Below, one piece after another: positions 1 to 64,000 of a stretch of DNA of 64,000 nucleotides. The notes beneath the pieces are model-generated. The model did no database searches, had not been told where the DNA came from, and saw only the letters and a program-made list of their open reading frames with translations. Location: positions 3,963 to 67,962 of IMG/VR virus record IMGVR_UViG_3300005844_000002. One strand, 5' to 3'. Positions within the stretch are counted from its first letter, which is position 1. Every line of letters starts with the position of its first letter. The stretch is from a virus. The translations under genes were made by a program, and so were the position numbers.

Positions 1-625
1 CGTTTCGCTTCGCTGCTAAAGATTCTTGATCGCTGGTGGTATGACTGCTTTGCCAGCTCTCTTTAGCCTTTCCCCGATCAAAGAACTATCTCCTCGATCG
101 CGTCATTTACTGCTTAGCTTCCGGAATTGCACCGCCAGCCTAAGCACCGTTGGATGTCCGGACCGCTTGGAGTCGGGAAGCACTGAAGAGCGTATTCTAA
201 TTCGCCTTCCCTGCGACGGTCGCGGCTGTATCACGTCCTAGCCAAACCGCATTTCTTTGTTTTGGGGCTCGCTGCGATCAAGTACCTCTCGGCTCTTCTG
301 AGATCGCTTGTGCTCGTTACCGTCACCGCCTCTGTGTCGCGGTCTACGTTGCAGGGACTTCAAAAAACACGCTCATCAGTGCCGCCCTGCTGTTCACAGC
401 GCGGACACCGTAAACGAAGGCTCTGATTGGGTCCGTCACTGGCGATGCTTCTTTACTAAGTGCGCACCAAGTAAAGTATTGGATATGACGGCAATTTCCC
501 ACTATCGCCGGAAATCCCAGTCAGAGCCTTCGTTTGTCCTATCTCGTAGGCTTCCGGCCTAAGAGCAAGCTTTCTGTGGTTATCCTGGGTTCAGAGTCCC
601 AGGCTTCCGTAGCCGGTGTCCCTCA
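1..625 (-). ncRNA. Large structured ncRNA, GOLLD-like candidate, 3' end runs off the window
   Basis: No credible ORF. Nested stems (plus coordinates): 403-410/614-621, 412-431/516-535 (20 bp, one wobble/mismatch), 433-438/486-491, 451-457/470-476, 180-193/369-382, 209-214/351-356, 111-117/140-146. Stems 15-22/60-67 and 23-32/75-85 cross, forming a pseudoknot. Lies next to a tRNA-like element. Family identity and strand are inferred. Confidence 0.5.
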
Positions 626-629
626 CGTC

Positions 630-759
630 CTGAGTTGAGCAGGCAGGACTTGAACCTGCATGGACCTACTTACCGAACGCCAAGCCTTATGCGCACTATC
701 TCTTGGTTGTGGAGGTCCGCCGTTAATCGCGCGTATAATTCCGCCACTGCTCAACTCAG
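630..759 (-). ncRNA. tRNA-like RNA with a non-canonical anticodon/variable region
   Basis: Minus strand: 13-bp terminal stem (630-642/747-759), D-arm-like TGGCGGAATTATACGC and a perfect T-arm GCAGG-TTCAAGT-CCTGC. The middle has GGACCT/AGGTCC and CCAAG/CTTGG stems in place of an anticodon arm. No encoded CCA. Confidence 0.6.
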
Positions 760-773
760 AAAATGAAAGAACG

Positions 774-905
774 TCTTTACTCTCACAAAGGCTCTCACGA
801 CCAGACTAGGTTAGGCTGTAACGTGCCGACAAAGGTCTGTGCGTTACCACAAATTGTCTTCAGCATAGCTAGCGCTGGTCCTGGGAGCCTTTGTAAAAGT
901 AAAGA
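774..905 (-). ncRNA. Long rod-like hairpin RNA element
   Basis: TCTTTACT/AGTAAAGA, ACAAAGGCTC/GAGCCTTTGT, GACCAG/CTGGTC and GTAACG/CGTTAC pair in register. Two C-A mismatches become G-U on the minus strand (one G-U favours plus). Confidence 0.45.
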
Positions 906-1097
906 ACCGACCTAGTACTAGTAGATCGGTTCTCAGAACTATCACTCGGCTTATTTGAAATTGGGCCGAGAAATTGTGCTATTAATCAATCCGTCTAGTA
1001 CACGGCTGCAAGCGAAATCAAAAGAATCCTAATGAAACGATCAAGCGAAAACTGAAAAATATTTCGACTCTCCTATGAAAATAGCGTCTACTCCCTC

Positions 1098-1436
1098 ATG
1101 AACTTCTTCTGTTGGGACACAGATAGGTTAGCCACGAAAGAAGACATTCACCGTCTAGAGAACCTGTTACGTCAGTTCGAACATTCCATAAACATGAAAG
1201 TATCTGAAATCCCCGCATTCATTTCCTCGGTTAAAGACGAGTTGGTAAAATCCAAAACCGAAATCCTCGACAAGATCGCGGCCCTTGAAGCCGCTACTGC
1301 CGATGCTGAACTCTCTCCGGAAGCTGTTGCTGCCCTTGAAGACCTTAAGGCTACTGCCCAGGGTATTGATGACATCGTCCCTGACATTCCGCCAATCACG
1401 GACTCAGGCCCAAGTGGATCCACCCTGCGCGGCTGA
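1098..1436 (+). CDS. Acidic helical/coiled-coil phage protein
   Basis: 112 aa, heptad pattern, C-terminal AQGIDDIVPD; followed by a terminator hairpin. Confidence 0.7.
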   Translation: MNFFCWDTDRLATKEDIHRLENLLRQFEHSINMKVSEIPAFISSVKDELVKSKTEILDKIAALEAATADAELSPEAVAALEDLKATAQGIDDIVPDIPPITDSGPSGSTLRG

Positions 1437-1443
1437 GCCTGCC

Positions 1444-1484
1444 AAAGAAAAACCCCTGACCGTTATGCGCGGTTCAGGGGTCTT
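1444..1484. terminator. Intrinsic terminator, probably bidirectional (better U-tract on minus)
   Basis: ACCCCTGA...TCAGGGGT stem flanked by an A-run and TCTT, between convergent units. Confidence 0.65.
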
Positions 1485-1490
1485 AGTTAA

Positions 1491-1589
1491 GAGCGGAAGG
1501 ATTTGCACCTCCATTTTGGCAGCGATTCTTATTTCGGATATTGCCAGTTCCGGATTCTCGCTTGGGTATGCACTGGTTCCCGTTCGCCC
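1491..1589 (-). ncRNA. tRNA-like unit with a T-arm-like 3' hairpin
   Basis: GGGCG...GGAGG-TGCAAAT-CCTTC-CGCTC; internal GCGA/TCGC and CGGA/TCCG stems. Confidence 0.35.
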
Positions 1590-1593
1590 AAAG

Positions 1594-1657
1594 TGGTGGG
1601 CCATTTCACGAATCGAACGAGTCAGCGCGTCCGCTGCTAGCACCAGCTAGGTAGCCC
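1594..1657 (-). ncRNA. 64-nt miniature tRNA mimic ending in ACCA
   Basis: GGGCTA/TGGCCC acceptor + ACCA; TAGC-TGGT-GCTA D-like arm; CAGCG-GACG-CGCTG arm with a 4-nt loop; TTCGATT T-loop. Confidence 0.5.
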
Positions 1658-1670
1658 AAAAGAACAAAAG

Positions 1671-1779
1671 TGGTGGCCATTGACGTTACGGCTATACGTC
1701 TCCCAGGAATATTAGGCGGGCGCCGTAGACCCCGCTCAATCCTGTCGCACCCAGTTTCCTGGTAGCTTATTGTCAGGCC
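1671..1779 (-). ncRNA. 109-nt structured RNA ending in ACCA
   Basis: GGCC-TGAC/GTCA-AT-GGCC + ACCA; inner GCTA/TAGC, CCAGGAA/TTCCTGG and GCGGG/CCCGC stems; flanked by the repeated spacer AAAGAACAAAA (1659-1669, 1780-1790). Confidence 0.45.
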
Positions 1780-1963
1780 AAAGAACAAAAATGGATCCGG
1801 TTGCTACGATTAACGCCGACCGGGGCTGGCGTGGTACAAACAAAGGAACAGAGGCTGCGCAGTCATCGTTGCTGAAACCCTAGCGAGCGGCTGGTTATGA
1901 ACAAAAACAGAAGCTCTAAAAACAACTCACGTTAAGCTTGCGCCTCGATCGGCTCAGGTCAAG

Positions 1964-2416
1964 CTAAACCCCGAAGCGCTTCTTCCACGCGCTGGGGACC
2001 CAGCCAATAGTACGCTCGGCCCCTGGCTGAAATCGGAAGTGCCCGGCCTCATCGATACAGGCGAGCGTAACATTGTACGGCTTACCCGCCGGGTCCAAAT
2101 GGCCAATCATGACTGTCTCACCAACCGGCGGTTTCTCCTGGCTCAATAACTTCCACTCGCTTGCTTTAGTTTCAGTGGCCATAATATCCAACGCTGGCTG
2201 CTTCTGCGTGCGTGTCAATTCATCGTGGCTCATCCTTCGGCTATAGCTGACTGCTACGCTCCTAGGGGCCTTCTCGTGCCCGTGGCACACATATCTCGCG
2301 TACATGCCATCCCGACACGGCACATCCAAAGTTGAGATAGTCTCGCCCGCTTTTATCTCAAGCGATTCACGCCTGCCATCCCACTCGCCACCCTGAAAGA
2401 AGATATGGGTTTTCAT
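1964..2416 (-). CDS. Hypothetical protein, DUF551-like C-terminal half
   Basis: WKLLSQEKPPVGETVMI...W pattern; ATGA overlap with the upstream gene. Confidence 0.65.
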   Translation of the reverse strand: MKTHIFFQGGEWDGRRESLEIKAGETISTLDVPCRDGMYARYVCHGHEKAPRSVAVSYSRRMSHDELTRTQKQPALDIMATETKASEWKLLSQEKPPVGETVMIGHLDPAGKPYNVTLACIDEAGHFRFQPGAERTIGWVPSAWKKRFGV

Positions 2417-2739
2417 CGGTAGTCGTAAATCTTGAGGTTATGTTTCTTGGCGCGAGCCGCCATATCGGCGGTTCCTTTGCCTCCCGGAAATAGAACGCAG
2501 GCTTCGGCATACTTCGCCATCTCTTCGTTTCGGATTGGCCCTGCTGCGCGTCCGTGCTTGGTCCAGTTAGCAGGAAAGAGCTTTATGGGAATACCATTGG
2601 TCTCAGCAAAAAGTTCCGCGCATCGATCAGCACCCGTCGCGCCGCCTGAGACTACCTCGGTGATCGAAAGCCTGTGAAGATTTAGGCAATCATCTGGGGT
2701 GAATTCGTAATCGCGGCCACCAGCTATGATAGTTTTCAT
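2413..2739 (-). CDS. SLOG family (DUF2493/YspA-like) nucleotide-binding protein
   Basis: MKTIIAGGRDY, VSGGATGAD, AAGPIRNEEM, FPGGKGTADM motifs; start moved to ATG 2739. Confidence 0.85.
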   Translation of the reverse strand: MKTIIAGGRDYEFTPDDCLNLHRLSITEVVSGGATGADRCAELFAETNGIPIKLFPANWTKHGRAAGPIRNEEMAKYAEACVLFPGGKGTADMAARAKKHNLKIYDYR

Positions 2740-2899
2740 CGGCGATTCAAAACCTCCGCATAGGCGCGCCGCGCAAACACAAGCTGACGATACGCAGACC
2801 CAACGCGCCAAGATTCAACTAGGACCCTTAGCCCGCTTGCTCTGCTGAACCGTTCCCAGGCTGCTAGGTAGTCGTCAATGTAGGGTTGTAGGAATTTAT

Positions 2900-3139
2900 T
2901 CATTGGATTTTTGTAGCTCTGAACTTGTGAACGCCCGAAGATGAATCATACCATATATTAACTCTATATCCCCTGGGAACAAGCTCGTCGGTTAATTGGT
3001 TAACAAGTTCGAAGCATTCTGCATTTGATACGCCATCATCGTATTCGAATTCTATTCGATCGGGCATAAGCGCGGCAAATTTATCGCCTTTAGTCTGGAT
3101 AGCTACGAGTGCTGTTTTTAACTGTTCTGTCGTTGTCAT
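2900..3139 (-). CDS. Hypothetical protein
   Basis: 79 aa, ATGA-coupled in the operon. Confidence 0.6.
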   Translation of the reverse strand: MTTTEQLKTALVAIQTKGDKFAALMPDRIEFEYDDGVSNAECFELVNQLTDELVPRGYRVNIWYDSSSGVHKFRATKIQ

Positions 3140-3729
3140 GATTGCTCCTGTTCTACAATCACTTCTTTTGCCTGTGCTCGTATCTTATTGTTTGACTCTT
3201 CTACTTTGTGCTGGGTTTTCTTCCCCAAATCGGCTATCTTCTTCATGCGTTCTTCTAGCGACATGCCAGCGCCTTCCATCAAGCCTTTAGCGGCAGCACC
3301 TAGCATTTGTCCTGCTAGATTACCGATAGCTGAATGACCTACTGCTGACTCTGGTGCTTCTGTTCCCTTATGCGCGGCTTCAACCATTTCAGATACGAGA
3401 CTCCCGGCCTTCATGAAATCAGCTAACGCCTTAGGCTCAAGCACCAGGTTTGAGCTAAGCATGAAGTCAACGTTCTGTGAGTACGCCTTCATGAGCTTCG
3501 CAGCAAGTAACTGCCTCTCTGCTTTAGCGCTATCCTGATTGATAGGTACGCGGAACTGCATGCCAGACTCAGCGCGGATAGTGAGAGCACCAATGAACTT
3601 CTTTTCCGATTTACGCAGTGATCTCCGCTTAGACTTAACGACTGGCGGCTGAATCGGGGCAAGACTAAGCGACTCCTCTGGTGCGAACGATTGCGCTAAT
3701 GCTTGCTCCTGTGTGATTGGTTGGCTCAT
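3136..3729 (-). CDS. Hypothetical helical protein (possible terminase small subunit)
   Basis: 197 aa, helical and charged, coupled in the operon; function is a guess. Confidence 0.55.
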   Translation of the reverse strand: MSQPITQEQALAQSFAPEESLSLAPIQPPVVKSKRRSLRKSEKKFIGALTIRAESGMQFRVPINQDSAKAERQLLAAKLMKAYSQNVDFMLSSNLVLEPKALADFMKAGSLVSEMVEAAHKGTEAPESAVGHSAIGNLAGQMLGAAAKGLMEGAGMSLEERMKKIADLGKKTQHKVEESNNKIRAQAKEVIVEQEQS

Positions 3730-3947
3730 GAGAATTGGTGTTGTTCGGCAGCGCGCTCTAGAGAGCTATTGATCCGTTGAATTGACTCTAAGTCTCCTCT
3801 TACAAAAAAGTGGTACTCAAACCAGTCTCGATTCATTTGGTACTCGAATTCATAGCCCATAAACCTAAGGCCGTCGAGGTACGTTTTGAACTTCTTGGCT
3901 AACAGCCAGCCAATGACGTAGTGCTGCGCGTAATTTTGTGAGGTCAT
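3726..3947 (-). CDS. Hypothetical protein
   Basis: ATGA overlaps at both ends. Confidence 0.6.
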   Translation of the reverse strand: MTSQNYAQHYVIGWLLAKKFKTYLDGLRFMGYEFEYQMNRDWFEYHFFVRGDLESIQRINSSLERAAEQHQFS

Positions 3948-4138
3948 GATTTTGGTTTAATCGCGTACCGTTCGAATAGGTATCTAACGACTCGGTCTTT
4001 TTCTATTGCGGTCAAGATCTCGGAGCTCCAGGTGTTTTCTATAGCAAGCACCGTCAAATAAATCGTAGCTAGTTCATTATCGCCAAGTCCGTCTGGTATG
4101 GCGAAAGTAATCTGAAGTGGTTTTCGTTCGTCGCTCAT
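3944..4138 (-). CDS. Hypothetical protein
   Basis: Coupled overlaps at both ends. Confidence 0.55.
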   Translation of the reverse strand: MSDERKPLQITFAIPDGLGDNELATIYLTVLAIENTWSSEILTAIEKDRVVRYLFERYAIKPKS

Positions 4139-4578
4139 AATGTAAACTCCCCACGAACAAAACTAGTTCTGATTGTTGCGCCGTTCACGCCAAGCAGGCG
4201 TCCTATGTTCTCATAACAACGTTTGATCGGTAGCTTGGTTTGTTTCTGAAGATCGTGAGCCCTACGTACTACCTCGCGCTTAAGCTCCAAAGGATACTTC
4301 GAATTGTTGGCCTTGCGCATGAGCACAACCTGACCTTGATTTTGCTTCTCAATCTTAGTTACAAAAAGGTGTTTGCGTAGCGACTCTAAACCTACACCCG
4401 TCTCTTCGGACGCAGCTTGGATTCCTATTTCCTTGGCCCTAACTGCGGCTAGGTTGAGAAGCTCCAGGGGATATTTCCTGCGCCGAATGTTAGCGGCGGC
4501 ACGCACATTGGTCTGTGCTAGCTGCCCGAGCTCTGAGTTTGCGGCAACCATGCGTATGCCTGATATGGGTTGGTTCAT
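4135..4578 (-). CDS. Tandem helix-turn-helix DNA-binding protein
   Basis: Two repeats KYPLEL...(AASEETGVGLESLRK / IGRLLGVNGATIR). Confidence 0.7.
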   Translation of the reverse strand: MNQPISGIRMVAANSELGQLAQTNVRAAANIRRRKYPLELLNLAAVRAKEIGIQAASEETGVGLESLRKHLFVTKIEKQNQGQVVLMRKANNSKYPLELKREVVRRAHDLQKQTKLPIKRCYENIGRLLGVNGATIRTSFVRGEFTL

Positions 4579-5024
4579 GATAGTCGTTTAAGGTATTTTG
4601 TGATTGCAGCCATTGCTTCCTCAAGTGAATAGGCTACGAAAACGAAGTAGCCCTGGCCGGAGACTAGATCTAGCCACTCACTTTGAGCATCCGAAACCAT
4701 TCCATTTGGAGCCTTCAATTCGATTGCCATCCCATGCCACTGCGAACGCGGCACAAAAAGTATGTAGTCCGAAACGCCCGCTACTTTTCCCATTCGCTTG
4801 AGCCTAGCTCCACGAATAAAGTCTTGCTTGCTTGTCTTAGATCCTTCGTTCGGCACATGCACCAGCAGCCGAGCGTCGGGCACACCGAATCCTTTGTGCG
4901 CAAAATTGAACCATTTTACCAGAGACTCAGCTATCTGTCCCTCCGGCTGTTTCCTTCGCTGTTGGCGTTTGAACTTAGCACGCCACGCCTTGAGCGCATC
5001 TTCTGGGAGAAACGCGGCATTCAT
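4575..5024 (-). CDS. VRR-NUC domain nuclease (resolvase-like)
   Basis: HVPNEG, GKVAGVSDY, IELKAPNG...SDAQSEW motifs. Confidence 0.85.
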   Translation of the reverse strand: MNAAFLPEDALKAWRAKFKRQQRRKQPEGQIAESLVKWFNFAHKGFGVPDARLLVHVPNEGSKTSKQDFIRGARLKRMGKVAGVSDYILFVPRSQWHGMAIELKAPNGMVSDAQSEWLDLVSGQGYFVFVAYSLEEAMAAITKYLKRLS

Positions 5025-5275
5025 GGTTTGTCCTCGATTAAGATGTCGCACGATATTGGCTGTTCCGGCATACCTAGTCGCATGTGATCACCGAATATTT
5101 GCATTACCTGCCAAAGTTGCATCTTACTAAATCCTTCGCTGTCTTTCTCCAGCTGCCCGGGGGTAATTCCATAGGTGGCGTAAAACTTTTCTCGAATCGA
5201 GTGGCCTAATGGCGTGATCTTAACCTTCACGTTACTGTTTAGGTTGAATGGTCTAAAAACAGATGTAGAGTTCAT
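5021..5275 (-). CDS. Conserved phage hypothetical protein
   Basis: FNLNSNVKVKIT...G, MQLWQVMQIFG motif. Confidence 0.75.
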   Translation of the reverse strand: MNSTSVFRPFNLNSNVKVKITPLGHSIREKFYATYGITPGQLEKDSEGFSKMQLWQVMQIFGDHMRLGMPEQPISCDILIEDKP

Positions 5276-5276
5276 T

Positions 5277-5993
5277 TCAGTAAAGGCGTCGAATGGTCAC
5301 GTTGAATCCGACGAATGTAAGTGCTGACTGTGTGAATACATTTACGCGGATCTTGCCTCCTGCCGCGTAGGTCCCGCGCACAATAGCCTGCATGCCGAAG
5401 TGCACATAAGCGCCACTGCCATATGGGGTCATGAACCAGACTGTTTTATTGTCCTTGTTATCAATTCCGGCGGTCAAGCCTACGCCTACATTTGGAGGTG
5501 GTTGGTCTACTGTTCTTGCGGTAATCAGGATCTCATATACCCCACCTTCTCCTGCCGCGATTAGGTACGTACCGCTCGCGTTATCCCAGTGGTTACCTGC
5601 GTCGTTAACCTTAGTCAAAGGAACGATTGCAAAGTCTGGAAATTGTGCAATTGGCGGGGTGTATGAACCACAGGCCAACTCGGCATACTGCTTACTCAGA
5701 TCAACCGGAGTTGTTGTAGAAGTCGCGGCAGTAACGACCAAGTTAACTGGCCCACTGGTAGCTGAGCCTGCTGCATTGAGAACCGTGGCAGAATATGCTC
5801 CTGTATCGCTAGCCTTAAGTGGAGAGAGTACAAGTGGATTGCTAGTCGCGCCAGCAATTACTGTACCGTCTTTTTTCCAAATAAATTGAAAAGGAGTGGT
5901 TCCTTCTGCCGTGACGGTGAGTGTAGCGGTGGTTTGGCCGAATAGCGCAGCCGCGCCACACAAGAAAAACAGGGGATATGAGTAGGGTCTCAT
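5277..5993 (-). CDS. Secreted Ig-domain protein with a C1q/TNF-like C-terminal domain
   Basis: Hydrophobic signal peptide; I-set Ig motif (FIWKKDGTVIAGAT...DTGAYSATVLNAAGS); beta-rich C-terminus with GVYEI. Confidence 0.75.
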   Translation of the reverse strand: MRPYSYPLFFLCGAAALFGQTTATLTVTAEGTTPFQFIWKKDGTVIAGATSNPLVLSPLKASDTGAYSATVLNAAGSATSGPVNLVVTAATSTTTPVDLSKQYAELACGSYTPPIAQFPDFAIVPLTKVNDAGNHWDNASGTYLIAAGEGGVYEILITARTVDQPPPNVGVGLTAGIDNKDNKTVWFMTPYGSGAYVHFGMQAIVRGTYAAGGKIRVNVFTQSALTFVGFNVTIRRLY

Positions 5994-6073
5994 TTTTTAT
6001 TGATTAGAGCTATCACGAGGATTATTGCGGCGATCCCCATCGCTATTGCTATGGCTGGAAAAACGTAGATCAT
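5990..6073 (-). CDS. 27-aa single-TM peptide (not in the ORF track)
   Basis: MIYVFPAIAIAMGIAAIILVIALINKK, ATGA overlaps at both ends. Confidence 0.6.
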   Translation of the reverse strand: MIYVFPAIAIAMGIAAIILVIALINKK

Positions 6074-6246
6074 GGCCGAACGATAAAAAGTGCTGGAATT
6101 ACCATGCTTAAAACTGCCAGTGCAATAGTAGACCATTTAACGCGCCCTTTGTCGCAGTAGTCCCAAAAGCAACCGCAAGAGAAAAATCCCAACACAAAAA
6201 ATATAGCGCACCGTCCCAAAAACTGAAAGTTAGTTAGACAGATCAT
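6070..6246 (-). CDS. 58-aa two-TM membrane protein (not in the ORF track)
   Basis: MICLTNFQFLGRCAIFFVLGFF...IALAVLSMVIPALFIVRP; ATGA overlaps at both ends. Confidence 0.6.
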   Translation of the reverse strand: MICLTNFQFLGRCAIFFVLGFFSCGCFWDYCDKGRVKWSTIALAVLSMVIPALFIVRP

Positions 6247-6473
6247 TGCTTTTCCTCCGCCAACTTCAAAAGCGCGTCGAGCGCGGCTTCGGGTATCGAC
6301 TCACCGAATGCGTACGCTTCACGAATCTTTTCTCCCATCGCTTCAATCATGACCTTGCGGCTCGTTAGAGTAAGCGGTAAGCAAAGGTATTTTGTTGCGC
6401 CTCTATAATTGTCGTATCCGGCAAGCTCGTACTGAGAGTACCGAATCACCGGCTTCAGTTTGTTTTTAGGCAT
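6243..6473 (-). CDS. Hypothetical protein
   Basis: 76 aa within the operon. Confidence 0.55.
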   Translation of the reverse strand: MPKNKLKPVIRYSQYELAGYDNYRGATKYLCLPLTLTSRKVMIEAMGEKIREAYAFGESIPEAALDALLKLAEEKQ

Positions 6474-6477
6474 GGGA

Positions 6478-6723
6478 TTAAATCTCCGGGAAGTCTTCGG
6501 CTTCTGAGAATACCAGCGCTCTCTTTCCGCAGGTCTTACAGATTACAGCGCCGTATTTGGATTCGGGGTCATCGTGACCCCGTCCGCCTTGGCCGAAAAT
6601 CTTGTTCATTCGTTTGGTATCAACATCCGCATCCCAATAAAAATGATGATAGGGAGCCGCATCGTACGTCGGCATTGGGCATTCTCCGACCGCTTCGCAG
6701 GTTGGATATTTTCCTTTTTTCAC
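6478..6723 (-). CDS. Small Cys/His-rich protein
   Basis: CKTCG motif; coupled. Confidence 0.6.
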   Translation of the reverse strand: MKKGKYPTCEAVGECPMPTYDAAPYHHFYWDADVDTKRMNKIFGQGGRGHDDPESKYGAVICKTCGKRALVFSEAEDFPEI

Positions 6724-7463
6724 GTCGCGCCTCCCGTGTCCGCCCTGGCGCGTTCAAGGAAATCGCACATGGCAAAAATATTTTTCCTAAATTTACGGAT
6801 TTCCTCTTCGCCGATGTTATCCAGGAACGCAGGGTAGTGCTTCGATAACTCGGGATGTCTCTCCTCGATTCTCCGAATCCATGTTCCTGCTGAAACGAGG
6901 AGAGAAATTACTTCCTCAAGAGGGACATCCCGCGCTGAGACTTCGCGTTTTATCTGTTGTCCGGCCTTGGCGCGCTCGGCTTCGAGCTCGGTTAGCACTT
7001 GATTACTGAACGTTTTAATATGCCGTTTTTCTAGCTCTTCGATCAGCTCCCGCGCCGAGATTTCGCGCTTGGGCTGGGCCTCCGGAAAAATCGCCTTCAC
7101 TAATTTATCGTAAGCATCTCGCTCTTCTTCGTTCTCCGGAATTGAACCACGCAACGGCTCTCCAAGAAGATCGTTCTTCACGAGGTATTCCATTGCCTTT
7201 TGAGGCAAGTCACTCTGGAACGGCTTTTTATTAAACAACCGGACTAAACGGCAAACCAGTGTTCTCAAATCGTCCACTATCGGCTGAAGGTCGCGCTTGG
7301 GCTGGGCCGGGCACAATTCGGCAATAACCTTGGCACCGGTGTCGAGGAGCTTAACCAATTCCTCTGATGTCTTCGGCGGGTGATCTAGCGTCAGCTCGAT
7401 AATGTCAGCAGCCGCCTCCCGCATCCAGTCCCCCGGCTTAGCTGGCTCTTCGTCTTTGTTCAT
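6720..7463 (-). CDS. Modular Eaa/Ead-like early protein
   Basis: LRTLVCRLVRL...AMEYLVKNDLLGEPLR module; AQPKR linker repeats. Confidence 0.7.
   Translation of the reverse strand: MNKDEEPAKPGDWMREAAADIIELTLDHPPKTSEELVKLLDTGAKVIAELCPAQPKRDLQPIVDDLRTLVCRLVRLFNKKPFQSDLPQKAMEYLVKNDLLGEPLRGSIPENEEERDAYDKLVKAIFPEAQPKREISARELIEELEKRHIKTFSNQVLTELEAERAKAGQQIKREVSARDVPLEEVISLLVSAGTWIRRIEERHPELSKHYPAFLDNIGEEEIRKFRKNIFAMCDFLERARADTGGAT
7063..7308. repeat. 18-bp exact direct repeat at module joints
   Basis: TCGCGCTTGGGCTGGGCC at 7063-7080 and 7291-7308; a second near-repeat at about 6928-6947 and 7048-7067. Confidence 0.85.
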
Positions 7464-8374
7464 GGTTGTGATTGTTTGATGAGTTCTTCGCTGATTTTCA
7501 TGTTGGCGTTAGTTCTGGCAAATGACCCAAACAATCTTAGCGCCGCTTCGTCGTAGGCGCGTGCAGATTTCTCCTTCGTGTCGAAGTAGCCTAGAAACAT
7601 TTGTTTCCCGTTGAATTGTATTCTGGCCAACCATTTTCCACGTTCCTTGTCCCAGCAAGCCCCTTTGAATCCACTAGTGCTATTTTTTTGAATCTTACCG
7701 TTCGCATTGTTTAGAGTACGTGAACACACTCGGAGATTCGATAGACAGTTGTTCTTTTTGTCACCGTCCGCATGATCGATAACCATATCTTTCGTGCCCC
7801 CAAGGAATGCTTCGGCAACTAGGCGATGAATCCGGTAATGTTTTCTATTGGGAAAGTTAACATTAATATACCCTTTAGTGTCTACCCATGGTTTCAGCAT
7901 CTTTCCTTTCAAAAACTGTCTTCTGCCATCTGGGTATTCAATGCATCTATCCAGCGATTTCACCCTGCCATGGTCGCTCACCTGATAGCCCTCAAATCCA
8001 ACCACTGCCCGCCATTCCTCGGCTTTCTCAGCAACGGCCTTCGCGGCTTCGATCTGCTCGCGCAACGGTGAAGGTGTGAGCTTGTGGCGTTGAAGGTAGT
8101 CTAGAGCCGCAACGCGAACTTGCTTATCGGGTGGAAGAAGTGCGCAAAGTCGCATCACCAAAACGACTAGATTTTCAATCTGGAACTTGTCGCCGTCTCG
8201 TTCAGACGGTGGACTCACTCCAACATATGTGATCTGCTTCACGGCTTCTTCGTAGGCGGCTAGGGCTTTTTCAACTCTGCTAAAGACTATCCAGAAAGTA
8301 CAGTAGCCCTTAGATTTTGATAGCTCGCGCACAGCTTCAGCCAGCGCAGCGGCGGGGTCGTTGGGTGTGCTCAT
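7460..8374 (-). CDS. Eaa-like N-terminus fused to a NUMOD4-HNH-AP2 endonuclease
   Basis: EEWRAVVGFEGYQVSDHGRV, HRLVAEAF, DHADGDKKNN, GFKG...LGYFDTKEKSARAYD; start moved to MSTPNDP at 8374. Confidence 0.85.
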   Translation of the reverse strand: MSTPNDPAAALAEAVRELSKSKGYCTFWIVFSRVEKALAAYEEAVKQITYVGVSPPSERDGDKFQIENLVVLVMRLCALLPPDKQVRVAALDYLQRHKLTPSPLREQIEAAKAVAEKAEEWRAVVGFEGYQVSDHGRVKSLDRCIEYPDGRRQFLKGKMLKPWVDTKGYINVNFPNRKHYRIHRLVAEAFLGGTKDMVIDHADGDKKNNCLSNLRVCSRTLNNANGKIQKNSTSGFKGACWDKERGKWLARIQFNGKQMFLGYFDTKEKSARAYDEAALRLFGSFARTNANMKISEELIKQSQP

Positions 8375-8586
8375 GGTTGCTGTGGTAGTTTTGGCAATCG
8401 ATAGGTTCTTGGTGTGCATGTTACCCTGAGCCGAGTTTGCTCGTCGCCCAAATCGACTAGGCCAGCCTGGTCGAAAAGAACGTTTTCCACGCTCGATTTG
8501 AACGCATCCCAATTGGTATCCTCTCCCTTTCGTTCAGCAATTGCGTAGGCTGCTCTCAATAGCATATTAGATTCGTTGGGTTTCAT
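8371..8586 (-). CDS. Hypothetical protein
   Basis: LLRAAYAIAERKGEDTNW motif; coupled. Confidence 0.7.
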   Translation of the reverse strand: MKPNESNMLLRAAYAIAERKGEDTNWDAFKSSVENVLFDQAGLVDLGDEQTRLRVTCTPRTYRLPKLPQQP

Positions 8587-8846
8587 ATTGCAGTTAGTGT
8601 TTCTTCAACTCTTATGGGTTTAAAATACCAGTGCTTTGAATGCTTTTTTGATGCCTCGCGTTTCTCTTTGCACCAAACAGCGCATTCTTTTCTGGTGCGA
8701 AAAAGCATGGCGCGCTGAGGCTCTCCCAAGTATACTCTTGGCCTTGAGGTCGTATGCCACGCCTCATATGGAACAAATCCCTTTTCACGACCAACATGAA
8801 AGTGGGCAGCCCAAAGTATTGTGCGGTGGAATATTTGTGGTTTCAC
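8583..8846 (-). CDS. Hypothetical protein
   Basis: LFRTRKEC motif; start uncertain, near the stop of the upstream gene. Confidence 0.5.
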   Translation of the reverse strand: MKPQIFHRTILWAAHFHVGREKGFVPYEAWHTTSRPRVYLGEPQRAMLFRTRKECAVWCKEKREASKKHSKHWYFKPIRVEETLTAI

Positions 8847-9109
8847 GCATCCCCCTTCGGCTGGGCCGCTGCGGCGGGCTGCGGTCGTTTCATGTCTCCA
8901 GGGCAAAAACACTCGTAGTCTTCCTGCGTCCAGTGTTTAGCCGCATCGTCACACTCAGGGTGGTATTTCATGCAATTCAAGTCTCCGTAGCTTACCCCGG
9001 TACGCGTTCCATATATTGAGCCAATCTGGATATCTTCGTTGCAGTAAAAGCACACGTGCTTCTTGCGAGCGACAACTCGGTCTTTGCTTGATAGAAATAC
9101 CCAGCTCAT
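8843..9109 (-). CDS. Small Zn-finger protein
   Basis: ARKKHVCFYC...I..G..Y...HPEC. Confidence 0.75.
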   Translation of the reverse strand: MSWVFLSSKDRVVARKKHVCFYCNEDIQIGSIYGTRTGVSYGDLNCMKYHPECDDAAKHWTQEDYECFCPGDMKRPQPAAAAQPKGDA

Positions 9110-9696
9110 CCCTGTCCTTCATTTGGTTTTGCGGCGGGCTGCTTCAGTTGAGCCTCCGCCATTTGCATACCCACCCAATGAGAAACCATACGAAGATCCA
9201 TTGTTTTGCCCGCGCTAAGCAGCATTCCCATGGTTTCCGCGTCGAGTTCGCTTTGATCTCGCAACCATCCAATCGCGCCATGCTCGTCAGGCTCACAGTA
9301 TTCGAGCGAATCCAGGTCGAGCCCTCGATAGCTTTCGGGTTCTTCCGCGATGGTTTCCTTCAGAGATTTTACGAACTCCTCGAATGAAAAATCGTAGCAA
9401 TCGCGCCCGCGTCCTTTTTCTGAGGCCTCGCACTTTCCCGAAAAATAGCCGAGTTCGGTCCGGGCGATAAACTCAATTGATGCTTTGCCGCTCCATTGAT
9501 AAACTGCCGCTCCGAGGTCGCCGTAAACGAAGAGTGTTCCGCCGTGGATAATGTAGCGAATGGCATAGCACCCCGTTTTTGGCGCTTTCCACTCAATCAA
9601 GGTTAGGCCGTTTTCGCAGGTCTTTACCGTGGCTACGTGATCCTTAAACCAGCGCGTTCGTATTTCTAGAAATTGATCTGCTCTTGGGTGATTCAT
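9106..9696 (-). CDS. Conserved phage hypothetical protein
   Basis: FKDH, VYGDLGAAVY, YFSGKCEAS motifs; start MNHPR at 9696. Confidence 0.75.
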   Translation of the reverse strand: MNHPRADQFLEIRTRWFKDHVATVKTCENGLTLIEWKAPKTGCYAIRYIIHGGTLFVYGDLGAAVYQWSGKASIEFIARTELGYFSGKCEASEKGRGRDCYDFSFEEFVKSLKETIAEEPESYRGLDLDSLEYCEPDEHGAIGWLRDQSELDAETMGMLLSAGKTMDLRMVSHWVGMQMAEAQLKQPAAKPNEGQG

Positions 9697-9890
9697 GGTT
9701 GTCCCTCGTTTGGTTTTTCTGTCTCGTCCCACTGATCGTGGTAAAGCGCCTCGTGCAGCCGGTCGTAAACCTGGTCTCGTGTGAGTCGTGTGAGCGGACT
9801 CTTACCTTCCCAACTTCCGTGTAAATCCCGCATCAGGCTTTCAATCGCGGCGGTTAGGCGCTCGCACTTAGATTTGTAGTCTTCGCTCAT
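9693..9890 (-). CDS. Hypothetical protein
   Basis: GAGGAGG SD upstream. Confidence 0.65.
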   Translation of the reverse strand: MSEDYKSKCERLTAAIESLMRDLHGSWEGKSPLTRLTRDQVYDRLHEALYHDQWDETEKPNEGQP

Positions 9891-10028
9891 GTTTTTAATC
9901 CTCCTCTATTGGATAAACTTTGACGTATGCCGCGCCGTTGTCCCGAACGATCTCCTTGCCGATGCGTAGTGCCTGCTCCTCTGAGTCGGCTTCGATCTCC
10001 CAAGTGACGTTAATGTGTATTTCGTATT

Positions 10029-10535
10029 TCACGGATTTGCCTCCGGTTTTGCGGTGTCGCCTGCGAGCGCTGCCTCGATTGCTTTTAATGCGGGTGACTC
10101 ATACAGCGTGCGCGCAAAGTTTGCTGTGTTTCCAATCGCGCCAAACCATTCGGATTCTTTTTCTTGGTTTGACTCCTCGAAATAATCGAAGCTAGCAGTT
10201 GCGATCCGGGCCAACTCTTCACCAATATTCGTAATCGCATCTCGCGCCTGCGCAGCTTGCAGGTGTTCGGCTCGGGCACGCGCTTCATCTAACTGACCCG
10301 CTAATCCATCGGCTTCGTCTGAACGCACGGAAATCGCATTTTGAAGCGACTCGATTTCTTTCTCGGCTTTCTGCTTAGCCTTAACTACGTCTCTTAGAAT
10401 GCATGCGTCTTCATGGGTTAGCGCCTTATGCTCAGCCAATGCTTGCCGGAGCGCTTCGATTTCGGCGCGAGCTTTCGCATATCGATCGTTGCATTCGTCG
10501 CACGAGATTTCACCGCATGTTGGTTCGTCGCTCAT
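10029..10535 (-). CDS. Coiled-coil protein
   Basis: CxxC followed by a heptad pattern. Confidence 0.65.
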   Translation of the reverse strand: MSDEPTCGEISCDECNDRYAKARAEIEALRQALAEHKALTHEDACILRDVVKAKQKAEKEIESLQNAISVRSDEADGLAGQLDEARARAEHLQAAQARDAITNIGEELARIATASFDYFEESNQEKESEWFGAIGNTANFARTLYESPALKAIEAALAGDTAKPEANP

Positions 10536-10780
10536 GTTTCCTTCGATTCGCAAACGCAGTTAACCGGGATAATGCAATCAGGGGACGGATCACCTGGGCT
10601 TGGGTCGCCTGGTGGCTCTGGCCACTCGCATGGCCAGCTTCCAAGCGGACGAATTGCTTTACTTGGTTTATGATTGGCGAGCGGGTCAAAGATTGATGCG
10701 GCGCGAGTCATGTTGCAGCACAGGAACAACGTCGATAGGACGGCGAAGCAAAAGCGTTTGCTGTTTTTTAATGTTTTCAT
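10532..10780 (-). CDS. Putative secreted Cys/Pro-rich peptide
   Basis: Basic-hydrophobic signal; PGDPS repeat; several Cys; ATGA-coupled. Confidence 0.55.
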   Translation of the reverse strand: MKTLKNSKRFCFAVLSTLFLCCNMTRAASIFDPLANHKPSKAIRPLGSWPCEWPEPPGDPSPGDPSPDCIIPVNCVCESKET

Positions 10781-11373
10781 GATTGGAATCCTATTTTAGC
10801 TACAGCCTCATGGGATGAGGCTCTCAGTTTCTTGAGGAAATCGATGTCGTCTTTGGTCTTGGGAAGAACGTTTCCATACCGAAGGCAGACTATGCGCGGT
10901 TGAACGATTAAGAATGTCACTTGATCACTATGCTTGAACTGCGACTCGTCTGAATGATCAAAATCATCCTCTGGCGCGTACGGTTTATCTAGATCGGCTT
11001 CGACCTCTTCAATCGTGGTGTACGTGCCGTGAACTCCTGATGTAGAAAACAAACAAAAGTTCATTTCGTTTGCCTCTCCGTTTGGGAAAAAGGATCTTAG
11101 TGCTGCCATTGATTTCAGATCGCTCGCACGGGATTTACCTGAGTGGTGATTAACGTAAAACGTGTTGTAGTGCGCCCCTTCTTTTTGGTGCACCGATTTC
11201 CAGTCTTCGGATGACGCTGGCTCAAACATTGGTCCTGAAGCACTCATTTGTTTTGAAATTGATTTATTTTGCCTGGTTTTCCTTCCCGCTAGGCCAGCCC
11301 TACCGCTTGCGATGTAGGCTCGCATTTCGGTGGGGCCTATGGGCGGGAATAGATTATGCGGAGAACCGTCCAT
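10777..11373 (-). CDS. Hypothetical protein
   Basis: 198 aa; FCLFSTSGVHG motif; start uncertain. Confidence 0.7.
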   Translation of the reverse strand: MDGSPHNLFPPIGPTEMRAYIASGRAGLAGRKTRQNKSISKQMSASGPMFEPASSEDWKSVHQKEGAHYNTFYVNHHSGKSRASDLKSMAALRSFFPNGEANEMNFCLFSTSGVHGTYTTIEEVEADLDKPYAPEDDFDHSDESQFKHSDQVTFLIVQPRIVCLRYGNVLPKTKDDIDFLKKLRASSHEAVAKIGFQS

Positions 11374-11743
11374 CTCCGTGCTCCTGCGCCAGACGGTCTA
11401 CATCTAACTCGCTAAGCGCTTGATGATCCTGCTCGGCAAACACTTCGTCAAGGTATTGCTTCTCCTCTTCCGTGCGTTCTACGGTCTTAGGAATGCCAGC
11501 GAACACGCTTTCAATTCCTTTGATCATTGCCGCGTTTAGGCGCGTGCGTATGTCGATGTCGCAGGACATGCAGCGTGGCCGTTGCATGTAAAGGTCTCGA
11601 ACGCCTTGGCTAGAGCCTTCTGGCGCTCCGGCGTATTCTCCGTGCGTCTCGCAGTCGCAAAAAAAGCACGGGAAGCATTCTCCGGTTCCCGCGTTGTGCG
11701 CCGCTAGCTCGTCCCAGTCTGGTTGTTTGACTTGTTTGTTCAT
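11354..11743 (-). CDS. Cys-rich hypothetical protein
   Basis: CxxC motifs; downstream of a TTGACT promoter. Confidence 0.6.
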   Translation of the reverse strand: MNKQVKQPDWDELAAHNAGTGECFPCFFCDCETHGEYAGAPEGSSQGVRDLYMQRPRCMSCDIDIRTRLNAAMIKGIESVFAGIPKTVERTEEEKQYLDEVFAEQDHQALSELDVDRLAQEHGDGRFSA

Positions 11744-11771
11744 ATAGTTGAGTTTCGTTTACCTATGAGAA

Positions 11772-11802
11772 AGTCTATGGTTTAATTGCGCAATCAAGTC
11801 AA
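11772..11802 (-). promoter_or_regulatory. Promoter with palindromic operator ATTGCGCAAT
   Basis: Minus strand TTGACTTGATTGCGCAATTAAACCATAGACT; the same box recurs at 54368. Confidence 0.55.
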
Positions 11803-12027
11803 TCACAAAATCCTAATTGCGTCTAGGCTTTGTCCTCCAGAAAAGCCGTGAACCGTCACCATTGCTGAATGTCCTCCCATAACCCAGGCGGGTGTTGTTG
11901 TTTTTGTTGGAGATCCATCTCTAAGCGGATTGATTAGCGAATATCGCACCACCTCAGTTCCGACTGGAAATCGTGCGTTGAAGTCATCGACCATCGCCTG
12001 TAGTTTTTGAATGTTTGGTTTTTTCAT
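11803..12027 (-). CDS. Conserved phage hypothetical protein
   Basis: FNARFPVGTEV...T.TPAWVMGGHSAMV motif. Confidence 0.7.
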   Translation of the reverse strand: MKKPNIQKLQAMVDDFNARFPVGTEVVRYSLINPLRDGSPTKTTTPAWVMGGHSAMVTVHGFSGGQSLDAIRIL

Positions 12028-12221
12028 AATGATTTCAGCCACGCCCGCTTTTTCTTGAGCGGAATTTTGCTGATCTTGAATTTCTGGTTTCTGACCGGAA
12101 GGGCGAGCCCGAGCTGCTTGCAAGTCTCGCGATCTAGCAACAACTCAAGACCGTTTCCAATCGGAACGGCCCTGAGCTTGTCTTCATGCGGTTCAAAACG
12201 ATCTTTCATAACTTTTCCCAT
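12024..12221 (-). CDS. Hypothetical protein
   Basis: In operon. Confidence 0.5.
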   Translation of the reverse strand: MGKVMKDRFEPHEDKLRAVPIGNGLELLLDRETCKQLGLALPVRNQKFKISKIPLKKKRAWLKSL

Positions 12222-12490
12222 TTGCTGCTTTCGACGACGCGGACACCTTTCATCTTGCCTGAATTTACCCCTTTGTCTCCAACCAACAAAAAGCAGTTTT
12301 CTCCATTTACTCCGAATTCACCCTCACAAAGATGGTGACCAAAAAGAAATCCATCAAACTTTCTAACCTGCTTATACATGTAAACCTTCTCGCGCCTTTT
12401 GGCAGCAACGAAATGAAATACCTTTAGAACATCCCATTCTTCAATGAGAATCCCGCGTTCATCGGTTAAAGGCGCCTTATCTTCGCTCAT
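12206..12490 (-). CDS. Hypothetical protein
   Basis: DVLKVFHF...YMYKQ motif. Confidence 0.7.
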   Translation of the reverse strand: MSEDKAPLTDERGILIEEWDVLKVFHFVAAKRREKVYMYKQVRKFDGFLFGHHLCEGEFGVNGENCFLLVGDKGVNSGKMKGVRVVESSKWEKL

Positions 12491-12494
12491 TTAA

Positions 12495-12746
12495 TTATTT
12501 TCGTTCTATGGACATTATGCAATATCCTTCTGGCACACCAAATACGCCGCCGTGAAGAATGTAGGAGACTGTGAATAGACAAAACCGTCCTGTTGGTGAA
12601 CATCCTCCAATAAACGGAACTACTTCCATTAAAAGAAGCTCGTCACCAAGCTTGAAATCGCGGTCGTTCTTGCGGAACTCGAATGTCTTTTTGCCGTAAA
12701 CAACGTCGTGATATACGCTGTCCCAGGTTTTTAGCTTGTGTGTCAC
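12495..12746 (-). CDS. ASCH/DUF3850 domain protein
   Basis: HKLKTW...GKKTFEFRKNDRDFKLGD. Confidence 0.85.
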   Translation of the reverse strand: MTHKLKTWDSVYHDVVYGKKTFEFRKNDRDFKLGDELLLMEVVPFIGGCSPTGRFCLFTVSYILHGGVFGVPEGYCIMSIERK

Positions 12747-12867
12747 TTCAGGTCACGCTCCAGTTCTGAGACGATAGCGCGAGACTCCCGCGCAACGTTG
12801 TACGTATATAGAAAAATCGCGGCCCCAAAGCACAGCGACATAGCAATAAGGACAAGGTTCAGGCGTT

Positions 12868-13128
12868 TCATATGGACGCTTGTTTGATGTAAACGGAGGC
12901 AAAGTAGTTGCGCGGTAAAAGCGTTGCTTTACCCGAAAGTCCAATTATCCTGGCTTCATTTAATTGAAGGCCGATGATTAACGACTTGATTGCGTTGTGA
13001 ACGCCGCCGATTCGCTTGTACTGCTCAGAGCTGCAAAGCGTGCGGTTATTTCCTGCGAGAACAGCAAACCAAAATTGCTTAGTGGTTTTGCTGCGACGAA
13101 TCCTGAAGCTAACGTATTTGTGTGACAT
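12868..13128 (-). CDS. YegP/DUF1508-like protein
   Basis: WFAVLAGNNRTLCSSEQY...AIKSL. Confidence 0.7.
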   Translation of the reverse strand: MSHKYVSFRIRRSKTTKQFWFAVLAGNNRTLCSSEQYKRIGGVHNAIKSLIIGLQLNEARIIGLSGKATLLPRNYFASVYIKQASI

Positions 13129-13135
13129 TTTGTTT

Positions 13136-13357
13136 TTATTTGTGACTGAAAAAGAGAACGGCCAGCGTTAGGGCACAGCCCCAAGCTAGGCCAAAGACAA
13201 ACGCGGCAAAGAAAGGCCACAGCGGCACAGGGGTCCCAAGCTCGTCTTGGTTTTCGCGGCCGAGGTTTTCTTGTGAATCGAAGCGAGAGTTGTCCCTCTC
13301 GGAAAGCTGCAACCGAGCGAGAGTATCGTACTCGGTGGTTTCAAATCGGTTTTTCAT
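13136..13357 (-). CDS. Membrane protein
   Basis: C-terminal TM helix. Confidence 0.6.
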   Translation of the reverse strand: MKNRFETTEYDTLARLQLSERDNSRFDSQENLGRENQDELGTPVPLWPFFAAFVFGLAWGCALTLAVLFFSHK

Positions 13358-13716
13358 GTGGTTATTTCTTTATTTGGCCGGGTTTCGACCATCAATTGAC
13401 CTTCAAAAAATATAACAGAGTAGATGTAGTCGGCTTGCCACTCATCCATAGTTTTAGGAGAAATGACGTAGATTTCTCCTAATGGAAACTTATCCTTGAA
13501 ATGTGCTAGGCATTGCGCCGCGAAATCGCCCATGCCGTTAGCAACCTTAGGTAAGTCTAGGTGGGAATCCTTAATGCCGTTGACGAGCTTAAAACCGGAG
13601 CAAAAGCGCCTCAGTTCTTTGCCGTGGCATTCCGGATACCCATCCGACTGCCGATAGAATGAGAGCAGGAGGTTTCTGTCTTCGTCGTATATCCTAGTTT
13701 TTGCAGGTGTGCCCAT
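13354..13716 (-). CDS. Conserved phage protein (YRxxDGYP family)
   Basis: YRQSDGYPECHG, ANGMGDFAAQ; start moved to 13716. Confidence 0.8.
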   Translation of the reverse strand: MGTPAKTRIYDEDRNLLLSFYRQSDGYPECHGKELRRFCSGFKLVNGIKDSHLDLPKVANGMGDFAAQCLAHFKDKFPLGEIYVISPKTMDEWQADYIYSVIFFEGQLMVETRPNKEITT

Positions 13717-13721
13717 AAAGG

Positions 13722-13880
13722 TTATGGGGTTCCTAGAAAGTTTAGGGCCCATCGAACGCCAAAGGACAGAGAATACGCAATAGCTACGCCTAGGACGCAC
13801 AAAGTCAGCATTCCTAGACCGAGATAGGCTAGGTCTGTCCAGAAGGCTAGGAAGCGCTTTAAACGGGGTTCTGTGGGCAT
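13722..13880 (-). CDS. 52-aa membrane protein (not in the ORF track)
   Basis: MPTEPRLKRFLAFWTDLAYLGLGMLTLCVLGVAIAYSLSFGVRWALNFLGTP. Confidence 0.55.
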   Translation of the reverse strand: MPTEPRLKRFLAFWTDLAYLGLGMLTLCVLGVAIAYSLSFGVRWALNFLGTP

Positions 13881-14057
13881 TGGGGATCCTGGTTATGTTT
13901 TGATGGCGCGGCCCGATGTTTTCTTATGGTTTTCCAGCAGGTTTGAGAACCGGCCTAAACCTATTTTTAGGTCTAGCTTGCGGGCCAAACGCGGCCACCG
14001 GCTTTTTCTCAATCTGCTCAACTGCATTAAACAAACGGACAGCTAACTCTGACACCT

Positions 14058-14090
14058 CAAAACCCCCTTGCCAGCTAAGGCTAAGGGGGC
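14058..14090 (-). terminator. Intrinsic terminator
   Basis: Minus strand CCCCCTTAGCC...GGCAAGGGGG-TTTT. Confidence 0.6.
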
Positions 14091-14324
14091 AACTGACCTA
14101 TCATTTAGAGTAATTCATTCATCGCGCTAGCTTCCTTCGATTAATTCGCGCCTAACAATCGACAGTTTTGGTTTTCGTTTATCGCATATTTTTATTTAGA
14201 GTAGAATATCTCCACCTAAAAGCCTCGCGTCTCCGTAGAGATAGCGAGGCTAGGGAATGGTTTGAGATTAGACTCTATGCCTCTGCGTGGATTAGCTTGC
14301 AGTCGCTTGCGGCTAGCCAATGAG

Positions 14325-14651
14325 CTAGGGTTTCGCTGCCGATGCCTTTGAGATTGCGTCTACTGCTTTGCATAAAGCTAACTGTGGCCCCCTATAGTAT
14401 TCTCCATGTTTTTCAACTAGTCTATCAAGCCATGCCATACATTCGTTAAGAGCGTCTAGGAGCTCCGGTGCTGCTGCAATTAGGCGTGCGTTAGCTTCTT
14501 GAATCTCTTCTTCTCCTTCGCTTAGAGTGTCCGAGTACGTACAGCAAACTGTACGATCTAGGGCAACGATGTGAATCTCTTTAAGCCTTGGTTTTGAATG
14601 TAAAACCGTGGCATACTCGCGCCATGGGCCTTTTGTGTGCTGTGTGCTCAT
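14325..14651 (-). CDS. Conserved phage early protein
   Basis: HTKGPW...ANARLIAAAPELLDAL. Confidence 0.85.
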   Translation of the reverse strand: MSTQHTKGPWREYATVLHSKPRLKEIHIVALDRTVCCTYSDTLSEGEEEIQEANARLIAAAPELLDALNECMAWLDRLVEKHGEYYRGPQLALCKAVDAISKASAAKP

Positions 14652-14881
14652 GACTTTGCAGCCTCCCTGCTGGTGATAAAATAGCGCCGTTCCTCTTTAT
14701 GAAGGCTCAGATTTTCGCCGGGTTTTATGTTGGGCCTGCCAACCAAAACTTCCTTCCGCTTGAGCTTTTCGCGAATATATTCGTTGTAGTCTCCTTCTCT
14801 CATATTCGGGCAATAGCCGCTGTAATAGTTGTAAACGGCGCTTAGACTCTCAAAGTGATTCGTGCCAGTGATAGTCTTCAT
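14648..14881 (-). CDS. Hypothetical early protein
   Basis: ATGA-coupled. Confidence 0.65.
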   Translation of the reverse strand: MKTITGTNHFESLSAVYNYYSGYCPNMREGDYNEYIREKLKRKEVLVGRPNIKPGENLSLHKEERRYFITSREAAKS

Positions 14882-15198
14882 TTGGTTGCAGCCTCCTCAA
14901 CGATTTGCCTCGCCGCTTCCTTCATGATGCACGTCCCGGCGCTTAATGAATATAACCGTTTTCCGTCTCCGTTTTCATCAATGGCGAATAGCGAAGGCGT
15001 ATTTATTCGGTCCCATTCCTCCAGCGGTATATCATTAAAATGAGGGTCACGCGAAGATAGCAGCCTAGATCCAAATCGCGTTTCTACTAAGCGCTTGATG
15101 TAAGGCGTAACGAATTGCGCCCAGTATTCGCGGTGCGTGCAAACCTTGTCCAAATATTCTGATCTAGTCCATTTAACTGTTTTCGTGTCCGTGTTCAT
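14878..15198 (-). CDS. Conserved phage early protein
   Basis: THREYWAQFV...DPHFNDIPLEEWD. Confidence 0.75.
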   Translation of the reverse strand: MNTDTKTVKWTRSEYLDKVCTHREYWAQFVTPYIKRLVETRFGSRLLSSRDPHFNDIPLEEWDRINTPSLFAIDENGDGKRLYSLSAGTCIMKEAARQIVEEAATK

Positions 15199-15288
15199 TG
15201 TCTGTTTATCCTGATTTTTGTTGAGCTCTGCCCGTGATTAGGCATTACGGAAACACTTAGGCTATCCCAAGTGTTTCGAAGTGCGTTA

Positions 15289-15702
15289 TCAGGAAGCGTA
15301 AATTTTCCCATCATCACCTAGGTAGAGATCGGTTGACCCGTATACCTTTGAAGCGGCTGAAAGGCGTTTACCTAGGTCACTTAAGCCCCTATCCAAAAAC
15401 CCGACACCATGGCCATTTTTCGTTAACCAGAAGTCATGTCCGGCGCATTCGATTTCTGAGAAATTGCCCGTAGGGGAATACTCGGAACAAAAGGCGCTTA
15501 AATCGTCCGAATTCGCCTGCATGAAATCGCGACACTCGCGAGCCATCGAAAGGAGCGACGAAAACGCGATATCGTGTCGGGTGTAGTTAGCGTCGAATGG
15601 TTCGCCCCCGCTCTCGGTAGAATTATCGTAAGACGACCAAAGCGCGCAGGTGAGAAAGCCAATGAAAAACTCGCGGAACTCAGATTGCGTTTTCGTTTTC
15701 AT
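15289..15702 (-). CDS. Conserved phage early protein
   Basis: CALWSS...AGHDFWLTKNGHGVGF. Confidence 0.8.
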   Translation of the reverse strand: MKTKTQSEFREFFIGFLTCALWSSYDNSTESGGEPFDANYTRHDIAFSSLLSMARECRDFMQANSDDLSAFCSEYSPTGNFSEIECAGHDFWLTKNGHGVGFLDRGLSDLGKRLSAASKVYGSTDLYLGDDGKIYAS

Positions 15703-15989
15703 AGCGCAAACACTCCCTTCTGCGCGTCACGTAATGCTAACAACCGAGCCTTATCCGTGCTGAGCAAATCCAGCAGTTCAAGCGCTTCCGCCTTGCAAAC
15801 GTGCTCGGAATTCTTCAGCTTTTCCCCAGCGAAAACTAGATCGATATACGTTAGGCCGTAGTCCTTAACCATTGCTTTCGCGGCTATAGTAAAGCCTGAC
15901 TCTAAGAGAGTAACAGCGTCAATCGCGGCAAGCTTTGTGCCGTCAGAGATGAGGCGTTCTAGTTGAGAGTTAGAGTAGAGAGCGTTCAT
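15699..15989 (-). CDS. Hypothetical early protein
   Basis: Coupled to the downstream gene. Confidence 0.6.
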   Translation of the reverse strand: MNALYSNSQLERLISDGTKLAAIDAVTLLESGFTIAAKAMVKDYGLTYIDLVFAGEKLKNSEHVCKAEALELLDLLSTDKARLLALRDAQKGVFAL

Positions 15990-16034
15990 GAGTTTGTTTA
16001 TCGGTTGTACTGTCGGTTGCTTTAGAGAAAAGAA

Positions 16035-16232
16035 TCACCAATTGGCATCAGCCATACCGAAAGAAGAGTTGAACTCTAAGTTTCGAACGTTGTCCGCGCT
16101 CTTACTTGACTTGTGGAATGCTTTCCTATCACGTGGATAGTAAGCGATTTCGTCGCCTTTCTTGATTTCCTTGCCCGTTTCGGGGCAAACACTGTTGAAG
16201 CGGGCAGTTGTGAAATAAGGGTCGTTTTTCAT
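16035..16232 (-). CDS. Small early protein
   Basis: ARFNSVCPETGKEIKKGD motif. Confidence 0.7.
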   Translation of the reverse strand: MKNDPYFTTARFNSVCPETGKEIKKGDEIAYYPRDRKAFHKSSKSADNVRNLEFNSSFGMADANW

Positions 16233-16417
16233 GTCAGTCGATTTAAAGGGTCAGACTTTGTTAGCCTTGCTCCCTAGCTGAGCGTTTTAGCTTCATGACT
16301 AGGGAGCGAATCGACTAACTAACCTGACGCTCCTAATATCGGGTATTCCTAAGCATAAGTGAAGATAAATCTTAGTGTTCTTTGCTTATTAGTTGTAAGC
16401 GCTTTTAAGACAGTATC

Positions 16418-16939
16418 TTAAGCTGCTAAGTTTTTGCTTAGCTCTTCTCGGATCCACCTGCGCCAAGTCCGGTTTTTGTTAATGTTTATCACCGTAGAGA
16501 GCCCAACGTTAAACAATTGAGCGATTGTTTTCTTGTTGAGGTCAAGCATGCATAGGGCTTTGATAAGAATCGCAGTATCAACGGTTAGTTTTGTGTTATG
16601 GTTGCGTTCTCCCCATCTGCTTAATCCAGTCTTTACGGCATGAAGTAGGTTTTCCGACGGAGTACACCATTCTAGGTTGTCCGGTCGGTTGTCGTGTTTG
16701 ATCCCGTTCTTATGGTTAACCTGTTCTTTCCGTAGCGGATTCTTATGGAACGCGGCGCAAACAACGCGATGCACTGGTCTGTCCATGTAAGCGGTTATTC
16801 CTAGCCTCAACCTAATGGTGACATATCCGTCATGAGTGAACTGTTGTGGGATTGGTCCAAAGATCTCTTCGTGCTGAATAGTCCCGAGAGTGGACACTAG
16901 ATAGCCTTTGATCCTTGATCTTTTCCAATGCTCTTCCAT
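16418..16939 (-). CDS. HNH endonuclease with a C-terminal HTH
   Basis: VHRVVCAAF, QVNHKNGIKHDNRPDNLEW, IAQLFNVGLSTV. Confidence 0.85.
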   Translation of the reverse strand: MEEHWKRSRIKGYLVSTLGTIQHEEIFGPIPQQFTHDGYVTIRLRLGITAYMDRPVHRVVCAAFHKNPLRKEQVNHKNGIKHDNRPDNLEWCTPSENLLHAVKTGLSRWGERNHNTKLTVDTAILIKALCMLDLNKKTIAQLFNVGLSTVININKNRTWRRWIREELSKNLAA

Positions 16940-17626
16940 TGGCCGATAATAGCAGACCCAAAAATTTCGGGTAGCTCAATCATTACTTCATGGATCGTTT
17001 TGGATTTAAGTAGTTATCCCGTTAACTTATTACGATTTAAGATTGGTCTTAGTCCCGATCCGTTAGCCTTCCGTTTCGGCGCAGTAACGCCAAGGACAAC
17101 GCACGTAAGGACAGCTAAAGGATTGTCTAGTCGTTTCCCGAGTGCATCTAGTTCCTGTAAAGTACTTTGACATCAAACTATTCAACGTCGAAATACCCGC
17201 CGTTTTAGCTCGGGAATGTCAGGAGGATGTCAGTAGGCATACCGGATCCGCGCCCAACTCGCGGCCAATCGTTAGCCCTACGCTAGGTAACTGGCTGCTA
17301 GTCTACAGCATTCCCCTTGCTGCTCTGACCCCGTAGGGCCTGACGCAGTCAGCCAGCACATCCCCCTTATAGGCTAAACCTATCCCTTAGCCTTTTCCCC
17401 TGTCCCTCGCGTCAGCGAGCCCACTCGGTATTCCCTCCCCCGGCTTGGCACCTTCCAAACTTCCCGTCAACCCGCCCGGACTGTTTCCATGTTAAAACGT
17501 TAAGAGACAACCGGTTAAGAAAAGAACAATAGCCGGATCCAAGCTGAAACGTACCCATACCGAACCGGCCTTGTTGAGCACGCTAAGTCTTGCGTAACAG
17601 TCACGTGCGTACCTGCTTACGAATCG

Positions 17627-17694
17627 CCCCTCCCCCTCCCGTTCCTCCCCCGACCCACCACCGGCCCACCCCCACCACCCCCCGGTGGCACCCC
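17627..17694. repeat. C-rich tract (G-runs on the minus strand) in a roughly 900-bp non-coding divergence region
   Basis: CCCCTCCCCCTCCC...CCCCCACCACCCCCCGG. Confidence 0.8.
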
Positions 17695-17868
17695 TATGGT
17701 TAAAAAGAGGCCATCCGTACCTACATACAGGTGGGTAAGAAATTTATATGGAAACAGTTAGGTTAGAAAATACAGTTGATGACAACATAACAATGATGTG
17801 GTGATGACATGAAAATAGTTACAGGTTGTTGTTGACATGCTGATGCGTTGATGGAAAAGTTACTTGTA

Positions 17869-18417
17869 ATGAAAAAACTATTATCATGTCGTGTTGATGA
17901 AACATTGATGACAAAATTACTGATACGTGCGGCGGAGGATACGATCGCAACAAAAAGCAAGGTAGGGGTTGGCGAAGTGATCGAGAGGTTGCTTGATGCG
18001 AAGTTAACAGGTAACACTGTAGACAAAAATACCGGTAAAGATGATGACAGAGTTAAGCGTTTACAGGAAGAGCTAGAGAACGCAGATAAGAACGTGCGCG
18101 AACTGATGAATCAAAAGCAGGCGTTGTTTGATGAGGTAAAGAAGCTTAGGGTAACACGAGCAGAAGATGACCCGAGTTTGGTTAAGCAAGCGGTAGAAGT
18201 GGCTACAAAGAACTGCCGAGAAGAGAACGAGCGGCTTAAGAAGAAGATCGCAGAGCTTGAGGATAAGGTTAACCAGACTAATGCAGAGAAGCTAAAGGAA
18301 GAGCTTGGGGTTAAGGGAAAGCTCGTGAGTGGATCGCAGATTAGCGCGCCGATAACATCGGCCAGGAATCCGCAGGTTGGAAGTCTCGCCCGGGATGGTA
18401 AGGAGAACTTTTTATGA
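17869..18417 (+). CDS. Ribbon-helix-helix-like N-terminus plus coiled coil
   Basis: MKKLLSCRVDETL...VGEVIERLL pattern followed by heptads. Confidence 0.65.
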   Translation: MKKLLSCRVDETLMTKLLIRAAEDTIATKSKVGVGEVIERLLDAKLTGNTVDKNTGKDDDRVKRLQEELENADKNVRELMNQKQALFDEVKKLRVTRAEDDPSLVKQAVEVATKNCREENERLKKKIAELEDKVNQTNAEKLKEELGVKGKLVSGSQISAPITSARNPQVGSLARDGKENFL

Positions 18418-18617
18418 ACGAAATAGACTGGATTCAAAAGGATTCTAGGTGCAAATCGTTGCGCGCTGCGATTTACGCATTGGCACTAGAAAACAGAGCG
18501 CTCGAAGATAGGATAGATGAACTAGAGGATCAAATGTCCAGACTTGGAATGGAATACGAGACGCAGATAGATAAGCTTAAAAAAGAGATCCTGAAGGCGG
18601 AGGGACGAGACCAATGA
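18414..18617 (+). CDS. Coiled-coil protein
   Basis: ATGA-coupled. Confidence 0.65.
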   Translation: MNEIDWIQKDSRCKSLRAAIYALALENRALEDRIDELEDQMSRLGMEYETQIDKLKKEILKAEGRDQ

Positions 18618-18844
18618 AAGCCTGGATTTTGATGCATTGGTTCTATCTATTTGTGGCCGCGTTTATCGTCATGGTTCTGGCTGGCCTGATTGCTGATACG
18701 ACGCCTAAGAATAGCGTAGTGCATACGGTGTCAGGGCTAGTCATGGCCGCGATATTCTTTCCATTGACGGCGATCGTTGTGTACTACCAGGAGAAGAGAG
18801 ATGAGGCGTATCACAGCCGCAGGAAAGGGAGACGCTACCGATGA
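18614..18844 (+). CDS. Two-TM membrane protein
   Basis: Two hydrophobic helices and a basic tail. Confidence 0.7.
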   Translation: MKAWILMHWFYLFVAAFIVMVLAGLIADTTPKNSVVHTVSGLVMAAIFFPLTAIVVYYQEKRDEAYHSRRKGRRYR

Positions 18845-19443
18845 TAACTGACAAAGACATAATCATAGAACTCTTGCGCCAGCGGGAAGACTTGCAGGCT
18901 AAGCTAAGCGCGATTAATAGGGGTAATTTTTTATCTCTGCCGAAGCACATCCAGGATAAATTAAATATAAAGCGATCCGACCTAAAAAAGCCAGCTGAGG
19001 AGTTTCATGAAGCCCTTAAGAGGGACTACAGGAGAATTGCTATTGAAAGTAATAACGAAGTAGTTGATTTGAGAAAGAAGATAGAAGAACTAAAGAGTTA
19101 CACCGAAGAGCTAGCAGATAAAGTATCTAAGATTACAGCAGAACGGGATAATCTTAAAAAGCAATACGAAGCACTAGAATATCAACGCGACGACCTTTCT
19201 AGCGTTCTCAAGGAGTGCAACTTTCCTGAGCTTAAGAAGCTGCTTAACGTTCCAGAAGGAGAGATACTATCGACTCAGCTCGTAAAAAAGGTACAGGAAT
19301 TGATTAGAGAAAGGGATCATTGGAAATCAATGCAGAATATGCTAGCCAAGAAAACTATAGATCTTAGAGATAAGTATGATGAGGCGTCCAAAGAGTTATT
19401 GGAACTTAGAGATAGATACGATAAACTGGTGGACGAACAATGA
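18841..19443 (+). CDS. Coiled-coil protein
   Basis: Heptad pattern. Confidence 0.7.
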   Translation: MITDKDIIIELLRQREDLQAKLSAINRGNFLSLPKHIQDKLNIKRSDLKKPAEEFHEALKRDYRRIAIESNNEVVDLRKKIEELKSYTEELADKVSKITAERDNLKKQYEALEYQRDDLSSVLKECNFPELKKLLNVPEGEILSTQLVKKVQELIRERDHWKSMQNMLAKKTIDLRDKYDEASKELLELRDRYDKLVDEQ

Positions 19444-19724
19444 ACTGGTTTGTCTTCACTGTAGCCGCGTTCGCTGTCTTCCGAATTTCAGAACTAATCG
19501 TCTACGATAAGATATTCGCCTGGTTCCGCGAACTGTTCTCTGGCGTTAAGTTCATCAATGATCTAGTCACCTGCTTTTACTGCTGCTCAATCTGGGTTGC
19601 GTTATTCGCTACTCTCTATGCTCACTATCTAGGCTACGTCGATTGGCTACACTCCTTCGGATACTTCGTAGCTCTCTCGGGTGCCGCTTGCGTGATCTAC
19701 CGCGCTATACGCGAAAGGAAATAG
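19440..19724 (+). CDS. DUF1360-like membrane protein
   Basis: AVFRISELIVYD.IF..FR, LVTCFYCCSIWVA. Confidence 0.75.
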   Translation: MNWFVFTVAAFAVFRISELIVYDKIFAWFRELFSGVKFINDLVTCFYCCSIWVALFATLYAHYLGYVDWLHSFGYFVALSGAACVIYRAIRERK

Positions 19725-21158
19725 TTACAACCCAGCGTAACCAAGAGCCGAAGCAAACGCTTGAATCTTGTCCGAAGGAATAGCATAGATCCTTCCAACT
19801 GAATCGTAGACTCCGCCGAACTGTACTGCTAAAGCCTTACGCTTGTCGTCATCCGTCTGGGCACCGACTGTGAACTGAGCAAAGAAACAGGTTGCGTCTC
19901 CGCCAGTCGATTTGCCGACAAGAGAGAAAACAGCCTGCATAGTACTGGATATAGTAATAGACCCTCCACCTACTGAATAGGCTGGTCCGCTCTTTATTGG
20001 AGTAGTCTGAATCACGTTTCCATTGAGCTTTATGTCTACCTGATTTGACTGTCCCCAGTTTGCTCGGTTCGCCCACTTATACCCATAGACATACGTTCCA
20101 GCCGCGAGCGTAATCGTCTGACTAATCGATCCCTGATTCTGGATAAACGCCACCTGCCCTAGATCCTCATTGCCGCTCGTGAAATCCGAGCCAGATCCCG
20201 TAAGCCCAGAGCCTTCGCTAAACGTCCAAGCTGAGCCTTTCGGATTGTAAACATAGGCCGTCTTTCCCATTCCAACATTAGGCGTTTGAAAACTTGTGTC
20301 TAAAAGCGTTGTATTCATAGTGGCGTATGATCCTAAGAATTCCTTGGAAAAAAGGTCCATTGTGTTTTTAAAGTTAATCACTCCAGCCCCCTGAGTGTAG
20401 GGAGAATTAACTTTCACACATCCGCGCAAGATTAAGTCTTTGACTTCTTCACGTTGTATCGCGTAGCCAATCTTGTCTGCTTCGTAGAGTAAACGAAGCG
20501 CAATCGCGGCCACCTGAGGACAGGTAAGCGATGTATAACCATAAGCCACGCAATCCGGCTGTCTACCATCCGGCGCTTCATGCCCAAAGTCCGCCGAACC
20601 AACCGCGATAACTTCAGGTGAATACGCTGGAAAATTCTGGAGATATCCACCAGAGTATAGCATGCCAAGATCTGGCAGCGCCGCGCAACAGACCTGATTC
20701 GTATTGTGCAAGTAATCCTTGAGCCGAGCGAATGTGTTCTGTTCAGGCGAAGTACCAGCCGGATAGCCCGTCACCGAATCCTTCGCTACGTTGTCCCCGA
20801 ATGAACAGTTGATCACGATCCTAATCCCTGGATCAAGGTCATACGGCATCATAACCGGGAAGGGGTTTACCGGCTGCGCATCCGACTTAAACCAAATCCG
20901 GCCATCACCCAAGCACGGCTTTCCTTTAAACCACGAAGAGTGTTCTACAAAAATATCTGTGCATATCTGGCCAGCAGGAGAACTAGCACCAGCCAGAAAT
21001 CCTGCTACCGCCGTAGCATGCTGGCCTACGCCGAATCCAGTAGTAGGTCCAGTTGCTTCAATCTTAGCGTTAACCGTGACCGGGTTCGGCATCCAGTTAT
21101 TCGCTGGCTCATTCCTAGGGCTTGCCTCGACTTGTCTGAATGCGTACCTAGTCGGCAT
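19725..21158 (-). CDS. Divergent S8 subtilase plus jelly-roll/CBM-like domain
   Basis: HATAVAG (His), INCSFG, FPAYSPEVIAVGS, GYTSLTCPQVA (Ser); C-terminal SFQTPNVG...VAFIQNQGSISQT domain. Confidence 0.7.
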   Translation of the reverse strand: MPTRYAFRQVEASPRNEPANNWMPNPVTVNAKIEATGPTTGFGVGQHATAVAGFLAGASSPAGQICTDIFVEHSSWFKGKPCLGDGRIWFKSDAQPVNPFPVMMPYDLDPGIRIVINCSFGDNVAKDSVTGYPAGTSPEQNTFARLKDYLHNTNQVCCAALPDLGMLYSGGYLQNFPAYSPEVIAVGSADFGHEAPDGRQPDCVAYGYTSLTCPQVAAIALRLLYEADKIGYAIQREEVKDLILRGCVKVNSPYTQGAGVINFKNTMDLFSKEFLGSYATMNTTLLDTSFQTPNVGMGKTAYVYNPKGSAWTFSEGSGLTGSGSDFTSGNEDLGQVAFIQNQGSISQTITLAAGTYVYGYKWANRANWGQSNQVDIKLNGNVIQTTPIKSGPAYSVGGGSITISSTMQAVFSLVGKSTGGDATCFFAQFTVGAQTDDDKRKALAVQFGGVYDSVGRIYAIPSDKIQAFASALGYAGL

Positions 21159-21159
21159 C

Positions 21160-21507
21160 TTATTTCCAGGCTTTTTGAAATTCCTGAATCGCGGCCACCA
21201 GAGCTTTTCCTGCTTCTGTGATCATTGGTCCATTATAGCGAAATCCCTGTGCGTCTGCTAGCGCAAAGACCGATCTAAAGTCTTTGTGGTTCCAAATCTC
21301 TTGGTCTTTCTGTGCCATAGCAATGCTAGCGTCACAGAGCGCCTTCGCTGTAGCTTCCTTGTCTTGTGTTTTTTTCTTTTCGTCGTCTAGCGCTTTCGTG
21401 AGAACATCGACCTGAGATTGCAATGTCTCCGATCGAGTCTTCCATCCGTTCTCTGATTCTTGTTCGTCTGGTTCCATAAGTGGATTTCGGTGCGTGCTAT
21501 TGATCAT
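21160..21507 (-). CDS. Hypothetical protein
   Basis: Coupled in the operon. Confidence 0.6.
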   Translation of the reverse strand: MINSTHRNPLMEPDEQESENGWKTRSETLQSQVDVLTKALDDEKKKTQDKEATAKALCDASIAMAQKDQEIWNHKDFRSVFALADAQGFRYNGPMITEAGKALVAAIQEFQKAWK

Positions 21508-22280
21508 GTGGGTAATAGTTTTTTTCTTACAATGTTAATGGCTTCAAAACCTTTGCTGCCGTGAAAATAAACTGGGTGAATCTCCTGGTCCTTTAGTGGG
21601 TGATTGTTTGGATACCGCTTAGCTGAAAACAGATATTGCTCTAGGGATACTCCTTCGGGAAGTGGGTTGTGAACGCTATTGATCCGATAGTCGTTCCAAA
21701 TCAATTTACTGGCGCGGGCCTTTGGCAAAATAATCGGGGCCTGATAGGTATCCCATGATCCATTCGCGTGCGTCCTAAAAAACTTGTTGTCCTTAACAAA
21801 CTGTGGATCGATCAGCATGTTTCCATTGATGTGCTCGGAGTAACACCAGAACATACCCGAACTCATCCAAGCCCCAAGGATCTGCTGGCTTCCGCCGTGA
21901 TGCCACTCATCATAGATCTCTTTGATCCAGGTCTTTCGTAGTGGCACGAAGTCTGGTTCCATTAGCATGAACGCCGCGTAATCCCAACCCCTGTCTCGGT
22001 GACCTACGAATACGTCCGAGACGACCTCTCTAATCTGAGCGTTAGGACCAGCAGGCCATCCCGTCACAGCATCATTGCAGGTATGTGTGTAGACGTTAGC
22101 GAACTTCTTTTTGGCTAGCTCGACAAGGGATGGATCGTGCTTTGTTCCGTAGGCCGCGCTAAACATGAAGTCTGCGTAGGGACACACGCCGTCCTCTAGG
22201 TCTAGGATCAGCCGAGTGAGCGCAAAGGCTACGTCTCTGTCGCCAGGGGAAAACTGAAGAACTAGAAGTAGTTTTCTCAC
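21504..22280 (-). CDS. Glycosyltransferase-like (GT-A) protein
   Basis: GWPAGPN, LMEPDFVPL, HINGNML, FHGSK. Confidence 0.6.
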   Translation of the reverse strand: MRKLLLVLQFSPGDRDVAFALTRLILDLEDGVCPYADFMFSAAYGTKHDPSLVELAKKKFANVYTHTCNDAVTGWPAGPNAQIREVVSDVFVGHRDRGWDYAAFMLMEPDFVPLRKTWIKEIYDEWHHGGSQQILGAWMSSGMFWCYSEHINGNMLIDPQFVKDNKFFRTHANGSWDTYQAPIILPKARASKLIWNDYRINSVHNPLPEGVSLEQYLFSAKRYPNNHPLKDQEIHPVYFHGSKGFEAINIVRKKLLPT

Positions 22281-22474
22281 TGGAGTTTAGCGATCTTACG
22301 TGATATGTCCATCTTCAACGTTCCGGCCAACATTAGACAAACCTTTAGGTCTCCTAAAGAACACGAAGCCAATTCACCAGGAACGCCGGTACTGACCGAA
22401 ATAACGACATCTGGAAAATTCAAACGCAGTTCCTCCTCACACTTTTTAAACACATCTATTTGGTTTTCGGTCAT
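22277..22474 (-). CDS. Hypothetical protein
   Basis: Coupled. Confidence 0.55.
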   Translation of the reverse strand: MTENQIDVFKKCEEELRLNFPDVVISVSTGVPGELASCSLGDLKVCLMLAGTLKMDISRKIAKLQ

Positions 22475-23277
22475 GCTACGATCCTCCGTGCCATGCGCAA
22501 CTGATGCTGGTAAAGTTCCCAGTGCTTTGGGTCTCTGCTTGAATGGCTCCAGAACTGGGTTACTTTGTGCGCCGTTTTTGGGTGCGACTGGATATCTGGT
22601 TTTTCGATCTCGATAAAGTTGTATAGTTTGTGGAGATCAGCATGGAAGTGAGCCCAGGCTCCAAGCGTAGGAAACTCAGCGAAGCCCTGCGGCCACGAGT
22701 TCTCCTGTTCAATGACGTACTGATTGAATGGGCACTTGTGAACATTCTCTATCTGTTCCCTCATAGATTTATAAACTTCCCTTACGTGAACAGACGGATG
22801 ACGCTGCATGGTCTCGAAGGGGAAAAACTCAACGCCAAGTCCAAGCGCCCGCACTACATTCTGCTGCCAGCGATGCTCCGCCCTACCATCCGGAAATGAG
22901 CTGTATTTCACCATTAATAGATCTGGCTTACCGTTTCGTATGTAATCCTCAGGCGTAACCGGCTCGTGAAACAAGCAATCCGAATCCATGTGCATGATGA
23001 AGTCTGCGTGCGGGCAATAAATGTCCGCGCTACAGATCATGACCTCGTGCATCAGCATGCCCTTACCCTTAAGGTCGATGTACTTCTTGACTCTGATTGG
23101 TGCGCCGTCCTTCGTGCGCCACGCTTCAAACGGAAGGAAAGAGCCTAGATCGTCCCATGGCACAATGATTGTAACACCAGAGAAGCCGGAGGCGTACTTG
23201 GAAATGGATCGCAAGGACAGCGTGATCCACTCTAAATCAGGTAAGAAAGAAACGATTACGATCTCGGTGTTAGGCAC
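22471..23277 (-). CDS. Glycosyltransferase-like protein (DUF6492-like)
   Basis: IVIVSF..D...L..SI, HMDSDC (DxD), FAEFPTLG. Confidence 0.7.
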   Translation of the reverse strand: MPNTEIVIVSFLPDLEWITLSLRSISKYASGFSGVTIIVPWDDLGSFLPFEAWRTKDGAPIRVKKYIDLKGKGMLMHEVMICSADIYCPHADFIMHMDSDCLFHEPVTPEDYIRNGKPDLLMVKYSSFPDGRAEHRWQQNVVRALGLGVEFFPFETMQRHPSVHVREVYKSMREQIENVHKCPFNQYVIEQENSWPQGFAEFPTLGAWAHFHADLHKLYNFIEIEKPDIQSHPKTAHKVTQFWSHSSRDPKHWELYQHQLRMARRIVA

Positions 23278-23282
23278 GTTCG

Positions 23283-23438
23283 TTATTTCCGTTTCTTAGG
23301 AATTTTAGCGTTCTTAGCTAGACCTTGAGCCTTGCGCGTAGCTGACGCTAGAATAGCTCCAGCACGTTCTTTAGAAATACCCTGGCGCTTAGCGATACTG
23401 GCCTGTACTTTGGCGAATCCTGGATGGGCTTTTGACAT
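23283..23438 (-). CDS. Small basic phage protein (HPGFxxVQ family)
   Basis: MSKAHPGFAKVQASIAKRQGISKERAGAILASATRK; start moved to 23438. Confidence 0.7.
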   Translation of the reverse strand: MSKAHPGFAKVQASIAKRQGISKERAGAILASATRKAQGLAKNAKIPKKRK

Positions 23439-23457
23439 GGTGATTTTACTGTTTTGG

Positions 23458-24195
23458 TCAGCTAGACCGTTTGACTGTGCTTGCATAGAGAATAGGCTTG
23501 GCGTACTTGGTTTTTGGAATGCCTCCGCTCCCAAGAATCTTAAGCTCCGATAGCGTAGTCTTGTCGTAGTGTGTGTGCCGTCCGCGCTCGCCATGCACGG
23601 GATGGAACACCACTCGCCAATCGGTTAGATCAAAGTACCTGTTGCTCGGAAGCCGCTCGCGAAAATAGGCGTTAACCGTGTTGTCCCAAATGATTCGACC
23701 AATCGTAAGCTTTGTTGCCATCATGGCAGTCATTTCTTTATGGAGTACTTCCCAGATTCTCCTAGGAGCAATGAAAATATCCAGGCCGAAATCGTGAGGA
23801 TCTCGCTTCGCATTGTCTAGACCTAGCAGTGGATCGTAGGTGTAGCGAAACGAAGTCGCGGCCCAGTTACGTTTCATGTTGTGCGTTCTCACCACTTCCT
23901 CAACTAGATTGATGTCGCGGCCTAGAACAATATCCGAGTTAACGATCGCCATTGATGTCTCTGGATTGCCCTGCTTAATGGCCCAGTCTAACATCTCGTA
24001 GATCGTAGGTGGATTCTGCTGGGGCTTAACGAACTCAATCTGGAAGTTCTCCTTTAACCAAGTGTCGTTAGACGTATTGAAGTAAACTATACGACTTCCT
24101 AGTTTCTCCCAAGAATCAAGCGCCGCCAACTGAAGGTCGGCGTATTGCCGACTCTGGTTGAACGGACGAAGCGATGATAAGATGTACTCGATCAC
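23458..24195 (-). CDS. Glycosyltransferase-like protein
   Basis: AIVNSDI, GLDIFI, IGRIIWDN, FHPVH. Confidence 0.65.
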   Translation of the reverse strand: MIEYILSSLRPFNQSRQYADLQLAALDSWEKLGSRIVYFNTSNDTWLKENFQIEFVKPQQNPPTIYEMLDWAIKQGNPETSMAIVNSDIVLGRDINLVEEVVRTHNMKRNWAATSFRYTYDPLLGLDNAKRDPHDFGLDIFIAPRRIWEVLHKEMTAMMATKLTIGRIIWDNTVNAYFRERLPSNRYFDLTDWRVVFHPVHGERGRHTHYDKTTLSELKILGSGGIPKTKYAKPILYASTVKRSS

Positions 24196-24197
24196 GA

Positions 24198-25103
24198 TCA
24201 GTAGATATAATCGCCAACGTGCCCTAGGATAAGGCTAGGATCCAAGTACGTTGGAATCCCGCAGAGCTTAGCACGGTGACACATAATCATGTCCTCTCCT
24301 TGGTCTGGAGTGTCGGCGTTGAAATAGCCATAGTGTCGGTCTGATTTTACGGGTTTAATCTGCGGGAACAGTTCGTCGGCACGCTCACGCATCGTCTCGA
24401 AAACCGACCTATGAATACGCATCATTCCCATGCCAGCAAACCTAACCTCTTCCAGCGTATGTTCCCCGCCGGTCCTTAGAATCTCGTGATAGCGTGCGTC
24501 TTGTGATGGAGATTCAAACGCATTGGCTACTTGTGCCTTATGGCTTTCGTTCCTTCCAAAGTATAGCGCGGCTACGATCTTCTTGTCTGCTGGATGAGAC
24601 ATGATCCGGCTTATGGCGTTGAAGCTGGCATTAGGCTCAGGTAGATTGCATCCAATAGAACGAAGCATTGCTCCGTTTCCGCACGGAAACACCATGTCGT
24701 CATCGACAAATATGAACCACTCGCTGTCAGTTCTAAGTGCCATATCGACTAGCATGTTCCTGGCCTCAGAGATTAGTGTTCTGAACTTAGGGAGAAATCC
24801 AATCTTTTCCGGTCCATATTGCGCGTAATTCACGAACAATGTCGCGTGCGTAAGCCCATTGTACGTACGATAAATAGGGCTAAGAATGAGAACCCGCTTA
24901 CCGGTAATATTCCAAATCTCAGGAGGCGTAATAGTAAGGAACTCATTAAGCACCATCTGTGCTGCAGAGATACTTGGCATGTTCTTACTTTTCTGCCACG
25001 CAATAGCCGTAGGCAGAGACACGCCAAAGAAGTCTGCCGCCTTGGTGGGACCAAGCTGATTGACTTTGTTGATGACTAAGCCGGCAAGATCAATAGCAGG
25101 CAT
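24198..25103 (-). CDS. HTH-glycosyltransferase (GT2-like) fusion
   Basis: N-terminal GPTKAADFFGVSLPTAIAW; ARNMLV, FVDDDM, AGMGMMRI, GEDMIMC, LGHVG. Confidence 0.75.
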   Translation of the reverse strand: MPAIDLAGLVINKVNQLGPTKAADFFGVSLPTAIAWQKSKNMPSISAAQMVLNEFLTITPPEIWNITGKRVLILSPIYRTYNGLTHATLFVNYAQYGPEKIGFLPKFRTLISEARNMLVDMALRTDSEWFIFVDDDMVFPCGNGAMLRSIGCNLPEPNASFNAISRIMSHPADKKIVAALYFGRNESHKAQVANAFESPSQDARYHEILRTGGEHTLEEVRFAGMGMMRIHRSVFETMRERADELFPQIKPVKSDRHYGYFNADTPDQGEDMIMCHRAKLCGIPTYLDPSLILGHVGDYIY

Positions 25104-26563
25104 CAGAGTGAGTCGCTATCCTCGCCGCGTTCACGGGCGGTCACGGCTTTTTCAAACGCCTCTCCAAAGTCCAAATCAATCTTTCCGGTCTTACGAGGCT
25201 CTTCTGATTTACGAGAACCTGAAAGGATCGATCCTTCTTTGGGTGTAGTGCGCGTTCCGTTCTTAAGCTTAGAAAGCTCCGCTTCCAGCGCCTTAATCTT
25301 CGCGGCCTGCGCCCCGTTCTCTTTACGCAGATGATGCGCCTCTACTCCACCAAGAAGGATTTCCTTTACCTTATCGGCCGAATTGGTCGGAGGATTTTTG
25401 ATCATTGATCGAAGCTGCTTAGCGAATTCGTTGTGCTCTTCGATTTGTTTCTTCTGCTCTGCCGTAGCACCAGCCGGTAAATCTTTATCCTTAAGCCAGT
25501 CCTTACTCTTAATCTGGGATTCGGCCCAATCCGAATACTCCTTGCGCGTTTTCTCAAGGTTGGCCTCTTGTTCCTGCTGAAACTTGGTGCGTTGCTCTTC
25601 CTGGCTCTTAAAATACTTCTCCGCTTCCGCTGTTTCTTTTTCAAAGAAACGCTTCTTCTCCGCACGAGTCATGGACTGCTGGGCCATAGCCGAACGGATC
25701 TCTTCGGCATCACCAACCGGCATGGCATTGAGCCATGTTTTTACGAGGTCTGCTGCTGTTTTTTCAACAGTAACAATATCTCCGTTTGCATCGGATTCTT
25801 TGATCTTGTAGACCTTGTTTGATCGTGAGAACTCCGCGAAGCCTCCAGCCTTTTCGATTTCCTTTAAAGTTGGCTCGCCCAGCTGATATTTATTTAAGAC
25901 TTCCTTGATCGTGCTCTCGGCCTGAACTACGGGAACTTCGAACTTAGTTTTTACCTCAGGATCAGTATCGAGATCGTAGCGACGGCGATAACGCAGCAAA
26001 TCCTTGCGCGTATTCTCCAGCTCCTCCTTCATCTTTGTAAGCTCTTCCGAGCCTTGCGTAGTCGCGGCCTTTGTCTGAAGCTCTTTGATGATAGCTTCTT
26101 TCTCAGCTAGCGTCTTGTCACGGAACTCTACCTTTTCCAGTAATTGACTGATGCGCCGAGCGGTAAGCGGCTTATCGTTCGGCGTAACCTTGAGCATGTC
26201 ATCTGGCAATGGCTCAGGTTTCTGCTCCTGCTTAATCTCGGTCTGTTCCTCTGGCTTTACCTCTTCTTTCTTCTCCTCTGGTTTCTGTTCAACCTTTGGC
26301 TCGCGCTGGCGGCGGTCTACCTTCTTTGGTTTCTCTGGTTCTTCCCCGCGCTCACGCTGGCCTTCCATCTTTTCCGCAGCTTCTAGGAAATCCGGCAATT
26401 CCGTAGAAGGATTGCCCTTTGAATCCAACACCGTGTTATTGGTAACAGCCGAGTCGTCTGGTCGCTCAATAGGCTGAACCTGAGGTTGAGGCTTTAACGC
26501 TGCACTACGCCCATCTGCCGCACTGTCGAAATCTTGGAGTTCTGGTGTGATTAAGGATGCCAT
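25103..26563 (-). CDS. Capsid scaffolding protein (putative)
   Basis: 486 aa with an acidic disordered N-terminus and long coiled coil, downstream of portal. Confidence 0.6.
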   Translation of the reverse strand: MASLITPELQDFDSAADGRSAALKPQPQVQPIERPDDSAVTNNTVLDSKGNPSTELPDFLEAAEKMEGQRERGEEPEKPKKVDRRQREPKVEQKPEEKKEEVKPEEQTEIKQEQKPEPLPDDMLKVTPNDKPLTARRISQLLEKVEFRDKTLAEKEAIIKELQTKAATTQGSEELTKMKEELENTRKDLLRYRRRYDLDTDPEVKTKFEVPVVQAESTIKEVLNKYQLGEPTLKEIEKAGGFAEFSRSNKVYKIKESDANGDIVTVEKTAADLVKTWLNAMPVGDAEEIRSAMAQQSMTRAEKKRFFEKETAEAEKYFKSQEEQRTKFQQEQEANLEKTRKEYSDWAESQIKSKDWLKDKDLPAGATAEQKKQIEEHNEFAKQLRSMIKNPPTNSADKVKEILLGGVEAHHLRKENGAQAAKIKALEAELSKLKNGTRTTPKEGSILSGSRKSEEPRKTGKIDLDFGEAFEKAVTARERGEDSDSL

Positions 26564-26566
26564 AAA

Positions 26567-26827
26567 TTATGGTTCAAGTGAGTCTGGTTTCTCTGAAGGC
26601 TCCCTTGCCGGGAGAGTTGTTAAAATATTTTCCACGTCCTCAAGCGCGGCCAAATAGCCTTTAAGCTCGATAGCTTGATGCATCATCTTTTCGACTTCAT
26701 CGGCATGTACTTTAGGGGCATGATGCCGACGTAAAAACTCTAGCCCTTCCATCAATAATCCAGAGCTAGCAAAGTCTCGGAAAGCACCTATGGTCTTCTT
26801 ATCAAGAACAGGAGAGGGTTTTGCCAT
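26567..26827 (-). CDS. Small portal-adjacent protein
   Basis: Typical position after the portal gene; helical. Confidence 0.65.
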   Translation of the reverse strand: MAKPSPVLDKKTIGAFRDFASSGLLMEGLEFLRRHHAPKVHADEVEKMMHQAIELKGYLAALEDVENILTTLPAREPSEKPDSLEP

Positions 26828-26893
26828 TACTCGGCAAAACTGGATTCGCTAAATATTTCCGTCAATGGTAAAGCTTAGAAAATAAGAAATATC

Positions 26894-29038
26894 TTAGCCG
26901 ACTTGCTGAGGAAACGGAGCCACGTTGTTTGGAACCTGTGGTTGTCCCTGCTGAGCCGCTGCCATCATTGCTTGTTGCTGAGCCTGCGCTTGAGCGGCTT
27001 GAGCTTGCTGCTGTTGGAGCGCTTCGATCGACTTCTCGTAAGTCGCAATAAATGACTTCTTTTGATTGATCTGCTCGGTGGGGATCATCTTAAGAGCGAC
27101 CGCAGACTGATAGTGCGCCGCGTAGTGCTTCAGCATCGCCTGAGCTACGTTAACCTTGCCAGCCTTGATGACTGCATCCATTGCCGAAGGATAGCCTTCT
27201 TGCGGAGGCGTAGTCATGGTTTCCATATGCACCCAGTGATTGTCTTTAGCGATAACCGGCAGGTTGATTCCACTGCCAATTGTGGTCAGTTCCTCAAGCT
27301 GTGTGCGTTGAGCAAGCGTTTGATCCTGAGTATCGCCGTCTGGCACAACCAAGTAATCGACCAGGCTTTGACCGCCGACCGCACTAGCCATAAGCTTGGC
27401 GGCGTTGGTCTGTCTGAACAATGGGTTATTGAGCGTACTCTGGGCAAATTGCGCTTTTTGCGCGGCCATAGCAGGTGTAAAGTCTGTGACCGACTGAATA
27501 GCCGGTTGCTCTACCAAGAGATCCAACTCCTCTGGGGTTAGCGCAATCCCATCATCGTTTCCTTCCAAAAGCTTTTTACGAACTTCCTTCGCTACCTTGT
27601 CATTACTGCCCTTCATTGTCAGCCGTTTGGTCATAGGCTGAATCAGATATGCAAACTGTTGCATCCATCCCTCTAAAACGTCACGTTGCACCTCCTGCTC
27701 TTGCGCCATAGCCGCGTTAATCTGAGCGGCCTTAATGTCCGATGGCTGGCTTGGAATGTCCGGCAAGTAGGAGCCAATGATCTGCTGCATCCATTGCCGC
27801 ATCTGTTGCTCAAGGGCGATGTATCCCTGAGGATTTGGGGCAATTCCACCTACGTTATTGGCAAATTGAGCTTCGGAAACAATGATAGAGGTATCGTTAA
27901 CGGTCATTTCGACCTTAGAAGCATCCTTGGCCTGAGGCACCTGGAGCTTCATTTTGTTCGACATCCTAAGATTGTCGATGGAATCGCAGCGTACTTTCTC
28001 TAGCTGAACTGCCATGTCGTAGAGAAGTTGGCCTGCTCCCCAAGATCCATGGATAGTCCCGTCACCATACCCAAAAACCATTGGGATAACTACGTCATTC
28101 ATTGAATCGTAGGCATCCAACTTTTCGTACAATAGTGCCCAGTTCGTTTCTGGCGCATCCTTCCACAGAATGTAGTGGCTTACTTTGCCCGTCCCCTCCA
28201 AAACAAAGAGGTGCTGGGTTTTGATTACCTTGTAACCCTTTTCGTAGGAGTAGTCCCAGACCTGCTCGCGGATAAGCTCTTCGAACTTCCGCATGTTCTC
28301 CATCGTCCAGGATTGGCTTGGCGTAGTCGCTCGGTGAACCGCAGCCGCGACAGCCTCTTTGTCCCAGTCGTCTTTGTTTCCGTCCCGAGCCAACTTTAAA
28401 AGTTCGTCTGGCTGATACTCCCAAAGAAGAGTAAACCGTGCCAAATTGTCATCCATGATCTCGGCCCCGCGAGGTACAAATCCCCTATCCATCCGGACCA
28501 TATGCGGACGCCATTGATAGGGATCAGTGAAGCAGCCGAATGTAAACCCATAGTCTACTACTTCACTGGATAATCCACGAACAAAGGTCGGAAACTTCCT
28601 CCATGCCTTAATCGCTTTTGTGATTGTCTCTCTAAAGAACTGAGTCTTTTCTTGTCCGAGCGGCCATCCCGGCGGTAACTCTGCTGCTGTGAGCGTCGAC
28701 GCGGTCAATATCGGCATATAAAGCCGGGGTGCCGCTCTTTTAAGTTCTGTGGCTAAAGCGCGGGTAGATATGTTGGTCTTATACGCCTTGCCCTGATCTT
28801 TTAGGCTTGCTCGGGAATAAGGCGTATCTCCTTGCTTCTTGGCCGTGATCCGCGCCGCATTCTGAATTAGCTTCTTAGCATCCGTAATATCCCGCTCCAC
28901 CATCTGGATTGCCTGCGATACCGAGCTCACCACTCGGTTTGTCTGCTCTAAGTCGCTCTCGTTTACTTCAGGATCGTTCCCGAATTCGTCCAGAGAGCCT
29001 GATGTTTCCAAATCCGAATAAGGGAGCTTGTCTGCCAT
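26894..29038 (-). CDS. Portal protein (putative)
   Basis: 714 aa; VVDYGFTFG, GTIHGSWGAG, AAQINA, DNHWVHM; Q-rich C-terminal barrel as in podovirus portals. Confidence 0.7.
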   Translation of the reverse strand: MADKLPYSDLETSGSLDEFGNDPEVNESDLEQTNRVVSSVSQAIQMVERDITDAKKLIQNAARITAKKQGDTPYSRASLKDQGKAYKTNISTRALATELKRAAPRLYMPILTASTLTAAELPPGWPLGQEKTQFFRETITKAIKAWRKFPTFVRGLSSEVVDYGFTFGCFTDPYQWRPHMVRMDRGFVPRGAEIMDDNLARFTLLWEYQPDELLKLARDGNKDDWDKEAVAAAVHRATTPSQSWTMENMRKFEELIREQVWDYSYEKGYKVIKTQHLFVLEGTGKVSHYILWKDAPETNWALLYEKLDAYDSMNDVVIPMVFGYGDGTIHGSWGAGQLLYDMAVQLEKVRCDSIDNLRMSNKMKLQVPQAKDASKVEMTVNDTSIIVSEAQFANNVGGIAPNPQGYIALEQQMRQWMQQIIGSYLPDIPSQPSDIKAAQINAAMAQEQEVQRDVLEGWMQQFAYLIQPMTKRLTMKGSNDKVAKEVRKKLLEGNDDGIALTPEELDLLVEQPAIQSVTDFTPAMAAQKAQFAQSTLNNPLFRQTNAAKLMASAVGGQSLVDYLVVPDGDTQDQTLAQRTQLEELTTIGSGINLPVIAKDNHWVHMETMTTPPQEGYPSAMDAVIKAGKVNVAQAMLKHYAAHYQSAVALKMIPTEQINQKKSFIATYEKSIEALQQQQAQAAQAQAQQQAMMAAAQQGQPQVPNNVAPFPQQVG

Positions 29039-29073
29039 TAACCTACAAATGATTTATTTGCTTGCCAGTCAAT

Positions 29074-29568
29074 TCAAAGATCCAATAGCCCAGAGGGAAT
29101 CTCTTTGGTTTTGCTGCAAATCAAAGTAGGCGGCTCTTGGCGGCGCGTTACGTGAACCTTTAGCCCAACAAGCAAGCCGCGCATCTCCTCTTCATTCTCA
29201 CGATGAAAATCGTGGCACACAATGAAGTCTGCGTTATCCACGAATACCCTGAACGAGTCGGCCCGGGTCCAAAACTCGCGGCTTTGATCCATGAACACAA
29301 CAGACCATCTAATGTTAGGATATGGGTCGGTCCTATCGGAAAGGCTGATCTCGTGATACATGGACTTCAGATTAATAAAACGATTCATCCAGTTCACGTC
29401 AGACTCTAAAGAAACCAGCGTACGTTTCTGGCTTACACACATTGCGTGTAGTAATGGCGTTGAAAAGTTGCCCATTCCTAGTTCACAGACTGGGCCGTAG
29501 GTATTGCTAACACACGTTACCAGTGCAGGTAAGTGACTAGACCACATCGCCTCTTCATCGGGATTCAT
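29074..29568 (-). CDS. SAM-dependent methyltransferase-like protein
   Basis: GPVCELGMGNFSTP, LVSLES, VVFMD, IVCHD. Confidence 0.65.
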   Translation of the reverse strand: MNPDEEAMWSSHLPALVTCVSNTYGPVCELGMGNFSTPLLHAMCVSQKRTLVSLESDVNWMNRFINLKSMYHEISLSDRTDPYPNIRWSVVFMDQSREFWTRADSFRVFVDNADFIVCHDFHRENEEEMRGLLVGLKVHVTRRQEPPTLICSKTKEIPSGLLDL

Positions 29569-30958
29569 TGTATTTTGGATCAGGGGTTATGGATCTAAAA
29601 CACGTTATAGACTTCTGAAAGTAAAGCCCGCATCTTCCGCGACCCTCTCCTCTTCCCTTAGCTTGGATAGCGTCGATGTACAGTTGATCAGAATCCTGGT
29701 CCAGTGGATCTTGAGGACATCCCAAGATAGGATCGTCCTCAGGCGGGTAAAAGAAAATCACGTCGTCTGCATCCTGTTCGATGTTTCCTGACTCGCGAAG
29801 GTCGGACAGACGAGGCTCACGTTTCTCCCGCTCCATCTCGCGGCCAACCTGGGCCAATAGAACGACCGGGATCTTTAGGTCCATAGCAAGATCCTTAAAG
29901 GCCATTGTCATTCTTCCCAGCGCTATATCGCGGTTCTCGCCCTTAGATTGCTCTGGATCGTAGCGCTGGAGGTAGTCTATCAGAATAGCCTTTAGCTTCT
30001 TCGTTTGGGCCAATGCCTTTGCGCGTGCTATGACATGCGAGAGTGTTCTATCACGATCAAAGACATGCAGCGTCTTAGACGCCTGAACCTCTCCAAGCGC
30101 CAATATGAACTGATCCTGCTGCTTTGCCTCAAGCTGGTTCTTCCTGAAAAGCCGCCAGGAAATGCCAGATAAGGTCTGAGCGAACAGCGGAGGCAGTTGG
30201 TCAACTGGCATCTCGCGAGAGAATAGTGCAATATCTCCGTACTTTTCGGCCCAACTCCATGCCGCTTGCCGCGCTGCGCTTGACTTACCGATACCGGGAC
30301 GAGCAGCAAAGATGATAAGGCTACCCGGCTTAGCCTCGCCAAATCGTTCGTTCCATTCTCGCCAAGGCCACTCTAATCCAATATCGGATTCAGTCGGCAT
30401 CCTGTTCTTGATTCTAATCGCCTTTTCTATTGCTTGCTTTGCGGCCTCTGGAAGTGTTTTGATCACCTGCGTTGAGTGCCTGATCGAAAGGATTCGATTC
30501 ATCTCGGTTGTGAACTTTTCGACTTCCGCGTTCTCCGAGTAAGCTAACTCTGCCACGTTTCGGCCAGACTGGATCAGCTCTCGCATCACGTATGTCTCGC
30601 GCACACGATCTATGTGGTAATCTAGTTCCATAGTGGTTGGAACCTTTCCGCTAACCTCCATCAGATAGGCTATGGCTGTTTTCCCATCCACCTGGATCGC
30701 CTCAAGTCTCTGCGTCTTTCTCAGTTCCTCGATCATCACATCCAGTGTGAGTTCTCTCCCGTGCCTGTGAAGCCAAAGGAATGCCTGGTAGATTTGCCTG
30801 TTTGCTGGCTCGTAGAAGCACTCGGGGGATATGTGGCCGTCCATCGCCTTAGCTAGCGAGTGTACTCCATCAATGAAAATGCTGCTCAATAAGCTAGACT
30901 CAGAGTCTTTTGAATGGGGCGGAATCCTCTCGGAAACTGGCATATTGTTTGTTACCAT
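29555..30958 (-). CDS. dnaB: Replicative DNA helicase
   Basis: PPHS..SE N-terminus, Walker A AARPGIGKS, FSREM, IDYLQ, LAQVGR, DLRESGNIEQDAD; start moved to about 30958. Confidence 0.93.
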   Translation of the reverse strand: MVTNNMPVSERIPPHSKDSESSLLSSIFIDGVHSLAKAMDGHISPECFYEPANRQIYQAFLWLHRHGRELTLDVMIEELRKTQRLEAIQVDGKTAIAYLMEVSGKVPTTMELDYHIDRVRETYVMRELIQSGRNVAELAYSENAEVEKFTTEMNRILSIRHSTQVIKTLPEAAKQAIEKAIRIKNRMPTESDIGLEWPWREWNERFGEAKPGSLIIFAARPGIGKSSAARQAAWSWAEKYGDIALFSREMPVDQLPPLFAQTLSGISWRLFRKNQLEAKQQDQFILALGEVQASKTLHVFDRDRTLSHVIARAKALAQTKKLKAILIDYLQRYDPEQSKGENRDIALGRMTMAFKDLAMDLKIPVVLLAQVGREMEREKREPRLSDLRESGNIEQDADDVIFFYPPEDDPILGCPQDPLDQDSDQLYIDAIQAKGRGEGRGRCGLYFQKSITCFRSITPDPKYNESR

Positions 30959-31079
30959 AATCCCTGCTAAAATTTGTCTATCGACCGAAGATGCTTGGCG
31001 ACTAAGAAATCTCTTAGCGTTTCGGTCAATCATAAAAAATAAGAGTTGCAAGCGGTAGAAAATTAATTTGACTTTTAAC

Positions 31080-31331
31080 ATGCAAGCGCCACTCACCGTT
31101 TTTGATCGCATCCAAGCCCGATTGGAAAAATCGGAAGGTGAAGGTACTACCGTGGTTAAGTTCATTCTTGGTAAATCTGAGATTGACTGCCTTAAGGAAT
31201 GGTGCCGTGCGGACGAGATAGAGGTTTTGGATGAGGCTAGCGGAGCATTCACGTTTCGCGGCATCAGCATTGAGCCAGTTAACTTCTACTCTTACTTCGC
31301 TTACGAGATGCTAGAACTTGCTCTGGTGTAA
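31080..31331 (+). CDS. Hypothetical protein
   Basis: Divergent from dnaB. Confidence 0.45.
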   Translation: MQAPLTVFDRIQARLEKSEGEGTTVVKFILGKSEIDCLKEWCRADEIEVLDEASGAFTFRGISIEPVNFYSYFAYEMLELALV

Positions 31332-31432
31332 TGCTGGATCGGTTCGGTGCGTTTCTTTACCAATTCGACTTGGCTTGGTATCGGCGCACGATCATACGCC
31401 TGCTTAAACGCAGATCAGACTCACTTTCCCTG

Positions 31433-31674
31433 TTGACTCAGGAAAAACCTAAGTCCATAGAACCTATCAGCACACAGGAAACTGAAGGCGTAAAAAGTGC
31501 TAAGACTCCGAAGCCGGAGCGCTCAGATTAGAATCGCCGACTAGTAGGAGACAGAGGCGTAGACATACGCTGCTTACCGCCGCGAGCAGCAAGAGACGAT
31601 GCGAGAATCGAGCTTTCTCGGTGCGCTGTCTTGTGTCGCCTTTACAAATCTATGTCGCCCCGAGAATCCCTAAA
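31433..31674 (+). promoter_or_regulatory. Promoter and structured 5' leader of the capsid gene
   Basis: TTGACT-17-CATAGA; multibranch stems 31485-90/31637-42 and 31549-54/31626-31 plus four small hairpins. Confidence 0.5.
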
Positions 31675-32907
31675 ATGGCTTCTTATTCCGCGTGCGCACT
31701 CACGCCTTCCGATTACGGTCAGCTCATTGCCGACCAGAATCCAGTAATCACTCTCTCGGTCATTCAGCACTTGGCAATCAATTCGCCTTGGGCTAACTTC
31801 CTCGATGCAGGTACGGTTGAGGCTAACGTAGGTGAGAACATCGTCTCCCTCGCATCAGCCCGTACAGCTATCGGCCAATCTCAAGTTCAGCCTGTTTTCG
31901 GCGACTTGTCCCAAGCTTGCGGTACTCTCGGAAACGTGGCACAATGGGGCCAGTTCGAGTACACCACGAAGCTTCAAGTACTTCGCGGCACGTCACAACC
32001 AATTTGCGTAAACGCCACACGCTTCTCAGTAAAAAACTCGCTCGTCCAAGCAATCGAGTGGATGAAGCGAACCATCACGGACGTTTACAACGCAGACGTG
32101 CGCTACAACCTCCTTTCGATGTCGGGCACAAAAGCGGTTCTTCGCGCTACCGACACCCAAGTATCCCAAGCTATCACTGGTGGTGAGTGGCAGGTTTCTG
32201 TTCCATTCCGTGGCGGCGTACCAACAGCCCAGCTTACTTTCGCGTGGCTCAAGGCCCTTTCGGACTACGCCCGTTACAACTATCAGCCAATGATGTTTGG
32301 CCAGGGCGCAGACGAATATGCGCTATTCATCGGATCTCCCGAGATCACCGATGTTATGCGCAATGAAGCAGGCGTTAACAACGTTCTATCGGTCACCACG
32401 GCTGGTTCTTTCAAGGACGGCAAAGACTCTCTCTGGAAGTACGCTTGGATCGATGTCAACTTTCGCGGCATTAAGCTGGCCATCGACCCGAAGCCCCTCC
32501 GCTTCGACACTGTTGGCGTTAACGGCTTCCCGAACTTTATCGAGCCATACACGAAGTCCACTTCGGACTTTGGCTTTTACAACGCCAATAACTCTGCCTA
32601 CCTCGGCGCACAATACGAAGTCGGCTTCTTGGTATACAAGTCAGCCTTCCGCCGCCTCGTGCCAGCAAAGTACACAGGTGAGGGTGAAGCTAAATGGGCA
32701 ACCCAGATGTTCGGTGGCGAGCTCAATTGGCGCAACGTCATTGACAACGCTTGTAACCCCTTCGGCGACTTTGGTAATTTTATCTACCAAATTGCGCGCG
32801 CCTATCAGGCGCAAATGCCTCACGTCGTGATCCCCATTCTCTACAAGCGCTGCGCCGGAGGACTCGGATTGCAGACTTGCACGGGAGTCACCGATCTAAG
32901 CGGTTGA
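31675..32907 (+). CDS. Major capsid protein (putative)
   Basis: 410 aa, biased codons, own promoter and strong terminator, upstream of the tail genes; start moved to ATG 31675. Confidence 0.75.
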   Translation: MASYSACALTPSDYGQLIADQNPVITLSVIQHLAINSPWANFLDAGTVEANVGENIVSLASARTAIGQSQVQPVFGDLSQACGTLGNVAQWGQFEYTTKLQVLRGTSQPICVNATRFSVKNSLVQAIEWMKRTITDVYNADVRYNLLSMSGTKAVLRATDTQVSQAITGGEWQVSVPFRGGVPTAQLTFAWLKALSDYARYNYQPMMFGQGADEYALFIGSPEITDVMRNEAGVNNVLSVTTAGSFKDGKDSLWKYAWIDVNFRGIKLAIDPKPLRFDTVGVNGFPNFIEPYTKSTSDFGFYNANNSAYLGAQYEVGFLVYKSAFRRLVPAKYTGEGEAKWATQMFGGELNWRNVIDNACNPFGDFGNFIYQIARAYQAQMPHVVIPILYKRCAGGLGLQTCTGVTDLSG

Positions 32908-32935
32908 TCGAGAGATCGTGGTATTAGGAAAGCGC

Positions 32936-32968
32936 GGGCTCGGATGAAATGTCCGAGCCCTTTTTATT
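32936..32968 (+). terminator. Intrinsic terminator
   Basis: GGGCTCGGA...TCCGAGCCC followed by a T-run. Confidence 0.85.
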
Positions 32969-33012
32969 AGATCTGCGTTGAACACCGATCGTAATTCATC
33001 AATCTAAATTCA

Positions 33013-33192
33013 ATGCCAACGCCATTAACATCCGATCAAAACGATACTTTCCAAGTTTCGATTTATAAGATGGCGTATAACTTTTGGGTTCTTGCTGTGA
33101 CTGCTGGCTATTCAGGACCAGCACCAGATCCTAAAGCATCGTATTCAGAATTACTCCAATTAACAGTTGATTATACCGCGCTACTCTCATGA
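33013..33192 (+). CDS. 59-aa protein (not in the ORF track)
   Basis: MPTPLTSDQNDTFQVSIYKM...; ATGA overlap with 33189. Confidence 0.65.
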   Translation: MPTPLTSDQNDTFQVSIYKMAYNFWVLAVTAGYSGPAPDPKASYSELLQLTVDYTALLS

Positions 33193-35297
33193 GTCAAACA
33201 TCGTCATCAAATGATACGCCAGCGATTTCACTACGAAAGATAGTCGATAACACTTCAACTGGGGGAGGAGGCGGAGGTGGAGGAGGGAACGGCGTCTGGG
33301 GCCAAATCACAGGAACGTTGGCCAATCAGACGGATCTCCAGAACGCCTTGAACGCCAAGGCGAATGTCGGAAGTTTGGGCATGTTCGGTACGCTTTCGAC
33401 AGTTAATTCGGAGATGGCAACTCCGTTTGTTCAACATCCGTGTCCAGCCGTAGGAACTAGTGTAACTCTTGCTACATTTACTGGCGCTGGGATAGTTGAC
33501 ATGATATGGATTACGCTAGGCACAAATAGCGATGGTACGCTTATGTGGGATGGAAGACTTCAAGTATTCACGGATGGGGCCGCACTGCCCGATATAGATA
33601 CCGATCTGGGCACACTATTTTTAACGGCCCTGGATGGTCATTTGGGATCAGCTAGGTGTGCCGCAACTCAGCACATTTCCTATGGAACCATGGGAGGCTC
33701 TGGAACAGGTATGAGTGGCGGGCTTAAATTTCCTATTCCATATAGCAATGGCATTGTCATAAAGCTTCTGGCTCCTACAGGGAGTACGAGCCACCCAGAT
33801 TCAGACTATACCCTATTCACTCAGATTTCAAACAAACCTGGGGTAGTTAGCGGATATCGCCTCAGATCAAATGCAGTCTCCTGGATCAATAGAAAGACAT
33901 ACACGAAAGACGATATAATCACATTTTTCAATCTAACCAATGCAGCCGGATGGTTGGTGTGGCAAAGCGTTGCGGTGCTCGGGCTAGCCAGTAGCGGAAA
34001 TACGTACGATTATCTGGAGCGAATTTGGTTTTGGGGAATAGACGGAGAATCAACAAATCCAGATGGGAATGGAGTCGTTACAACTAAATTTTCTTCGTCG
34101 GGCGGAGAGGACCTTTTTCTTTACGGTTGGTACTTCGCTAACGCCCAGGGTGTATATGGAACACCGTGGACGCTCTGCACGGCAACCAACAACGCCAATA
34201 AGACCACAGTAGCGGGATTCGATTTTTGGGCGTCTTGCGGAGGACTCAAGTTTAGTTCTGCACTTAAGCCTGGATGGTCCCTTAAGCCATCGGCTGTTAT
34301 AAACAATGGCCACGAAATGAGTTGGTGTTTCTTGTACTATATCGACACTTCTGTACCGTTTGCTCCGAGCGCCCCCGCTCTATCGGCCACCCCGGGAAAT
34401 GGGCAGGTTACTCTATTGATTACTCCACCTGTTTCCTATGGATCTCAAAAAATCACGAGCTATTCAGGCACCTATTCTCCCGGTGGCGGCACTTTCACTC
34501 CATCAGTAGGAGACACTTCCATATTAATCAGCGGTCTTACTAATGGAGTGGCATATACGTTTTCATTGACGGCTACTAATGCAATAGGCACTAGCTCTCC
34601 CGGTACCGTCGTTTCGACCCCGGTAACAATCGCATTTCCAACTATAACTACCGGAACACTCATCGCCCGCTACGTCGCCAACGATATTACAGGAATTGCG
34701 GAAGGCGATCCGGTACCCTTGTGGTCGCCAAGTGCCGGAACAAGCGCTATCACTTTGGGAGAAACATTCTCAGGTAGTGGACCAAATTTTATAAGCAATG
34801 GAATAAACGGTCAAGCGATTGTGCGCTTCAATTCTAGCACCTTTAGGAGACTTGCGGCGAGCGCGAGTTTCAATCTTGCCGCTCCCGTAGTTGAGATCTT
34901 CGTTTTCAAACCGTCACAGGTTTCATCAAGTAATCAAATTTTCGATACGAATCCAGGGGGAGCCCACGGACGTTCGGCTGGCGGTATCAATGGTTCTGGC
35001 CAGTGGAACACGTATGCGGGCGGTGCTGATGCGGTATCGGCTGTTACTCCGACAATCGCTCCTCACGTTGTGGTAATGTGCCAAAACGGAGCTAACTGCT
35101 ATCTGTCGATTGATGGAGTAAAAAGCAGTTTGCAAAATAGCGGAAGCGGGGGCTTTGACTTGCCTCAGGTAGGGTCTACCGCTGCACTCGATGGAGACAT
35201 TGCTGAGTTCATTGTAATTTCTGGCAATATTTCAGATTCAGATCGCCGTTTAATCGAAGCTTACGAAAGTACCGTCTACAACATACCAGTAACGTAA
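33189..35297 (+). CDS. Fibre/spike protein: DUF2961 (GH172-like) + FN3 + LamG-like
   Basis: WGQITGTLANQTDLQNAL anchor; GAGIVDMIWIT, FPIPYSNG, IDGE...GGEDLFLYGWYF; FN3 GLTNGVAYTFSLTATNAIG; LDGDIAEFIV. Confidence 0.75.
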   Translation: MSQTSSSNDTPAISLRKIVDNTSTGGGGGGGGGNGVWGQITGTLANQTDLQNALNAKANVGSLGMFGTLSTVNSEMATPFVQHPCPAVGTSVTLATFTGAGIVDMIWITLGTNSDGTLMWDGRLQVFTDGAALPDIDTDLGTLFLTALDGHLGSARCAATQHISYGTMGGSGTGMSGGLKFPIPYSNGIVIKLLAPTGSTSHPDSDYTLFTQISNKPGVVSGYRLRSNAVSWINRKTYTKDDIITFFNLTNAAGWLVWQSVAVLGLASSGNTYDYLERIWFWGIDGESTNPDGNGVVTTKFSSSGGEDLFLYGWYFANAQGVYGTPWTLCTATNNANKTTVAGFDFWASCGGLKFSSALKPGWSLKPSAVINNGHEMSWCFLYYIDTSVPFAPSAPALSATPGNGQVTLLITPPVSYGSQKITSYSGTYSPGGGTFTPSVGDTSILISGLTNGVAYTFSLTATNAIGTSSPGTVVSTPVTIAFPTITTGTLIARYVANDITGIAEGDPVPLWSPSAGTSAITLGETFSGSGPNFISNGINGQAIVRFNSSTFRRLAASASFNLAAPVVEIFVFKPSQVSSSNQIFDTNPGGAHGRSAGGINGSGQWNTYAGGADAVSAVTPTIAPHVVVMCQNGANCYLSIDGVKSSLQNSGSGGFDLPQVGSTAALDGDIAEFIVISGNISDSDRRLIEAYESTVYNIPVT

Positions 35298-37558
35298 TGG
35301 CTCAGCCTATTCAAATCGGGGTTCCCATGACTTCGTGGGACGTGGGGGACATGCTAGCTGGATCGTCTCAAGGCCGGGCGGTGCGAGTGCCTGGAAGTAT
35401 AAGCCCTGAATTGATGGTCTTTGCCCAGAAAGGAGATGGGAAAAAGTCATCGGTTCCATTTTGGACTAGCGTCGGCTCAATCATCCCTGGGTTGGCCGCG
35501 ATTGCAACGAGCGGAAGTGCTAACGATCTCATTGCGGGCACGATCCCGCCGCTTAGGTTCCCGGCATTAACCGGAGACGTTACTACGCCTCGCGGTTCGC
35601 TCGCTACTACAATTAGCCAGAATGCGGTGAGTAACGGCAAGCTGGCGAAAATGCCGCCAATGACTCTGAAGGGCAACAATACTATCTTAGCTGCTGACCC
35701 CAAGGACCTGACTGTAGCCGAAGTTAACGCGATGGGAATTGGTGGAGGCGGCGGTGGATCAGGTACCGTGACGAGCGTTGGGCTAAGCATGCCTGCAATC
35801 TTTAGCGTGGCCGGTTCGCCAGTGACCGCCGCAGGTACGTTCACCGTAACGCTAGCGACAGAAGCCGCTAATACGGTATGGGCGGGGCCAGGTACAGGCG
35901 CACCAGCAACGCCTACGTTTCGCGGCTTAGTCATAGCTGACATTCCGAGCCTTGCTACGCTTTACCAGCCAATAGACGCTACGCTTACAGCACTCTCCGC
36001 TTTAGCTGACGCGGTTGGATTCCTGCATAATGACGGAGCTGGTATGCTGGCTTGGTCTACTGCGGTTGTGCCTGGTTCAATAACAACGTCCGGGCTAACT
36101 CAGTCAACCGCTAGAATCCTTGGAAGAACTACCGCAGGAACAGGAGCTATTGAAGAGATCACAGTTGGCTCGGGTCTTACGTTAACGGCTGGCGCGTTGA
36201 CAGCTACCGGAGGAGGAACAGGAGACTTCGTGGGGCCTGCTAGCGCTACGGATAATGCTGTTGTAAGGTTTGATGGAACTACAGGTAAGCTAGGACAAAA
36301 CTCACTATTTATCGTAGACGACAGTGGAAATGTTTCGGATGGTGGTGCACTACCGGCTAATACTGCTTTGTACTTCGAAAGGTCTGGATTTGCTATTGCA
36401 ACATTTAATTCCACCGGACAGGACGCCCGACTAAGGCTGCAAAGGGCCGACAACACAAAAAGTGCGTGGCTTGAATTTATCCGCAATGACAACGGAACAG
36501 AATGGTTGATGGGTGCGCCGTGGAATGGAACTACTCCATCTGGCACTGAGTTTACAATTGATTACTGGGATGGTTCAGTTGAACATCCTTTTTTTCTTCT
36601 ATCAACTGCGGGCGCGTTAAAGTTTAACGCCTACACCACAGCCGGTCTACTATCTAACGATGCATCTGGAAATGTAACCACAGCTACCGTAGGAAGTGGG
36701 CTTAGTCTGAGCGCTGGCGTTCTAAGCGCTACCGGTGGAGGCGGGACACCAGCTGGTTCTAATACTCAGATTCAGTTCAATAATTCTGGAGCGTTTGGAG
36801 CTTCAGCTGATCTTACTTGGGGCGGATCCACATCTGGCCTTACTGTTTCTGGAAATCCTCTTGCGGGAACTAATCCAACTTTTAAGATAACTGATTCTAA
36901 TGCAAATGAACCAGTTTGGATGAGAGTTGAGCAGAGCAACATTTCAGCTGCTTTTGAACTTGGGGTTGCCGGCGCCGCTGGTCAATTTTTAACCGATGCT
37001 CACGCTGGAGACGGAATATTTAAAGGATTTGGTGTCGGCGGCCCAGGCATGGCAATTGGAGGCGGACCAATATCCCCAGCCACGAGCTTATATATAAAAT
37101 ACGTGTCTGGCGCTAAGGGTCGCGTAATTGTAGGAGGAGTTACAGACGACGGAACTAACGATCTCCAGGTTTTAGATAATGCATTTATCAAGAACTCACT
37201 GACTATAGGTAACGGATCTGGAGCAGGGCCATTTCTAAAGATTAATAGCAGCACATACACACTACTACAGTATGCTAGGGCTGGGTCATCTAAGTTTTCT
37301 ACTGGCACTGCCAACGCCACCAATGATTTTATAACAGGAACAGTACAAGACGATATTGCGTTCAAGTCCGATGCTTCGAAATCAATTCTTTTTTCTACCG
37401 ACAATGGATCTGGTTTCGCTATGAGGTTGGGTGCAGGAACCGGAGGCGCAATAGAATTTGGACAGCTAACACTTACGACAGGTCTTTCTATTACGACAGC
37501 GACGAAAACTTTCCCGCTTACGATCAACGGAACGGTTGTTAACGTGCTTTGCCAATAA
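35297..37558 (+). CDS. Tail fibre protein
   Basis: Gly/Thr-rich modules GTVTSVGLSMP, GPASATDNAVVRFDGTTGK, GSNTQIQFNNSG. Confidence 0.85.
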   Translation: MAQPIQIGVPMTSWDVGDMLAGSSQGRAVRVPGSISPELMVFAQKGDGKKSSVPFWTSVGSIIPGLAAIATSGSANDLIAGTIPPLRFPALTGDVTTPRGSLATTISQNAVSNGKLAKMPPMTLKGNNTILAADPKDLTVAEVNAMGIGGGGGGSGTVTSVGLSMPAIFSVAGSPVTAAGTFTVTLATEAANTVWAGPGTGAPATPTFRGLVIADIPSLATLYQPIDATLTALSALADAVGFLHNDGAGMLAWSTAVVPGSITTSGLTQSTARILGRTTAGTGAIEEITVGSGLTLTAGALTATGGGTGDFVGPASATDNAVVRFDGTTGKLGQNSLFIVDDSGNVSDGGALPANTALYFERSGFAIATFNSTGQDARLRLQRADNTKSAWLEFIRNDNGTEWLMGAPWNGTTPSGTEFTIDYWDGSVEHPFFLLSTAGALKFNAYTTAGLLSNDASGNVTTATVGSGLSLSAGVLSATGGGGTPAGSNTQIQFNNSGAFGASADLTWGGSTSGLTVSGNPLAGTNPTFKITDSNANEPVWMRVEQSNISAAFELGVAGAAGQFLTDAHAGDGIFKGFGVGGPGMAIGGGPISPATSLYIKYVSGAKGRVIVGGVTDDGTNDLQVLDNAFIKNSLTIGNGSGAGPFLKINSSTYTLLQYARAGSSKFSTGTANATNDFITGTVQDDIAFKSDASKSILFSTDNGSGFAMRLGAGTGGAIEFGQLTLTTGLSITTATKTFPLTINGTVVNVLCQ

Positions 37559-37634
37559 AATTAGACGTTGCCATTTTTTGGATAAGGCGTTCTAATCTTT
37601 TCGTAAAATTGGTAACAAACCTAAAAAATTTCAC

Positions 37635-37853
37635 ATGAAGCGTTTTTCACTTATTGTGGCCGTTTCGGCTATTTTGTTCGGGTTATCGGGTTGCGTCAGT
37701 GGGAATTGGCAGGGACTAGTTCCCGGAAAGGACGTTCACCTAAAGCACTTCAAACAAGAGATCACAACGCCCTGGGGTCATACGTTGATCACAGCAGACT
37801 CATTGGATACTTCGGTTGCTTCGAATGGCACCGTTCCGCCGATTTCAAAATAA
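37635..37853 (+). CDS. Lipoprotein
   Basis: Signal peptide with lipobox LSGC. Confidence 0.75.
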   Translation: MKRFSLIVAVSAILFGLSGCVSGNWQGLVPGKDVHLKHFKQEITTPWGHTLITADSLDTSVASNGTVPPISK

Positions 37854-37877
37854 AAAACACTGGGAGGATGTTTCGTT

Positions 37878-38345
37878 ATGGCTGAAGATCATGAAAGGCT
37901 TTCGACGCATGCATTGAATGTGAAACTTGATGAGTTGGAGAAGCGCCGACAAAAAGAGCGGCACGAAGCGAACAGCAGGATAATGGGAGCAATCCTTAAG
38001 CAGGGAGAGGAAAGCATCAAAGCAGCAGACCGCATCGATAAGATGGAGCTTACTATGGGCAACGTGGCAATGGAGGTGAAAGAATTGCGCGAGTCCATGT
38101 CGCCCTTCGTTGAGTTAGCGCGGGACCTCAAGTTTCGCCTTCTTGGAGATCCATCCATGCAGACCACGGGCCTGGTCAAGGATCACGAGCAGCTAAAACT
38201 GGACATTCAAGCCGAGCTCTCAGAGATCAAGAAAAAGGGGGATCAAACGTTTAAGGAGCAGCGCGCAGCTATTTGGGGCGCGGCTACCACGTTCATCACG
38301 ACAATAGGGCTAATCATTGTAGCATGGATTCAGCTTAAGAAATGA
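37878..38345 (+). CDS. Coiled coil with a C-terminal TM (lysis-associated type)
   Basis: GGAGG SD; heptads; terminal TM helix. Confidence 0.7.
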   Translation: MAEDHERLSTHALNVKLDELEKRRQKERHEANSRIMGAILKQGEESIKAADRIDKMELTMGNVAMEVKELRESMSPFVELARDLKFRLLGDPSMQTTGLVKDHEQLKLDIQAELSEIKKKGDQTFKEQRAAIWGAATTFITTIGLIIVAWIQLKK

Positions 38346-38430
38346 GATCTGGGTTGACGGCCAAGCGCAATCTGTTCGTATCTCGTTAAGATCGGGCTGT
38401 ACTCTGGAAATCGCCAACCAGGTTTAAGAC

Positions 38431-38706
38431 ATGAGTTTTCCGATTCCAACCAACCAAAGTACGTCCGCTGTTTGCGGAGATTTCACGGACCCAACAAATC
38501 CGGATCAAGGCCAGACGTTTCCTTTGCCGGTTAAGCTAACCTGCGAGCGACCAGACGCACCAATAATCGAGTGCTCAGACGATCAGTACGTGACGGAATA
38601 CAACCCAAGCACAGGCGGATTCACCGTAAGTTCTAGGCTTTTTGATGAAGACTGCGGAGTGATTACCGATCAAAGCGGCCAACCTATCACAACTATCATT
38701 ACCTAA
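38431..38706 (+). CDS. Small acidic virion protein
   Basis: ITDQSGQPITT fibre-anchor-like motif. Confidence 0.65.
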   Translation: MSFPIPTNQSTSAVCGDFTDPTNPDQGQTFPLPVKLTCERPDAPIIECSDDQYVTEYNPSTGGFTVSSRLFDEDCGVITDQSGQPITTIIT

Positions 38707-38707
38707 C

Positions 38708-39517
38708 GTGCCGCAATTCGCCTCATACCCCCAGGTAACGATTATCGCGCCGACCGATACGTTTCTCATCAGCCAGCCAGTTGGTGGCGTAAAGCAGATT
38801 GAATTTCAAGATGTCGAGGCAAGCCTTTCGCTTACAGTTATTCCCGGCGTTGTTCCAATTGCTAAGGGTGGAACAGGATCAAGCCTGACTAGTCCGGGCC
38901 AAGACTCGATTGTTTTTTGGGACAATAGCGCGGCAGCAGTTAAGTTTCTTTCGGTTGGCGATGGGCTTCAAATCGTAGGCACAACGCTATCGGCCACGAG
39001 TTCGGGGGGGGGAGGCGGCGGGGGTGCCCCAGTTGGGGCAACGTACATCACTCAGCTTCCCAATGCTGAACTTACAAATGAATTTGCACTTTCAGCTTTG
39101 GCTACTGGATTGCTTAAGAACACAACCGCTACTGGAGTTTTGTCGATTGCTACTGCAGGAAGCGATTATGCGATAGGATCAGGATCGGGAACGGATAACG
39201 CTATCGTTAGGCTAAATGGGACATCTGGAGGAGTTTTCCAAGACAGCAATGTTACGCTTGCGGATAATGGAACTTCGTTCGTGTTCTCTGGAGCAAGCGG
39301 ACTCACAAGCAGTGGTTCCAACCAAAACGTGACACTAACGCCTTCTGGAACTGGCTTTGTTTCGGTAACTACTGGAGTAAAAACTGGAGCTCCTTCTGGT
39401 GCTGCTGGCCTTTGGCGTATGGGTAAAGTAACTGCAGGTGCAGTGACGCTAGATACCACGTCATATGTGGAAATCCTTGTAGACGGAGCTGTTATTAAGT
39501 TGCTGAAAGCTAGCTAA
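38708..39517 (+). CDS. Fibre protein
   Basis: VPIAKGGTG, GATYIT, TDNAIVRLNGTSG modules. Confidence 0.8.
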   Translation: MPQFASYPQVTIIAPTDTFLISQPVGGVKQIEFQDVEASLSLTVIPGVVPIAKGGTGSSLTSPGQDSIVFWDNSAAAVKFLSVGDGLQIVGTTLSATSSGGGGGGGAPVGATYITQLPNAELTNEFALSALATGLLKNTTATGVLSIATAGSDYAIGSGSGTDNAIVRLNGTSGGVFQDSNVTLADNGTSFVFSGASGLTSSGSNQNVTLTPSGTGFVSVTTGVKTGAPSGAAGLWRMGKVTAGAVTLDTTSYVEILVDGAVIKLLKAS

Positions 39518-39522
39518 TTATT

Positions 39523-39933
39523 ATGCCACAATTTGGATCATATCCCATTAGGACATCAATCGATCCAGCCGACACAATCCTGTTTTGGCGAGATGCTGAT
39601 GGCACCGTAAACCAGATCGCCCTTTCCGACCTAATCACGTCGATTCAAAGCAACACAGACGGAGCACAAACGATAACCTATGTAAATGCTGACACTACGC
39701 TTACCCCTGCACTGGGCTATGTCGTGGCAAACACGGGAGCAAATATCACGCTTACTCTTCCTTTAGCTGCCGCGAGTTCTGGCATAACGTTCGGAGTCCT
39801 GAATAAAGGCGTTGGTCACGTAACGGTAGAGCCATCTGGATCAGACACAATCGCTGGCCAATCAAGTATCACTCTAGGGCAATACGAAAGTGCCCGCATG
39901 ACCAGTGATGGCAGCTCACTTTTCTCACAATAA
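39523..39933 (+). CDS. Fibre-type protein; N-terminus paralogous to 38708
   Basis: MPQF.SYP shared start; ITLTLPLAA...GSDTIAG. Confidence 0.75.
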   Translation: MPQFGSYPIRTSIDPADTILFWRDADGTVNQIALSDLITSIQSNTDGAQTITYVNADTTLTPALGYVVANTGANITLTLPLAAASSGITFGVLNKGVGHVTVEPSGSDTIAGQSSITLGQYESARMTSDGSSLFSQ

Positions 39934-39937
39934 TTTT

Positions 39938-40327
39938 ATGGCCAAGAAAGAATCTCCAATGACTTCGCTAGAGATGCCGGGGTTCGGTGTCGCTATTATG
40001 GGTAAAGAGCGCGGCCCAGAATATCCGTGCCTACGCATTCGTTCCAAAGAAGAGATTGAGTTGCCCGAGGGAGACTTCTTCTTTCTGGCGATTGGCCACG
40101 TTAAGCGCAAAGAAGAGATAGAAGAGGATGACGGCTCCATGTGCTATTGCTACGAAGTGGACGTTCACGCTATTCAGCCCATTGAAGAAATAGCTGACGA
40201 GAAGGTAATCGAGAAGCCGGGCGGTAAACTTGAGGACGATTTTGACGCCGCCGCAGACAAAATGATCAATCTTAAGGAAGAGGACAAAGAAGAACTGGAT
40301 TATGACGAGGACGACGAGGATTACTGA
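39938..40327 (+). CDS. Acidic hypothetical protein
   Basis: YPCLRI motif, acidic tail. Confidence 0.65.
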   Translation: MAKKESPMTSLEMPGFGVAIMGKERGPEYPCLRIRSKEEIELPEGDFFFLAIGHVKRKEEIEEDDGSMCYCYEVDVHAIQPIEEIADEKVIEKPGGKLEDDFDAAADKMINLKEEDKEELDYDEDDEDY

Positions 40328-40332
40328 ACACC

Positions 40333-41277
40333 ATGTTTGTAGACGAAATCTATTCTTCGGCTCAAGACACACTTGGTAAATGCGACCAGACTGCTGTGTT
40401 CAGCGCGCTTACCTATGCGGTTAAGGTTATCGCCGACCAGAGCCTACTTGACCCCAGTTTAGGAACGCTCGATTTATGCGTATGCGAAGGTACTGTCACG
40501 CTTCCTGAAGATGTTGGGACGGTGCTAGAGGTTAACTCCTCGGGCCAACCAACTCTTATCCGCAACCAGTTTTTCCAGTACCATCCAGACGGATCTGGAT
40601 CTCAAGCGTGTACACCTTGCCAGTACGCTGATGAGCTGGGTTCGGTTGTAACCTATCGAGATCCATCTGGACCCGTTAAGCTAATCGCTGAGGTGGAAAG
40701 CGCGGCAGACAACGGGAAGATGTTGCGTGTCTATGCCACGTCTAACGGCAAGCCGATCTACACGGCTGGTAAAACCGGCGCACTAGAGGAAGGCTTTCTT
40801 GTTCCTACGATCTTCGGCTATTCGCAGCCAAATCCTCTGGTTGGAACCATCGACAAAATTTACCGAGTAAGAAAAGATCTTACCAATGGCTTTGTTAAGC
40901 TCATAGCAATCAACTCAGACGGTACGCCCCATACCTCGATTGGTTACTATGGGCCTAACGAGACAACTCCTAACTACCGCAGGCTTCGTGTCGCGGCCCA
41001 AAACTGGGTAAGGATCAAGTACAAGAAGAAAGATTTGAAAATCCGCTCATTGAGCGATTTCATAAACATCGACAACGAAGAGGCTCTATTACTTGCTGTG
41101 AAAGCAGTTAAGTTCAGAAAAGACAATCAGTTCGAACAAGGCCGAGTTGCAGAAGGAGAAGCGATCCGTTTGATCAATAACCAAGCTCAGTCAGAGACTC
41201 CAGGCGGCATAAAGCCTCCTCAGATTTTGTACAATGATTGGCCCGTGGAGTGTGGAAACGACAGGCTCATATATTGA
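40333..41277 (+). CDS. Tail adaptor/tubular protein A-like
   Basis: Position and size; VTLPEDV..VL.V, EALLLAV...AIRLI pattern. Confidence 0.55.
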   Translation: MFVDEIYSSAQDTLGKCDQTAVFSALTYAVKVIADQSLLDPSLGTLDLCVCEGTVTLPEDVGTVLEVNSSGQPTLIRNQFFQYHPDGSGSQACTPCQYADELGSVVTYRDPSGPVKLIAEVESAADNGKMLRVYATSNGKPIYTAGKTGALEEGFLVPTIFGYSQPNPLVGTIDKIYRVRKDLTNGFVKLIAINSDGTPHTSIGYYGPNETTPNYRRLRVAAQNWVRIKYKKKDLKIRSLSDFINIDNEEALLLAVKAVKFRKDNQFEQGRVAEGEAIRLINNQAQSETPGGIKPPQILYNDWPVECGNDRLIY

Positions 41278-41281
41278 GTAA

Positions 41282-43240
41282 ATGCCCGACCAACAATTAC
41301 TTGTTGATGGATCTGACTATTTTGCTTTAGGCGCTAATTCATACGTATCGCCTACCAAGATATCGGATAACTGTTTCGTTAGTTCGATGAATACGACTTG
41401 TCGCGGTGGAATCGTCCAAACGCGGCCAGGTACCAAAACGCTGTTCACTTTGCCTCGTGGTAACTTTCAGGGCTTAACTTTCTACAAACCCGCATCAGGC
41501 GTAGGCCATCTAGTTTTTGTGGTTTCTGGGGATGTCTACACCTCGGCTTATCCATTCGAAACATATTCGCTGCTCAAGGGCGTAAAGTTCAGCCTAACGG
41601 CAAGGTTCATTGCGTGGGAGACCTGTCTTAAAACGACTAGTTACGATGCGGCTGGTGTCCTCATTTTTGAGGACAATCCATACTCTGTCCTGCTAATGCA
41701 GGATGGGCTTACCCGAGCCGCCTATTGGGACGGTACGGTAGCGCGGCATCTTAATCCAACCAAGAGTACGCTGCTAGACTCAGATGGAAACGTAGTAACC
41801 CAGATCGGCCTAGACGAAACACCTATGGGCCTTTGGATGAAGTGGAGCAATAACCGGCTTTGGGTAAGTCGCGGCAACCAGATTTTTGCTTCGGACATAG
41901 GAAACCCACTCAAGTTTACAGAGACCCAGTACCTTAATGAAGGCCGCGCCTTCTATCTGCCAGATGAATGCACAGGCATCGTGGAGATTGAGGACAGTAA
42001 CGGCATACCTCAGGGAATCGTTTGCTTCACAGAACGGACGGGTACACTGCTTCTTTCGTCAATCCAGGACAGAACGCAGTGGCTCGCTACGCAGCACTTT
42101 CAGGTTACGATCTTGCCCGAGGTCGGATGCGTGTCAGCGCGGTCTATCGTTAAACAATATGGGCTAGTCTGGTGGATGAGCGCCAAGGGCATGATAAGCA
42201 TGAACAGCGCCACGCAGAGTAACGTGAGCTCTCGAATCGATATCCAGGATAACCAGATGTTTGATTCAAAGTATAACCTTTCCTATGATCTAAGCGGGGT
42301 CTGTGGATGCTTCATCGAAAACTACTTGGTGGAATCCGTACCGAACGGAGACAAATACAATAGGCACACATGGGTTTTAGATCAGGCTCCCTTTGAAGGA
42401 AACCAGAATGCCTGGTGTGGATACTGGGCTGGGTGGAGACCGATTGAGTGGGCGCGGGGCATCATCGGATCAGAAGAGCGTGTTTTCTTTGGATCAGTTG
42501 ACTATGATAACAATCTCAGGGTTTGGGAGGCGTTCCTATCGGATAAGACCGACAATGGCGTGGCAATCACGTCCTTTGTTCAGACTAAGCAACACCTATT
42601 TCAGAATCGGGACTACAAGACTTTCAACTATGCCGAGATCGAAGCTAAAGAGATTGTAGGCGAAACATCGTTCATGGTTGCTGTGGGCGGAAGTAAGGGC
42701 GCGTTTCAGCCGGTCATGACTAAGGAAGTCGTTGCGACGAAGGGCCAGGTTTACTCTGGAGTAAAATACGGTACGTCTGGCAATAAGTTCGCGAGCAGCA
42801 GAAGCCAGATAAGGATCATGAAAACCCAGACGCCAGAGCAGCCTTCGCTCTGCAACGAGGACTGCATTGAGTCCGAGTTCAAAGGAATGGTCGATAAGTC
42901 GTTTGGACTACTTATCGTTTGGTCTGGGATTGCGGGGCTATCGGCCTACCGAATGTTTTCCTATGGCTTCACCACGCCATACCAAGGCACCTGCGAGGAC
43001 AATGAGGTTCAGCCTAACCTGCTTACGCCCGATGGATGCGGATCAAAGAGCTTCTTCGACACGGATAAGCCCATACCAGAATACACTGCTACCTCTACGT
43101 TTTCTCAAGTTAGCACGGTTACCGGACAACAGGTTTCGTACACGGCCACGCGCAAATCATGGACTAGCCAAGATGACGCGATCCGTAACGCTGAAATCGC
43201 GGCACGCAATTACGTATATCAGGAGATCGGACTCTTTTGA
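41282..43240 (+). CDS. Tail nozzle/tubular protein B-like (beta-propeller)
   Basis: TRPG, NRLWV....IFASD, VGCVSARSIV. Confidence 0.7.
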   Translation: MPDQQLLVDGSDYFALGANSYVSPTKISDNCFVSSMNTTCRGGIVQTRPGTKTLFTLPRGNFQGLTFYKPASGVGHLVFVVSGDVYTSAYPFETYSLLKGVKFSLTARFIAWETCLKTTSYDAAGVLIFEDNPYSVLLMQDGLTRAAYWDGTVARHLNPTKSTLLDSDGNVVTQIGLDETPMGLWMKWSNNRLWVSRGNQIFASDIGNPLKFTETQYLNEGRAFYLPDECTGIVEIEDSNGIPQGIVCFTERTGTLLLSSIQDRTQWLATQHFQVTILPEVGCVSARSIVKQYGLVWWMSAKGMISMNSATQSNVSSRIDIQDNQMFDSKYNLSYDLSGVCGCFIENYLVESVPNGDKYNRHTWVLDQAPFEGNQNAWCGYWAGWRPIEWARGIIGSEERVFFGSVDYDNNLRVWEAFLSDKTDNGVAITSFVQTKQHLFQNRDYKTFNYAEIEAKEIVGETSFMVAVGGSKGAFQPVMTKEVVATKGQVYSGVKYGTSGNKFASSRSQIRIMKTQTPEQPSLCNEDCIESEFKGMVDKSFGLLIVWSGIAGLSAYRMFSYGFTTPYQGTCEDNEVQPNLLTPDGCGSKSFFDTDKPIPEYTATSTFSQVSTVTGQQVSYTATRKSWTSQDDAIRNAEIAARNYVYQEIGLF

Positions 43241-44208
43241 AATCGAGTAGTAGCACATCTCTCAAAAAGCTTTCCCCCTATGCACCAAGGGTGGTATCGC
43301 TTAACTACGTAGCTTTCCCGATAGACAATAACGCATTGATTGGAAACGTTCCTCCTGACGGAACAGTTTCAATTCGTTGCAGAAACAGGACTGGAACCGC
43401 TACGCTATGTGGATTTCCTGAATTTACGACGCCAAGCACTCCTCCAAAGAAGTACAAAACAAATACGAATTCTGGAAAGATTCTTATCTGTATTCACGGA
43501 GAACCGGATTGTACCGTAGCTATCGGAACAACAGATTCCTACGACTACGACAACGCTGAAACATGGCAGTACGATGTATCTAACTGTACTGTAAACACAT
43601 CACATTACACTCATTACGTTATAGATGGGCCAGACTTAACTTGCGTCTGGAGTAACACTGGAACCCCGCACGTAGAGGTCAATGGAGTCGGTGCGATTGG
43701 AGATCCAGAAGAGATTCATCCCGGCTACACTATATTTAGAAGCCCTACGGTATATAATTACGTTCCAAATACTTCTTATTGTCAGCAAATATTCCCATAT
43801 AATTTAAGTTTTTCCGGAGAACAATTTCAAACCCTAAGCAATGAGGACACGGAAGAAGACGCAATCGAAAGAGTTTTTCCAGATCCCGACGCAGGCTGGT
43901 CTGCATTTCAATCTCCAGAGGGTGAGGGTTGTTGCACTACGTCTAGGCAGCTTAGGGCAGCTGATAGTTTTAGCCTAAGTTTTAGGCAGGTTGAGTTTAA
44001 AGTAGATGGTGAGGGATGGGCGTTTAACCCAACCATCAACGTTGTGGTATATCGCAGGCTTATAGGCAGTATTGATTGGGAAAACTGGCAGACACTGACA
44101 TACACACCTACAGTAGTTGGTGGAGGCTTTTCTTTCATTGATTCGGTTCCTGAGTTGGTCGGTTACGAAACCTATGTATCTGCACCAGGAACGTGTGCTC
44201 CTTTGTGA
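43237..44208 (+). CDS. Cys-containing virion protein
   Basis: 323 aa, beta-rich, in the tail operon. Confidence 0.6.
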   Translation: MKSSSSTSLKKLSPYAPRVVSLNYVAFPIDNNALIGNVPPDGTVSIRCRNRTGTATLCGFPEFTTPSTPPKKYKTNTNSGKILICIHGEPDCTVAIGTTDSYDYDNAETWQYDVSNCTVNTSHYTHYVIDGPDLTCVWSNTGTPHVEVNGVGAIGDPEEIHPGYTIFRSPTVYNYVPNTSYCQQIFPYNLSFSGEQFQTLSNEDTEEDAIERVFPDPDAGWSAFQSPEGEGCCTTSRQLRAADSFSLSFRQVEFKVDGEGWAFNPTINVVVYRRLIGSIDWENWQTLTYTPTVVGGGFSFIDSVPELVGYETYVSAPGTCAPL

Positions 44209-44214
44209 AAAGCC

Positions 44215-44421
44215 ATGCGACTAAAACCCTCAAAAGTTGTGTTTCACGCAAGCTCTAAAAATATTGGTCTAGGTGATGCTGTTGAAGCTATTGCTAAACC
44301 CATAGCCCGCACCATAGACGCATTGATTGGATCTAAAATTCAGGAATGCGGAGCCTGTCAAAAGAGAAAAGACTCTCTTAACAAGGTAATGCCTAATATC
44401 TCAAATCGTTTCTCAAAATAA
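44215..44421 (+). CDS. Small conserved phage protein
   Basis: GLGDAVE...CGACQKRKDSLNK. Confidence 0.75.
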   Translation: MRLKPSKVVFHASSKNIGLGDAVEAIAKPIARTIDALIGSKIQECGACQKRKDSLNKVMPNISNRFSK

Positions 44422-44461
44422 GGTTGAGAAAATAACCTAAGTGCCCCAAACAACATAGTCA

Positions 44462-45442
44462 ATGGCCACAGTGATCCCAGTTTCTTTTCGAGTTGCGCCG
44501 TTTCCTGATAACGCTGATTACACGCCGCAGGAGTTCGCCGATGCGCTAGTGGCCAGACTTTCGATAGAATCACCGACTACGATATCTTTCTTCGTTTCGG
44601 GACCAACCGCACCCACAAGCAACGTAGGCCCGTGGCTTAAGAATGGAGTTACTTGGTACGTTTGGGATACGCCAACGGCTTCATATGTTCCTCAGGTAAT
44701 TGAGAGCCAGAGCCTAAGATACATATTTCAGAACGGCGCACCGGATCACAATTTTTACACATTTTGGGGAAGTCTTAACGGAACCGGAAAGGCCCAGTCT
44801 ATCCAATACTTTTGGAACGGAGATTGGCACGATGTCTACGAGGACACGTTCGCCCTTTATACGCCAACCACGGGGATGAACACGGCGATAGACACAAAAA
44901 TCGCTGCTGCGCTAGTCCCCTATTCAACTACGACCCAAATGAATACGGCCATCCAGGCTGCTGTTCAAGGTGTAGCCTTCGGTAAGGGCGCGTTCCAGGT
45001 TGTCATGGGGTCATCTCAACATCAGGCTATTGCTGTTTCTGATAGCGGCACGATTACGCCTATCTTCAACGTGGTCGCAGCAGATCCAGACGGCTGCTTC
45101 TCAGGCAACAAATATACCTGCCCAGCCAACGGCTACTACATCTTCAACGTCATCCTTCAGGTAAATGCAGATGACTCGAACACAACTGACCTTGGAACTA
45201 TCTGCAATATCCTTAAAAACGCTGGGGTAGGAATTGCTGGAAATGTACTTCAATCTCAAGCCGATCCATCGGCAGCAATGGCCCAAGCGGTAACGGTGGG
45301 GCCAGTTCTCATGAATATTGGAGACCAAGTTTACGTTACCCTGGATTATACGATCACGGTAACGGCCCCGTCTGGAATCTTGGTTGGTGGCGGCGGTCCT
45401 GCCGGGGCACAGTTTAGCGGCCTAATGGTTCGAAGCGCATGA
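44462..45442 (+). CDS. Fibre with a C1q-like tip
   Basis: GPTAPTSNVGPW; FN....D..GCF...YTCPANGYY.F; FSG. Confidence 0.7.
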   Translation: MATVIPVSFRVAPFPDNADYTPQEFADALVARLSIESPTTISFFVSGPTAPTSNVGPWLKNGVTWYVWDTPTASYVPQVIESQSLRYIFQNGAPDHNFYTFWGSLNGTGKAQSIQYFWNGDWHDVYEDTFALYTPTTGMNTAIDTKIAAALVPYSTTTQMNTAIQAAVQGVAFGKGAFQVVMGSSQHQAIAVSDSGTITPIFNVVAADPDGCFSGNKYTCPANGYYIFNVILQVNADDSNTTDLGTICNILKNAGVGIAGNVLQSQADPSAAMAQAVTVGPVLMNIGDQVYVTLDYTITVTAPSGILVGGGGPAGAQFSGLMVRSA

Positions 45443-46056
45443 TCAAGTCCTACCAAGTTTTTGATAATTTCTTAGACACGTCTGTCCTAGATGTGCCAAG
45501 CTTGGTGCGCGACTCGGCTATTCATGCGGGCTTTGGAAACTGGACTCCAGGAAAAGACGAAACCTCGGCCAGCCTAGACGGCATGGGCTTTGGCGGAAAT
45601 CACGCTATTCTCACAAAAGCGCTAATGAACGCTACGGGAGTTATCGCTGTTCCAAACCTGACGCATTTTCGGCTAACGACGAAGCACACGGAGCGCGCCA
45701 CGATTCACTCGGACGCACATGCCGGACCATACACCTGCATAGCCTACCTTACGCAGAATAAAAACCAAGGAGCTACGGCATTCTGGAGACATAAAGAAAC
45801 CGGCCTAACCGGCTTGCCCCTTGATCTTAATCATCTCAATCAAGAGACCGCTGCAATGCTCCGCGATGACATGGCGAAAAGCAGCATGGAAGACTGGGAA
45901 ATTACCGACATCGTTAAGGGCGAGTACAACCGGGCGCTAGTTTTTAATGCGCCGCTTTTTCACTGCCGATATCCAATGGAAGATCCGGGCACAGATCTTG
46001 AATCGGGTCGTTTAGTCTGGATTTGCCACTACTTTAACCTGCAGGAGATGAAATGA
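45439..46056 (+). CDS. 2OG-Fe(II) oxygenase (DUF6445-like)
   Basis: FDNFL, IHSD (HxD), YLT...GATAFW, YNRALVF...FH, R. Confidence 0.8.
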   Translation: MIKSYQVFDNFLDTSVLDVPSLVRDSAIHAGFGNWTPGKDETSASLDGMGFGGNHAILTKALMNATGVIAVPNLTHFRLTTKHTERATIHSDAHAGPYTCIAYLTQNKNQGATAFWRHKETGLTGLPLDLNHLNQETAAMLRDDMAKSSMEDWEITDIVKGEYNRALVFNAPLFHCRYPMEDPGTDLESGRLVWICHYFNLQEMK

Positions 46057-46523
46057 GCGCCATAGAACTCACCGACTCTGAGAAGATCATGCGAGCGGTT
46101 AACTCATCAAAGATCAACCGTCTTGAGGCATTAATGCAGGCAGGCTATCCTCCAGTCTACCCAGAGGTCACGCACCACTTCACCAAAGGCGACGGGGTAA
46201 ACGGAAAGATGTACGTTAGATCAATCCTAATGAAAAAGGGTATATGCGTTACTTCGAAAGTGCACATGTGGGAACATCCCTTCTTTGTTATGACCGGGTC
46301 TATGACCTGGTTCAATGAAGTCGAGGGTATGGACGAAGCTGTTCACATTCAGGCTCCTTACTTCGGTATAACTAAACCTGGAACACGCCGCGCTATTCTA
46401 ATTCATGAGGACGTTATTATGACCGCTTGCTATGCTACCGACCTAGAAGATGTGGCGGCGATTGAGCGGACAATAATCTATCCACACGAAGTTCCGCCCA
46501 ACACTTTTGAACTGACACAATGA
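46053..46523 (+). CDS. Cupin-fold protein
   Basis: HHF...YVRSI..KG...SKVHMWEH, APY....PGTRR. Confidence 0.75.
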   Translation: MSAIELTDSEKIMRAVNSSKINRLEALMQAGYPPVYPEVTHHFTKGDGVNGKMYVRSILMKKGICVTSKVHMWEHPFFVMTGSMTWFNEVEGMDEAVHIQAPYFGITKPGTRRAILIHEDVIMTACYATDLEDVAAIERTIIYPHEVPPNTFELTQ

Positions 46524-47815
46524 AACGATTTAAACAGGCGCATCAGAAACATACCGAAGAGATTGTTTCTAGTTATAGTTTACAACAGCAACAAGTATGG
46601 GTCGCTGCCGGCGTAGCGGTGGTCGGAGCCGTAGCCGGAGGCGTACAGTCGGCAGATGCGTCGCGTAAGGCACGGCACGCGGCACAAGACGCAGCTAAAG
46701 CGGGTAAGGTAGACATCGACGCTGTAGGACAACAAGCAACAGATCAGGCGCTACAGAACTACAAGACTTCACGAGCGCTAGAACAGCAGTACACGCCGGA
46801 GGTTGCGAATCTTAGAACTAATTCGGTTCAGGATTTATTGGCCGCGCTTGGGCCAAATCAGTACAACCAGAGAGCGGGGCAGATCCTACTTAATCAGTCG
46901 AATAATCCTGCCGCGAATTTCACGGCTGCGACCCCAGAAGGTCTACAGGCTGCGGCAAACGCAGCGCAAGCTAATCTCGCTTCAGGTAATACTCTTCCAA
47001 CAGCCAGACTCTCTACAGAGATGAGTAACTTGGCGACGCGAAATGCGCTAGCTAATGCAGGAAACACTGCTCCTGGGTCTCTCTCTTTGGGCCGCGATTT
47101 GACCGCTCGTGATCTTGGGCTAACGAGTCTTCAGCTAGGCCAGCAAGCGCAGCAGAACTTACTTAACCAGATCAATAGCGCGGCGAGCACGGGACAAGCG
47201 CTGGGTAACTTTAATCTCGCGAACAACCAGCAGCAGATTGGGCAGAGCCAATTTGCGCAACAGAACGCACTTCAGCAAGCAGCAGCGTTACAAGCTTTGA
47301 GTGCAGGAGATTTTGCAAAGTATCTGAGTGCAGCCCAGTTTGGGCAGAGCATCCAGTCGCCTATTGTCGGATTGGATCCGAGCGCGGTAGCTAATCTGAG
47401 TGTTGGCAACTCTAATTTGGCGGCGAACGCGGGGCAGCAGTCGGCCCAGTTCCAGGCGCAGCAGGGGAACAACTATGCTCAACTTCTCGGCCAACTTGGC
47501 GGCGTGGGGGCAGGTGCTATTTCGAGCTACAATAAGCAATCTTCTCAACCAGCAGTTCAGTACACGCCTGGATCTACGAACAGCAGTGGAGGGTTTGACT
47601 ATTCGTCAGTAGCTATCTGCTGGGTGGCGAGGGAATGTCTAGGAACGGAAACGGATGATTGGAAGGATTTCCGTAACTACATGCTTACCCACATGGATCA
47701 ATCCTTCATCGAGTTCTATACCTTGCACGGCCAGGAGATTGCTGAGAAGATCCATGATGATGATCTCACCAAGCACTTCATTCGCGGTCTAATGGTTCAG
47801 CTTAAAAAGAAATAA
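46520..47815 (+). CDS. Internal virion/ejection protein
   Basis: WVAAGVAVVGAVAGG TM, A/Q-rich body, C-terminal CWVARE motif. Confidence 0.7.
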   Translation: MKRFKQAHQKHTEEIVSSYSLQQQQVWVAAGVAVVGAVAGGVQSADASRKARHAAQDAAKAGKVDIDAVGQQATDQALQNYKTSRALEQQYTPEVANLRTNSVQDLLAALGPNQYNQRAGQILLNQSNNPAANFTAATPEGLQAAANAAQANLASGNTLPTARLSTEMSNLATRNALANAGNTAPGSLSLGRDLTARDLGLTSLQLGQQAQQNLLNQINSAASTGQALGNFNLANNQQQIGQSQFAQQNALQQAAALQALSAGDFAKYLSAAQFGQSIQSPIVGLDPSAVANLSVGNSNLAANAGQQSAQFQAQQGNNYAQLLGQLGGVGAGAISSYNKQSSQPAVQYTPGSTNSSGGFDYSSVAICWVARECLGTETDDWKDFRNYMLTHMDQSFIEFYTLHGQEIAEKIHDDDLTKHFIRGLMVQLKKK

Positions 47816-47816
47816 C

Positions 47817-48917
47817 ATGCCTACGACAAGTGGCTTCGGTGTTCAGGTTATGCCTTCGATCCAGTTCGCAGATGGAGCGCAATTGGCTGGGCGCGGACCG
47901 GGCGAAGCGATTGCTGGGTTTAACTCTGGCATTGGACTGGTAAACGCTATCCAGAATACGCGGCAGAAAGCTATTCTTGCGCCGATTGAGCAAGAAGCTG
48001 CGAGAGCACGCTTGGCGCAGATCCAGGCCGAAACTGAGTTGGCTCAGGCCCAAGCACCATACCGTGCCGCATTGGCTAGGATTGAAACGGCCAAAGCGAG
48101 CCAGCCATTCAGGACAAAGCAGGGCGAATCCATTGTTCAGGTTCCTAGGTTGGATGCGAACGGACAACCTACGGGTCAATTTGACCAAGTGATTCAGGAA
48201 AGCGGCGTTCAGTACGATCCGGTTACTGGCACGAACAGCCCATATACAGCAAACATGAAGCCGCTGGTTACGGCGGAAACTGCGGCGCTAAATAATTCCC
48301 TTATAGGTTCTCGACAATCTACTGCGGAATATCAGCAAGACCAAGCTGCTGCGAGAGCCGAGGCTAACAGAATTGCTGCGCTTAACGCTCAGACCAATCA
48401 GGATCGGGCTAAGGCTCAGGCTGACTTGTATGCTCAGAGAATCAACCATTACAAGGCCCTTGAGGCGCAAGGTAAGGTTCAGATCTTTCAGACAGTAGAC
48501 GCCAATGGCAATTTGGTTCTAAATCCCGTAGACGTTAAAACGCGGCAGGCACTCCCTCCTATCAGTCTGAACGCTAAACCGAATCGTTCGGTTGATCCAC
48601 TTGCGTCGATGATGTCAGGAGATGGTAAGGTGGGTGCTGTTAAGCCGAAGAGTGAGAGCATGGCAACAGCAGCCACGAATTGGGTTAAGAATAAAATCAA
48701 TTCATTCACTTCGCCGTCTCCCGCTGCGGATCAACCAGTGACGACGCTTCCGGTTATACCGGCTGGTCCCGTTGGACAAGCATCAGCTAATCCTGCCCCC
48801 CCAGATATTCCAGATGACAGCGAGATTGATAATCTCCTCGGGTTTAATCCGACTCCAGTAGCTCAGCCTAACGCAGCTCCCGCGTCGCCCTACAAAATTC
48901 GTGTGGTTAAACCATAA
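47817..48917 (+). CDS. Internal virion/ejection protein
   Basis: A/Q/P-rich, second of three. Confidence 0.65.
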   Translation: MPTTSGFGVQVMPSIQFADGAQLAGRGPGEAIAGFNSGIGLVNAIQNTRQKAILAPIEQEAARARLAQIQAETELAQAQAPYRAALARIETAKASQPFRTKQGESIVQVPRLDANGQPTGQFDQVIQESGVQYDPVTGTNSPYTANMKPLVTAETAALNNSLIGSRQSTAEYQQDQAAARAEANRIAALNAQTNQDRAKAQADLYAQRINHYKALEAQGKVQIFQTVDANGNLVLNPVDVKTRQALPPISLNAKPNRSVDPLASMMSGDGKVGAVKPKSESMATAATNWVKNKINSFTSPSPAADQPVTTLPVIPAGPVGQASANPAPPDIPDDSEIDNLLGFNPTPVAQPNAAPASPYKIRVVKP

Positions 48918-51900
48918 TGCCTACTTATGAGGTAACAGGCCCCTCCGGTACGGTCATTGAAATGGAGGGAGCGAATCCGCCTAGCCAAGCGGATATTGAT
49001 GCCGCGTTTGCGAGTATCCAAAAAACGGCAGTGCCTGCTACCCAAGCGTCGTCTGGTGGCTCGGATCTCGCACGGATGGCGAGCGCGGCCTATAGCGCAC
49101 CAGCTCCCAACATCGGAGCGAATCTAAACCTTCGTGATGCGCGTGCGGCAGGAGGGCAGACCTTAAGCTTATCGCAGGCTAGCCCGATTGCTCGTGAACG
49201 TGCGTATGATGTTCTCGGCGGACTTACCGGCCAAGGAGGATCTGAAGCCGCGCAGTTCACCAAGGAATTCAGGGCAGCTCCAGTTGGTCAAGCATTTCAA
49301 GACCGAGATCTAGGCGCTATCGTTAAGACTGGCGACAATACCTTTAGGCGTGTTGGCACGGCTCCGCAGCGCGATCAAACGGCAGGGGATATTTCTACCC
49401 AACTTTTAAATCAGGTATCCAACGCAGATATCGGTGGCGCTTTTAGTACGCTTCAACCCGGATTTAACCGAGCTGGTAATCTGGCTGTCCGTAGCGGTGG
49501 ATTGGTTGCGTCAACGCTTGCTCCAGAGCTTAGACTCCCAGGGCTTATTCTTGGATCTACGGGTGAACTAGCGGGCCAAGCAATCGACGCTGAAAGCGCG
49601 GGGCAAGATCCACTCAATTGGCGTAACTACAGTTTACCAGGTATAGTTGGTGCTGGGCTAGTGAGTACAGTGGGATCTGGCGCTACCGCTCCTACGCTTA
49701 GGCAGGCAGCAGCGCAAGGCATCCTTGAGGGCGGCGCGCTTGAGGCTCCATATCAACTATCGAGTTTAACGGCTGGCCCAACGCAGGCTGAGATTGATCC
49801 TAATACGGGACTACCTATTGGCGCAGCTAAATACGAAGGAAACGCTACGGATCTACTGCCTACGCTAGCAATGGGCCTAGGCGCTCGTGGAGGTCACGCT
49901 ATTGCGAACGCTATTTCTGACCTAAGGAATCCTCGTTTGCCGCAAATTGAGTCTGCTCCAGCTAGCTACACGGACCAAGGAATAATCAATGCTCAGGCGG
50001 CGCGGCAAGCTGAAGGAAACGCGGCGCTCGCTGACGCATTTCAAGGGGAGCAACGAGCGCTACAGGGCATAGATACAGGCTATCAGAATGCCGTAGAGCT
50101 ACAGGCTCCAGTCCAAGCGCAGAACGTTTTGGATGCCGCCGAAGCACAAGGAGCAGTTAACGCACAAAGACAGGGTGCGATTCTGGATAACCCGGCTACG
50201 CCGCAAAGTGCTCAAGCACTTCGAGAGCAATTAGCACTTGAGCAGCAAGCGGCTGATCGTGCGGTGCAGCAGCAGAATATTTTGAGACAGGCGTCTGGCC
50301 TAGATTTACAGGAAGCAATGCGGGCTAATCAGATTCAGCCTAGCACGCTTACACCGATTGAAACCTCCCCTCAAGAACTGGCAGCTAGGCAGATTAGAGA
50401 ACTGGACGCTCAACGAGCTACCGCGCTTCCGTTAAACGCTGAGCTTTCATCTCAGGCCAATAGGATGAACGAGCAATACGGGCGGGCGCTTCCTATTGCT
50501 CTTCCGACAATTGCTGGCGTAGGTGTTGGTGGAGCTATTGGATCAACGCAAGGCGATACACCACAAGAGCGATTTCAAAATACGGTTCTTGGTGCTGTTG
50601 GCGGTGGTCTGCTTGGCGCGGGCGGAACGGCTGCTGCACGGCTAGCTCAGCCCGAGCTTAACGCGGGCGAACAGGTCTTGGCCAAGGCGGCTAAACCACC
50701 GAGTCTAGCCAACATTGTAGCTGAAACTGCTTCTCACGTTGAAGGAAGTCCTGCTAGTACGCAGGCCGCAGCTAATGCGCTCACTCAGACTCCAAAGCTG
50801 CCTACGATCGCTGAGGCTACCGCGCAGCAATCGGCATTGGTTCAAGGTCTTAAGGAGATGGGGTATAGCGATAACGACATTGTCGATATAAAACGTAACA
50901 ACACACCTGAAAAAATCAGTGAAACCATTAATCGTAACCCTAGTAACACTAGGGTCGCAATATTGGACGAAGAGGGGAATGTTGTTGGTCAAAGCGAAGA
51001 CCTATTCCAAAAAATTAAGGCATATAAAAGCGCGTATCCGTCCGAGATGACTGGAGAAGAATTTAATCGTCTACGCCAACAAGATCAAATTGGAGGAAAT
51101 CAAAATGCCATTCAAAAGCAAAGCGCAACAAGCAAAGTGTTACGTCCTGAAAGCACAGGGCAAAGCGGGAAATTGGAACTGCCTAGCGTGGAGCCACGAA
51201 ACGCCCAATCAGAAATCGTTGCCGGAACACAAGCCCTCGACCAAGCAATCCAAAACATCGAACAAGCACCGCCGCTAAAGCCGCTGCCCGAAGACACAGA
51301 GTTTCTATATGAACAGAAGTATGACACCAAGTCAGGGCCAAAGTCCGAGCGGTATTACCAGGTTGACCGAACTCCCGACAATCCAAGAGGAAGAACAGTT
51401 GATGAAGCAACCCTGCGCTCGGAAGGGTACGATACTTCTGGACTCCCAGGACCCGAAGAGAATTCAGCAAATTCTGGATCTTCTCAATTCTCGGGTGCTA
51501 TTGGAGCTGGCGGAACTCAAGGCGCAGTCACAGGAAAAGCGTTAGGCATACTTGCGGGCGGCGCTACCGGCGGCACGTTGGGATTCCTTGGGTCCAACGA
51601 AAAAGACGATAAGCTAGTTCACACTGTAGCTGGTGCGATCATTGGCGGAATCGGCGCTGCTGCTTTGATGAAAGGAGCAGACGCCATAACCAGGGCCAAG
51701 GTTGGGCAAGAGCTAGATGTTCTTCGCCGCAACATCATCAATGAGAATATCCCGCGTTTAAGGAACGCGTCGGAAGAATCTGCTAATGCTGTGTTTCGTT
51801 ACGCCAATGCGCCACAGGCTGCCGAGGACGTAGCGAAAGACATGCAGGCTAGAGTGCTTGGAAGTCAGTACAAAAGCCCGGAGTTTTCAAAGAAGCTCGG

Positions 51901-54325
51901 TTCTGTTTGGGTAGAAGAACAGCAGAGGGGGCTAAAAAATAGTTTGGAAGAGGCCGCAAACAACGCGTCCACTCCAGAAGAAGCTGCGCAGCTACGCAAG
52001 CAGGCATCTAAGGTGGTAAGCACAATTGGACGTGAAAGCGTATTCAAGAATGAGGCTGAATTTCAGGCCGCGTTAAATGATCCACAGATCAAACAGGCCA
52101 ACGAGATTTTTAAGCAGACTGTTCAGCCCGCAGCCCAGGCCCGTCATTTGCTCACGGGCGGATTTGATTCCAGGGAAGAGTACGAAGCCGCGATTCAGGA
52201 AGCGCTAAAAAACGGAGACCCACTTCCAACCGTAAAGCTTGCTGCCCCAGGACCAAATACTGGAGTTTTCATAAACCAGCAGCCAATATTTGAAGAGGCC
52301 AAAGAAGTTACTGGAGGATCATCGCCAAAGGGCAACCTCCGAAATCCGCTTCAGCGCAGGTCTGCATTTTCTAAGGTTCGTAAGGGCACCGCAGAAGAGT
52401 ACAACATTGACGCCAATAGCCTGATTGAGCGCATGGTCAAAGGTAACTATGAGGATGCTGCTAAGCGGAACATGTATACACAGCTTGAAAAAGACGGGCT
52501 GGGCGTAGCGCTTCCTGCCGGAGAAAAACCAACAGACCTAGATACCGGTCGTTACGGAGGTCCTCCAATTCCAATCGAGCAACGCGGAAGCGGCAGCGCC
52601 AATACTTTTTTTTGGCCGGATCAATCTATTGAAGGAGAGTTGAGAAAAGCTCTGAACACAGATAGTCCGTTACGTAAAAAAGGATTTCTTGCTAGTGTCA
52701 GAGGAGCAATGAACCTGATTCAGATGCGCGGCCTAACCGATCCGGTTGTGCACGGGGCCAACATTATTGCTGGTATCGCTTCTGCTCCTGGTGGAGAAAA
52801 CTTCATTACTCAAGTGTTTAGGGGCATGCCGATAGCATCCTCGTTCGATGCTCTTGGGAAAGTGGGGATGAAGGTTGTTGACCTTATCAAAGACACTCCA
52901 GAAATTAGGTCGCAAATCGCTAAACTTTCCGAAATCGGAAGTATCAGACCGGTCTACGAAGGAGATACGAATCGTATCAGTCGATTCCTCCACACGGTAG
53001 ACAAAGCCGGTAGGTTGGCCTTAGATGATCTCTATCAGACCTTGGTTGATCGAGGACTAGTTCAAGAGTCAGAAGCTGGTAGGCGCGATTTTGCCAATAG
53101 AATTGGTCAGTACAATAGCCGTTTGCTTGGTCAATATGACGGTATCCTAAAAGAGTCTGGATTATCGCCGTTCCTGGTTGCTGGTAAAAACTTCAATTCT
53201 ATTGGCCTTAAACAAGTCGGAGCACTTGGCGGGCTATCCACTGGAGGAGTGAAGGCTGCATCCAAAGCAGCAAGCCTGCAGCTTAGGGCAGCACAGACTA
53301 TTGGGGCCTACAGTACACTTGTCGCCATACCAGCGGTGATTAACTATCTGGCCTGGGGAGACCCAGGTGGACCAGATGGAACCCCGCTTGGTAAGATTGC
53401 GCTAAATGAAAGTGACGATGGAAAGCGTTACTACTTCGACCCGGCACAGCTCACACTGCTTCGGCGTGGCTTGCGCAGCACGGGCCTGCAAGCGGTCATA
53501 ACCGGTGCACAAACTGGCGACAATCTAAACAACGTAGGTGGTCAAGCATGGCGAGACGTAAGAAACGCGCTCATTCACCCCTACGCTGGTCCAGTCCCAA
53601 CCGCAGCAGTCACCGCTTTAACGGGATATAACCCAACGTTCCATCGCGTAGCGGAGAACGTAACTCCTATTGGTCAAAGCCCAGACACGCTAAGGCAGCT
53701 TGGAGCTAATGCGAGTGCCGCGTTTAGAAACCTAAATCCAGTTCAAGGGGCCTTTGCAGAATCCGCTACGCCTAAAGCCGGAGAGGAGGCGTTTGGTCCA
53801 GGAGAATCAATTCTACCTGGAGTCGGAAACATGCTGATGGATCTTGCTGGCGCTGGTGGTCTACGTAGGGCGACTCCGCTGAGCGAAGACACAGGCGCGC
53901 TCCACGAGGCTCAGGACGAACGCTTCGAAGCCAACAGAAACCGCAAGAAGCTGATCGAGTCAATTATCGCAGGAAGCACAGACGCGAACGGACAATTGGA
54001 TCTGTCTCAAGTTAGGGCCCACATTCAAACGCCAGAGATCCAGCAGGCCATCCGAGAGAACCCACTGCAAGCCCAGCTTCTCAAGAACGAGATCCGCACC
54101 GCAGTTAAACAGAAGCTCCAAGGCCAACAGAAGTCGGACGTTGAAAGTAAGTTCAATGTCGCCGAAGGAGAACGTGCTCAGTTTTACCTTAACCGAATCT
54201 CGAATCTTTCGCCGGAAGAGGCGCAACAATACCTGCGAGATCAGAAGTCAAAAGGATATTTGACTAGGAAGGTCCTGCAACAAATGAATTATTTGAGGTC
54301 AAGACAGCCCGCTGGTGTTCCGTGA
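48917..54325 (+). CDS. Large ejection protein (1802 aa)
   Basis: MPTYEVTGPSG...EG..PP N-terminus, Gly-zipper TM segments, helical C-terminus. Confidence 0.75.
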   Translation: MPTYEVTGPSGTVIEMEGANPPSQADIDAAFASIQKTAVPATQASSGGSDLARMASAAYSAPAPNIGANLNLRDARAAGGQTLSLSQASPIARERAYDVLGGLTGQGGSEAAQFTKEFRAAPVGQAFQDRDLGAIVKTGDNTFRRVGTAPQRDQTAGDISTQLLNQVSNADIGGAFSTLQPGFNRAGNLAVRSGGLVASTLAPELRLPGLILGSTGELAGQAIDAESAGQDPLNWRNYSLPGIVGAGLVSTVGSGATAPTLRQAAAQGILEGGALEAPYQLSSLTAGPTQAEIDPNTGLPIGAAKYEGNATDLLPTLAMGLGARGGHAIANAISDLRNPRLPQIESAPASYTDQGIINAQAARQAEGNAALADAFQGEQRALQGIDTGYQNAVELQAPVQAQNVLDAAEAQGAVNAQRQGAILDNPATPQSAQALREQLALEQQAADRAVQQQNILRQASGLDLQEAMRANQIQPSTLTPIETSPQELAARQIRELDAQRATALPLNAELSSQANRMNEQYGRALPIALPTIAGVGVGGAIGSTQGDTPQERFQNTVLGAVGGGLLGAGGTAAARLAQPELNAGEQVLAKAAKPPSLANIVAETASHVEGSPASTQAAANALTQTPKLPTIAEATAQQSALVQGLKEMGYSDNDIVDIKRNNTPEKISETINRNPSNTRVAILDEEGNVVGQSEDLFQKIKAYKSAYPSEMTGEEFNRLRQQDQIGGNQNAIQKQSATSKVLRPESTGQSGKLELPSVEPRNAQSEIVAGTQALDQAIQNIEQAPPLKPLPEDTEFLYEQKYDTKSGPKSERYYQVDRTPDNPRGRTVDEATLRSEGYDTSGLPGPEENSANSGSSQFSGAIGAGGTQGAVTGKALGILAGGATGGTLGFLGSNEKDDKLVHTVAGAIIGGIGAAALMKGADAITRAKVGQELDVLRRNIINENIPRLRNASEESANAVFRYANAPQAAEDVAKDMQARVLGSQYKSPEFSKKLGSVWVEEQQRGLKNSLEEAANNASTPEEAAQLRKQASKVVSTIGRESVFKNEAEFQAALNDPQIKQANEIFKQTVQPAAQARHLLTGGFDSREEYEAAIQEALKNGDPLPTVKLAAPGPNTGVFINQQPIFEEAKEVTGGSSPKGNLRNPLQRRSAFSKVRKGTAEEYNIDANSLIERMVKGNYEDAAKRNMYTQLEKDGLGVALPAGEKPTDLDTGRYGGPPIPIEQRGSGSANTFFWPDQSIEGELRKALNTDSPLRKKGFLASVRGAMNLIQMRGLTDPVVHGANIIAGIASAPGGENFITQVFRGMPIASSFDALGKVGMKVVDLIKDTPEIRSQIAKLSEIGSIRPVYEGDTNRISRFLHTVDKAGRLALDDLYQTLVDRGLVQESEAGRRDFANRIGQYNSRLLGQYDGILKESGLSPFLVAGKNFNSIGLKQVGALGGLSTGGVKAASKAASLQLRAAQTIGAYSTLVAIPAVINYLAWGDPGGPDGTPLGKIALNESDDGKRYYFDPAQLTLLRRGLRSTGLQAVITGAQTGDNLNNVGGQAWRDVRNALIHPYAGPVPTAAVTALTGYNPTFHRVAENVTPIGQSPDTLRQLGANASAAFRNLNPVQGAFAESATPKAGEEAFGPGESILPGVGNMLMDLAGAGGLRRATPLSEDTGALHEAQDERFEANRNRKKLIESIIAGSTDANGQLDLSQVRAHIQTPEIQQAIRENPLQAQLLKNEIRTAVKQKLQGQQKSDVESKFNVAEGERAQFYLNRISNLSPEEAQQYLRDQKSKGYLTRKVLQQMNYLRSRQPAGVP
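51105..51278 (+). CDS. Nested 57-aa basic protein of MPFKSKAQ type in the +1 frame of the ejection gene
   Basis: GGAGG at 51092-51096, 8 nt before ATG; MPFKSKAQQ...W..ETPNQKSLPEH. Confidence 0.7.
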   Translation: MPFKSKAQQAKCYVLKAQGKAGNWNCLAWSHETPNQKSLPEHKPSTKQSKTSNKHRR

Positions 54326-54358
54326 TGGTTTGATTGTTCGTTCGCGTTAGTTTATTGC

Positions 54359-54390
54359 TTGACTCTGATTGCGCAATCGAAATGATTCGC
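54359..54390 (+). promoter_or_regulatory. Promoter with palindromic operator GATTGCGCAATC
   Basis: TTGACTCTGATTGCGCAATCG starting 36 nt before the ATG. Confidence 0.6.
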
Positions 54391-54394
54391 GTCA

Positions 54395-55264
54395 ATGAGT
54401 ACAGCATTATTGACGATTAAGCAAATTAAGGAGATGCCAGCAATGGTGATTCCGGGTGTTCAAGGAACACTTGTTGAAGTAAAGGAGCACAAGCAGGTGC
54501 AAGGTGCTAAGGGGCCTACCACAGTACAAAGCTTCAAAATCCAGGAAGGAAATGACTGGCTGTTTGGAGACGCCTGGGGCATGCAGGACTTATCGCCGTG
54601 GCGCGGGCAGCACGTTATCTTCGTATCCAATAAGACAGGGAACAACAAGATCGCTGGGGTACAGATTAAGGAGAAGCCGAGTCAAGACGGGTCCAAGACG
54701 TACAAGAACCTGAGCATATCCAGCGTAGCCACGCTTCACGACCCCAACACATACGAATCCAGTAAGGGCGTACCAGCTCTGCACCAGCAGGCTCCAGTCG
54801 CGGCACAACCAGCACCACAAGCTCAGCAGCAAGCGCCATTCGTGCCCAAGCCTGCTGTGACACAAGCGCCAGCGTCATTCGCGCAAAGGATTGATAATAT
54901 CGCTAGCGTCGGTCGGGGAGCAACTCCTATTAACGGTCAGACTGTAGGCATGGCTTTAAAATTAGCGGGTGATTTCATCATGGCTGGCCCAGAAGCGTTC
55001 GACGATATAGCTATATTGGGTGCGCGGCTTCACTCGGTTGCTTCGATGATTATCATAACCGCACAGCGACTGGAGCGCGGAGACCTAGAGTACCGCCAGG
55101 CTAGTACAGTAGACTCGGTAGCCGGTGCCTACACGCCAGCCGACACAGCAGGCATTGAATCCTTCGAGCGTGCTATTCCACAGCCGCGATCTAAACCGAC
55201 TCCCGGGCCTGGCGGCTCAGCCTTCCAAGCTAGCCAAGACGACGGAGAGGACGTGCCATTCTGA
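54395..55264 (+). CDS. Single-stranded DNA-binding protein (putative)
   Basis: OB-fold-like N-terminus, P/Q linker, C-terminal DDGEDVPF. Confidence 0.7.
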   Translation: MSTALLTIKQIKEMPAMVIPGVQGTLVEVKEHKQVQGAKGPTTVQSFKIQEGNDWLFGDAWGMQDLSPWRGQHVIFVSNKTGNNKIAGVQIKEKPSQDGSKTYKNLSISSVATLHDPNTYESSKGVPALHQQAPVAAQPAPQAQQQAPFVPKPAVTQAPASFAQRIDNIASVGRGATPINGQTVGMALKLAGDFIMAGPEAFDDIAILGARLHSVASMIIITAQRLERGDLEYRQASTVDSVAGAYTPADTAGIESFERAIPQPRSKPTPGPGGSAFQASQDDGEDVPF

Positions 55265-55428
55265 TGTATATGGAAAACGAAGAAACCCAAGAAATTATTA
55301 AAGAGATAAACGCTTTGATGAAAGCTCAATCAAGAGAAACCGCCAAGCTTATTTTGTGGCTAGTGACAATAAGCTCCCTGCTTGGCGGATTGGCAGGGGC
55401 TTTAGTCGTAGCCCTTTTAAAGAAATGA
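55264..55428 (+). CDS. 54-aa membrane protein (not in the ORF track)
   Basis: MYMENEETQ...LILWLVTISSLLGGLAGALVVALLKK; overlaps at both ends. Confidence 0.6.
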   Translation: MYMENEETQEIIKEINALMKAQSRETAKLILWLVTISSLLGGLAGALVVALLKK

Positions 55429-55628
55429 ACGCCGATCAATCCAACTTAGGTAAACTTACGAAGGTAAAGAACAAGCGGCCACGTGGCAACGAACAGAAGG
55501 AATATCTGGCCACGAAACTAGAATTTCCCGAGCACGGCGTACAGGACCTGATGTTTCGCCCTGATGAGCTAATCAGACCACTCAAGCGAGCGCTACGTCA
55601 GCGCGACGATTTACCAGCTATCAACTAA
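55425..55628 (+). CDS. Hypothetical protein
   Basis: MNADQSNLGK start, ATGA-coupled. Confidence 0.65.
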   Translation: MNADQSNLGKLTKVKNKRPRGNEQKEYLATKLEFPEHGVQDLMFRPDELIRPLKRALRQRDDLPAIN

Positions 55629-55641
55629 AACTAAAAACAAC

Positions 55642-57435
55642 ATGGCATTCCAATCAACTCACTGGTACCACAGATCACCAGACGGAACAGTAACATCTAG
55701 GTACGACGCGGACCTGCGCGTAGCCCGCAAGGAAAATCTCTATCCATCGGTAACGACCGTAGAGAAACAAATCCGGGCCAACGGCCAGCTAGGCCAATGG
55801 ATCACAAGGGAGACAATCAAGGCATGCTGCGAATATCCCAAGTTCGACTTCGAGGACATGAAGGATTATGTGGCGCGGATCGAGAAAGCTTCCGGTAAGA
55901 TAGCCGAGACTGCCGCCGACTTTGGCACGCGGCTACATGATGCGCTTGAGTGGTATCCGCAGATCCCGATGGACCCGCAGATTCAGCCCTACTTCGACAA
56001 GTACGCTGTATGGCATGAGGCGAATATCCTAGAAACTATCTCGTCTGAAACCATGCTCGCCAATCCCTTGATTGGTGTAGCCGGTAAAATGGACAAGCTC
56101 GTAGTCCACAAGGATCATGGACGAGTTCTTGTAGATTTCAAGGGGTTAGACATGGAAACCGACATACCTACGCCGAGTGGATGGACTAAGATGAAGGATC
56201 TTCAGGTTGGTCATTACGTATATGGCTCTACCGGAAATCCGGTTATGGTTACCGCGAAATCTCAAACGCATCACAGGAAATGCTATAAGATTAAATTCTG
56301 TGATGGTTCATCAATTGTGTGCGATAATGTTCATCTTTGGACGGTTCATCACGGAAGAAGCGGGAAAGAAAATCGAATCACGGTAAACTCAGATCAGCTT
56401 GTTGACTTGGTTGCAAAGAGATCTTCTGGCATACACACGTTCATAAGAAATTCATCTCCTATTTCTGGACCAAACCTTCAGCTTCCGATAGACCCATATT
56501 TTCTTGGTGCTTGGTTGGGTGACGGTACGGCATCAGAACCAAAGATCACGCTTGGCGATAAGAAAAGATTGATAGCAGACTACATAAAACTCCTTGGCTT
56601 CGATGTAAGAGAATATAAGAAAGATCAGTTTTACATCAAAAACCTCCGAGGTGTTCTAGTATCAAATGGACTGTTTGGAAACAAACACGTTCCTCCCATA
56701 TACTTAAGAGCATCTTTTGAACAAAGACTCGAACTTCTACGAGGGCTTATGGACACTGATGGTTCGTGGCACAAAACAAGAAATCACGCGCAATTCGTAA
56801 GTACAGATAAGCACCTGAGAGATTCAGTTTACGAGCTTGTTTGCTCGCTAGGATGGAAGGCGTCAACGCATGAGCATACGGCCACAGGATTCGGCGTTTC
56901 AACACGTGCGTACACTCTGTGCTTCACCCCGTTTGGGCATAATCCATTTAAACTTAACACGTTTAATAGGCCGAAGGCGCAAGCTAGAATTAACGGAACT
57001 GCTAGATGCGGTAAACGATTGATTAAAAAAATAGAACCGGTTGAAAGTGTACCAACGCAGTGCATTCAGGTAGATGCCCACGATTCTCTTTACCTTGCTG
57101 GACGCCAAATGGTTCCTACCCACAACACGCAAAATGTGAAAGCGAAGCCCGCGTTCTATGATTCGTGGGCACGACAATTAGGGTTTTATGCGCAGACCTA
57201 CGCCATGCAATTTAGGTGCGAGGTGCCGCGCATCATGTCCATTGTGCTAGATTCCAATGAGCCAAAAGCACCAATAGCTCATCTGTGGTCTCACGAAGAT
57301 CAGGATAAAGGATGGAGGGAGTTTGTTTGTCAGGCTTATTTGTGGATGATGGATAAAGATCATTGGCCCGCTGGTAAGTGGGATGTGTCCGATGTCCTCA
57401 ACGCGCCTGACTTGGCAAACGACATACCCGTATGA
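55642..57435 (+). CDS. PD-(D/E)XK exonuclease (RecB/Cas4-like) interrupted by an intein
   Basis: YPSVTT, GTRLH, E...AGKMD, VDFK|T, QLGFYA. Confidence 0.85.
   Translation: MAFQSTHWYHRSPDGTVTSRYDADLRVARKENLYPSVTTVEKQIRANGQLGQWITRETIKACCEYPKFDFEDMKDYVARIEKASGKIAETAADFGTRLHDALEWYPQIPMDPQIQPYFDKYAVWHEANILETISSETMLANPLIGVAGKMDKLVVHKDHGRVLVDFKGLDMETDIPTPSGWTKMKDLQVGHYVYGSTGNPVMVTAKSQTHHRKCYKIKFCDGSSIVCDNVHLWTVHHGRSGKENRITVNSDQLVDLVAKRSSGIHTFIRNSSPISGPNLQLPIDPYFLGAWLGDGTASEPKITLGDKKRLIADYIKLLGFDVREYKKDQFYIKNLRGVLVSNGLFGNKHVPPIYLRASFEQRLELLRGLMDTDGSWHKTRNHAQFVSTDKHLRDSVYELVCSLGWKASTHEHTATGFGVSTRAYTLCFTPFGHNPFKLNTFNRPKAQARINGTARCGKRLIKKIEPVESVPTQCIQVDAHDSLYLAGRQMVPTHNTQNVKAKPAFYDSWARQLGFYAQTYAMQFRCEVPRIMSIVLDSNEPKAPIAHLWSHEDQDKGWREFVCQAYLWMMDKDHWPAGKWDVSDVLNAPDLANDIPV
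56143..57126 (+). mobile_element. Class 3 intein with a LAGLIDADG endonuclease (328 aa)
   Basis: Starts GLDMETDIPTPSGW; block B CDNVHLW; LGAWLGDG and LRGLMDTDG; block F TQCIQVD; ends PTHN|T. Confidence 0.9.
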
Positions 57436-57463
57436 GCATTCTAAAAATGATGTACGATAATCC

Positions 57464-57814
57464 ATGGACTACGATCGGATTTATGATCGTTGGAACATTG
57501 TGCGTGGTGGCCATATTGGAAAACATTCCAAAGCGATGAAACCGCGCACAAGACCCTGCACTAACCGCACGGAGTTCAGCCGGTACGTTGACGACAATCC
57601 TACCTGCATCCCAGAATGGGAGGAACTTCGCCTGGCGTACTTTGGTAAGAAGCACGGGCAGAGACCAGCATTCGGGTTTTACATTAGGTCGTACTACGCG
57701 GATAAGTTTCTGATCAAGTACGATAGTTGGTGGTTAAACCATCCTGAGCTTTGGAGCGGAGGAGTAAATCAAGATATCTTAGCCAATGCACACACAACCC
57801 GTTCAGTCGCTTAA
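57464..57814 (+). CDS. Hypothetical protein
   Basis: 116 aa in the operon; start uncertain. Confidence 0.5.
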   Translation: MDYDRIYDRWNIVRGGHIGKHSKAMKPRTRPCTNRTEFSRYVDDNPTCIPEWEELRLAYFGKKHGQRPAFGFYIRSYYADKFLIKYDSWWLNHPELWSGGVNQDILANAHTTRSVA

Positions 57815-58100
57815 GCCCGAGTCGATTCAAGAACCATACGACTATCCCACAAGGTGGCTAGTGAAAAGCTCTAGCTCGGAACACACAATGTATCTCGTAG
57901 ATCTCGGCAGTTACAATAACGTAGGCGAGTGCCAATGTATTTACTGGAGAACTACAGTAGGACCTAAGGTTAAGAAAGGTCAAGTCGTTAGATGCCGCCA
58001 CATAAATATTGCTAGGGAACGTTTTACCAACTGGGCTATCAAAGAATTCCACGATAAAGATCCAGACAAAGGACATGACCGCGAACAACTCGAACGATGA
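57786..58100 (+). CDS. SWIM-type Zn-finger protein
   Basis: Y.VDL...CQC...CRHI. Confidence 0.7.
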   Translation: MHTQPVQSLKPESIQEPYDYPTRWLVKSSSSEHTMYLVDLGSYNNVGECQCIYWRTTVGPKVKKGQVVRCRHINIARERFTNWAIKEFHDKDPDKGHDREQLER

Positions 58101-58417
58101 AACGTTCCCCCCTTAAGAGAAGCACGAAGCCACTTAAGCGAACGCAGCTTAAGCGCGTGTCCAAGAAGATGGCCAAGGCGTATGAAACCTACCGACAGCG
58201 AAGGAAAGACTTCCTTGCCGAGCACCCGTTCTGCGAAGTGGAGATAGTTGTACCAGGAGTGCTTTCCTGTATGGGTGCCTCATGCGATGTTCATCATATC
58301 AATAAGCGCGGGCCATACCTAAACGACACATCTACCTGGCTAGCGGTATGTCGCGAGTGCCACACTTTTATTCACAACAACCCAAAGATAGCCAGAGAAC
58401 TAGGACTACTCAAATGA
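58097..58417 (+). CDS. Small HNH nuclease
   Basis: MKRSPLKR, C...DVHH...N...LAVCRECH. Confidence 0.8.
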   Translation: MKRSPLKRSTKPLKRTQLKRVSKKMAKAYETYRQRRKDFLAEHPFCEVEIVVPGVLSCMGASCDVHHINKRGPYLNDTSTWLAVCRECHTFIHNNPKIARELGLLK

Positions 58418-58758
58418 TTCAACCAATTCAACCAATCAATATCGTTACAAAGAAAACGCTGCGTGAGACAGTCCGCGCACAGAAAGCGGCCATCCAAAAG
58501 CTAGAGGGAAACCTGCGCATTCTCCTAGTTATGATCGAAGCAGTGCGCTCAGAGTACAACTTATCGCAAGAGAAGGTTGAGGAGCTCACCAGCAAGTTCA
58601 TCAACGCTCACGTAGAACGAGACGCCGAAGGCAAGATAGACATGTCGGAGTTTTTGGGCGCGGCTGACGGCATTAAGGAACAGCTCATCAAGCTCAAAGA
58701 AACCATTGCGAACGGAGAGATACCACCTATCGTTAAACCTGAACAAAAACCAGAATGA
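58414..58758 (+). CDS. Hypothetical protein
   Basis: MIQPIQ start, ATGA-coupled. Confidence 0.6.
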   Translation: MIQPIQPINIVTKKTLRETVRAQKAAIQKLEGNLRILLVMIEAVRSEYNLSQEKVEELTSKFINAHVERDAEGKIDMSEFLGAADGIKEQLIKLKETIANGEIPPIVKPEQKPE

Positions 58759-58940
58759 AGACCGCCGACAATCTTAAGAGGGCATTGGAATATTGCGAAA
58801 AGCAAATGCGGTGTATTTGGGGTGACGATACGCTATCCCGCGATTATCAGGAAATACATAGACAATGGGCAATTGAAACAGCTAAGAAAGCTATTACCGA
58901 ATACGAAGCAGATAAGACAATGCTGGAGACAAAACCATGA
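58755..58940 (+). CDS. Hypothetical protein
   Basis: ATGA-coupled. Confidence 0.55.
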   Translation: MKTADNLKRALEYCEKQMRCIWGDDTLSRDYQEIHRQWAIETAKKAITEYEADKTMLETKP

Positions 58941-59215
58941 GCATGACCCTAGGCCAACAGCAAGCCATGGTGGAAGCCATGGAAAACTTAGAGAAACACC
59001 TAGCGCACGCCACCATGTCTCACCGAGTCTGCATGGTAATGGCTGAAGCACTACGCCAAAAGCTATGCATGTCCCGGTTAGAGGTAGAGAAACTAATGGA
59101 CGAGTTTGCTCGTGAAAACGCGGCAAGCATACGCGACGAGTTAGCACTAGAGTACAAGGACGGAGTGTTTACGCCCGCTGGCGTGAGTGCGCCGATTGAT
59201 CCAGAGAGGAACTGA
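58937..59215 (+). CDS. Hypothetical protein upstream of terminase
   Basis: ATGA-coupled. Confidence 0.6.
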   Translation: MSMTLGQQQAMVEAMENLEKHLAHATMSHRVCMVMAEALRQKLCMSRLEVEKLMDEFARENAASIRDELALEYKDGVFTPAGVSAPIDPERN

Positions 59216-61128
59216 CCATTAACTTAGAACAAGTAGCGATAGTTCATGAGGCGCTTTCTGCTGGTGACTGGCCAGCCGCGGCAAGCCTAGCCCTACGTGC
59301 CGATGAGGTAGATCTAGTCGTAACCGAACAGAAAGAGGCGGACGTAGTAATTCGCACTCTGCTTCAGAACCTACTCGATTCCGATGATTATCTCATGGCG
59401 GCGGGGCTGCTCTGGAGTCGCGCTCAATTTGATCCCAGGCCGAGTGTGACACAAGAGATATTCAAAGCTATCCTTGAGAACAATCGGCTACTCATAATGG
59501 CCGGATCATCTTTGAGTAAGACATACTCTGCTGGTGTCTATTTCACTTTGGATTTCTTACGCGACCCATTGTACACCAACATTAAGTTGGTCAGCGCAAA
59601 TGAAGATAACTTGCGAAAGAATCTTCACTCTCACATCTCTGCGCTATTTAAGACAATGTCGATACCCATGAAGCATGAGCTAACTATCCGGGATAGTGAC
59701 ATGTCGATTGGAGTAAAGGGATGGATCGCAGAAATGGGCATATCTGGTATCGCAATTAAGCAAGGTACAATATCTTCTGGAGGATTACGAGGCCACAAGG
59801 TGAAGCCGATTCGCAAGGTTCCTCACCCGCGTTTCGGCATGAGTTCTCTGCTAAGAATCCTTGTGGATGAAGGGCAAGACGTGCCATCGGCTGGTTACGG
59901 TGACTTACAGACAACCGAGGCGTCAATGGACGGTAAGGACCTAATCAAGATCGTAATTCCGTTTAACCCGGTCGATCTCTCGCGTAGAGCTGTGGAGATG
60001 GCCGAGCCAATTGAGGGCTACCATCCAGATCAGATTGAAACCCTTCACTACTACCAGGGAAAGTCAGGTTACCAGGTGCTCCGACTAGACGCGGCTAAGT
60101 TCGAGAACATAGTTCAACGTAAGACCGTGTTCCCCGGGCTAATGACGTACCAAGCCTATCTAGGCTTCATGCGCGGCGGGGACAACAGCGCCGCCTACTA
60201 CGTTGCTCGTGGGTTTCCTCCCATGAAGGATAGCGCCAACACGGTGATTCCTCCAGAGCGCTTACAGACGCAAAGAGGAGAGGCTATTTACATAGGTAAG
60301 ATTCGGAATATAGCATCAGTAGACTTAGCCTTTCAGGGAAGAGATACAGCGGTGTTCGTGATCGCTCGCTGGGGTCTTGCCGCAGGTTGGATCAAAGAGA
60401 GAGGCGAGACCATTTTCTTTGAGGACAGGCTTAACCCGGGAGAAAAGAAAGCGCGGCACGTAATGACCGTTGACCAGATCTTTATCCTACCAAAGAGTGA
60501 TGACACGGTGACCATGACGCAAGAAGTAATGGGCCGATGTAAGCAGCTCATGATTGACCCTGAGGACGTTTGCATGGATATGACCGGAAACGCTCTTGGT
60601 GTTTGGTCACATGCAACGAAGTTCTGGGGTAACGTGCTAGGAATAAACTGGGGAGAACAAGCTACAGAGCTTAGGGTTTTATCTGACGACGTTGGAACGG
60701 CGCGGGATGCCTACGATAACCTTCCGAGCGAAATGTGGTTTACGTTCAATCGCTGGCTGGATCCGCGAGTTTGCGGCATCCTGATAAATCCGATTATCTC
60801 AACGACTCCGCTCTATCGCCAACTTAGCTCTAGGCGCTATTCTACGGTTAAGGATCACAAGAGCCGCGTTGAGTCGAAGGACAACTATAAGGCCAGGAAT
60901 GCTGGCGTGTCTCCTGACATTGCGGATACGTTCATCATGTTGCCGCAGTTGATCCGTACTAGATTTAATACTATTCCCGGGATGATGGAAGCTTCAAGCA
61001 AGAAGCTGCCTAGCGGAAACGAAACGGACAGCAATACGATCTCCCACAAAACGCTCGATCAGCCCGACTATTTATTCGATGAGAACGGAGAAATTCACGC
61101 CAAAGACACTTTGGAAATTTATGAGTGA
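59212..61128 (+). CDS. terL: Terminase large subunit
   Basis: Walker A-like AGSSLSKT, Walker B ILVDEG, FNP, nuclease VDLAFQGRD, DMTG, SPDIADT; frame open from 59200, first ATG at 59395. Confidence 0.88.
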   Translation: MTINLEQVAIVHEALSAGDWPAAASLALRADEVDLVVTEQKEADVVIRTLLQNLLDSDDYLMAAGLLWSRAQFDPRPSVTQEIFKAILENNRLLIMAGSSLSKTYSAGVYFTLDFLRDPLYTNIKLVSANEDNLRKNLHSHISALFKTMSIPMKHELTIRDSDMSIGVKGWIAEMGISGIAIKQGTISSGGLRGHKVKPIRKVPHPRFGMSSLLRILVDEGQDVPSAGYGDLQTTEASMDGKDLIKIVIPFNPVDLSRRAVEMAEPIEGYHPDQIETLHYYQGKSGYQVLRLDAAKFENIVQRKTVFPGLMTYQAYLGFMRGGDNSAAYYVARGFPPMKDSANTVIPPERLQTQRGEAIYIGKIRNIASVDLAFQGRDTAVFVIARWGLAAGWIKERGETIFFEDRLNPGEKKARHVMTVDQIFILPKSDDTVTMTQEVMGRCKQLMIDPEDVCMDMTGNALGVWSHATKFWGNVLGINWGEQATELRVLSDDVGTARDAYDNLPSEMWFTFNRWLDPRVCGILINPIISTTPLYRQLSSRRYSTVKDHKSRVESKDNYKARNAGVSPDIADTFIMLPQLIRTRFNTIPGMMEASSKKLPSGNETDSNTISHKTLDQPDYLFDENGEIHAKDTLEIYE

Positions 61129-61660
61129 AATCAAAGAAATATGGCTACCCGTTATTGGGCATAAGGGGTACGAGGTTTCTAATATTGGAAGAGTCAGGTC
61201 AATAGACCGATGGGTTAATTATTCCGATGGAAGGGTAGGATTTTACAGGGGTAAGATTTTTAACACAAGAGTTGGTAAGCGTGGGTATTGCTATGTCAGA
61301 TTGAGAAGTAAAAAAACTAACTGCACAGTGCACAGATTAGTGGCACAATCATTTCTTGGCATATCTGACGAACAGCAGGTAGATCACGCAGATGGGAATA
61401 AAACGAATAATTTGCTTTCTAACCTAAGGCCGTGTTCTCGTAGTGAGAACGGAGCCAACTCTTGTATAAAAAATAATAATACCAGTGGATATAAAGGCGT
61501 TCATTTCTATAGGAGTAGAAAAAAATGGACCGCGCACATAGGCGTAAATGGAAGAACTGTTCATCTAGGTTACTTTTTATCCAAGGAAGAGGCTGCCCGC
61601 GCATATGACCAAGCGGCGATCAAATACTTTGGAGAATTCGCGAGGATTAACTGTGTTTAA
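61121..61660 (+). CDS. NUMOD4-HNH-AP2 homing endonuclease
   Basis: EIWLPVIG..GYEVSNIGRV, HRLVA, DHADGNKTNN, SGYKGV, LGYF...AARAYD. Confidence 0.9.
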   Translation: MSEIKEIWLPVIGHKGYEVSNIGRVRSIDRWVNYSDGRVGFYRGKIFNTRVGKRGYCYVRLRSKKTNCTVHRLVAQSFLGISDEQQVDHADGNKTNNLLSNLRPCSRSENGANSCIKNNNTSGYKGVHFYRSRKKWTAHIGVNGRTVHLGYFLSKEEAARAYDQAAIKYFGEFARINCV

Positions 61661-62222
61661 GCTAAAGAAAGACTATCCACGCACGCCTCCAGGGGGCTGG
61701 CACTTTAAGGATAATTCCGGTGTGGTGGTCAACGGTAAAAGCCTGGAAGATCTCATAGAGAATATTGCCGCGTTTCGGTTGCAGAACTCTCTGCCGCCAG
61801 GGCTACCCACTTACGAAGTAACGCTCTTCTACGTTGAACATTTTCCCGATTTCGTGGAACGCACAGACAAGCCCGTTGAGGAACCGGCTAAGACCATCGA
61901 AGATCGTCTGACTGATTGGACTAATAAACTGTGGCGCTCGCCACCCGGTAAACTCATCCCGCTCAAGCTGGCAACCAAGCGCATTGAAACCTGCAATGCC
62001 TGTCCACATAGGAAGGACTGGAGCTCTAGCAACGACGACCAGGATAAAGAGATTGTGCGTAAGCTAGTGATCCTGAGCCAAGGTGTTTACCGTGCAGAGC
62101 TTGGATACTGTGCCGCGCATAAGGCGCATGCGGGGCTGCTCGTGCTAATCAAGGAGCCTGCTGTTTCTAAGATTACCGATGCGTGCTGGATAGGAAAGCC
62201 TGATAGCCTCGTTGACGAATAG
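61653..62222 (+). CDS. Cys-rich conserved phage protein
   Basis: GAGGA SD + GTG; PPGGWHF, CNACP, CW. Confidence 0.7.
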   Translation: MFKLKKDYPRTPPGGWHFKDNSGVVVNGKSLEDLIENIAAFRLQNSLPPGLPTYEVTLFYVEHFPDFVERTDKPVEEPAKTIEDRLTDWTNKLWRSPPGKLIPLKLATKRIETCNACPHRKDWSSSNDDQDKEIVRKLVILSQGVYRAELGYCAAHKAHAGLLVLIKEPAVSKITDACWIGKPDSLVDE

Positions 62223-62242
62223 GTGATACGCTTGGCCGCATT

Positions 62243-62431
62243 ATGGTCGAAGCATTACTAGCTATTCTAATCGTTGGGTTGATCCTCGCTTTGGTTTACT
62301 TCATCGCTACAAAACTCCCCTTTATGGGCGGAGTCCCCCTTCAGATACTGGGAATAATCCTCGCGATTATCTGGATTATTTACGCGCTTGATAGGATCGG
62401 TATCCTTGGCAGCACGCACGTCAGGCTTTAG
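62243..62431 (+). CDS. Two-TM small membrane protein
   Basis: Two hydrophobic helices. Confidence 0.75.
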   Translation: MVEALLAILIVGLILALVYFIATKLPFMGGVPLQILGIILAIIWIIYALDRIGILGSTHVRL

Positions 62432-62547
62432 GATTCCCCAAGCTATCAAATCGGCATCGGTGATATATGGCCCGCATGTAAGTCCAAACATAATTTTATA
62501 AGTTGTTTTTTATCAGTTTTCTAGTCAACAGATTCGTGAACTAAATA

Positions 62548-63999
62548 TTAGATTAACCAGCTTGCTGCCGCGTGAAATAGAGCTAGCCCTGTAGCCATTG
62601 CTGTGCTTAGTAACCCTATGATGGTGTTCATGTTGTCGAGGCTGACACGGAAAGGAGCACCGCCCACACGGAACGAACCTGTATAAGACCATCCCCGTTG
62701 TCCGGTTGGATCTGGAGGAGCATAGAATCCACCATAGATAGTTACGCCGCGATCAGAGTCGTAGATTGCGCCGCGACTCACGCCGCCAAACTGGATGCCA
62801 TGAATGATGTTTTGGCTATAGTCTCCGATGTGAAGCGCTAGGTTTCGGGTAGCGACGCAGGCGCAGACTGGGTCCTGGATTCTCTTGTCGGTGATCTTGC
62901 GGTACATGCCGCCGATTACGCCGCGATTTCCAGCAAACCTGGTGACGTAGGAATAGACTGCGCGGTCTGCGCGGGCTACGGCGAAGAAACTCTGACCGAA
63001 GGCTTGAGGGTTCTGCCCTTCGTCCATGACGCCAGCGGCTTGTACTTGGCCGTAGTAGGAGTCAAAGCGGGACCAGAACATTTGCGTGATGTTGCAGCCA
63101 ACTGAGCCAACTTGGAATGATCCATAGATCTGGACGGGAGCGCCGGAGAAGTAGCCAAACTTGTACCTATCCATGAATGGAGCGATGGAGCATACGTGAA
63201 CTAGCCCGGACTCTGTGCCGATTAGGATCTTTTCAAAGTCGGCAGACCAATCGCCAAAGTGAGAGTTGGTTAATCCACCTGAAGCGAGGAGACACGTAGG
63301 CTTGGTTACCTTAGCCGAGTAAACAAGGGTAGGCTTTAGGCCAGCGTTGCCACCCTGCCAGTTTGAGGGGAACGTGCCAGCGTTCATCGCGTTCTGCGTG
63401 GCCTGCCAGGTTGTCTGGTCTGGCTCTAGGTACTTATTCCAGATGTCCAGGATAAAGGCTGTGCAATCGTAAACAAGAAACTCTCCTTCGGTTTTAGAAG
63501 CTACGGCAATGCATCCAGAGCGAGCAAATGAAGAGTACGTGCCAGAGTTATCCAGGGAACTATTGCGGTAGCCTGCGCGTTGGCCCGCGTCTGCTAGGTT
63601 GATTAGGCCGGGATCTGGGTTGACGGGTTTAAGCGTAGCATCCGTAGCCATGCAGATAGACGTTGGAAAGTTAACGCGCTCGCCATCCATGTTGAAGAGG
63701 TCGAACTCATCAATGCGCTGGCACTTGGTCCAAGAGCCTTCGTTACTAAAGCCGATGTAGGGAGGACTGTGCCCGGGTAGGCCCCAGCCCTGCATAGCGA
63801 ATACGACAACCTTGGCTACGTGACGATTTGTATCCCAGACGATAGAGGCTTTGAACTCGTTCATCGTTGAGATAGCGAATGGTCCGGGAATTTCGCCGGG
63901 GAGAAAGCCTCCTACGGGAACAGGGAACTTATCTCCATCGCGGGAGGTATCGAGTGGCTGGGTTGTGCCCGCGCCGTAAGCATCGTCAATCCAGGCTTC
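62548..63999 (-). CDS. Beta-rich (propeller-like) protein with a C-terminal hydrophobic tail, 5' truncated
   Basis: Frame stays open from 63864 to the window edge (EAWIDDAYGAGTT...). Confidence 0.7.
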   Translation of the reverse strand, partial: EAWIDDAYGAGTTQPLDTSRDGDKFPVPVGGFLPGEIPGPFAISTMNEFKASIVWDTNRHVAKVVVFAMQGWGLPGHSPPYIGFSNEGSWTKCQRIDEFDLFNMDGERVNFPTSICMATDATLKPVNPDPGLINLADAGQRAGYRNSSLDNSGTYSSFARSGCIAVASKTEGEFLVYDCTAFILDIWNKYLEPDQTTWQATQNAMNAGTFPSNWQGGNAGLKPTLVYSAKVTKPTCLLASGGLTNSHFGDWSADFEKILIGTESGLVHVCSIAPFMDRYKFGYFSGAPVQIYGSFQVGSVGCNITQMFWSRFDSYYGQVQAAGVMDEGQNPQAFGQSFFAVARADRAVYSYVTRFAGNRGVIGGMYRKITDKRIQDPVCACVATRNLALHIGDYSQNIIHGIQFGGVSRGAIYDSDRGVTIYGGFYAPPDPTGQRGWSYTGSFRVGGAPFRVSLDNMNTIIGLLSTAMATGLALFHAAASWLI

Positions 64000-64000
64000 A

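Follow-up and report, generated by a model that had tools for sequence, protein, structure and literature searches.

The first 625 nucleotides of the window, by which we mean the whole 64,000-nucleotide stretch of phage DNA analysed here, are best read as the strain-variable downstream part of a ~1.2-kb non-coding island. On this reading, to which we give a probability of about one half, they form a leftward-transcribed chain of autonomous stem-closed modules, namely a linker, D3, D4 and D5. The locus is a set of lineage-specific structured RNA cassettes that are swapped in and out as a patchwork between close relatives, and no conserved family is demonstrated. A sequence-only reading had instead proposed a single large pseudoknotted RNA of the GOLLD type, or a new class, at the head of an RNA-gene island. 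Of this proposal, structured non-coding RNA stands as a reasonable interpretation, whereas the likeness to GOLLD and ROOL, the strand and the single large pseudoknotted RNA do not.

A non-coding island folded as separate modules

The source is an uncultured soil phage with a genome of 67,962 bp and 100-bp terminal repeats. Positions 1–625 sit within an ORF-free island of 1,222 bases (genome 3838–5059), which runs from 124 bases left of the window to window position 1097, in agreement with the earlier suggestion that the element continues beyond base 1. The claim that no credible ORF is present also holds: the longest ORFs in 1–625 encode 84 aa (308–562, plus strand) and 71 aa (26–241, plus strand), both are partly replaced in relatives, and none of the four ORFs tested matched Pfam or PHROGs at E ≤ 0.1. 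A tblastn search for a decayed gene, with seven cargo ORFs of relatives as queries, found no remnant in the island (best match 13 residues, E 0.16). The island is flanked by a leftward operon on one side and a lone rightward 112-aa gene on the other, and no Pfam or PHROG family was found for eight of the ten flanking proteins.

Positions 1–625 fold better than chance on either strand, with a minimum free energy (MFE) of −225.2 kcal/mol (z −4.66) on the plus strand and −246.9 kcal/mol (z −6.84) on the minus strand, matched by none of 20 shuffles in either case. The many stems described earlier are borne out, as the MFE structures hold 16 (plus) and 14 (minus) helices of at least six contiguous pairs; the stem 411–431/516–536 comprises 21 bp on the plus strand and 15+4 bp on the minus strand. 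The segment is non-coding with structure above chance, and structured RNA is a reasonable reading of it. The idea of one element spanning more than 600 nt did not survive, however: the fold consists of separately closed modules with very unequal support (z −7.24 for 410–537, −5.84 for 150–409, −2.74 for 538–617 and −2.26 for 1–149), and relatives inherit the pieces independently.

The modules are all assigned to the minus strand. The linker (538–617) has three small hairpins, and the one nearest the 23-bp helix that begins beyond it (GGCU-ACGRA-AGCC, ~603–615) is the only linker hairpin common to all five relatives. In D3 (410–537), a near-perfect stem of 20 bp closes a three-way junction; its inverted repeat (412–431/516–535) is 95% over 20 bp, and one of the D3 hairpins has a GUGCGCAC apex (TGCGCA at 461). 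The D3 region is identical in contig L004 over the part that this contig covers (434–642), and D3 is absent from L005, L006 and L010. D4 (150–409) is a long rod with a branched top, whose basal helix (~153–192 with 370–409) is kept in relatives while its interior, 193–369, is exchanged. D5 (1–149) is weakly structured, with three local hairpins (111–146, 75–100 and 15–67), and is inherited along with the 68-aa and 111-aa ORFs on its left; the region from −124 to 192 is 97.5% identical to L005. On reading the sequence, no T-loop or tRNA frame was found in D3–D5.

D5 also contains the proposed pseudoknot and one inverted TTTCGCTTSG box (window 3–12). Both complementarities of the pseudoknot are present, 15–22/60–67 as eight perfect pairs and 23–32/75–85 as ten pairs with one bulge, but they are no better than chance: perfectly complementary 8-mers occur on average 2.27 times per mononucleotide shuffle of the stretch, and 1–149 folds weakly (z −2.26 on the minus strand, −1.14 on the plus strand). 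In addition, the helix 23–32/75–85 competes with the local 11-bp hairpin at 75–100 in the minus-strand MFE structure. Two natural substitutions fall in the pseudoknot helices: at window 17 pairing survives, on the minus strand only as U-G, and at window 29 it is lost.

The sequence-only reading was written in plus-strand coordinates, and the evidence favours the opposite strand. Beside the difference for 1–625 as a whole, D4 reaches −111.8 kcal/mol (z −5.84) on the minus strand against −96.8 kcal/mol (z −2.70) on the plus strand, and D5 and the helix closing 618–770 are likewise more stable on the minus strand. Natural variants at window 17 (U-A to U-G), at 419 in D3 (G-C to G-U, in metagenome run X4) and at 95, 91 and 90 in the hairpin 75–100 are G-U conversions on the minus strand only; pairing in this last hairpin is kept by three changes and broken by one, at window 93. 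Taken with the fold asymmetry of D4, these G-U-compatible substitutions make the minus strand probably the relevant one. Variation inside 1–625 is tiny (L004 identical, L005 97.5%), and the substitution evidence for pairing in D3–D5 amounts to about six changes, one of them disruptive.

Mosaic inheritance beside a conserved core

The locus was compared across five related contigs and three metagenome runs (X4–X6), and by this sequence comparison the inheritance of 1–625 is shown to be mosaic. In place of 193–369, L005 has 83 nt and runs X4 and X5 have 83 or 151 nt; positions 411–602 are replaced in L005 by 347 bases with a 60-aa ORF, and in one further allele ~193–602 gives way to ~472 bases. 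A diverged copy of 609–913 also occurs among the variants of runs X4–X6. In the records of the three other relatives, all of them incomplete, 1–599 has no match in any, and 600–625 matches only that of L010. The pieces are replaced independently in L005, L006, L010 and runs X4–X6, and the replaced segments lie inside conserved helices without including the helices themselves. The replacing cargo carries small ORFs (60 aa in L005, 81 aa in L010) in the same sense as the minus-strand reading. Because this cargo is weakly structured or unstructured (z −2.50 in L006, −2.94 in L005 and −0.47 in L010), high structure is not required at the locus.

Wider searches, namely phage blastn, searches with the 68-aa and 150-aa flank proteins and a DNA pattern run against viral contigs, returned nothing useful, and alignment of the 73-aa protein gave no contigs beyond those already compared. 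Three candidates were set aside, L002 and L003 since they are not syntenic and L011 since its match is a chance one inside a 1,259-aa ORF. HNH-type ORFs occur in or beside the locus in two relatives (an HNH-AP2 ORF at L010 1118–1678 and an HNH ORF at L009 234–608), and two HNH-AP2 homologues lie elsewhere in this phage genome.

To the right of the variable segment lies a conserved core. Adjoining 1–625, positions 618–770 (minus strand) form a 23-bp closing helix, or socket, around an anticodon-less tRNA-Leu-like RNA, which has a T arm, a 7-bp acceptor with a 6-bp extension and an expanded variable arm whose loop, at 690, reads UGCGCA. Two acceptor pairs and one T-stem pair differ on both sides when the window is compared with L005, and no socket, acceptor or T-stem pair is broken. 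The L005 copy of the tRNA-like RNA scores 38.7 bits on the Rfam tRNA model, with 13 bases where the model expects five in the anticodon loop, while for the window copy of 618–770 the Rfam tRNA model gives nothing at E ≤ 10, and ARAGORN makes no call with its threshold at 80% either. As a genuine tRNA (RF00005; more than 29 bits and a 7-nt anticodon loop), 618–770 is rejected. In L004 and L010, the same 23-bp helix encloses an unrelated 153-nt fold, in which one pair is changed on both sides, eight changes are one-sided between G-U and Watson-Crick, and none of the 67 predicted pairs is broken. D4 repeats this socket design, with a fixed basal helix and an interior in at least three alleles.

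Beyond the socket lies H2 (774–912, minus strand), a 139-nt near-perfect hairpin that is present in the window, L004 and L005 and absent from L006 and L010. The 5' unit (895–1050, minus strand) has two TTTCGCTTG boxes, a covarying hairpin at ~940–975 and, at 934–902, a terminator-like site in which a U-rich run follows a 13-bp hairpin. In its five-sequence alignment (A3), 95.1% of cells are paired, and the covariation score of 0.236 was reached by none of 500 shuffles (0.162 in shuffles) and fell to 0.084 or less with the partners slid; in helix 6, four of the six pairs are changed on both sides. Covarying pairs show that the neighbouring core is RNA: they occur in the 5' unit, in both the acceptor and the T stem, and in the cargo of 153 nt. 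As this covariation depends on G-U pairs, selection acts there at the RNA level.

RNA cassettes, palindromic DNA or a control region

On the preferred reading, transcription most likely crosses the island leftward, on the minus strand, in the direction of the 68-aa ORF and of the operon that follows it. The conserved core to the right comprises the hairpin-bearing 5' unit and, framing exchangeable cargo, the 23-bp helix; the cargo is either the tRNA-Leu-like RNA or the 153-nt fold. Host enzymes may cut the precursor at the long helices (at least 20 bp, substrates of the RNase III type) and at the tRNA-like frame (RNase P/Z); the products could be small structured RNAs that are stable, a downstream mRNA with a protected 5' end, or both. 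Cassettes would turn over by recombination between co-infecting relatives, probably helped by the free-standing HNH homing endonuclease genes found at the locus in two of them. Any function of D3–D5 themselves is inferred. Several observations count against this explanation. The terminator-like hairpin upstream (934–902, minus strand) could stop transcription ahead of 1–625, and no RNA run is listed among the 15 found for the stretch. For D3 and H2, whose arms are near-perfect, the fold is no better on one strand than on the other, as with DNA palindromes and mobile hairpins. The slight variation within 1–625 and the weak or missing structure of the replacing cargo also weigh against it, as does the lack of any match in the phage to RNA-processing or RNA-binding genes (TROVE, RtcB, CCA-adding enzyme and reverse transcriptase).

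In an alternative that we consider unlikely yet worth keeping in view, D3, H2 and perhaps D4 are selfish or neutral hairpin-bounded insertions (MITE-like or slippage-prone) in a tolerant intergenic hotspot, with the fold as a by-product and no RNA function. D3 and H2 do carry terminal inverted repeats with long near-perfect arms (20 bp at 95% and 31 bp at 87%), and their z-scores are equal between minus and plus strands (−7.24 and −7.22 for D3, −7.04 and −7.58 for H2). H2 is present in some relatives and absent from others and is flanked on both sides by GTTCTTT direct repeats, with empty sites in L006 and L010, although deletion by slippage fits these too and no such duplication is seen for D3. 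The modules are, moreover, limited to the closest strains, and ORFs or unstructured sequence stand at the same place in relatives. Nevertheless, no module recurs elsewhere in the phage genome of 67,962 bp (the rest of the lineage being represented only by fragments), one strand gives clearly the more stable fold for D4, D5 and the socket, and natural substitutions are mostly G-U compatible on the minus strand. In addition, the replaced parts lie inside conserved helices, which is the reverse of a mobile element that carries its own terminal repeats.

A DNA-level control region is quite improbable. The hairpins and repeats would then act as DNA, in a replication origin or in an operator or promoter where leftward and rightward transcription diverge. 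Its appeal lies in the position of the island, between the leftward operon and the lone rightward gene and near an extreme of cumulative GC skew, and in a TTTCGCTTSR box that occurs three times, as two direct copies near 1010–1050 and an inverted one at 3–12. However, GC content is 0.51, the same as in the genome, with no AT-rich tract, and scans of 2,001 bases found promoters and terminators at the shuffle level (one site against 1.4 expected and two against 2.2, respectively). The RNA-level selection in the neighbouring core and the dispensability of 1–599 in relatives also speak against it.

One extension of the cassette reading is speculative, and we would rate it improbable. The socket and the D4 base might act as fixed frames of an RNA cassette rack for processing or presentation, with unrelated structured cargos exchanged between co-infecting phages. 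The cargos, among them the 600-nt set of this window, would have tips that are self-complementary (two UGCGCA here and UUGCAA in relatives), through which the released RNAs might pair into larger assemblies. These could be a modular functional counterpart of ROOL and GOLLD cages, or could act as decoys against defences of the host that target RNA, and the rapid turnover of alleles would be the record of an arms race.

If the modules are functional RNAs, whole structured-RNA domains are being exchanged inside conserved helices between phages that are otherwise 90–99% identical, which is seldom caught directly, and the lineage, which has a member of the poorly understood anticodon-less tRNA-like RNAs of phages alongside, would be a natural experiment on the role of such RNAs and on how their parts divide into frame and cargo. 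If they are only palindromic insertions, this is an ordinary hyperplastic intergenic region, and a warning against calling an RNA GOLLD-like on a high folding score alone.

Comparison with known RNAs and elements

Searches against known families do not place the segment. At gathering scores, Rfam gives no family in the 64-kb window and no match in relatives L004–L006. The check asked for at the outset, against GOLLD, ROOL, introns and RNase P with the adjacent contig included, came back negative at E ≤ 10: no GOLLD, ROOL, tmRNA, RNase P or intron is among the five and seven weak matches listed for searches of 3,000 and 1,401 bases, which took in the part left of the window. At E ≤ 5, the single match in the five relatives' loci is int-alpA in L010. 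ARAGORN, at its default setting, finds no tRNA or tmRNA gene anywhere in the genome, the window included. As Rfam likewise gives no family at gathering scores, the term RNA-gene island has to be dropped. Readings as a Y RNA with Ro, a retron or DGR element, or attP were likewise rejected, as this one phage record has no match to TROVE, RtcB, a CCA-adding enzyme, reverse transcriptase or tyrosine integrase.

Two other named RNAs are scarcely credible. At a threshold relaxed to 90%, ARAGORN calls a permuted tmRNA at window 106–724 (minus strand) with the tag ATVAGKAN, but its default setting gives none, no Rfam tmRNA (RF00023 and the permuted families) matches at E ≤ 10, and the call borrows the T arm of the complete tRNA-like RNA. 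Nor does the tag have the hydrophobic C-terminus that is usual in tmRNA tags. A solitary CRISPR-repeat mimic (an RNA anti-CRISPR) is suggested by an Rfam CRISPR-DR20 match at 320–355 (plus strand; 24.5 bits, E 0.047), but the score lies below the gathering score of 42, and no near-identical repeat appeared among the matches compared. A shared-position scan of 185,579 species genomes returned 33 stretches, with tandem arrays only in Saccharopolyspora (seven stretches, three species); the six matches compared with the window have 21–28 of 45 positions in common, 19 of these being imposed by the pattern.

An excerpt of PMC12286853 describes GOLLD and ROOL as phage-borne RNAs, frequently found close to tRNA islands, that kissing loops hold together, and gives the 3' region of GOLLD as universally conserved. 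The present segment resembles GOLLD (RF01998) and ROOL (RF03087) in being phage-borne, several hundred nucleotides long and densely structured, with a tRNA-type neighbour and a function that is unknown. As to location, the genome has no canonical tRNA, and one non-decoding tRNA-like RNA adjoins the segment. One large ornate RNA, a divergent GOLLD or ROOL or an equally ornate new class possibly assembling through self-complementary loops, would account for the size, phage origin, tRNA-like neighbour and strong folding, and we hold it to be very improbable. TGCGCA tops hairpins in both D3 (461) and the tRNA-like RNA (690), where ~0.3 are expected per 1.2 kb, UUGCAA stands at hairpin tips on a covarying stem in relatives, and such tips could in principle mimic the kissing-loop bridges described in that excerpt. 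TGCGCA is, however, ordinary in this genome (18 seen, 23.9 expected), and a palindrome at a tip can be the mere end of a perfect inverted repeat. A helix closing the whole island from 5' to 3' end (~1005–1050 with 1–40 in the MFE structure) was rejected as a conserved feature, its middle not being kept in L005 and its 3' arm being absent from L006 and L010, which leaves the other arm partnerless there. Unlike GOLLD and ROOL, the segment has no covariance-model match at E ≤ 10 and no supported pseudoknot, and it is not kept as a unit, since its nearest relatives lack some modules or have other sequence in their place; unlike the conserved 3' region described for GOLLD in the excerpt, 1–599 is not conserved beyond the nearest strains. 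A new RNA class stays conceivable, and what can be demonstrated is a set of lineage-specific cassettes.

Other likenesses concern parts of the island. RNAC and RNAD of phage T4 are small stable RNAs of the phage tRNA region, given as of unknown role in an excerpt of PMC3014915. The neighbour at 618–770 is similar to them in design, in that it lacks an anticodon loop and combines a frame of the Leu type with an interior that can be exchanged; this design is a feature of 618–770 and not of 1–625. In rRNA precursors and phage early transcripts, RNase III sites lie in long processing stems whose two strands flank a structured RNA. The predicted helices of at least 20 bp formed here from flanking sequences (the socket of 23 bp, the stem of D3 and the base of D4) are like such stems, but they are lineage-specific. 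Finally, the island shares with MITEs and other hairpin-bounded insertions its near-perfect inverted arms, the presence and absence of modules among strains and the direct repeats beside H2, but differs from them in that the modules are single-copy in the genome and in that D4 and the socket keep their helices while the interior varies.

Folding and strand preference

Positions 1-625 fold into -225.2 kcal/mol on the plus strand (z = -4.66 against shuffled sequences) and -246.9 kcal/mol on the minus strand (z = -6.84), and none of 20 shuffles matched either value. Helices with six or more contiguous pairs number 16 in the plus-strand minimum-free-energy (MFE) fold and 14 in the minus-strand one. 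These values bear out the dense stems described in a sequence-only reading of this DNA, and its statement that no credible ORF is present also holds, as ORFs in 1-625 are at most 84 aa, have no family match, and are disrupted in relatives. Fold support is uneven, with minus-strand z of -7.24 for module D3 (410-537), -5.84 for D4 (150-409), -2.74 for the linker (538-617), and -2.26 for D5 (1-149). It is D5 that contains a pseudoknot proposed in the same reading. Both helices exist as complementarities, yet each shuffle yields about 2.3 complementary 8-mers on average, a local 11-bp hairpin competes with the second helix, and the two natural substitutions in these helices keep one pair and break the other. 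Therefore, the stems exceed chance but the pseudoknot is not accepted.

Several modules favour the minus strand. D4 reaches -111.8 kcal/mol there, versus -96.8 kcal/mol (z = -2.70) on the plus strand, and D5 and the socket (a 23-bp closing helix that frames a cargo) show the same preference; D3 and the hairpin H2 (774-912) are symmetric between strands. Natural variants in 1-625 are few, and most (17, 419, 95, 91, and 90) exchange Watson-Crick and G-U pairs on the minus strand, where the plus strand would have A-C mismatches; the variant at 93 breaks a pair. RNA-level evidence is stronger outside this region than inside it. An alignment of five sequences of the 5' unit (~895-1050) has 95.1% paired cells and a covariation score of 0.236, versus 0.162 in shuffles (0 of 500 reached the observed value) and at most 0.084 with partners slid; four of six pairs of one hairpin have changed on both sides. 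The tRNA-like RNA has both-side changes in two pairs of its acceptor and one of its T stem, and a 153-base cargo has one pair changed on both sides and eight on one side, with none of its 67 predicted pairs broken. Together, these results identify the island core as RNA read from the minus strand, and D3-D5 are likely minus-strand RNA as well.

Genome setting and mosaic inheritance

The 67,962-bp virus record has a 100-bp repeat at both ends, and 1-625 lies within a 1,222-base ORF-free stretch (genome 3838-5059, from 124 bases left of the window to window position 1097). The left neighbour is a 68-aa ORF running leftward, the first in an operon that encodes small proteins and a large tail-fibre-like one (>1,000 aa); the right neighbour is a lone rightward gene of 112 aa. 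Of ten flanking proteins tested, eight have no Pfam or PHROG family. DNA of the stretch was found in rhizosphere and soil metagenomes. Elsewhere, ARAGORN at a 90% threshold proposes a 96-nt tRNA-Pro(UGG) at 50582-50677 (+) and a tRNA-Leu(AAG) at 58076-58149 (-), neither called by Rfam or by ARAGORN at default settings. Across the whole genome, several GC-rich 6-base palindromes are strongly avoided (CCGCGG, 1 seen versus 31.1 expected; CGCGCG, 2 versus 23.3; GGCGCC, 3 versus 18.3; CTCGAG and GACGTC, 0 each), which suggests pressure from host restriction systems.

No useful homologue came from a phage collection, from searches with single flank proteins, or from one DNA pattern. Three metagenome contigs (L004-L006) were found by a 22-base pattern and three viral contigs (L008-L010) via the tail-fibre-like protein, and further alleles from contigs of four metagenome runs were placed on the island. 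All relatives and run alleles show a mosaic locus. The 5' unit is shared by the window phage and all five relatives (76-86% identical), as are the 23-bp helix and an adjoining small hairpin; the cargo inside this helix is a tRNA-Leu-like RNA in the window phage and L006, a diverged copy in L005, and an unrelated 153-base fold in L004 and L010. H2, with GTTCTTT repeats at its junctions, is present in the window phage, L004, and L005 and absent from L006 and L010. Further left, L004 is identical over 434-642, where its contig ends. In L005, 347 other bases, including a minus-sense ORF of 60 aa, replace 411-602, and 83 other bases replace 193-369, where runs X4 and X5 carry both 83- and 151-base alleles; run X6 has ~472 other bases for ~193-602. 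Everything left of ~600 differs in L006 and L010, and only 600-625 of the region matches in three viral records (15-53% complete). Moreover, the segment from -124 to 192 is co-inherited with 68- and 111-aa ORFs (97.5-98.9% identity in L005). By these replacements and this co-travel, 1-625 comprises at least two independently inherited cassettes: one unites the linker and D3, and the other unites D4, D5, and the ORFs that accompany D5. The D4 interior is also exchangeable. A single ornate RNA spanning 1-625, as the sequence-only reading had it, would fit the dense stems, but with separately inherited cassettes and a rejected pseudoknot it is highly improbable.

Homing endonuclease genes (HNH or HNH-AP2) are found in this genome at 7481-8014 (-) and 61151-61651 (+), and at the island itself in L009 (234-608) and L010 (1118-1678); they likely drive the mosaicism. 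An HNH-AP2 gene in L010 adjoins a match to the Rfam int-alpA RNA at 1696-1763 on the minus strand of the locus (43.2 bits versus gathering 35.8, E = 1e-5), an RNA not in the window. Small ORFs also occupy the cargo position in L010 (2211-2456, +, 81 aa) and L006 (3403-3645, -, 80 aa); they look related by eye and have no meaningful family match (one PHROG match, E = 0.07).

Framed cargos and a putative modular precursor

The conserved 23-bp helix lies at 618-770 (minus strand) in the window, 2279-2376 in L005, 8668-8845 in L004, and 1990-2165 in L010, and among phages sharing 80-99% identity elsewhere it encloses an anticodon-less tRNA-Leu-like RNA in some and the unrelated 153-nt fold in others. 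The L005 tRNA-like copy passes the Rfam tRNA model (38.7 bits); its 'anticodon' region is oversized and self-pairing, and the anticodon arm is a perfect 12-base palindrome. By these alignments, the lineage carries a tRNA-like frame whose cargo is exchanged.

We favour, at a probability of about 0.5, a leftward non-coding precursor of autonomous stem-closed modules. Long helices (socket, D4 base, and D3 stem, all of 20 bp or more) would frame exchangeable cargos. Host nucleases, both double-strand-specific and tRNA-processing, would cut the modules free as small, stable RNAs, shape the 5' end of the mRNA that follows, or both, and recombination between co-infecting relatives would turn the cassettes over. 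Counting against this precursor are a terminator-like hairpin upstream, the resemblance of D3 and H2 to DNA palindromes as much as to RNA, and the weakly structured or unstructured replacing cargo in relatives (z = -2.50, -2.94, and -0.47). The last two points suit the main rival, neutral or selfish hairpin DNA, as does H2 itself, a 139-nt near-perfect hairpin whose presence or absence reflects either insertion or slippage deletion; the mostly G-U-compatible variants and the minus-strand bias of D4 speak for RNA, and we consider this rival rather unlikely.

Read on the minus strand, the 5' unit has two hairpins that covary; behind the second comes a U-rich run, as in an intrinsic terminator. 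This unit may be an RNA in its own right, ~170 nt long and antisense to the 112-aa gene's promoter region. A TTTCGCTTSR box is present in three copies, at 3-12 (inverted) and, ~1 kb away, at ~1010-1018 and ~1040-1050 (direct, in the 5' unit). The boxes pair in the whole-island MFE fold, a pairing not kept in relatives, and could be a putative protein-binding site. A DNA control region would accommodate such a site, but it fits poorly with paired changes in the 5' unit and is improbable. Overall, 1-625 holds structured cassettes specific to this lineage, probably minus-strand RNAs, within a hyperplastic island. The value of the locus is a direct view of cargo exchange within conserved RNA helices, mostly just outside 1-625.

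Comparison with known RNAs

Rfam at gathering scores gave no match across 64 kb, and at E <= 10, in a search that took in 124 bases beyond the left edge of the window, only noise; GOLLD, ROOL, tmRNA, RNase P, and introns were not found, which removes the suggested GOLLD likeness. ARAGORN at default settings called no tRNA or tmRNA. A permuted tmRNA, called only at a lowered threshold with its T arm borrowed from the complete tRNA-like RNA, was rejected. A CRISPR-DR20 likeness at 320-355 (24.5 bits) was also dismissed, as a search for these positions in 185,579 species genomes placed arrays of this type only in Saccharopolyspora, with little common to the window beyond the imposed positions.

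The stretch is like GOLLD and ROOL in size and phage context; one non-decoding tRNA-like RNA adjoins it, and no canonical tRNA was called in the genome at default settings. It has neither a covariance-model match to these families nor conservation as one unit, and 1-625 is not a GOLLD-like RNA. Of the earlier interpretation, the part supported is a non-coding, structured RNA as a reasonable reading. Kissing loops are described as holding GOLLD and ROOL cages together (PMC12286853), and hairpin tips here, seen in sequence and predicted folds, are reminiscent of them: TGCGCA in D3 (461) and in the tRNA-like RNA (690), and UUGCAA in relatives, once on a covarying stem. With 18 copies versus 23.9 expected, TGCGCA is not unusual for this genome, and a perfect inverted repeat would likewise end in a palindromic tip. 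For T4 RNAC and RNAD, the role is described as still not known in the cited account (PMC3014915). It is the tRNA-like neighbour of 1-625 that resembles the small, stable RNAs found in tRNA regions of phages.

What the first reader, a model, noticed from the sequence alone, without database searches (positions are those of the whole stretch)
1491..1962. Tandem array of CCA-ending non-tRNA RNAs separated by a repeated U-rich spacer
Seen on the minus strand after a TTGACC box near 1962: a unit ending GATCCA (1792), spacer TTTTGTTCTTT, a 109-nt unit ending GGCCACCA, the same spacer, a 64-nt mini-cloverleaf ending GGCCCACCA, a unit with a T-arm-like hairpin, then a terminator. This is tRNA-operon grammar (acceptor stem, discriminator, CCA, U-rich spacer), but none of the units has a valid anticodon arm. 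Inference: a processed set of tRNA mimics, possibly aminoacylatable decoys or anti-defence RNAs. With 1-1000 this is the best candidate for an undescribed RNA-only system here.
Basis: partly seen in the sequence, partly recalled or inferred. Interest (0 to 1): 0.85.

Follow-up and report, generated by a model that had tools for sequence, protein, structure and literature searches.

The report
Swappable tRNA-end mimic RNA cassettes
A soil phage with no real tRNA genes carries a short row of small RNA genes that copy only the amino-acid-accepting end of a tRNA, and close relatives carry different sets of these units at the same spot, which suggests a fast-evolving RNA tool kit whose job is still unknown.

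Summary
The window is a complete 68-kb phage with 100-bp terminal repeats and no tRNA genes.

On the minus strand lie:
- a conserved leader module, U1 (1963-1797)
- unit A (1779-1671, ends GGCCACCA)
- unit B (1657-1594, ends GGCCCACCA)
- unit C (1589-1491, T-arm-like hairpin, no CCA)
- a strong terminator (1481-1444)

U-rich spacers separate the units.

Six versions of this locus were recovered from relatives. All keep U1 and a terminator, but the cassettes between them differ:
- none
- C only
- A-B-C
- D-E
- F-D-H
- F-x-G-D-C

Cassette D, seen only in relatives, also ends ACCA followed by CTTT. Its 8-bp terminal helix and inner hairpins show 3 compensatory pair changes.

The first "CCA" (1792) is not conserved and looks like chance. 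ARAGORN and Rfam recognise nothing here. The phage has no Ro/TROVE, CCA-adding enzyme, integrase or RNA ligase gene.

Weak points:
- No RNA data were available.
- Only identical copies of A and B were found.
- Their fold z-scores are weak.

Best reading: a hypervariable array of tRNA acceptor-end mimics matured by host tRNA-processing enzymes. A decoy role is inference. This scan has noted similar arrays before in other phages.

The parts
1957..1962 (-). TTGACC box at the start of the conserved block, directly after the stop codon (1966-1964) of the upstream 150-aa ORF. Possible -35 element, unverified.
   Evidence: sequence. GCTTGACC is invariant in 5 of 5 arrays, and in G001 it follows a different upstream gene. 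The sigma-70 scan found no promoter in 1-3000.
1797..1963 (-). U1: the constant leader module of the locus. It is not a CCA-ending RNA. Function unknown.
   Evidence: Present in all arrays: 97.6, 94.6 and 86.9% identical in L041, L040 and L042 and 76% in G001. No fold signal for its 3' 109 nt (z +1.02).
1797..1824 (-). 28-nt stretch of U1 that is identical in G001, although the rest of U1 is only about 76% identical there. By eye it could form an H-type pseudoknot (CGCC/GGCG crossing CCGGU/ACCGG).
   Evidence: alignments. Exact 21- to 25-nt cores were found only in G001 among viral contigs and in 0 genome contigs. The pseudoknot is my reading of the sequence and was not tested.
1780..1791 (-). 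Spacer 1, TTTTTGTTCTTT. The preceding 'CCA' (1794-1792) is not conserved.
   Evidence: (repeat D3). A contig in run X4 joins 1788 to 1589 inside the T-runs.
1671..1779 (-). Cassette A, 109 nt. It has a 4-bp terminal helix GGCC/GGCC (or 8 bp with a 2-nt bulge), a GAAA-capped hairpin and a long hairpin, and ends A-CCA.
   Evidence: MFE -39.2, z -1.72, 11 of 200 shuffles as good. Absent from G001, L040, L041, L042 and the X4 variant. Only identical copies were found (one X2 contig spans the whole unit, one X3 contig covers 1684-1835, 0 differences in either).
1658..1670 (-). Spacer 2, CTTTTGTTCTTTT. It is a repeat of spacer 1.
   Evidence: D3, 15 nt, 93%; D13, AAAGTGGTGG twice.
1594..1657 (-). 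Cassette B, a 64-nt mini-cloverleaf. Parts: 6-bp acceptor-like helix (1657-1652 with 1603-1598); D-like hairpin CUAGC-UGGU-GCUAG; 5-bp hairpin with a 4-nt GACG loop where the anticodon arm would be; T-loop-like GUUCGAUUC in a weak 4-bp stem; then A-CCA.
   Evidence: MFE -22.8, z -1.20, 24 of 200 shuffles as good. ARAGORN and Rfam negative. Absent from all relatives' arrays. One identical copy in run X2; the X3 contigs do not cover B.
1590..1593 (-). Spacer 3, CTTT. The same CCACCA-CTTT junction follows cassette D in L040, L041 and L042.
   Evidence: motif list.
1491..1589 (-). Cassette C, about 99 nt. It has a 5-bp terminal helix GGGCG/CGCUC abutting a T-arm-like hairpin (GGAGG-UGCAAAU-CCUUC) and no encoded CCA.
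   Evidence: z -0.11. 97 of 100 nt identical in L041. Two of the three differences keep pairing in this model: G2.U to A2-U in the terminal helix, and G.U to G-C in the T-like stem, the latter also seen at 1497 in run X4. RNAalifold prefers a different inner fold.
1444..1481 (-). Intrinsic terminator closing the array. It faces the convergent 112-aa ORF 1098-1436 (+).
   Evidence: z -4.12; I22. 98% identical in G001 and conserved in L040 and L041.

Best explanation
Window 1963-1444 (minus strand) is one small non-coding unit of a lytic-type soil phage. A constant leader module (U1) and a constant intrinsic terminator bracket a hypervariable set of small structured-RNA cassettes. The cassettes are separated by U-runs, and recombination in those U-runs swaps them.

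Cassettes A and B here, and D in relatives, mimic the acceptor end of a tRNA. Each has a 5' G-rich strand paired to the 3' end, then an unpaired A, an encoded CCA and a U-rich trailer. B also keeps a D-loop GG and a T-loop-like GUUCGAUUC, so it is probably tRNA-derived, but its anticodon loop is replaced by a 4-nt cap. C keeps an acceptor/T-arm-like stack without CCA.

Inferred mechanism: the array is transcribed as one precursor. Host RNase P cuts at the 5' end of each terminal helix, and RNase E plus 3' exonucleases trim the U-rich trailers back to CCA. This releases stable RNAs of 60-110 nt that cannot decode but present an authentic tRNA 3' end.

Their most likely use is to occupy proteins that read only that end. 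These would be host factors or immune effectors acting on tRNA 3' ends. That would explain the fast cassette turnover typical of counter-defence loci.

Shown: the anatomy, the cassette modularity, selection on the D structure, and the absence of decodable tRNAs. Inferred: transcription, processing, stability and the decoy role.
For: (1) Anatomy at the stated coordinates, the repeated spacer and the strong terminator.

(2) Six array versions share the same U1 and a terminator (H in L042 is followed by a variant terminator):
- G001/L037: U1-terminator
- X4 contig: U1-C-terminator, joint 1788>1589
- this window: U1-A-B-C
- L040: U1-D-E
- L042: U1-F-D-H
- L041: U1-F-x-G-D-C
Runs X2 and X5 independently hold the L042-like and L040-like forms. 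One X2 contig spans A and B identically, and an X3 contig covers part of A identically.

(3) Turnover is fast relative to point divergence. The adjacent 150-aa gene is 94.5, 89.7 and 90.3% identical in L041, L040 and L042.

(4) Shared cassettes are kept nearly unchanged: C 97 of 100, D(L041 vs L042) 70 of 71, F 82 of 83.

(5) Cassette D ends ...CC-ACCA-CTTT like A and B. Its predicted fold is an 8-bp terminal helix stacked on a 4-bp hairpin plus a long hairpin. It pairs in 62 of 63 cells and has 3 pairs changed on both sides. Of 500 shuffles, 17 reach this, and slid controls give 0-1.

(6) In C, two of three substitutions keep pairing in the acceptor/T-arm model.

(7) Not tRNAs or known RNAs: ARAGORN 0 and Rfam nothing relevant.

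(8) Not attP or a Ro partner: no Phage_integrase, TROVE, PolyA_pol or RNA_ligase match in the complete genome, and the controls did respond.

(9) Grammar density: 7 hits at >=6 bp in 346 kb of other phage DNA, against one per array here.

(10) Established knowledge: in E. coli, RNase E cuts 1-3 nt after each encoded CCA and RNase P makes each 5' end of polycistronic tRNA precursors (PMC2190699, abstract seen in the listing). RNase P also matures the non-tRNA phage RNAs M3 and C4 (PMC11143913, passage read).
Against: - No RNA holder is listed, so transcription and RNA ends are untested.
- The sigma-70 scan finds no promoter.
- A and B have no sequence variants: the only other copies are identical, and exact-pattern scans of viral contigs found none. 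There is therefore no covariation evidence for the two units actually in the window.
- Their fold z-scores are weak (A -1.72, B -1.20, C -0.11).
- A's terminal helix is only 4 bp.
- The single-genome grammar test is not significant.
- The D evidence rests on three sequences from effectively two lineages, and 17 of 500 shuffles reach the observed values.
- High identity of shared cassettes could reflect recent exchange and not selection.
- No known acceptor-end-binding protein or toxin is linked to the locus.
- The host is unknown.
Confidence: 0.45

Rival explanations
1. Relics: the cassettes are functionless debris of tRNA genes and other fragments, shuffled by illegitimate recombination in T-runs between an sRNA (U1) and its terminator, and tolerated because the site is neutral.
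For: The presence/absence pattern includes an empty site (G001) and a C-only form. Cassettes are unrelated to one another in sequence. Fold z-scores for A, B and C are weak. B looks like a tRNA with a deleted anticodon loop. Joints lie in T-run microhomology (3 shared letters).
Against: D keeps its fold through 3 double-sided changes at 77.6% identity. Shared cassettes are 97-99% identical while the neighbouring coding DNA is 90-95% identical. The same ACCA-CTTT ending recurs on three unrelated bodies. No ordinary tRNA lies at this locus in any relative.
Confidence: 0.17
2. Riboregulators of the C4 kind: each cassette is a trans-acting antisense or sponge RNA. It uses an acceptor-like helix plus CCA only as a maturation handle for RNase P, and its loops pair with phage or host mRNAs.
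For: The phage P1/P7 C4 antisense RNA and phage M3 RNA are RNase P substrates (PMC11143913, passage read; details of C4 are recalled, since PMC41593 is not held). B and D are three-way junctions with exposed loops.
Against: No complementarity longer than 12 nt links any unit to the rest of the phage genome, which is about what chance gives. Rfam C4 and other sRNA families do not match. Loops such as GACG are too short to act as seeds. Host targets could not be searched because the host is unknown.
Confidence: 0.13
3. Punctuation: the tRNA-like units serve only as cutting marks that release or stabilise the constant U1 RNA, or other RNAs of the 2-kb RNA island, from a long precursor. This would resemble tRNA punctuation in organelles.
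For: U1 is the conserved element and always lies directly upstream. The units carry RNase P and RNase E type signals (PMC2190699 abstract in the listing).
Against: G001 manages with U1 directly followed by the terminator. One unit would be enough, yet up to five different cassettes occur. D's inner hairpins also covary, which a mere cutting mark would not need.
Confidence: 0.1
4. DNA-level element: the repeated AAAGTGGTGG / AAAGAACAAAAGTGG motifs on the plus strand are recombination or protein-binding sites, and the apparent RNA grammar is incidental.
For: TGGTGG resembles part of the E. coli Chi site (recalled). The motifs sit exactly at cassette joints.
Against: Compensatory changes between the 5' strand and the bases just before ACCA in D argue for RNA (or hairpin) pairing, not a linear site. 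The motif is always oriented with the U-runs and the terminator on the minus strand (CCACCA followed by CTTT occurs only at 1599 and 1676 on the minus strand of the genome).
Confidence: 0.05

Closest known systems
Phage T4 species 1 and 2 RNAs (rnaC, rnaD) at the end of the T4 tRNA cluster
   Same: Small stable non-decoding RNAs encoded in tRNA-operon grammar by a phage, function unknown. This comparison is recalled and is also named in earlier notes of this scan; no call verified it. My searches did not retrieve a paper on them, and PMC2330249 has none of the five search terms tried.
   Different: T4's RNAs accompany eight real tRNAs, whereas this phage has none. Here the units are swappable cassettes between a constant leader and a terminator. 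No sequence comparison was possible.
Non-tRNA phage substrates of RNase P: P1/P7 C4 antisense RNA and phi80 M3 RNA
   Same: Phage small RNAs matured by RNase P through an acceptor-like helix (listed in PMC11143913, passage read).
   Different: No Rfam C4 match. No target complementarity in the phage. These are several unrelated bodies in an array, not one regulator in an immunity operon.
Irregular tRNA polycistrons and 8/4 allo-tRNAs of soil Acidobacteria and phages (Mukai et al., PMC5389517)
   Same: Soil origin. Polycistrons of odd tRNA-shaped RNAs, some charged but not used in translation, some near toxin-antitoxin genes (section 16 read). Cassette D has an 8-bp acceptor helix stacked on a 4-bp stem, the same 8/4 count.
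   Different: Those RNAs keep anticodon arms and named anticodons. A, B and D have none. Supplementary Figure S6 of that paper, which shows the polycistrons, could not be seen.
YrlA-type bacterial and phage Y RNAs (Rfam RF02553) with Rsr/Ro60
   Same: tRNA-like module without decoding function.
   Different: No RF02553 match at E<=10. No TROVE gene in the complete genome. As recalled, YrlA has no encoded CCA.
Ordinary polycistronic tRNA operons
   Same: U-rich leaders and trailers, encoded CCA, a terminator at the end. The processing logic follows PMC2190699 (abstract in the listing).
   Different: No unit has a 7-nt anticodon loop, and no unit is scored as tRNA by ARAGORN or Infernal.

Membership tests
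tRNA (Rfam RF00005 / ARAGORN) | Cloverleaf with a 5-bp anticodon stem and a 7-nt loop; scored by the covariance model or ARAGORN | tested here: not met
   ARAGORN finds 0 genes in the window and genome. At an 80% threshold it gives 41 scattered calls across the genome, which is noise. Rfam shows no tRNA match at E<=10 on 1-3000 or 1440-1970. B's arm has a 4-nt loop.
tRNA (Rfam RF00005 / ARAGORN) | Acceptor helix, discriminator base and 3' CCA | tested here: met
   A has a 4-bp helix and B a 6-bp helix, each followed by A-CCA. D has an 8-bp covarying helix followed by A-CCA. C has 5 bp and no CCA.
tmRNA (one- or two-piece) | tRNA-like domain plus a tag reading frame, detected by ARAGORN or Rfam | tested here: not met
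   none.
YrlA / Y RNA with Ro60 | RF02553 match and a neighbouring or genomic TROVE (Rsr) gene | tested here: not met
   No RF02553 hit. PF05731 has 0 matches in the complete genome, and the control genomes did respond.
C4 antisense RNA (P1/P7 type) | Rfam C4 model match and loops complementary to a target in the same phage | tested here: not met
   No Rfam hit. The longest complementarity to the phage genome is 12 nt, about chance level.
C4 antisense RNA (P1/P7 type) | 5' end made by RNase P | not testable with these tools
   Needs an enzyme assay or RNA-end mapping. No RNA run is listed.
8/4 allo-tRNA / irregular tRNA polycistrons (PMC5389517) | 12-bp acceptor branch split 8/4 or 9/3 | tested here: inconclusive
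   D has 8 + 4 bp stacked without a linker. A and B do not have this split.
8/4 allo-tRNA / irregular tRNA polycistrons (PMC5389517) | Anticodon arm with an assignable anticodon | tested here: not met
attP site carrying a tRNA 3' fragment | Integrase in the phage, and identity to a host tRNA 3' end | tested here: not met
   PF00589 has 0 matches. The genome has direct terminal repeats. Only a tRNA-like 3' half elsewhere in the island (630-759) was looked for in genome contigs, with 0 matches. The cassettes themselves were not compared with host tRNAs.
T4 rnaC / rnaD | Sequence or structure homology to the T4 RNAs | not tested
   No model or sequence of them was obtained. blastn of 1400-2000 against 50,697 phage records found no match.

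The most novel reading that the evidence does not exclude
The locus is an RNA-only counter-defence cassette array. It has a fixed expression frame (U1 leader plus terminator). Phages plug interchangeable tRNA acceptor-end decoys into that frame by recombination in U-runs. Each decoy neutralises a different host immune effector that modifies or cuts tRNA 3' ends. Recalled examples of such effectors are toxSAS/CapRel pyrophosphokinases, MenT/AbiEii nucleotidyltransferases and acceptor-stem RNases. It would work like an integron, but for small RNAs and without an integrase.
Probability: 0.15. Interest if true: 0.85.

Novelty: new variant of a known kind. Interest (0 to 1): 0.55.

Why it matters
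Phage tRNA genes are usually explained by codon usage or by replacing tRNAs that host defences cut. Here a phage without any decoding tRNA keeps only acceptor-end look-alikes, and close relatives exchange them like cassettes.

If the RNAs are made and processed as predicted, they would show that the tRNA 3' end alone is a target worth mimicking. They would also give a direct handle on which host proteins read it, such as processing enzymes, synthetases, elongation factor or immune toxins.

The constant leader/terminator frame with variable inserts offers a simple search key for finding more such arrays in metagenomes. Earlier notes of this scan describe similar CCA-ended mimic arrays in other phages, so this may be a widespread and under-described class. 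In five literature searches I saw no listed paper describing arrays of anticodon-less, CCA-ending RNAs in phages. I saw listings and abstracts only, and supplements were closed.

Tried and rejected
**Known RNA families.** Rfam at gathering score on the whole window gave nothing. Rfam at E<=10 on 1-3000, 1440-1970 and L041:490-1120 gave only chance-level hits and terminator look-alikes.

**Real tRNAs missed by default settings.** ARAGORN at relaxed thresholds gave 41 scattered calls genome-wide, with implausible intron models in the array. Rejected as noise.

**Relatives through neighbouring proteins.** The 150-aa ORF found no relative in viral contigs. The SLOG/YspA-like ORF found 32 loci of unrelated phages with no similarity to the array. 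The portal-size 714-aa ORF gave the one viral relative, G001.

**DNA searches.**
- Phage records: no match for 1-6000 (near), 1400-2000 (distant) or L041:655-1075 (distant).
- Exact-pattern scans of viral contigs: the U1 core hit G001 only. The spacer pattern gave 120+ unspecific hits and was useless. The D, B and A cores gave 0.
- Genome contigs: the U1 core and a tRNA-like 3' half from 630-759 both gave 0. No host clue emerged.

**Expression.** No RNA holder is listed for 1-2500. Only DNA contigs could be laid.

**Antisense targets in the phage.** Nothing beyond chance.

**Partner enzymes.** No TROVE, CCA-adding enzyme, tyrosine integrase or RNA ligase. Pfam and PHROGs on 20 and 10 ORFs gave only SLOG/YspA, VRR-NUC, HNH, LAGLIDADG and DnaB-like helicase.

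**Coding reading.** The ORFs 1606-1788 (-) and 1285-1650 (+) cross cassette joints that differ between relatives. They are rejected as genes.

**Two-piece tmRNA or split tRNA across B+C or D+C.** Rejected, because C also occurs directly after U1.

**Literature.**. Supplements of PMC5389517 could not be seen.
Full report
**Where the window lies.** The window is bases 3963-67962 of a 67,962-bp virus record that is rated complete. The record has 100-bp direct terminal repeats. ARAGORN finds no tRNA or tmRNA in the window or genome. Rfam has no match at gathering score. ORF maps show a chain of small minus-strand genes ending at 1964 (150-aa ORF 1964-2416). They are followed by about 2 kb with no convincing ORF except a convergent 112-aa ORF at 1098-1436 (+), which weakly matches phrog_17872. 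The finding sits at the head of this gene-poor island.

**The observation.**
- TTGACC at 1962-1957, directly after the TAG stop at 1966-1964
- GATCCA ending at 1792
- TTTTTGTTCTTT at 1791-1780
- a 109-nt unit at 1779-1671 ending GGCCACCA
- CTTTTGTTCTTTT at 1670-1658
- a 64-nt unit at 1657-1594 ending GGCCCACCA
- CTTT
- a unit at 1589-1491 with GGAGG-UGCAAAU-CCUUC followed by CGCUC
- a hairpin at 1480-1453 with a U-tract

The two long spacers are a 15-nt repeat at 93% identity. The terminator is the only element with a strong fold signal (z -4.12). The units themselves are unremarkable by this measure: A -1.72, B -1.20, C -0.11, and the 3' part of the first unit +1.02.

A post-hoc grammar test required a T-rich leader, a terminal helix and A-CCA-YTT. 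Within this genome alone it is not significant: 2 sites at >=4 bp against a shuffle mean of 1.26, with 36 of 100 shuffles at >=2. In 346 kb of 32 unrelated phage loci, the grammar at >=6 bp occurs 7 times on both strands, real tRNAs included. Two adjacent hits are therefore unusual, but the single sequence alone would not carry the claim.

**Relatives.** No similar DNA exists in 50,697 phage records. A 714-aa protein led to one viral relative, G001 (94% amino-acid identity, a 49-kb fragment).

Aligning these relatives shows a constant frame and a variable filling. The frame is U1 (GCTTGACC ... AACCGG, window 1963-1797) and a terminator. U1 is 97.6, 94.6 and 86.9% identical in L041, L040 and L042 and 76% identical in G001, where a 28-nt stretch (1824-1797) is unchanged.

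The content between leader and terminator differs:

| Source | Array |
|---|---|
| G001 | U1-terminator, nothing between |
| This window | A-B-C |
| L040 | D-E |
| L042 | F-D-H |
| L041 | F-x-G-D-C |

Laying contigs of four other DNA runs on 1400-2000 added a sixth version, U1-C-terminator (run X4). Its joint runs from 1788 to 1589 with 3 shared letters, inside the T-runs. Runs X5 and X2 independently held the L040-like and L042-like forms. An X2 contig spans A and B identically to this window, and an X3 contig covers part of A identically.

The neighbouring protein gene is 90-95% identical among these phages. Cassette content therefore turns over much faster than point substitutions accumulate.

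The 'CCA' at 1792 reads CTA or ATA in relatives, or is missing. It is chance, and the first unit is the constant leader and not a CCA-ending RNA.

By contrast, the ending CC-ACCA followed by CTTT is shared by three unrelated bodies: A, B and D. On the minus strand of the whole genome, CCACCA followed by CTTT occurs only at these two places.

D is the only CCA cassette with sequence variants: L040 against L041/L042, 77.6% identity. RNAalifold predicts an 8-bp terminal helix stacked directly on a 4-bp hairpin, plus a long hairpin. Of 63 cells, 62 pair. Three pairs change on both sides, including C-G to U-A in the terminal helix next to a G.U to G-C change. Of 500 shuffles, 17 reach the observed values, and sliding the partners gives 0-1 such pairs and 33-51% pairing. 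With three sequences this is modest but positive evidence for an RNA whose 5' end pairs with the bases just before ACCA.

C differs at three positions between the window and L041 (97 of 100 identical). Two of the three keep pairing in the acceptor/T-arm model (G.U to A-U, and G.U to G-C). The second change is also seen in run X4 at 1497. RNAalifold, however, prefers another inner fold for C.

For A and B only identical copies exist, so there is no comparative test of the two CCA units that actually lie in the window.

**What the units look like.**
- **B** reads as a tRNA skeleton:
  - a 6-bp acceptor-like helix
  - a 5-bp hairpin with a UGGU loop (two G's, as in a D-loop)
  - a 5-bp hairpin capped by only four bases (GACG) where the anticodon loop should be
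  - GUUCGAUUC, the T-loop consensus as I recall it, in a weak 4-bp stem
  - then A-CCA
- **A** has a short terminal helix, a GAAA-capped hairpin and a long hairpin.
- **C** has a 5-bp helix abutting a T-arm-like hairpin and lacks CCA.

None is scored as tRNA, tmRNA, YrlA, C4 or a viral tRNA-like structure by Infernal, even at E<=10 on a 531-nt query. The same holds for the array of L041. Apart from the D variants, the modules share only short words.

**What it is not.**
- The complete genome has no tyrosine integrase, and the genome has terminal repeats, so an attP site with tRNA fragments is unlikely.
- It has no TROVE/Ro60, so these are not Y RNAs with their partner.
- It has no CCA-adding enzyme and no RNA ligase.
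- The ORFs crossing the units are broken by the cassette differences.
- No unit has more than 12 nt of complementarity to the rest of the phage.

**Mechanism.** The arrangement matches what bacterial tRNA operons use. RNase E cuts just after each encoded CCA, and RNase P makes each 5' end (PMC2190699, abstract seen in the listing). RNase P also matures non-tRNA phage RNAs such as M3 and C4 (PMC11143913, passage read).

I therefore read the locus as one precursor from which host enzymes release stable RNAs of 60-110 nt. These RNAs carry a genuine tRNA 3' end but cannot decode. Because they lack anticodon loops, they cannot be decoys for anticodon nucleases. They could engage anything that reads only the acceptor end.

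The presence/absence polymorphism among near-identical phages, in an early-gene accessory region, is the pattern expected of counter-defence or host-takeover cargo. The decoy role is inference from this pattern and from recalled knowledge of immune toxins that modify tRNA 3' ends.

The rivals are neutral relics, RNase-P-matured riboregulators, mere processing marks for U1, and a DNA-level element. They are weighed in the Rival explanations section. The D covariation and the recurring ACCA-CTTT ending argue most strongly against relics and DNA sites. The empty G001 site and the multiplicity of cassettes argue against mere punctuation.

**Comparison with the known.** The closest precedents are:
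- the T4 species 1 and 2 RNAs (recalled, and also named by earlier notes of this scan)
- the RNase P substrates C4 and M3
- the irregular tRNA polycistrons and 8/4 allo-tRNAs of soil bacteria and phages (PMC5389517; abstract, passages and section 16 read)
- YrlA

Membership in tRNA, tmRNA, YrlA and C4 was tested and not met. D shares the 8/4 helix count with allo-tRNAs but has no anticodon arm.

The distinguishing points here are a phage with no true tRNA at all, a fixed leader/terminator frame, and cassette swapping. Earlier notes of this scan report CCA-ended tRNA-mimic arrays in other phages. By sequence, none resembles this one.

**Verdict.** This is a new variant of a known kind, of moderate to good interest. 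It is limited by the lack of RNA data and by the absence of variants for A and B.

Noticed in passing
window 630-759 (minus strand): A tRNA-like element with a 13-bp extended terminal helix (CTGAGTTGAGCAG / CTGCTCAACTCAG) and a canonical-looking T-arm (GCAGG-TTCAAGT-CCTGC), but with a long rod in place of a normal anticodon loop. ARAGORN calls its homologue in L042 (2279-2376) 'tRNA-??? anticodon tgca'. Its 24-nt 3' half has no exact match in genome contigs.
   Followed up: partly
window 1-1100 and relatives L040-L042: The whole gene-poor island is mosaic between relatives. For example, the 31-nt-arm hairpin at 774-905 is missing from L041, and the region 743-642 is replaced in L040. Cassette swapping is therefore not confined to 1491-1796.
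   Followed up: partly
window 1797-1824 (minus strand): A 28-nt stretch of the leader U1 is identical in G001, although the surrounding U1 is about 76% identical. By eye it can form an H-type pseudoknot. There is no match in genome contigs for its 21-nt core.
   Followed up: partly
window 1766-1761 and 1655-1650; L041 array: The word GCUACC recurs in four otherwise unrelated cassettes (A, B, G and x). It is partly complementary to GUAGC in the invariant U1 stretch. UGCGAC or GACG also recurs in hairpin loops or junctions of A, B and D. Both may be chance.
   Followed up: no
window 1964-2811: The 150-aa ORF (no family) and the SLOG/YspA-like ORF (PF10686, E 1.1e-10) just upstream of the array are absent from G001, where a 55-aa ORF abuts U1 directly. 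These are accessory genes in the same variable region.
   Followed up: partly
window 7460-8512, 16418-16939, 55642-57435: There are two HNH endonuclease genes, one with NUMOD4 and AP2 domains, and a LAGLIDADG-containing ORF. These are possible homing endonucleases that could promote mosaicism.
   Followed up: no
genome bases 1-3962 (left of the window): Further CCACCA words lie on the minus strand at genome positions about 1587-2191, and few ORFs lie in 1-2100. This part was not examined for RNA genes.
   Followed up: no

What the first reader, a model, noticed from the sequence alone, without database searches (positions are those of the whole stretch)
51092..51278. Gene within a gene: MPFKSKAQ-type protein overprinted in the 1802-aa ejection gene
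Seen: a perfect GGAGG 8 nt before ATG 51105 in a genome where strong SDs are scarce; the +1 frame gives a 57-aa basic protein while the main frame reads GGNQNAIQKQSATS in a low-complexity linker. Recalled, not searched: MPFKS.AQ...W..ETP...LP is a recurrent small phage protein, usually stand-alone. Inference: a real nested gene missed by gene callers, possibly a widespread hidden partner of ejection proteins.
Basis: partly seen in the sequence, partly recalled or inferred. Interest (0 to 1): 0.8.

Follow-up and report, generated by a model that had tools for sequence, protein, structure and literature searches.

The report
Conserved small gene nested in virion gene
A 57-codon gene for a small, positively charged phage protein is read one base out of step inside a giant virion-module gene; comparison with related phages shows it is very probably a real gene that annotation misses, though what it does is unknown.

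Summary
ATG 51105 to stop 51278 encodes a 57-aa basic protein (MPFKSKAQ...) in the +1 frame of the 1802-aa ORF 48917-54325.

By themselves the ORF length and the GGAGG are chance-level. The comparative evidence is not:
- The protein belongs to a large uncurated viral family: 3023 cluster representatives at E<=1e-3, nearly always starting at residue 1.
- Most members are free-standing. A subset is nested in the same +1 register, inside giant virion genes or ~390-aa genes in the scaffold position.
- In the nested copies variation peaks at the small frame's third codon position. Amino-acid identity is 75% in the small frame and 55% in the host frame. Host third-position variability drops from 1.14 to 0.43 bits inside the overlap.
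- In the window's own lineage the gene sits on a 216-nt segment (51059-51274). One IMG/VR relative of the host gene (L086; L088 is an identical metagenome copy) has it; three others carry an unrelated segment there.

Function is unknown. My inference is a head- or virion-associated partner protein, held with low confidence. I found no paper on it. Earlier agents of this scan found the same family nested in another genome. Translation itself is untested.

The parts
48917..54325 (+). Host gene: 1802-aa ORF of the virion/packaging module, with glycine-rich hydrophobic stretches. No Pfam, PHROG or PDB relative.
   Evidence: Neighbours: 41282-43237 matches phrog_511 'internal virion protein' (1.3e-5) and 55642-57432 matches terminase large subunit (9e-36). 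The 'ejection' role is inferred from size, position and composition only.
51059..51274 (+). Swappable 216-nt (72-codon) segment of the host gene that carries the nested gene and its 46-nt leader.
   Evidence: The flanks (...EMTGE and LKPLP...) are conserved in L084-L087. L086 and L088 share this segment. L084, L085 and L087 have an unrelated 74-codon segment (Smith-Waterman score 28 against a shuffle mean of 27.1) whose +1 frame is full of stops.
51092..51096 (+). GGAGG, a Shine-Dalgarno-like pentamer 8 nt upstream of the ATG.
   Evidence: Conserved in L086 and L088. Not more frequent than chance in this window, and SD-like motifs are rare in this genome.
51105..51278 (+). Nested gene, 57 codons plus TAA, in the +1 frame of the host.
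51105..51224 (+). Conserved core (codons 1-40): MPFKSKAQ, predicted helix 6-18, loop, predicted helix 26-32, then ETP..KSLP.
   Evidence: Alignment A2 gives invariant M1 P2 F3 K4 T33 and near-invariant S5 K6 Q8 W29 L39 P40. AlphaFold2 pLDDT is 83-89 over residues 1-40. Only 2 of the 12 differences from L086 fall in these 120 nt.
51225..51278 (+). Basic tail (codons 41-57), not conserved. The stop codon lies in the conserved host flank (host codons for L-K).
   Evidence: 4 differences from L086, all at host third positions and all amino-acid-changing in the small frame; the same TAA is present in the +1 frame of L085. pLDDT is 58-69.

Best explanation
The +1-frame ORF 51105-51278 is a genuine protein-coding gene embedded in the 1802-aa virion-module gene.

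Shown:
- It belongs to a large viral family of small basic proteins. The family is defined by an invariant N-terminus MPFKSK at residue 1, a predicted two-helix core of about 40 residues ending in W..ET(P)N.K.LP, and usually a Lys/Arg-rich tail.
- Most members are free-standing genes or the N-terminal module of longer proteins.
- A subset lies inside longer genes, always in the register where the host codon starts 1 nt before the ATG.
- In those copies purifying selection follows the small frame. The host merely reads through the segment, and its amino-acid sequence there is no better conserved than the stop-filled third frame.
- In this lineage the gene plus a 46-nt leader forms a 216-nt segment. 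It is present in the window and in L086/L088. Three other close relatives carry unrelated sequence at the same place, and the host frame stays open in both versions.

Inferred:
- The small gene is older than the overlap. It was engulfed or inserted by recombination into a tolerant linker of the host gene, the reverse of classical overprinting.
- It is translated by independent internal initiation at ATG 51105, in an unusually unstructured stretch of mRNA.
- Its product acts with capsid-internal or injected proteins, for example as a small nucleic-acid-binding or adaptor protein. I give this function about 25%.

The confidence figure refers to 'real, selected, independently initiated gene carried on a swappable segment'.
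For: Homology:
- three called proteins at E 1.3e-9, 3.0e-9 and 9.7e-8.
- 69 phage records.
- a profile of 71 members finds 3023 representatives at E<=1e-3 and 382 at E<=1e-10. In 139 of the 150 listed the match starts at residue 1.

Same register in unrelated hosts:
- 56 of 80 IMG/VR loci are nested (18 in hosts of 600 aa or more, 33 in hosts of 300-450 aa, 5 in hosts cut by a contig end), plus L001 and L002.
- 13 of 80 metagenome loci are nested.
- hosts share only the overlapped stretch. The hosts of the window, L023 and L070 match no other host.

Selection:
- (48 unique sequences): entropy by small-frame codon position is 0.456/0.406/0.81. Amino-acid identity is 74.7% in the small frame, 55.4% in the host frame and 57.6% in the third frame. 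Differences silent in the small frame but not in the host number 8697, against 4171 for the reverse.
- the same pattern holds for giant hosts alone (17 unique) and for scaffold-position hosts alone (37 unique).
- (30 unique scaffold-position hosts): host codon-position entropies are 0.617/0.451/1.14 after the overlap and 0.755/0.486/0.431 inside it.
- the host-equivalent frame has a stop in 69 of 81 unique free copies and in 0 of 63 nested copies. The third frame has stops in 59 of 63 nested copies.

This lineage:
- L086/L088 keep the 57-codon ORF and the GGAGG. Only 2 of 12 differences fall in the 120-nt core.
- the segment replacement.
- the window and L088 group with free-standing forms L090 and L093 (local support 95).

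Start site:
- the 60 nt around the ATG fold at -4.7 kcal/mol against a mean of -12.5 for the host gene. Only 3.7% of windows fold as weakly.
- 46 of 54 unique nested loci fall in the least-structured quartile and none in the most-structured quartile. These loci are related, so they are not independent.

Context supporting the functional guess:
- the ~390-aa host in L008 lies between the portal gene (2e-148) and a virion structural protein gene (6e-97).
- the free copy in L043 directly follows the terminase and portal genes.
- the module is fused N-terminally to DUF5661+InPase in P0051 and is nested 13 residues after an InPase domain in the L023 giant host.
- passages of PMC5512222, section 23, state that InPase marks phage polyvalent proteins predicted to be packaged and injected.
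Against: - There is no direct evidence of transcription start, translation or protein for any copy.
- The GGAGG and the ORF length are chance-level here.
- 3 of the 4 IMG/VR close relatives of the host gene lack the gene altogether, so it is dispensable for the host gene and the phage.
- Only one independent near-copy exists for this lineage (L086 = L088 over the region). In the core its two differences split 1:1 between the frames. In the tail all four differences follow the host frame. Selection on this particular copy is therefore inferred mostly from the family.
- The selection statistics count related sequences and pairwise comparisons, not independent events.
- The tree has 47 columns and weak support.
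- Function: no Pfam, PHROG, PDB sequence or fold match for the window's protein. Neighbours of 6 of 8 free-standing loci had no annotation. One free Cys-type copy (L030) sits among small genes of 66-241 aa, not next to large structural genes.
Confidence: 0.82

Rival explanations
1. The family is real elsewhere, but this particular copy is a passenger remnant. It arrived by recombination inside a linker segment and is not expressed or not under selection in this phage.
For: - 3 of the 4 IMG/VR close relatives carry another segment there.
- The tail differences from L086 all follow the host frame.
- SD-like motifs are little used in this genome, and GGAGG+ATG is chance-level.
- The ORF has no stop of its own. 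It ends at a TAA supplied by the host flank.
Against: - The ORF is intact in both lineage copies.
- The window's copy carries every invariant and near-invariant family residue listed for alignment A2.
- The 120-nt core holds only 2 of the 12 differences found in 264 nt.
- The start lies in the least-structured 4% of the host mRNA.
Confidence: 0.08
2. The small frame is not a separate product. It is joined to the host frame by programmed ribosomal frameshifting. One route is initiation at the internal ATG followed by a -1 shift near the end of the small ORF, giving the MPFKSK module fused to the downstream part of the giant protein. That would mimic the free-standing long forms.
For: - Free-standing long forms have the architecture module, Lys-rich linker, Gly-rich hydrophobic C-terminus. 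The window's host has similar Gly-rich stretches about 100 residues downstream.
- Many nested copies end in A-rich Lys codon runs. Such runs can be slippery; that is my own knowledge, not a tool result.
Against: - The window's ORF ends without any A-run or recognisable slippery heptamer.
- Free-standing small copies of 41-60 aa show that the module works as a separate small protein.
- Seven loci have a stop immediately before the ATG in the small frame, so entry from the host frame upstream is excluded there.
Confidence: 0.05
3. The conservation reflects an RNA or DNA element, or a conserved host-frame peptide, and the +1 ORF is open only as a by-product.
For: The host-frame peptide (DAVQEQST.ESVL...) looks conserved across loci.
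Against: - Host-frame identity (55.4%) is no higher than that of the stop-filled third frame (57.6%), while the small frame reaches 74.7%.
- Variation has three-base periodicity in the small frame.
- Free-standing protein-coding homologues exist in which the host-equivalent frame is closed, 69 of 81.
Confidence: 0.02

Closest known systems
Lambda Rz/Rz1 two-component spanin genes with embedded, overlapped and separated architectures (Kongari et al. 2018, PMC6139136; I read the abstract and passages of sections 5, 8 and 11)
   Same: - A small gene lies wholly inside a larger phage gene in the +1 frame.
- It has its own start.
- Gene callers routinely miss it.
- The same kind of gene is also found non-overlapping in other phages.
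   Different: - The product has no signal peptide or lipobox.
- The host is not an i-spanin or a lysis gene but a giant virion-module gene, or elsewhere a scaffold-position gene.
- One and the same small-protein family is embedded in several unrelated host genes and also occurs free. Kongari et al. report no spanin family that mixes the embedded architecture with the other two.
Classical overprinted genes of small phages, such as phiX174 E within D and B/K within A (recalled; general reviews appeared only in the listing of search)
   Same: Two proteins are read from one stretch of DNA in different frames, and the host protein tolerates the overlap.
   Different: In overprinting the embedded frame is the young, lineage-restricted one. 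Here the embedded gene belongs to an old, widespread family (3023 representatives), and the host's reading of the segment is the unconstrained, apparently secondary one.
Pfam DUF3008 (PF11450) and PHROG 1375, small proteins of unknown function
   Same: Both are small proteins with a KSKAQQ-like N-terminal motif. The matches are weak:
- DUF3008: E 0.03 for one free-standing member. The protein atlas lists a DUF3008-labelled viral cluster at score 0.89, which is only a lead.
- phrog_1375: E 5e-5 to 5e-3 for three long free-standing forms.
   Different: The window's protein matches neither. Only 1 of 71 family members touches DUF3008, below its curated cut-off (14.9 against 24 bits).
Phage polyvalent proteins (Iyer et al. 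2017, PMC5512222; passages read)
   Same: One giant host (L023) and one fused family member (P0051) carry the InPase domain that the paper ties to packaged, injected polyvalent proteins. The hosts are mosaic multi-module giants.
   Different: The window's own host has no recognisable domain. The words 'overlapping' and 'DUF3008' do not occur in the paper's main text. Its supplementary domain lists could not be seen.

Membership tests
MPFKSK small-protein family (uncurated; profile of alignment A2) | Significant sequence similarity to family members | tested here: met
   E 1.3e-9, 3.0e-9 and 9.7e-8 in 5.8 billion proteins; 69 phage records. L088 91%, L089 71%, L090 69% identity.
MPFKSK small-protein family (uncurated; profile of alignment A2) | Motif starts at residue 1 (M-P-F-K-S-K), followed by W..(E/H)T and LP | tested here: met
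   the invariant and near-invariant columns are given in the window's own numbering; 139 of the 150 listed matches start at residue 1.
MPFKSK small-protein family (uncurated; profile of alignment A2) | Compact two-helix core | tested here: met
   AlphaFold2 with 71 sequences gives mean pLDDT 80 and helices 6-18 and 26-32. This is a prediction only.
Functional embedded overlapping gene | Start codon and open frame conserved in relatives | tested here: met
   for the family. for L086/L088. In L084, L085 and L087 the segment is replaced.
Functional embedded overlapping gene | Reduced variability at the host's synonymous (third) positions inside the overlap | tested here: met
   host third-position entropy is 1.14 after the overlap and 0.431 inside it, in 30 unique scaffold-position hosts. 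This could not be tested in the window's own lineage, which has only one independent near-copy.
Functional embedded overlapping gene | Codon periodicity and higher amino-acid conservation in the embedded frame | tested here: met
Functional embedded overlapping gene | Translation of the embedded frame | not testable with these tools
   No Ribo-seq or proteome data are at hand. The only indirect support is weak mRNA structure at the start.
o-spanin (Rz1-like) | N-terminal lipoprotein signal with lipobox Cys, embedded in an i-spanin gene of a lysis cassette | tested here: not met
   the N-terminus MPFKSKAQQAKCY is polar and basic, with no hydrophobic signal. The host is an 1802-aa gene next to virion and terminase genes.
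Pfam DUF3008 (PF11450) | Score at or above the curated cut-off of 24 bits | tested here: not met
   no hit for P0001; 1 of 71 members, E 0.03; 14.9 bits for L048.
Polyvalent protein (as the host gene) | Several recognisable effector domains in one polypeptide encoded in the virion module | tested here: inconclusive
   The window's host has no Pfam or PHROG domain. The L023 host has InPase and the L026 host has DUF3293.

The most novel reading that the evidence does not exclude
The MPFKSK mini-gene is an ancient, self-contained module that phages repeatedly bury inside genes for capsid-internal proteins (scaffold-position genes and giant injected or polyvalent proteins). The host gene reads through it in the only stop-free register, which amounts to 'reverse overprinting'. 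The module is exchanged as a cassette between unrelated host genes. It stays there because its product is a dedicated partner of that cargo, for example a packaging tag or adaptor, or a DNA-condensing peptide, made in step with the host protein.
Probability: 0.3. Interest if true: 0.8.

Novelty: new variant of a known kind. Interest (0 to 1): 0.62.

Why it matters
Embedded genes are known in phages but are treated as rare special cases, usually young overprinted frames. Four things differ here:
- An old and widespread small-protein family is hidden, in one fixed register, inside at least five unrelated groups of host genes in many uncultured phages. It is also hidden in a cultured genus (Elemovirus), where the deposited annotation lists only the giant gene.
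- Gene callers and protein databases miss these copies. Only 3 called relatives came up in a search of 5.8 billion clustered proteins (31-100 aa, word-indexed), although the profile finds thousands of free-standing members.
- The presence/absence polymorphism in the window's lineage shows that a gene can be swapped in and out of the middle of another gene without breaking it. This bears on how giant mosaic virion proteins evolve.
- The Elemovirus phages offer a tractable system to test what a conserved hidden virion-module protein does.

Tried and rejected
Searches that gave nothing:
- Pfam and PHROGs on the small protein and on the host gave no usable hit. Two PHROG rows had E 0.2.
- blastn of the host gene against cultured phages found no match.
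- A second tblastn, with a scaffold-type copy, returned the same 69 records.
- Fold searches of the AlphaFold2 model found nothing in the PDB (one row at E 8.6). In BFVD they found only uncharacterised viral proteins, best E 2.9e-3.
- PDB sequence searches with the host and with the family profile found nothing.
- The protein atlas gave only viral hypothetical clusters.

Complex prediction: the ~390-aa scaffold-position host with its nested protein (alignments A4 and A5) returned 'no answer', score 0.00 in both runs. I draw nothing from it.

Ideas rejected:
- Spanin: no signal peptide or lipobox.
- The two alternative host segments are diverged alleles: Smith-Waterman score 28, and 41% of 2000 shuffles scored as high.
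- The neighbouring 78-codon +1 ORF at 51309-51545 is a second nested gene: in L084, L085 and L087 the differences fall mainly at host third positions; L086 is mixed (10/7/5).
- The GGAGG as evidence: chance-level.

Literature:
- (MPFKSKAQ, MPFKSK, FKSKAQ, DUF3008, matched anywhere in a word): 0 papers.
- (Elemovirus names): no listed title or abstract start concerns these phages' genes. I did not open the papers.
- (overlapping gene / bacteriophage / scaffolding protein / embedded / alternative reading frame): general overlapping-gene papers only, seen as a listing.
- One search found PMC5512222.
- The statement that the nesting is not in print rests on these searches of an open-access library alone.

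Not used: the look-up of sequencing runs and read laying, because they cannot show translation.
Full report
**1. What is in the window**

ATG 51105 opens a frame that ends at TAA 51276-51278 and encodes a 57-aa basic protein beginning MPFKSKAQQAKCY. GGAGG lies at 51092-51096, 8 nt upstream. The ORF sits in the +1 frame of the 1802-aa ORF 48917-54325, since (51105-48917) mod 3 = 1. That ORF reads a polar linker there (IGGNQNAIQKQSATSKVLRPESTGQSGK...).

The window is bases 3963-67962 of a 67,962-bp IMG/VR virus record with direct terminal repeats, rated complete.

By themselves these features are not remarkable:
- The host gene contains many alternative-frame ORFs of 40-78 aa.
- GGAGG occurs 53 times on the + strand. 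Four occurrences are followed by ATG at 4-10 nt, and my rough estimate of the chance expectation is about six.
- Only 13 of 56 long ORFs have any SD-like 4-mer upstream.

The case therefore rests on comparison with other sequences.

**2. Homologues exist, and many are nested in the same way**

Pfam and PHROGs gave nothing for the small protein or its host.

A word-indexed search of 5.8 billion called proteins, restricted to lengths of 31-100 aa, found only three relatives (E 1.3e-9, 3.0e-9, 9.7e-8).

tblastn against cultured phages found 69 records: 68 Flavobacterium Elemovirus phages and one uncultured podovirus. They match residues 1-40 at 51-55% identity, and the match always lies under a giant 'structural protein' CDS. 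In both records I opened, an ATG-started 42-43-codon ORF lies in the +1 frame of the giant CDS: (6001-2340) mod 3 = 1 and (6001-3405) mod 3 = 1.

A pattern scan of IMG/VR kept the best 80 of 95 confirmed loci. Scripts classify them as follows:

| Class | Loci |
|---|---|
| Nested in the same register, total | 56 |
| – host of 600 aa or more | 18 |
| – host of 300-450 aa | 33 |
| – host cut by a contig end | 5 |
| Ambiguous (hosts of 174 and 198 aa) | 2 |
| Free-standing, total | 22 |
| – small genes | 14 |
| – N-terminus of proteins over 100 aa | 8 |

A metagenome scan with a window-type query gave 13 nested, 3 ambiguous and 64 free loci out of 80.

A scan of one genome per prokaryotic species gave 71 loci. 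Of these, 64 are free small genes, 2 are free long forms and 5 are nested candidates. Two of the five are doubtful because they lie in 66% GC DNA. Some copies lie on megabase contigs.

All three samples are 'best hits' to my queries, and some contigs occur in two collections, so these numbers are not frequencies.

A profile of 71 members found 3023 representatives at E<=1e-3 and 382 at E<=1e-10 among 1.84 billion cluster representatives. In 139 of the 150 listed, the match starts at residue 1.

**3. Which frame is selected**

Among 57 nested Cys-type loci, 56 align without gaps over 33 codons and give 48 unique sequences:

| Measure | Result |
|---|---|
| Entropy by small-frame codon position 1/2/3 | 0.456 / 0.406 / 0.81 |
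| Mean pairwise aa identity, small frame | 74.7% |
| Mean pairwise aa identity, host frame | 55.4% |
| Mean pairwise aa identity, third frame | 57.6% (stops in 47 of 48) |
| Single-site differences silent in small frame, not in host | 8697 |
| Single-site differences silent in host frame, not in small | 4171 |

Small-frame position 3 is host position 1. The pattern holds separately for giant hosts (17 unique sequences; 80% against 59% identity) and for scaffold-position hosts (37 unique sequences).

As a control, I used a codon alignment of 30 unique ~390-aa hosts. Host third positions are the most variable everywhere outside the overlap (0.617/0.451/1.14 downstream). Inside it they are the least variable (0.755/0.486/0.431).

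Free-standing copies have a stop in the host-equivalent frame in 69 of 81 unique cases. Nested copies have one in 0 of 63. The read-through frame is therefore kept open specifically where a host gene passes.

These statistics count related sequences, not independent events. The direction is nevertheless consistent in every subset.

**4. The hosts are unrelated**

In L008 the ~390-aa host lies between the portal gene (phrog_6547, 2e-148) and a virion structural protein gene (phrog_13704, 6e-97), which is the position of a scaffold gene. The host itself has no family hit, so 'scaffold' is inferred from position only.

blastp among hosts shows that scaffold-position and giant hosts share only the 33-107 aligned residues around the overlap. 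The hosts of the window, L023 and L070 match no other host. Further hosts appear in L094 (1347 aa), L098 (2018 aa), L191 (2358 aa) and L192 (1769 aa).

A FastTree of 140 unique N-terminal modules (47 columns, weak support) needs at least 7 changes between nested and free, and 5 of them are forced by well-supported branches. It places the window and L088 with the free-standing forms L090 and L093 (local support 95).

**5. The window's own lineage**

Four IMG/VR relatives of the 1802-aa protein were found, at 81-90% identity.
- L086, and the metagenome contig L088 which is identical to it over this stretch, keep the 57-codon ORF and the GGAGG.
- L084, L085 and L087 are near-identical in the flanks (...AYPSEMTGE and LKPLP.DTEFLYEQKYD...). 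Between the flanks they carry a different 74-codon segment whose +1 frame is full of stops.
- The two alternative segments are unrelated: Smith-Waterman score 28, shuffle mean 27.1, and 41% of 2000 shuffles score as high.

The swapped segment in the window is 51059-51274. It holds the gene with 46 nt of leader. The stop codon of the small ORF is supplied by the conserved host flank.

It reflects replacement of a whole module, not decay of a frame.

The window differs from L086 at 12 of 264 positions:
- Two differences fall in the 120-nt core, one silent in each frame.
- Four fall in the tail (codons 41-57). All are at host third positions and all change the small protein.

The core is thus doubly constrained and the tail probably is not. 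With one independent comparison this is weak evidence.

**6. Start site**

The 60 nt around ATG 51105 fold at -4.7 kcal/mol, against a mean of -12.5 for windows across 3 kb of the host gene. Only 3.7% of those windows fold as weakly. Of 54 unique nested loci, 46 lie in the least-structured quartile of their host gene and none in the most-structured quartile. This fits an internal initiation site. It is not independent of the conserved, A-rich start of the ORF.

In seven loci a stop codon directly precedes the ATG in the small frame. Entry from the upstream host frame is therefore excluded there.

**7. What the protein may do**

AlphaFold2 with 71 sequences predicts two short helices (6-18 and 26-32) followed by an extended basic tail, with mean pLDDT 80. 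Nothing informative matched by fold or by sequence.

The clues are contextual:
- The nesting hosts are genes of the head or virion module.
- A free copy in L043 directly follows the terminase and portal genes. Another, in L048, lies 1.2 kb upstream of a phrog_511 'internal virion protein'. The neighbours at six other loci had no annotation.
- Long free-standing forms put the module at residue 1, ahead of Lys-rich linkers and Gly-rich hydrophobic C-termini.
- Of the ten longest family members, four carry Pfam domains: YkuD; DUF5661 with InPase; DUF4269; and DUF5661. The other six have none.
- The giant host in L023 has an InPase domain at residues 573-703, and the nested gene starts at residue 716. 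Iyer et al. 2017 tie this InPase clade to phage polyvalent proteins predicted to be packaged and injected (PMC5512222, section 23 passages).

From this I infer a small basic adaptor or nucleic-acid-binding protein that works with capsid-internal cargo. I give this about 25%.

Against it, the free Cys-type copy in L030 lies among small genes of 66-241 aa, and no interaction has been shown.

**8. Comparison with what is known, and novelty**

The closest analogue is lambda Rz1 inside Rz, with its embedded, overlapped and separated architectures and its history of missed annotation (PMC6139136). The differences:
- The product is not a lipoprotein.
- The hosts are not lysis genes.
- One family is both free-standing and embedded, in several unrelated hosts. 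The spanin survey reports no family that mixes the embedded architecture with the others.

Compared with classical overprinting, the polarity is reversed. The embedded gene is the old one, and the host's reading of it is the unconstrained one.

I found no paper that names this motif or this nesting. The search covers open-access literature only, and supplements were closed.

Within this scan the same family was already reported nested in a 1949-codon virion gene of another genome (e1-6052523 and e1-6052510). Similar nested basic genes in scaffold or giant genes were noted as well (e1-5854043, e1-6061350, e1-5652534). My analysis reached the same reading from my own calls before I read those notes.

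What this window adds:
- a distinct subfamily with a longer loop, closest to free-standing forms;
- a new, unrelated host gene;
- the presence/absence segment polymorphism;
- the InPase and portal-adjacent context.

**9. Verdict**

That this is a real nested gene is strongly supported by comparative evidence (about 0.8), though translation is untested. The function is unknown, with a low-confidence virion-associated reading. I class it as a new variant of a known kind, with interest about 0.6.

Noticed in passing
window 51309-51545 (+): A 78-codon ATG ORF in the same +1 frame starts 31 nt after the nested gene's stop and is also open in L085. In L084, L085 and L087 the differences within it fall mainly at host third positions (3/1, 6/1 and 6/1 for third/first); L086 is mixed (10/7/5 for third/first/second). 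It therefore looks like a chance ORF kept open by host-gene conservation.
   Followed up: yes
window about 50840-51050 (host residues about 640-715): Upstream of the nested-gene segment the window's host protein carries another module that differs from all four relatives L084-L087. They share about 95 residues (ISSLKDKLVSGLKKAG... to ...PPTKG) where the window has about 55 different ones. The middle of this giant gene is thus a mosaic of independently swapped modules.
   Followed up: partly
L095, L100, L108, L114, L134, L138, L139, L040, L045 (free-standing long forms): Many long family members share one architecture: the MPFKSK module at residue 1, a Lys-rich linker, then a Gly-rich hydrophobic (glycine-zipper-like) C-terminus. 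L045 has weak sub-threshold Pfam hits to Gly-zipper_Omp and to a holin family.
   Followed up: partly
L023 7852-17592 and P0051: The InPase domain (PF18823) lies 13 residues before the nested gene in a 3247-aa host. In a 654-aa protein it is fused downstream of the same module, via DUF5661. This is a recurrent association of the module with InPase-bearing proteins.
   Followed up: partly
L177, L187, L193, L206, L219 and others (genome contigs): Free-standing family members also lie on contigs of 0.4-3.1 Mb in MAGs labelled Acidobacteriota, Gemmatimonadales, Vicinamibacterales, Chloroflexi and Gammaproteobacteria. The family is therefore also chromosomal, in prophages or as cellular genes; which one was not examined.
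   Followed up: no
window, all long ORFs: Only 13 of 56 long ORFs have an SD-like 4-mer within 20 nt of the start, so this phage's host probably relies little on Shine-Dalgarno pairing.
   Followed up: partly
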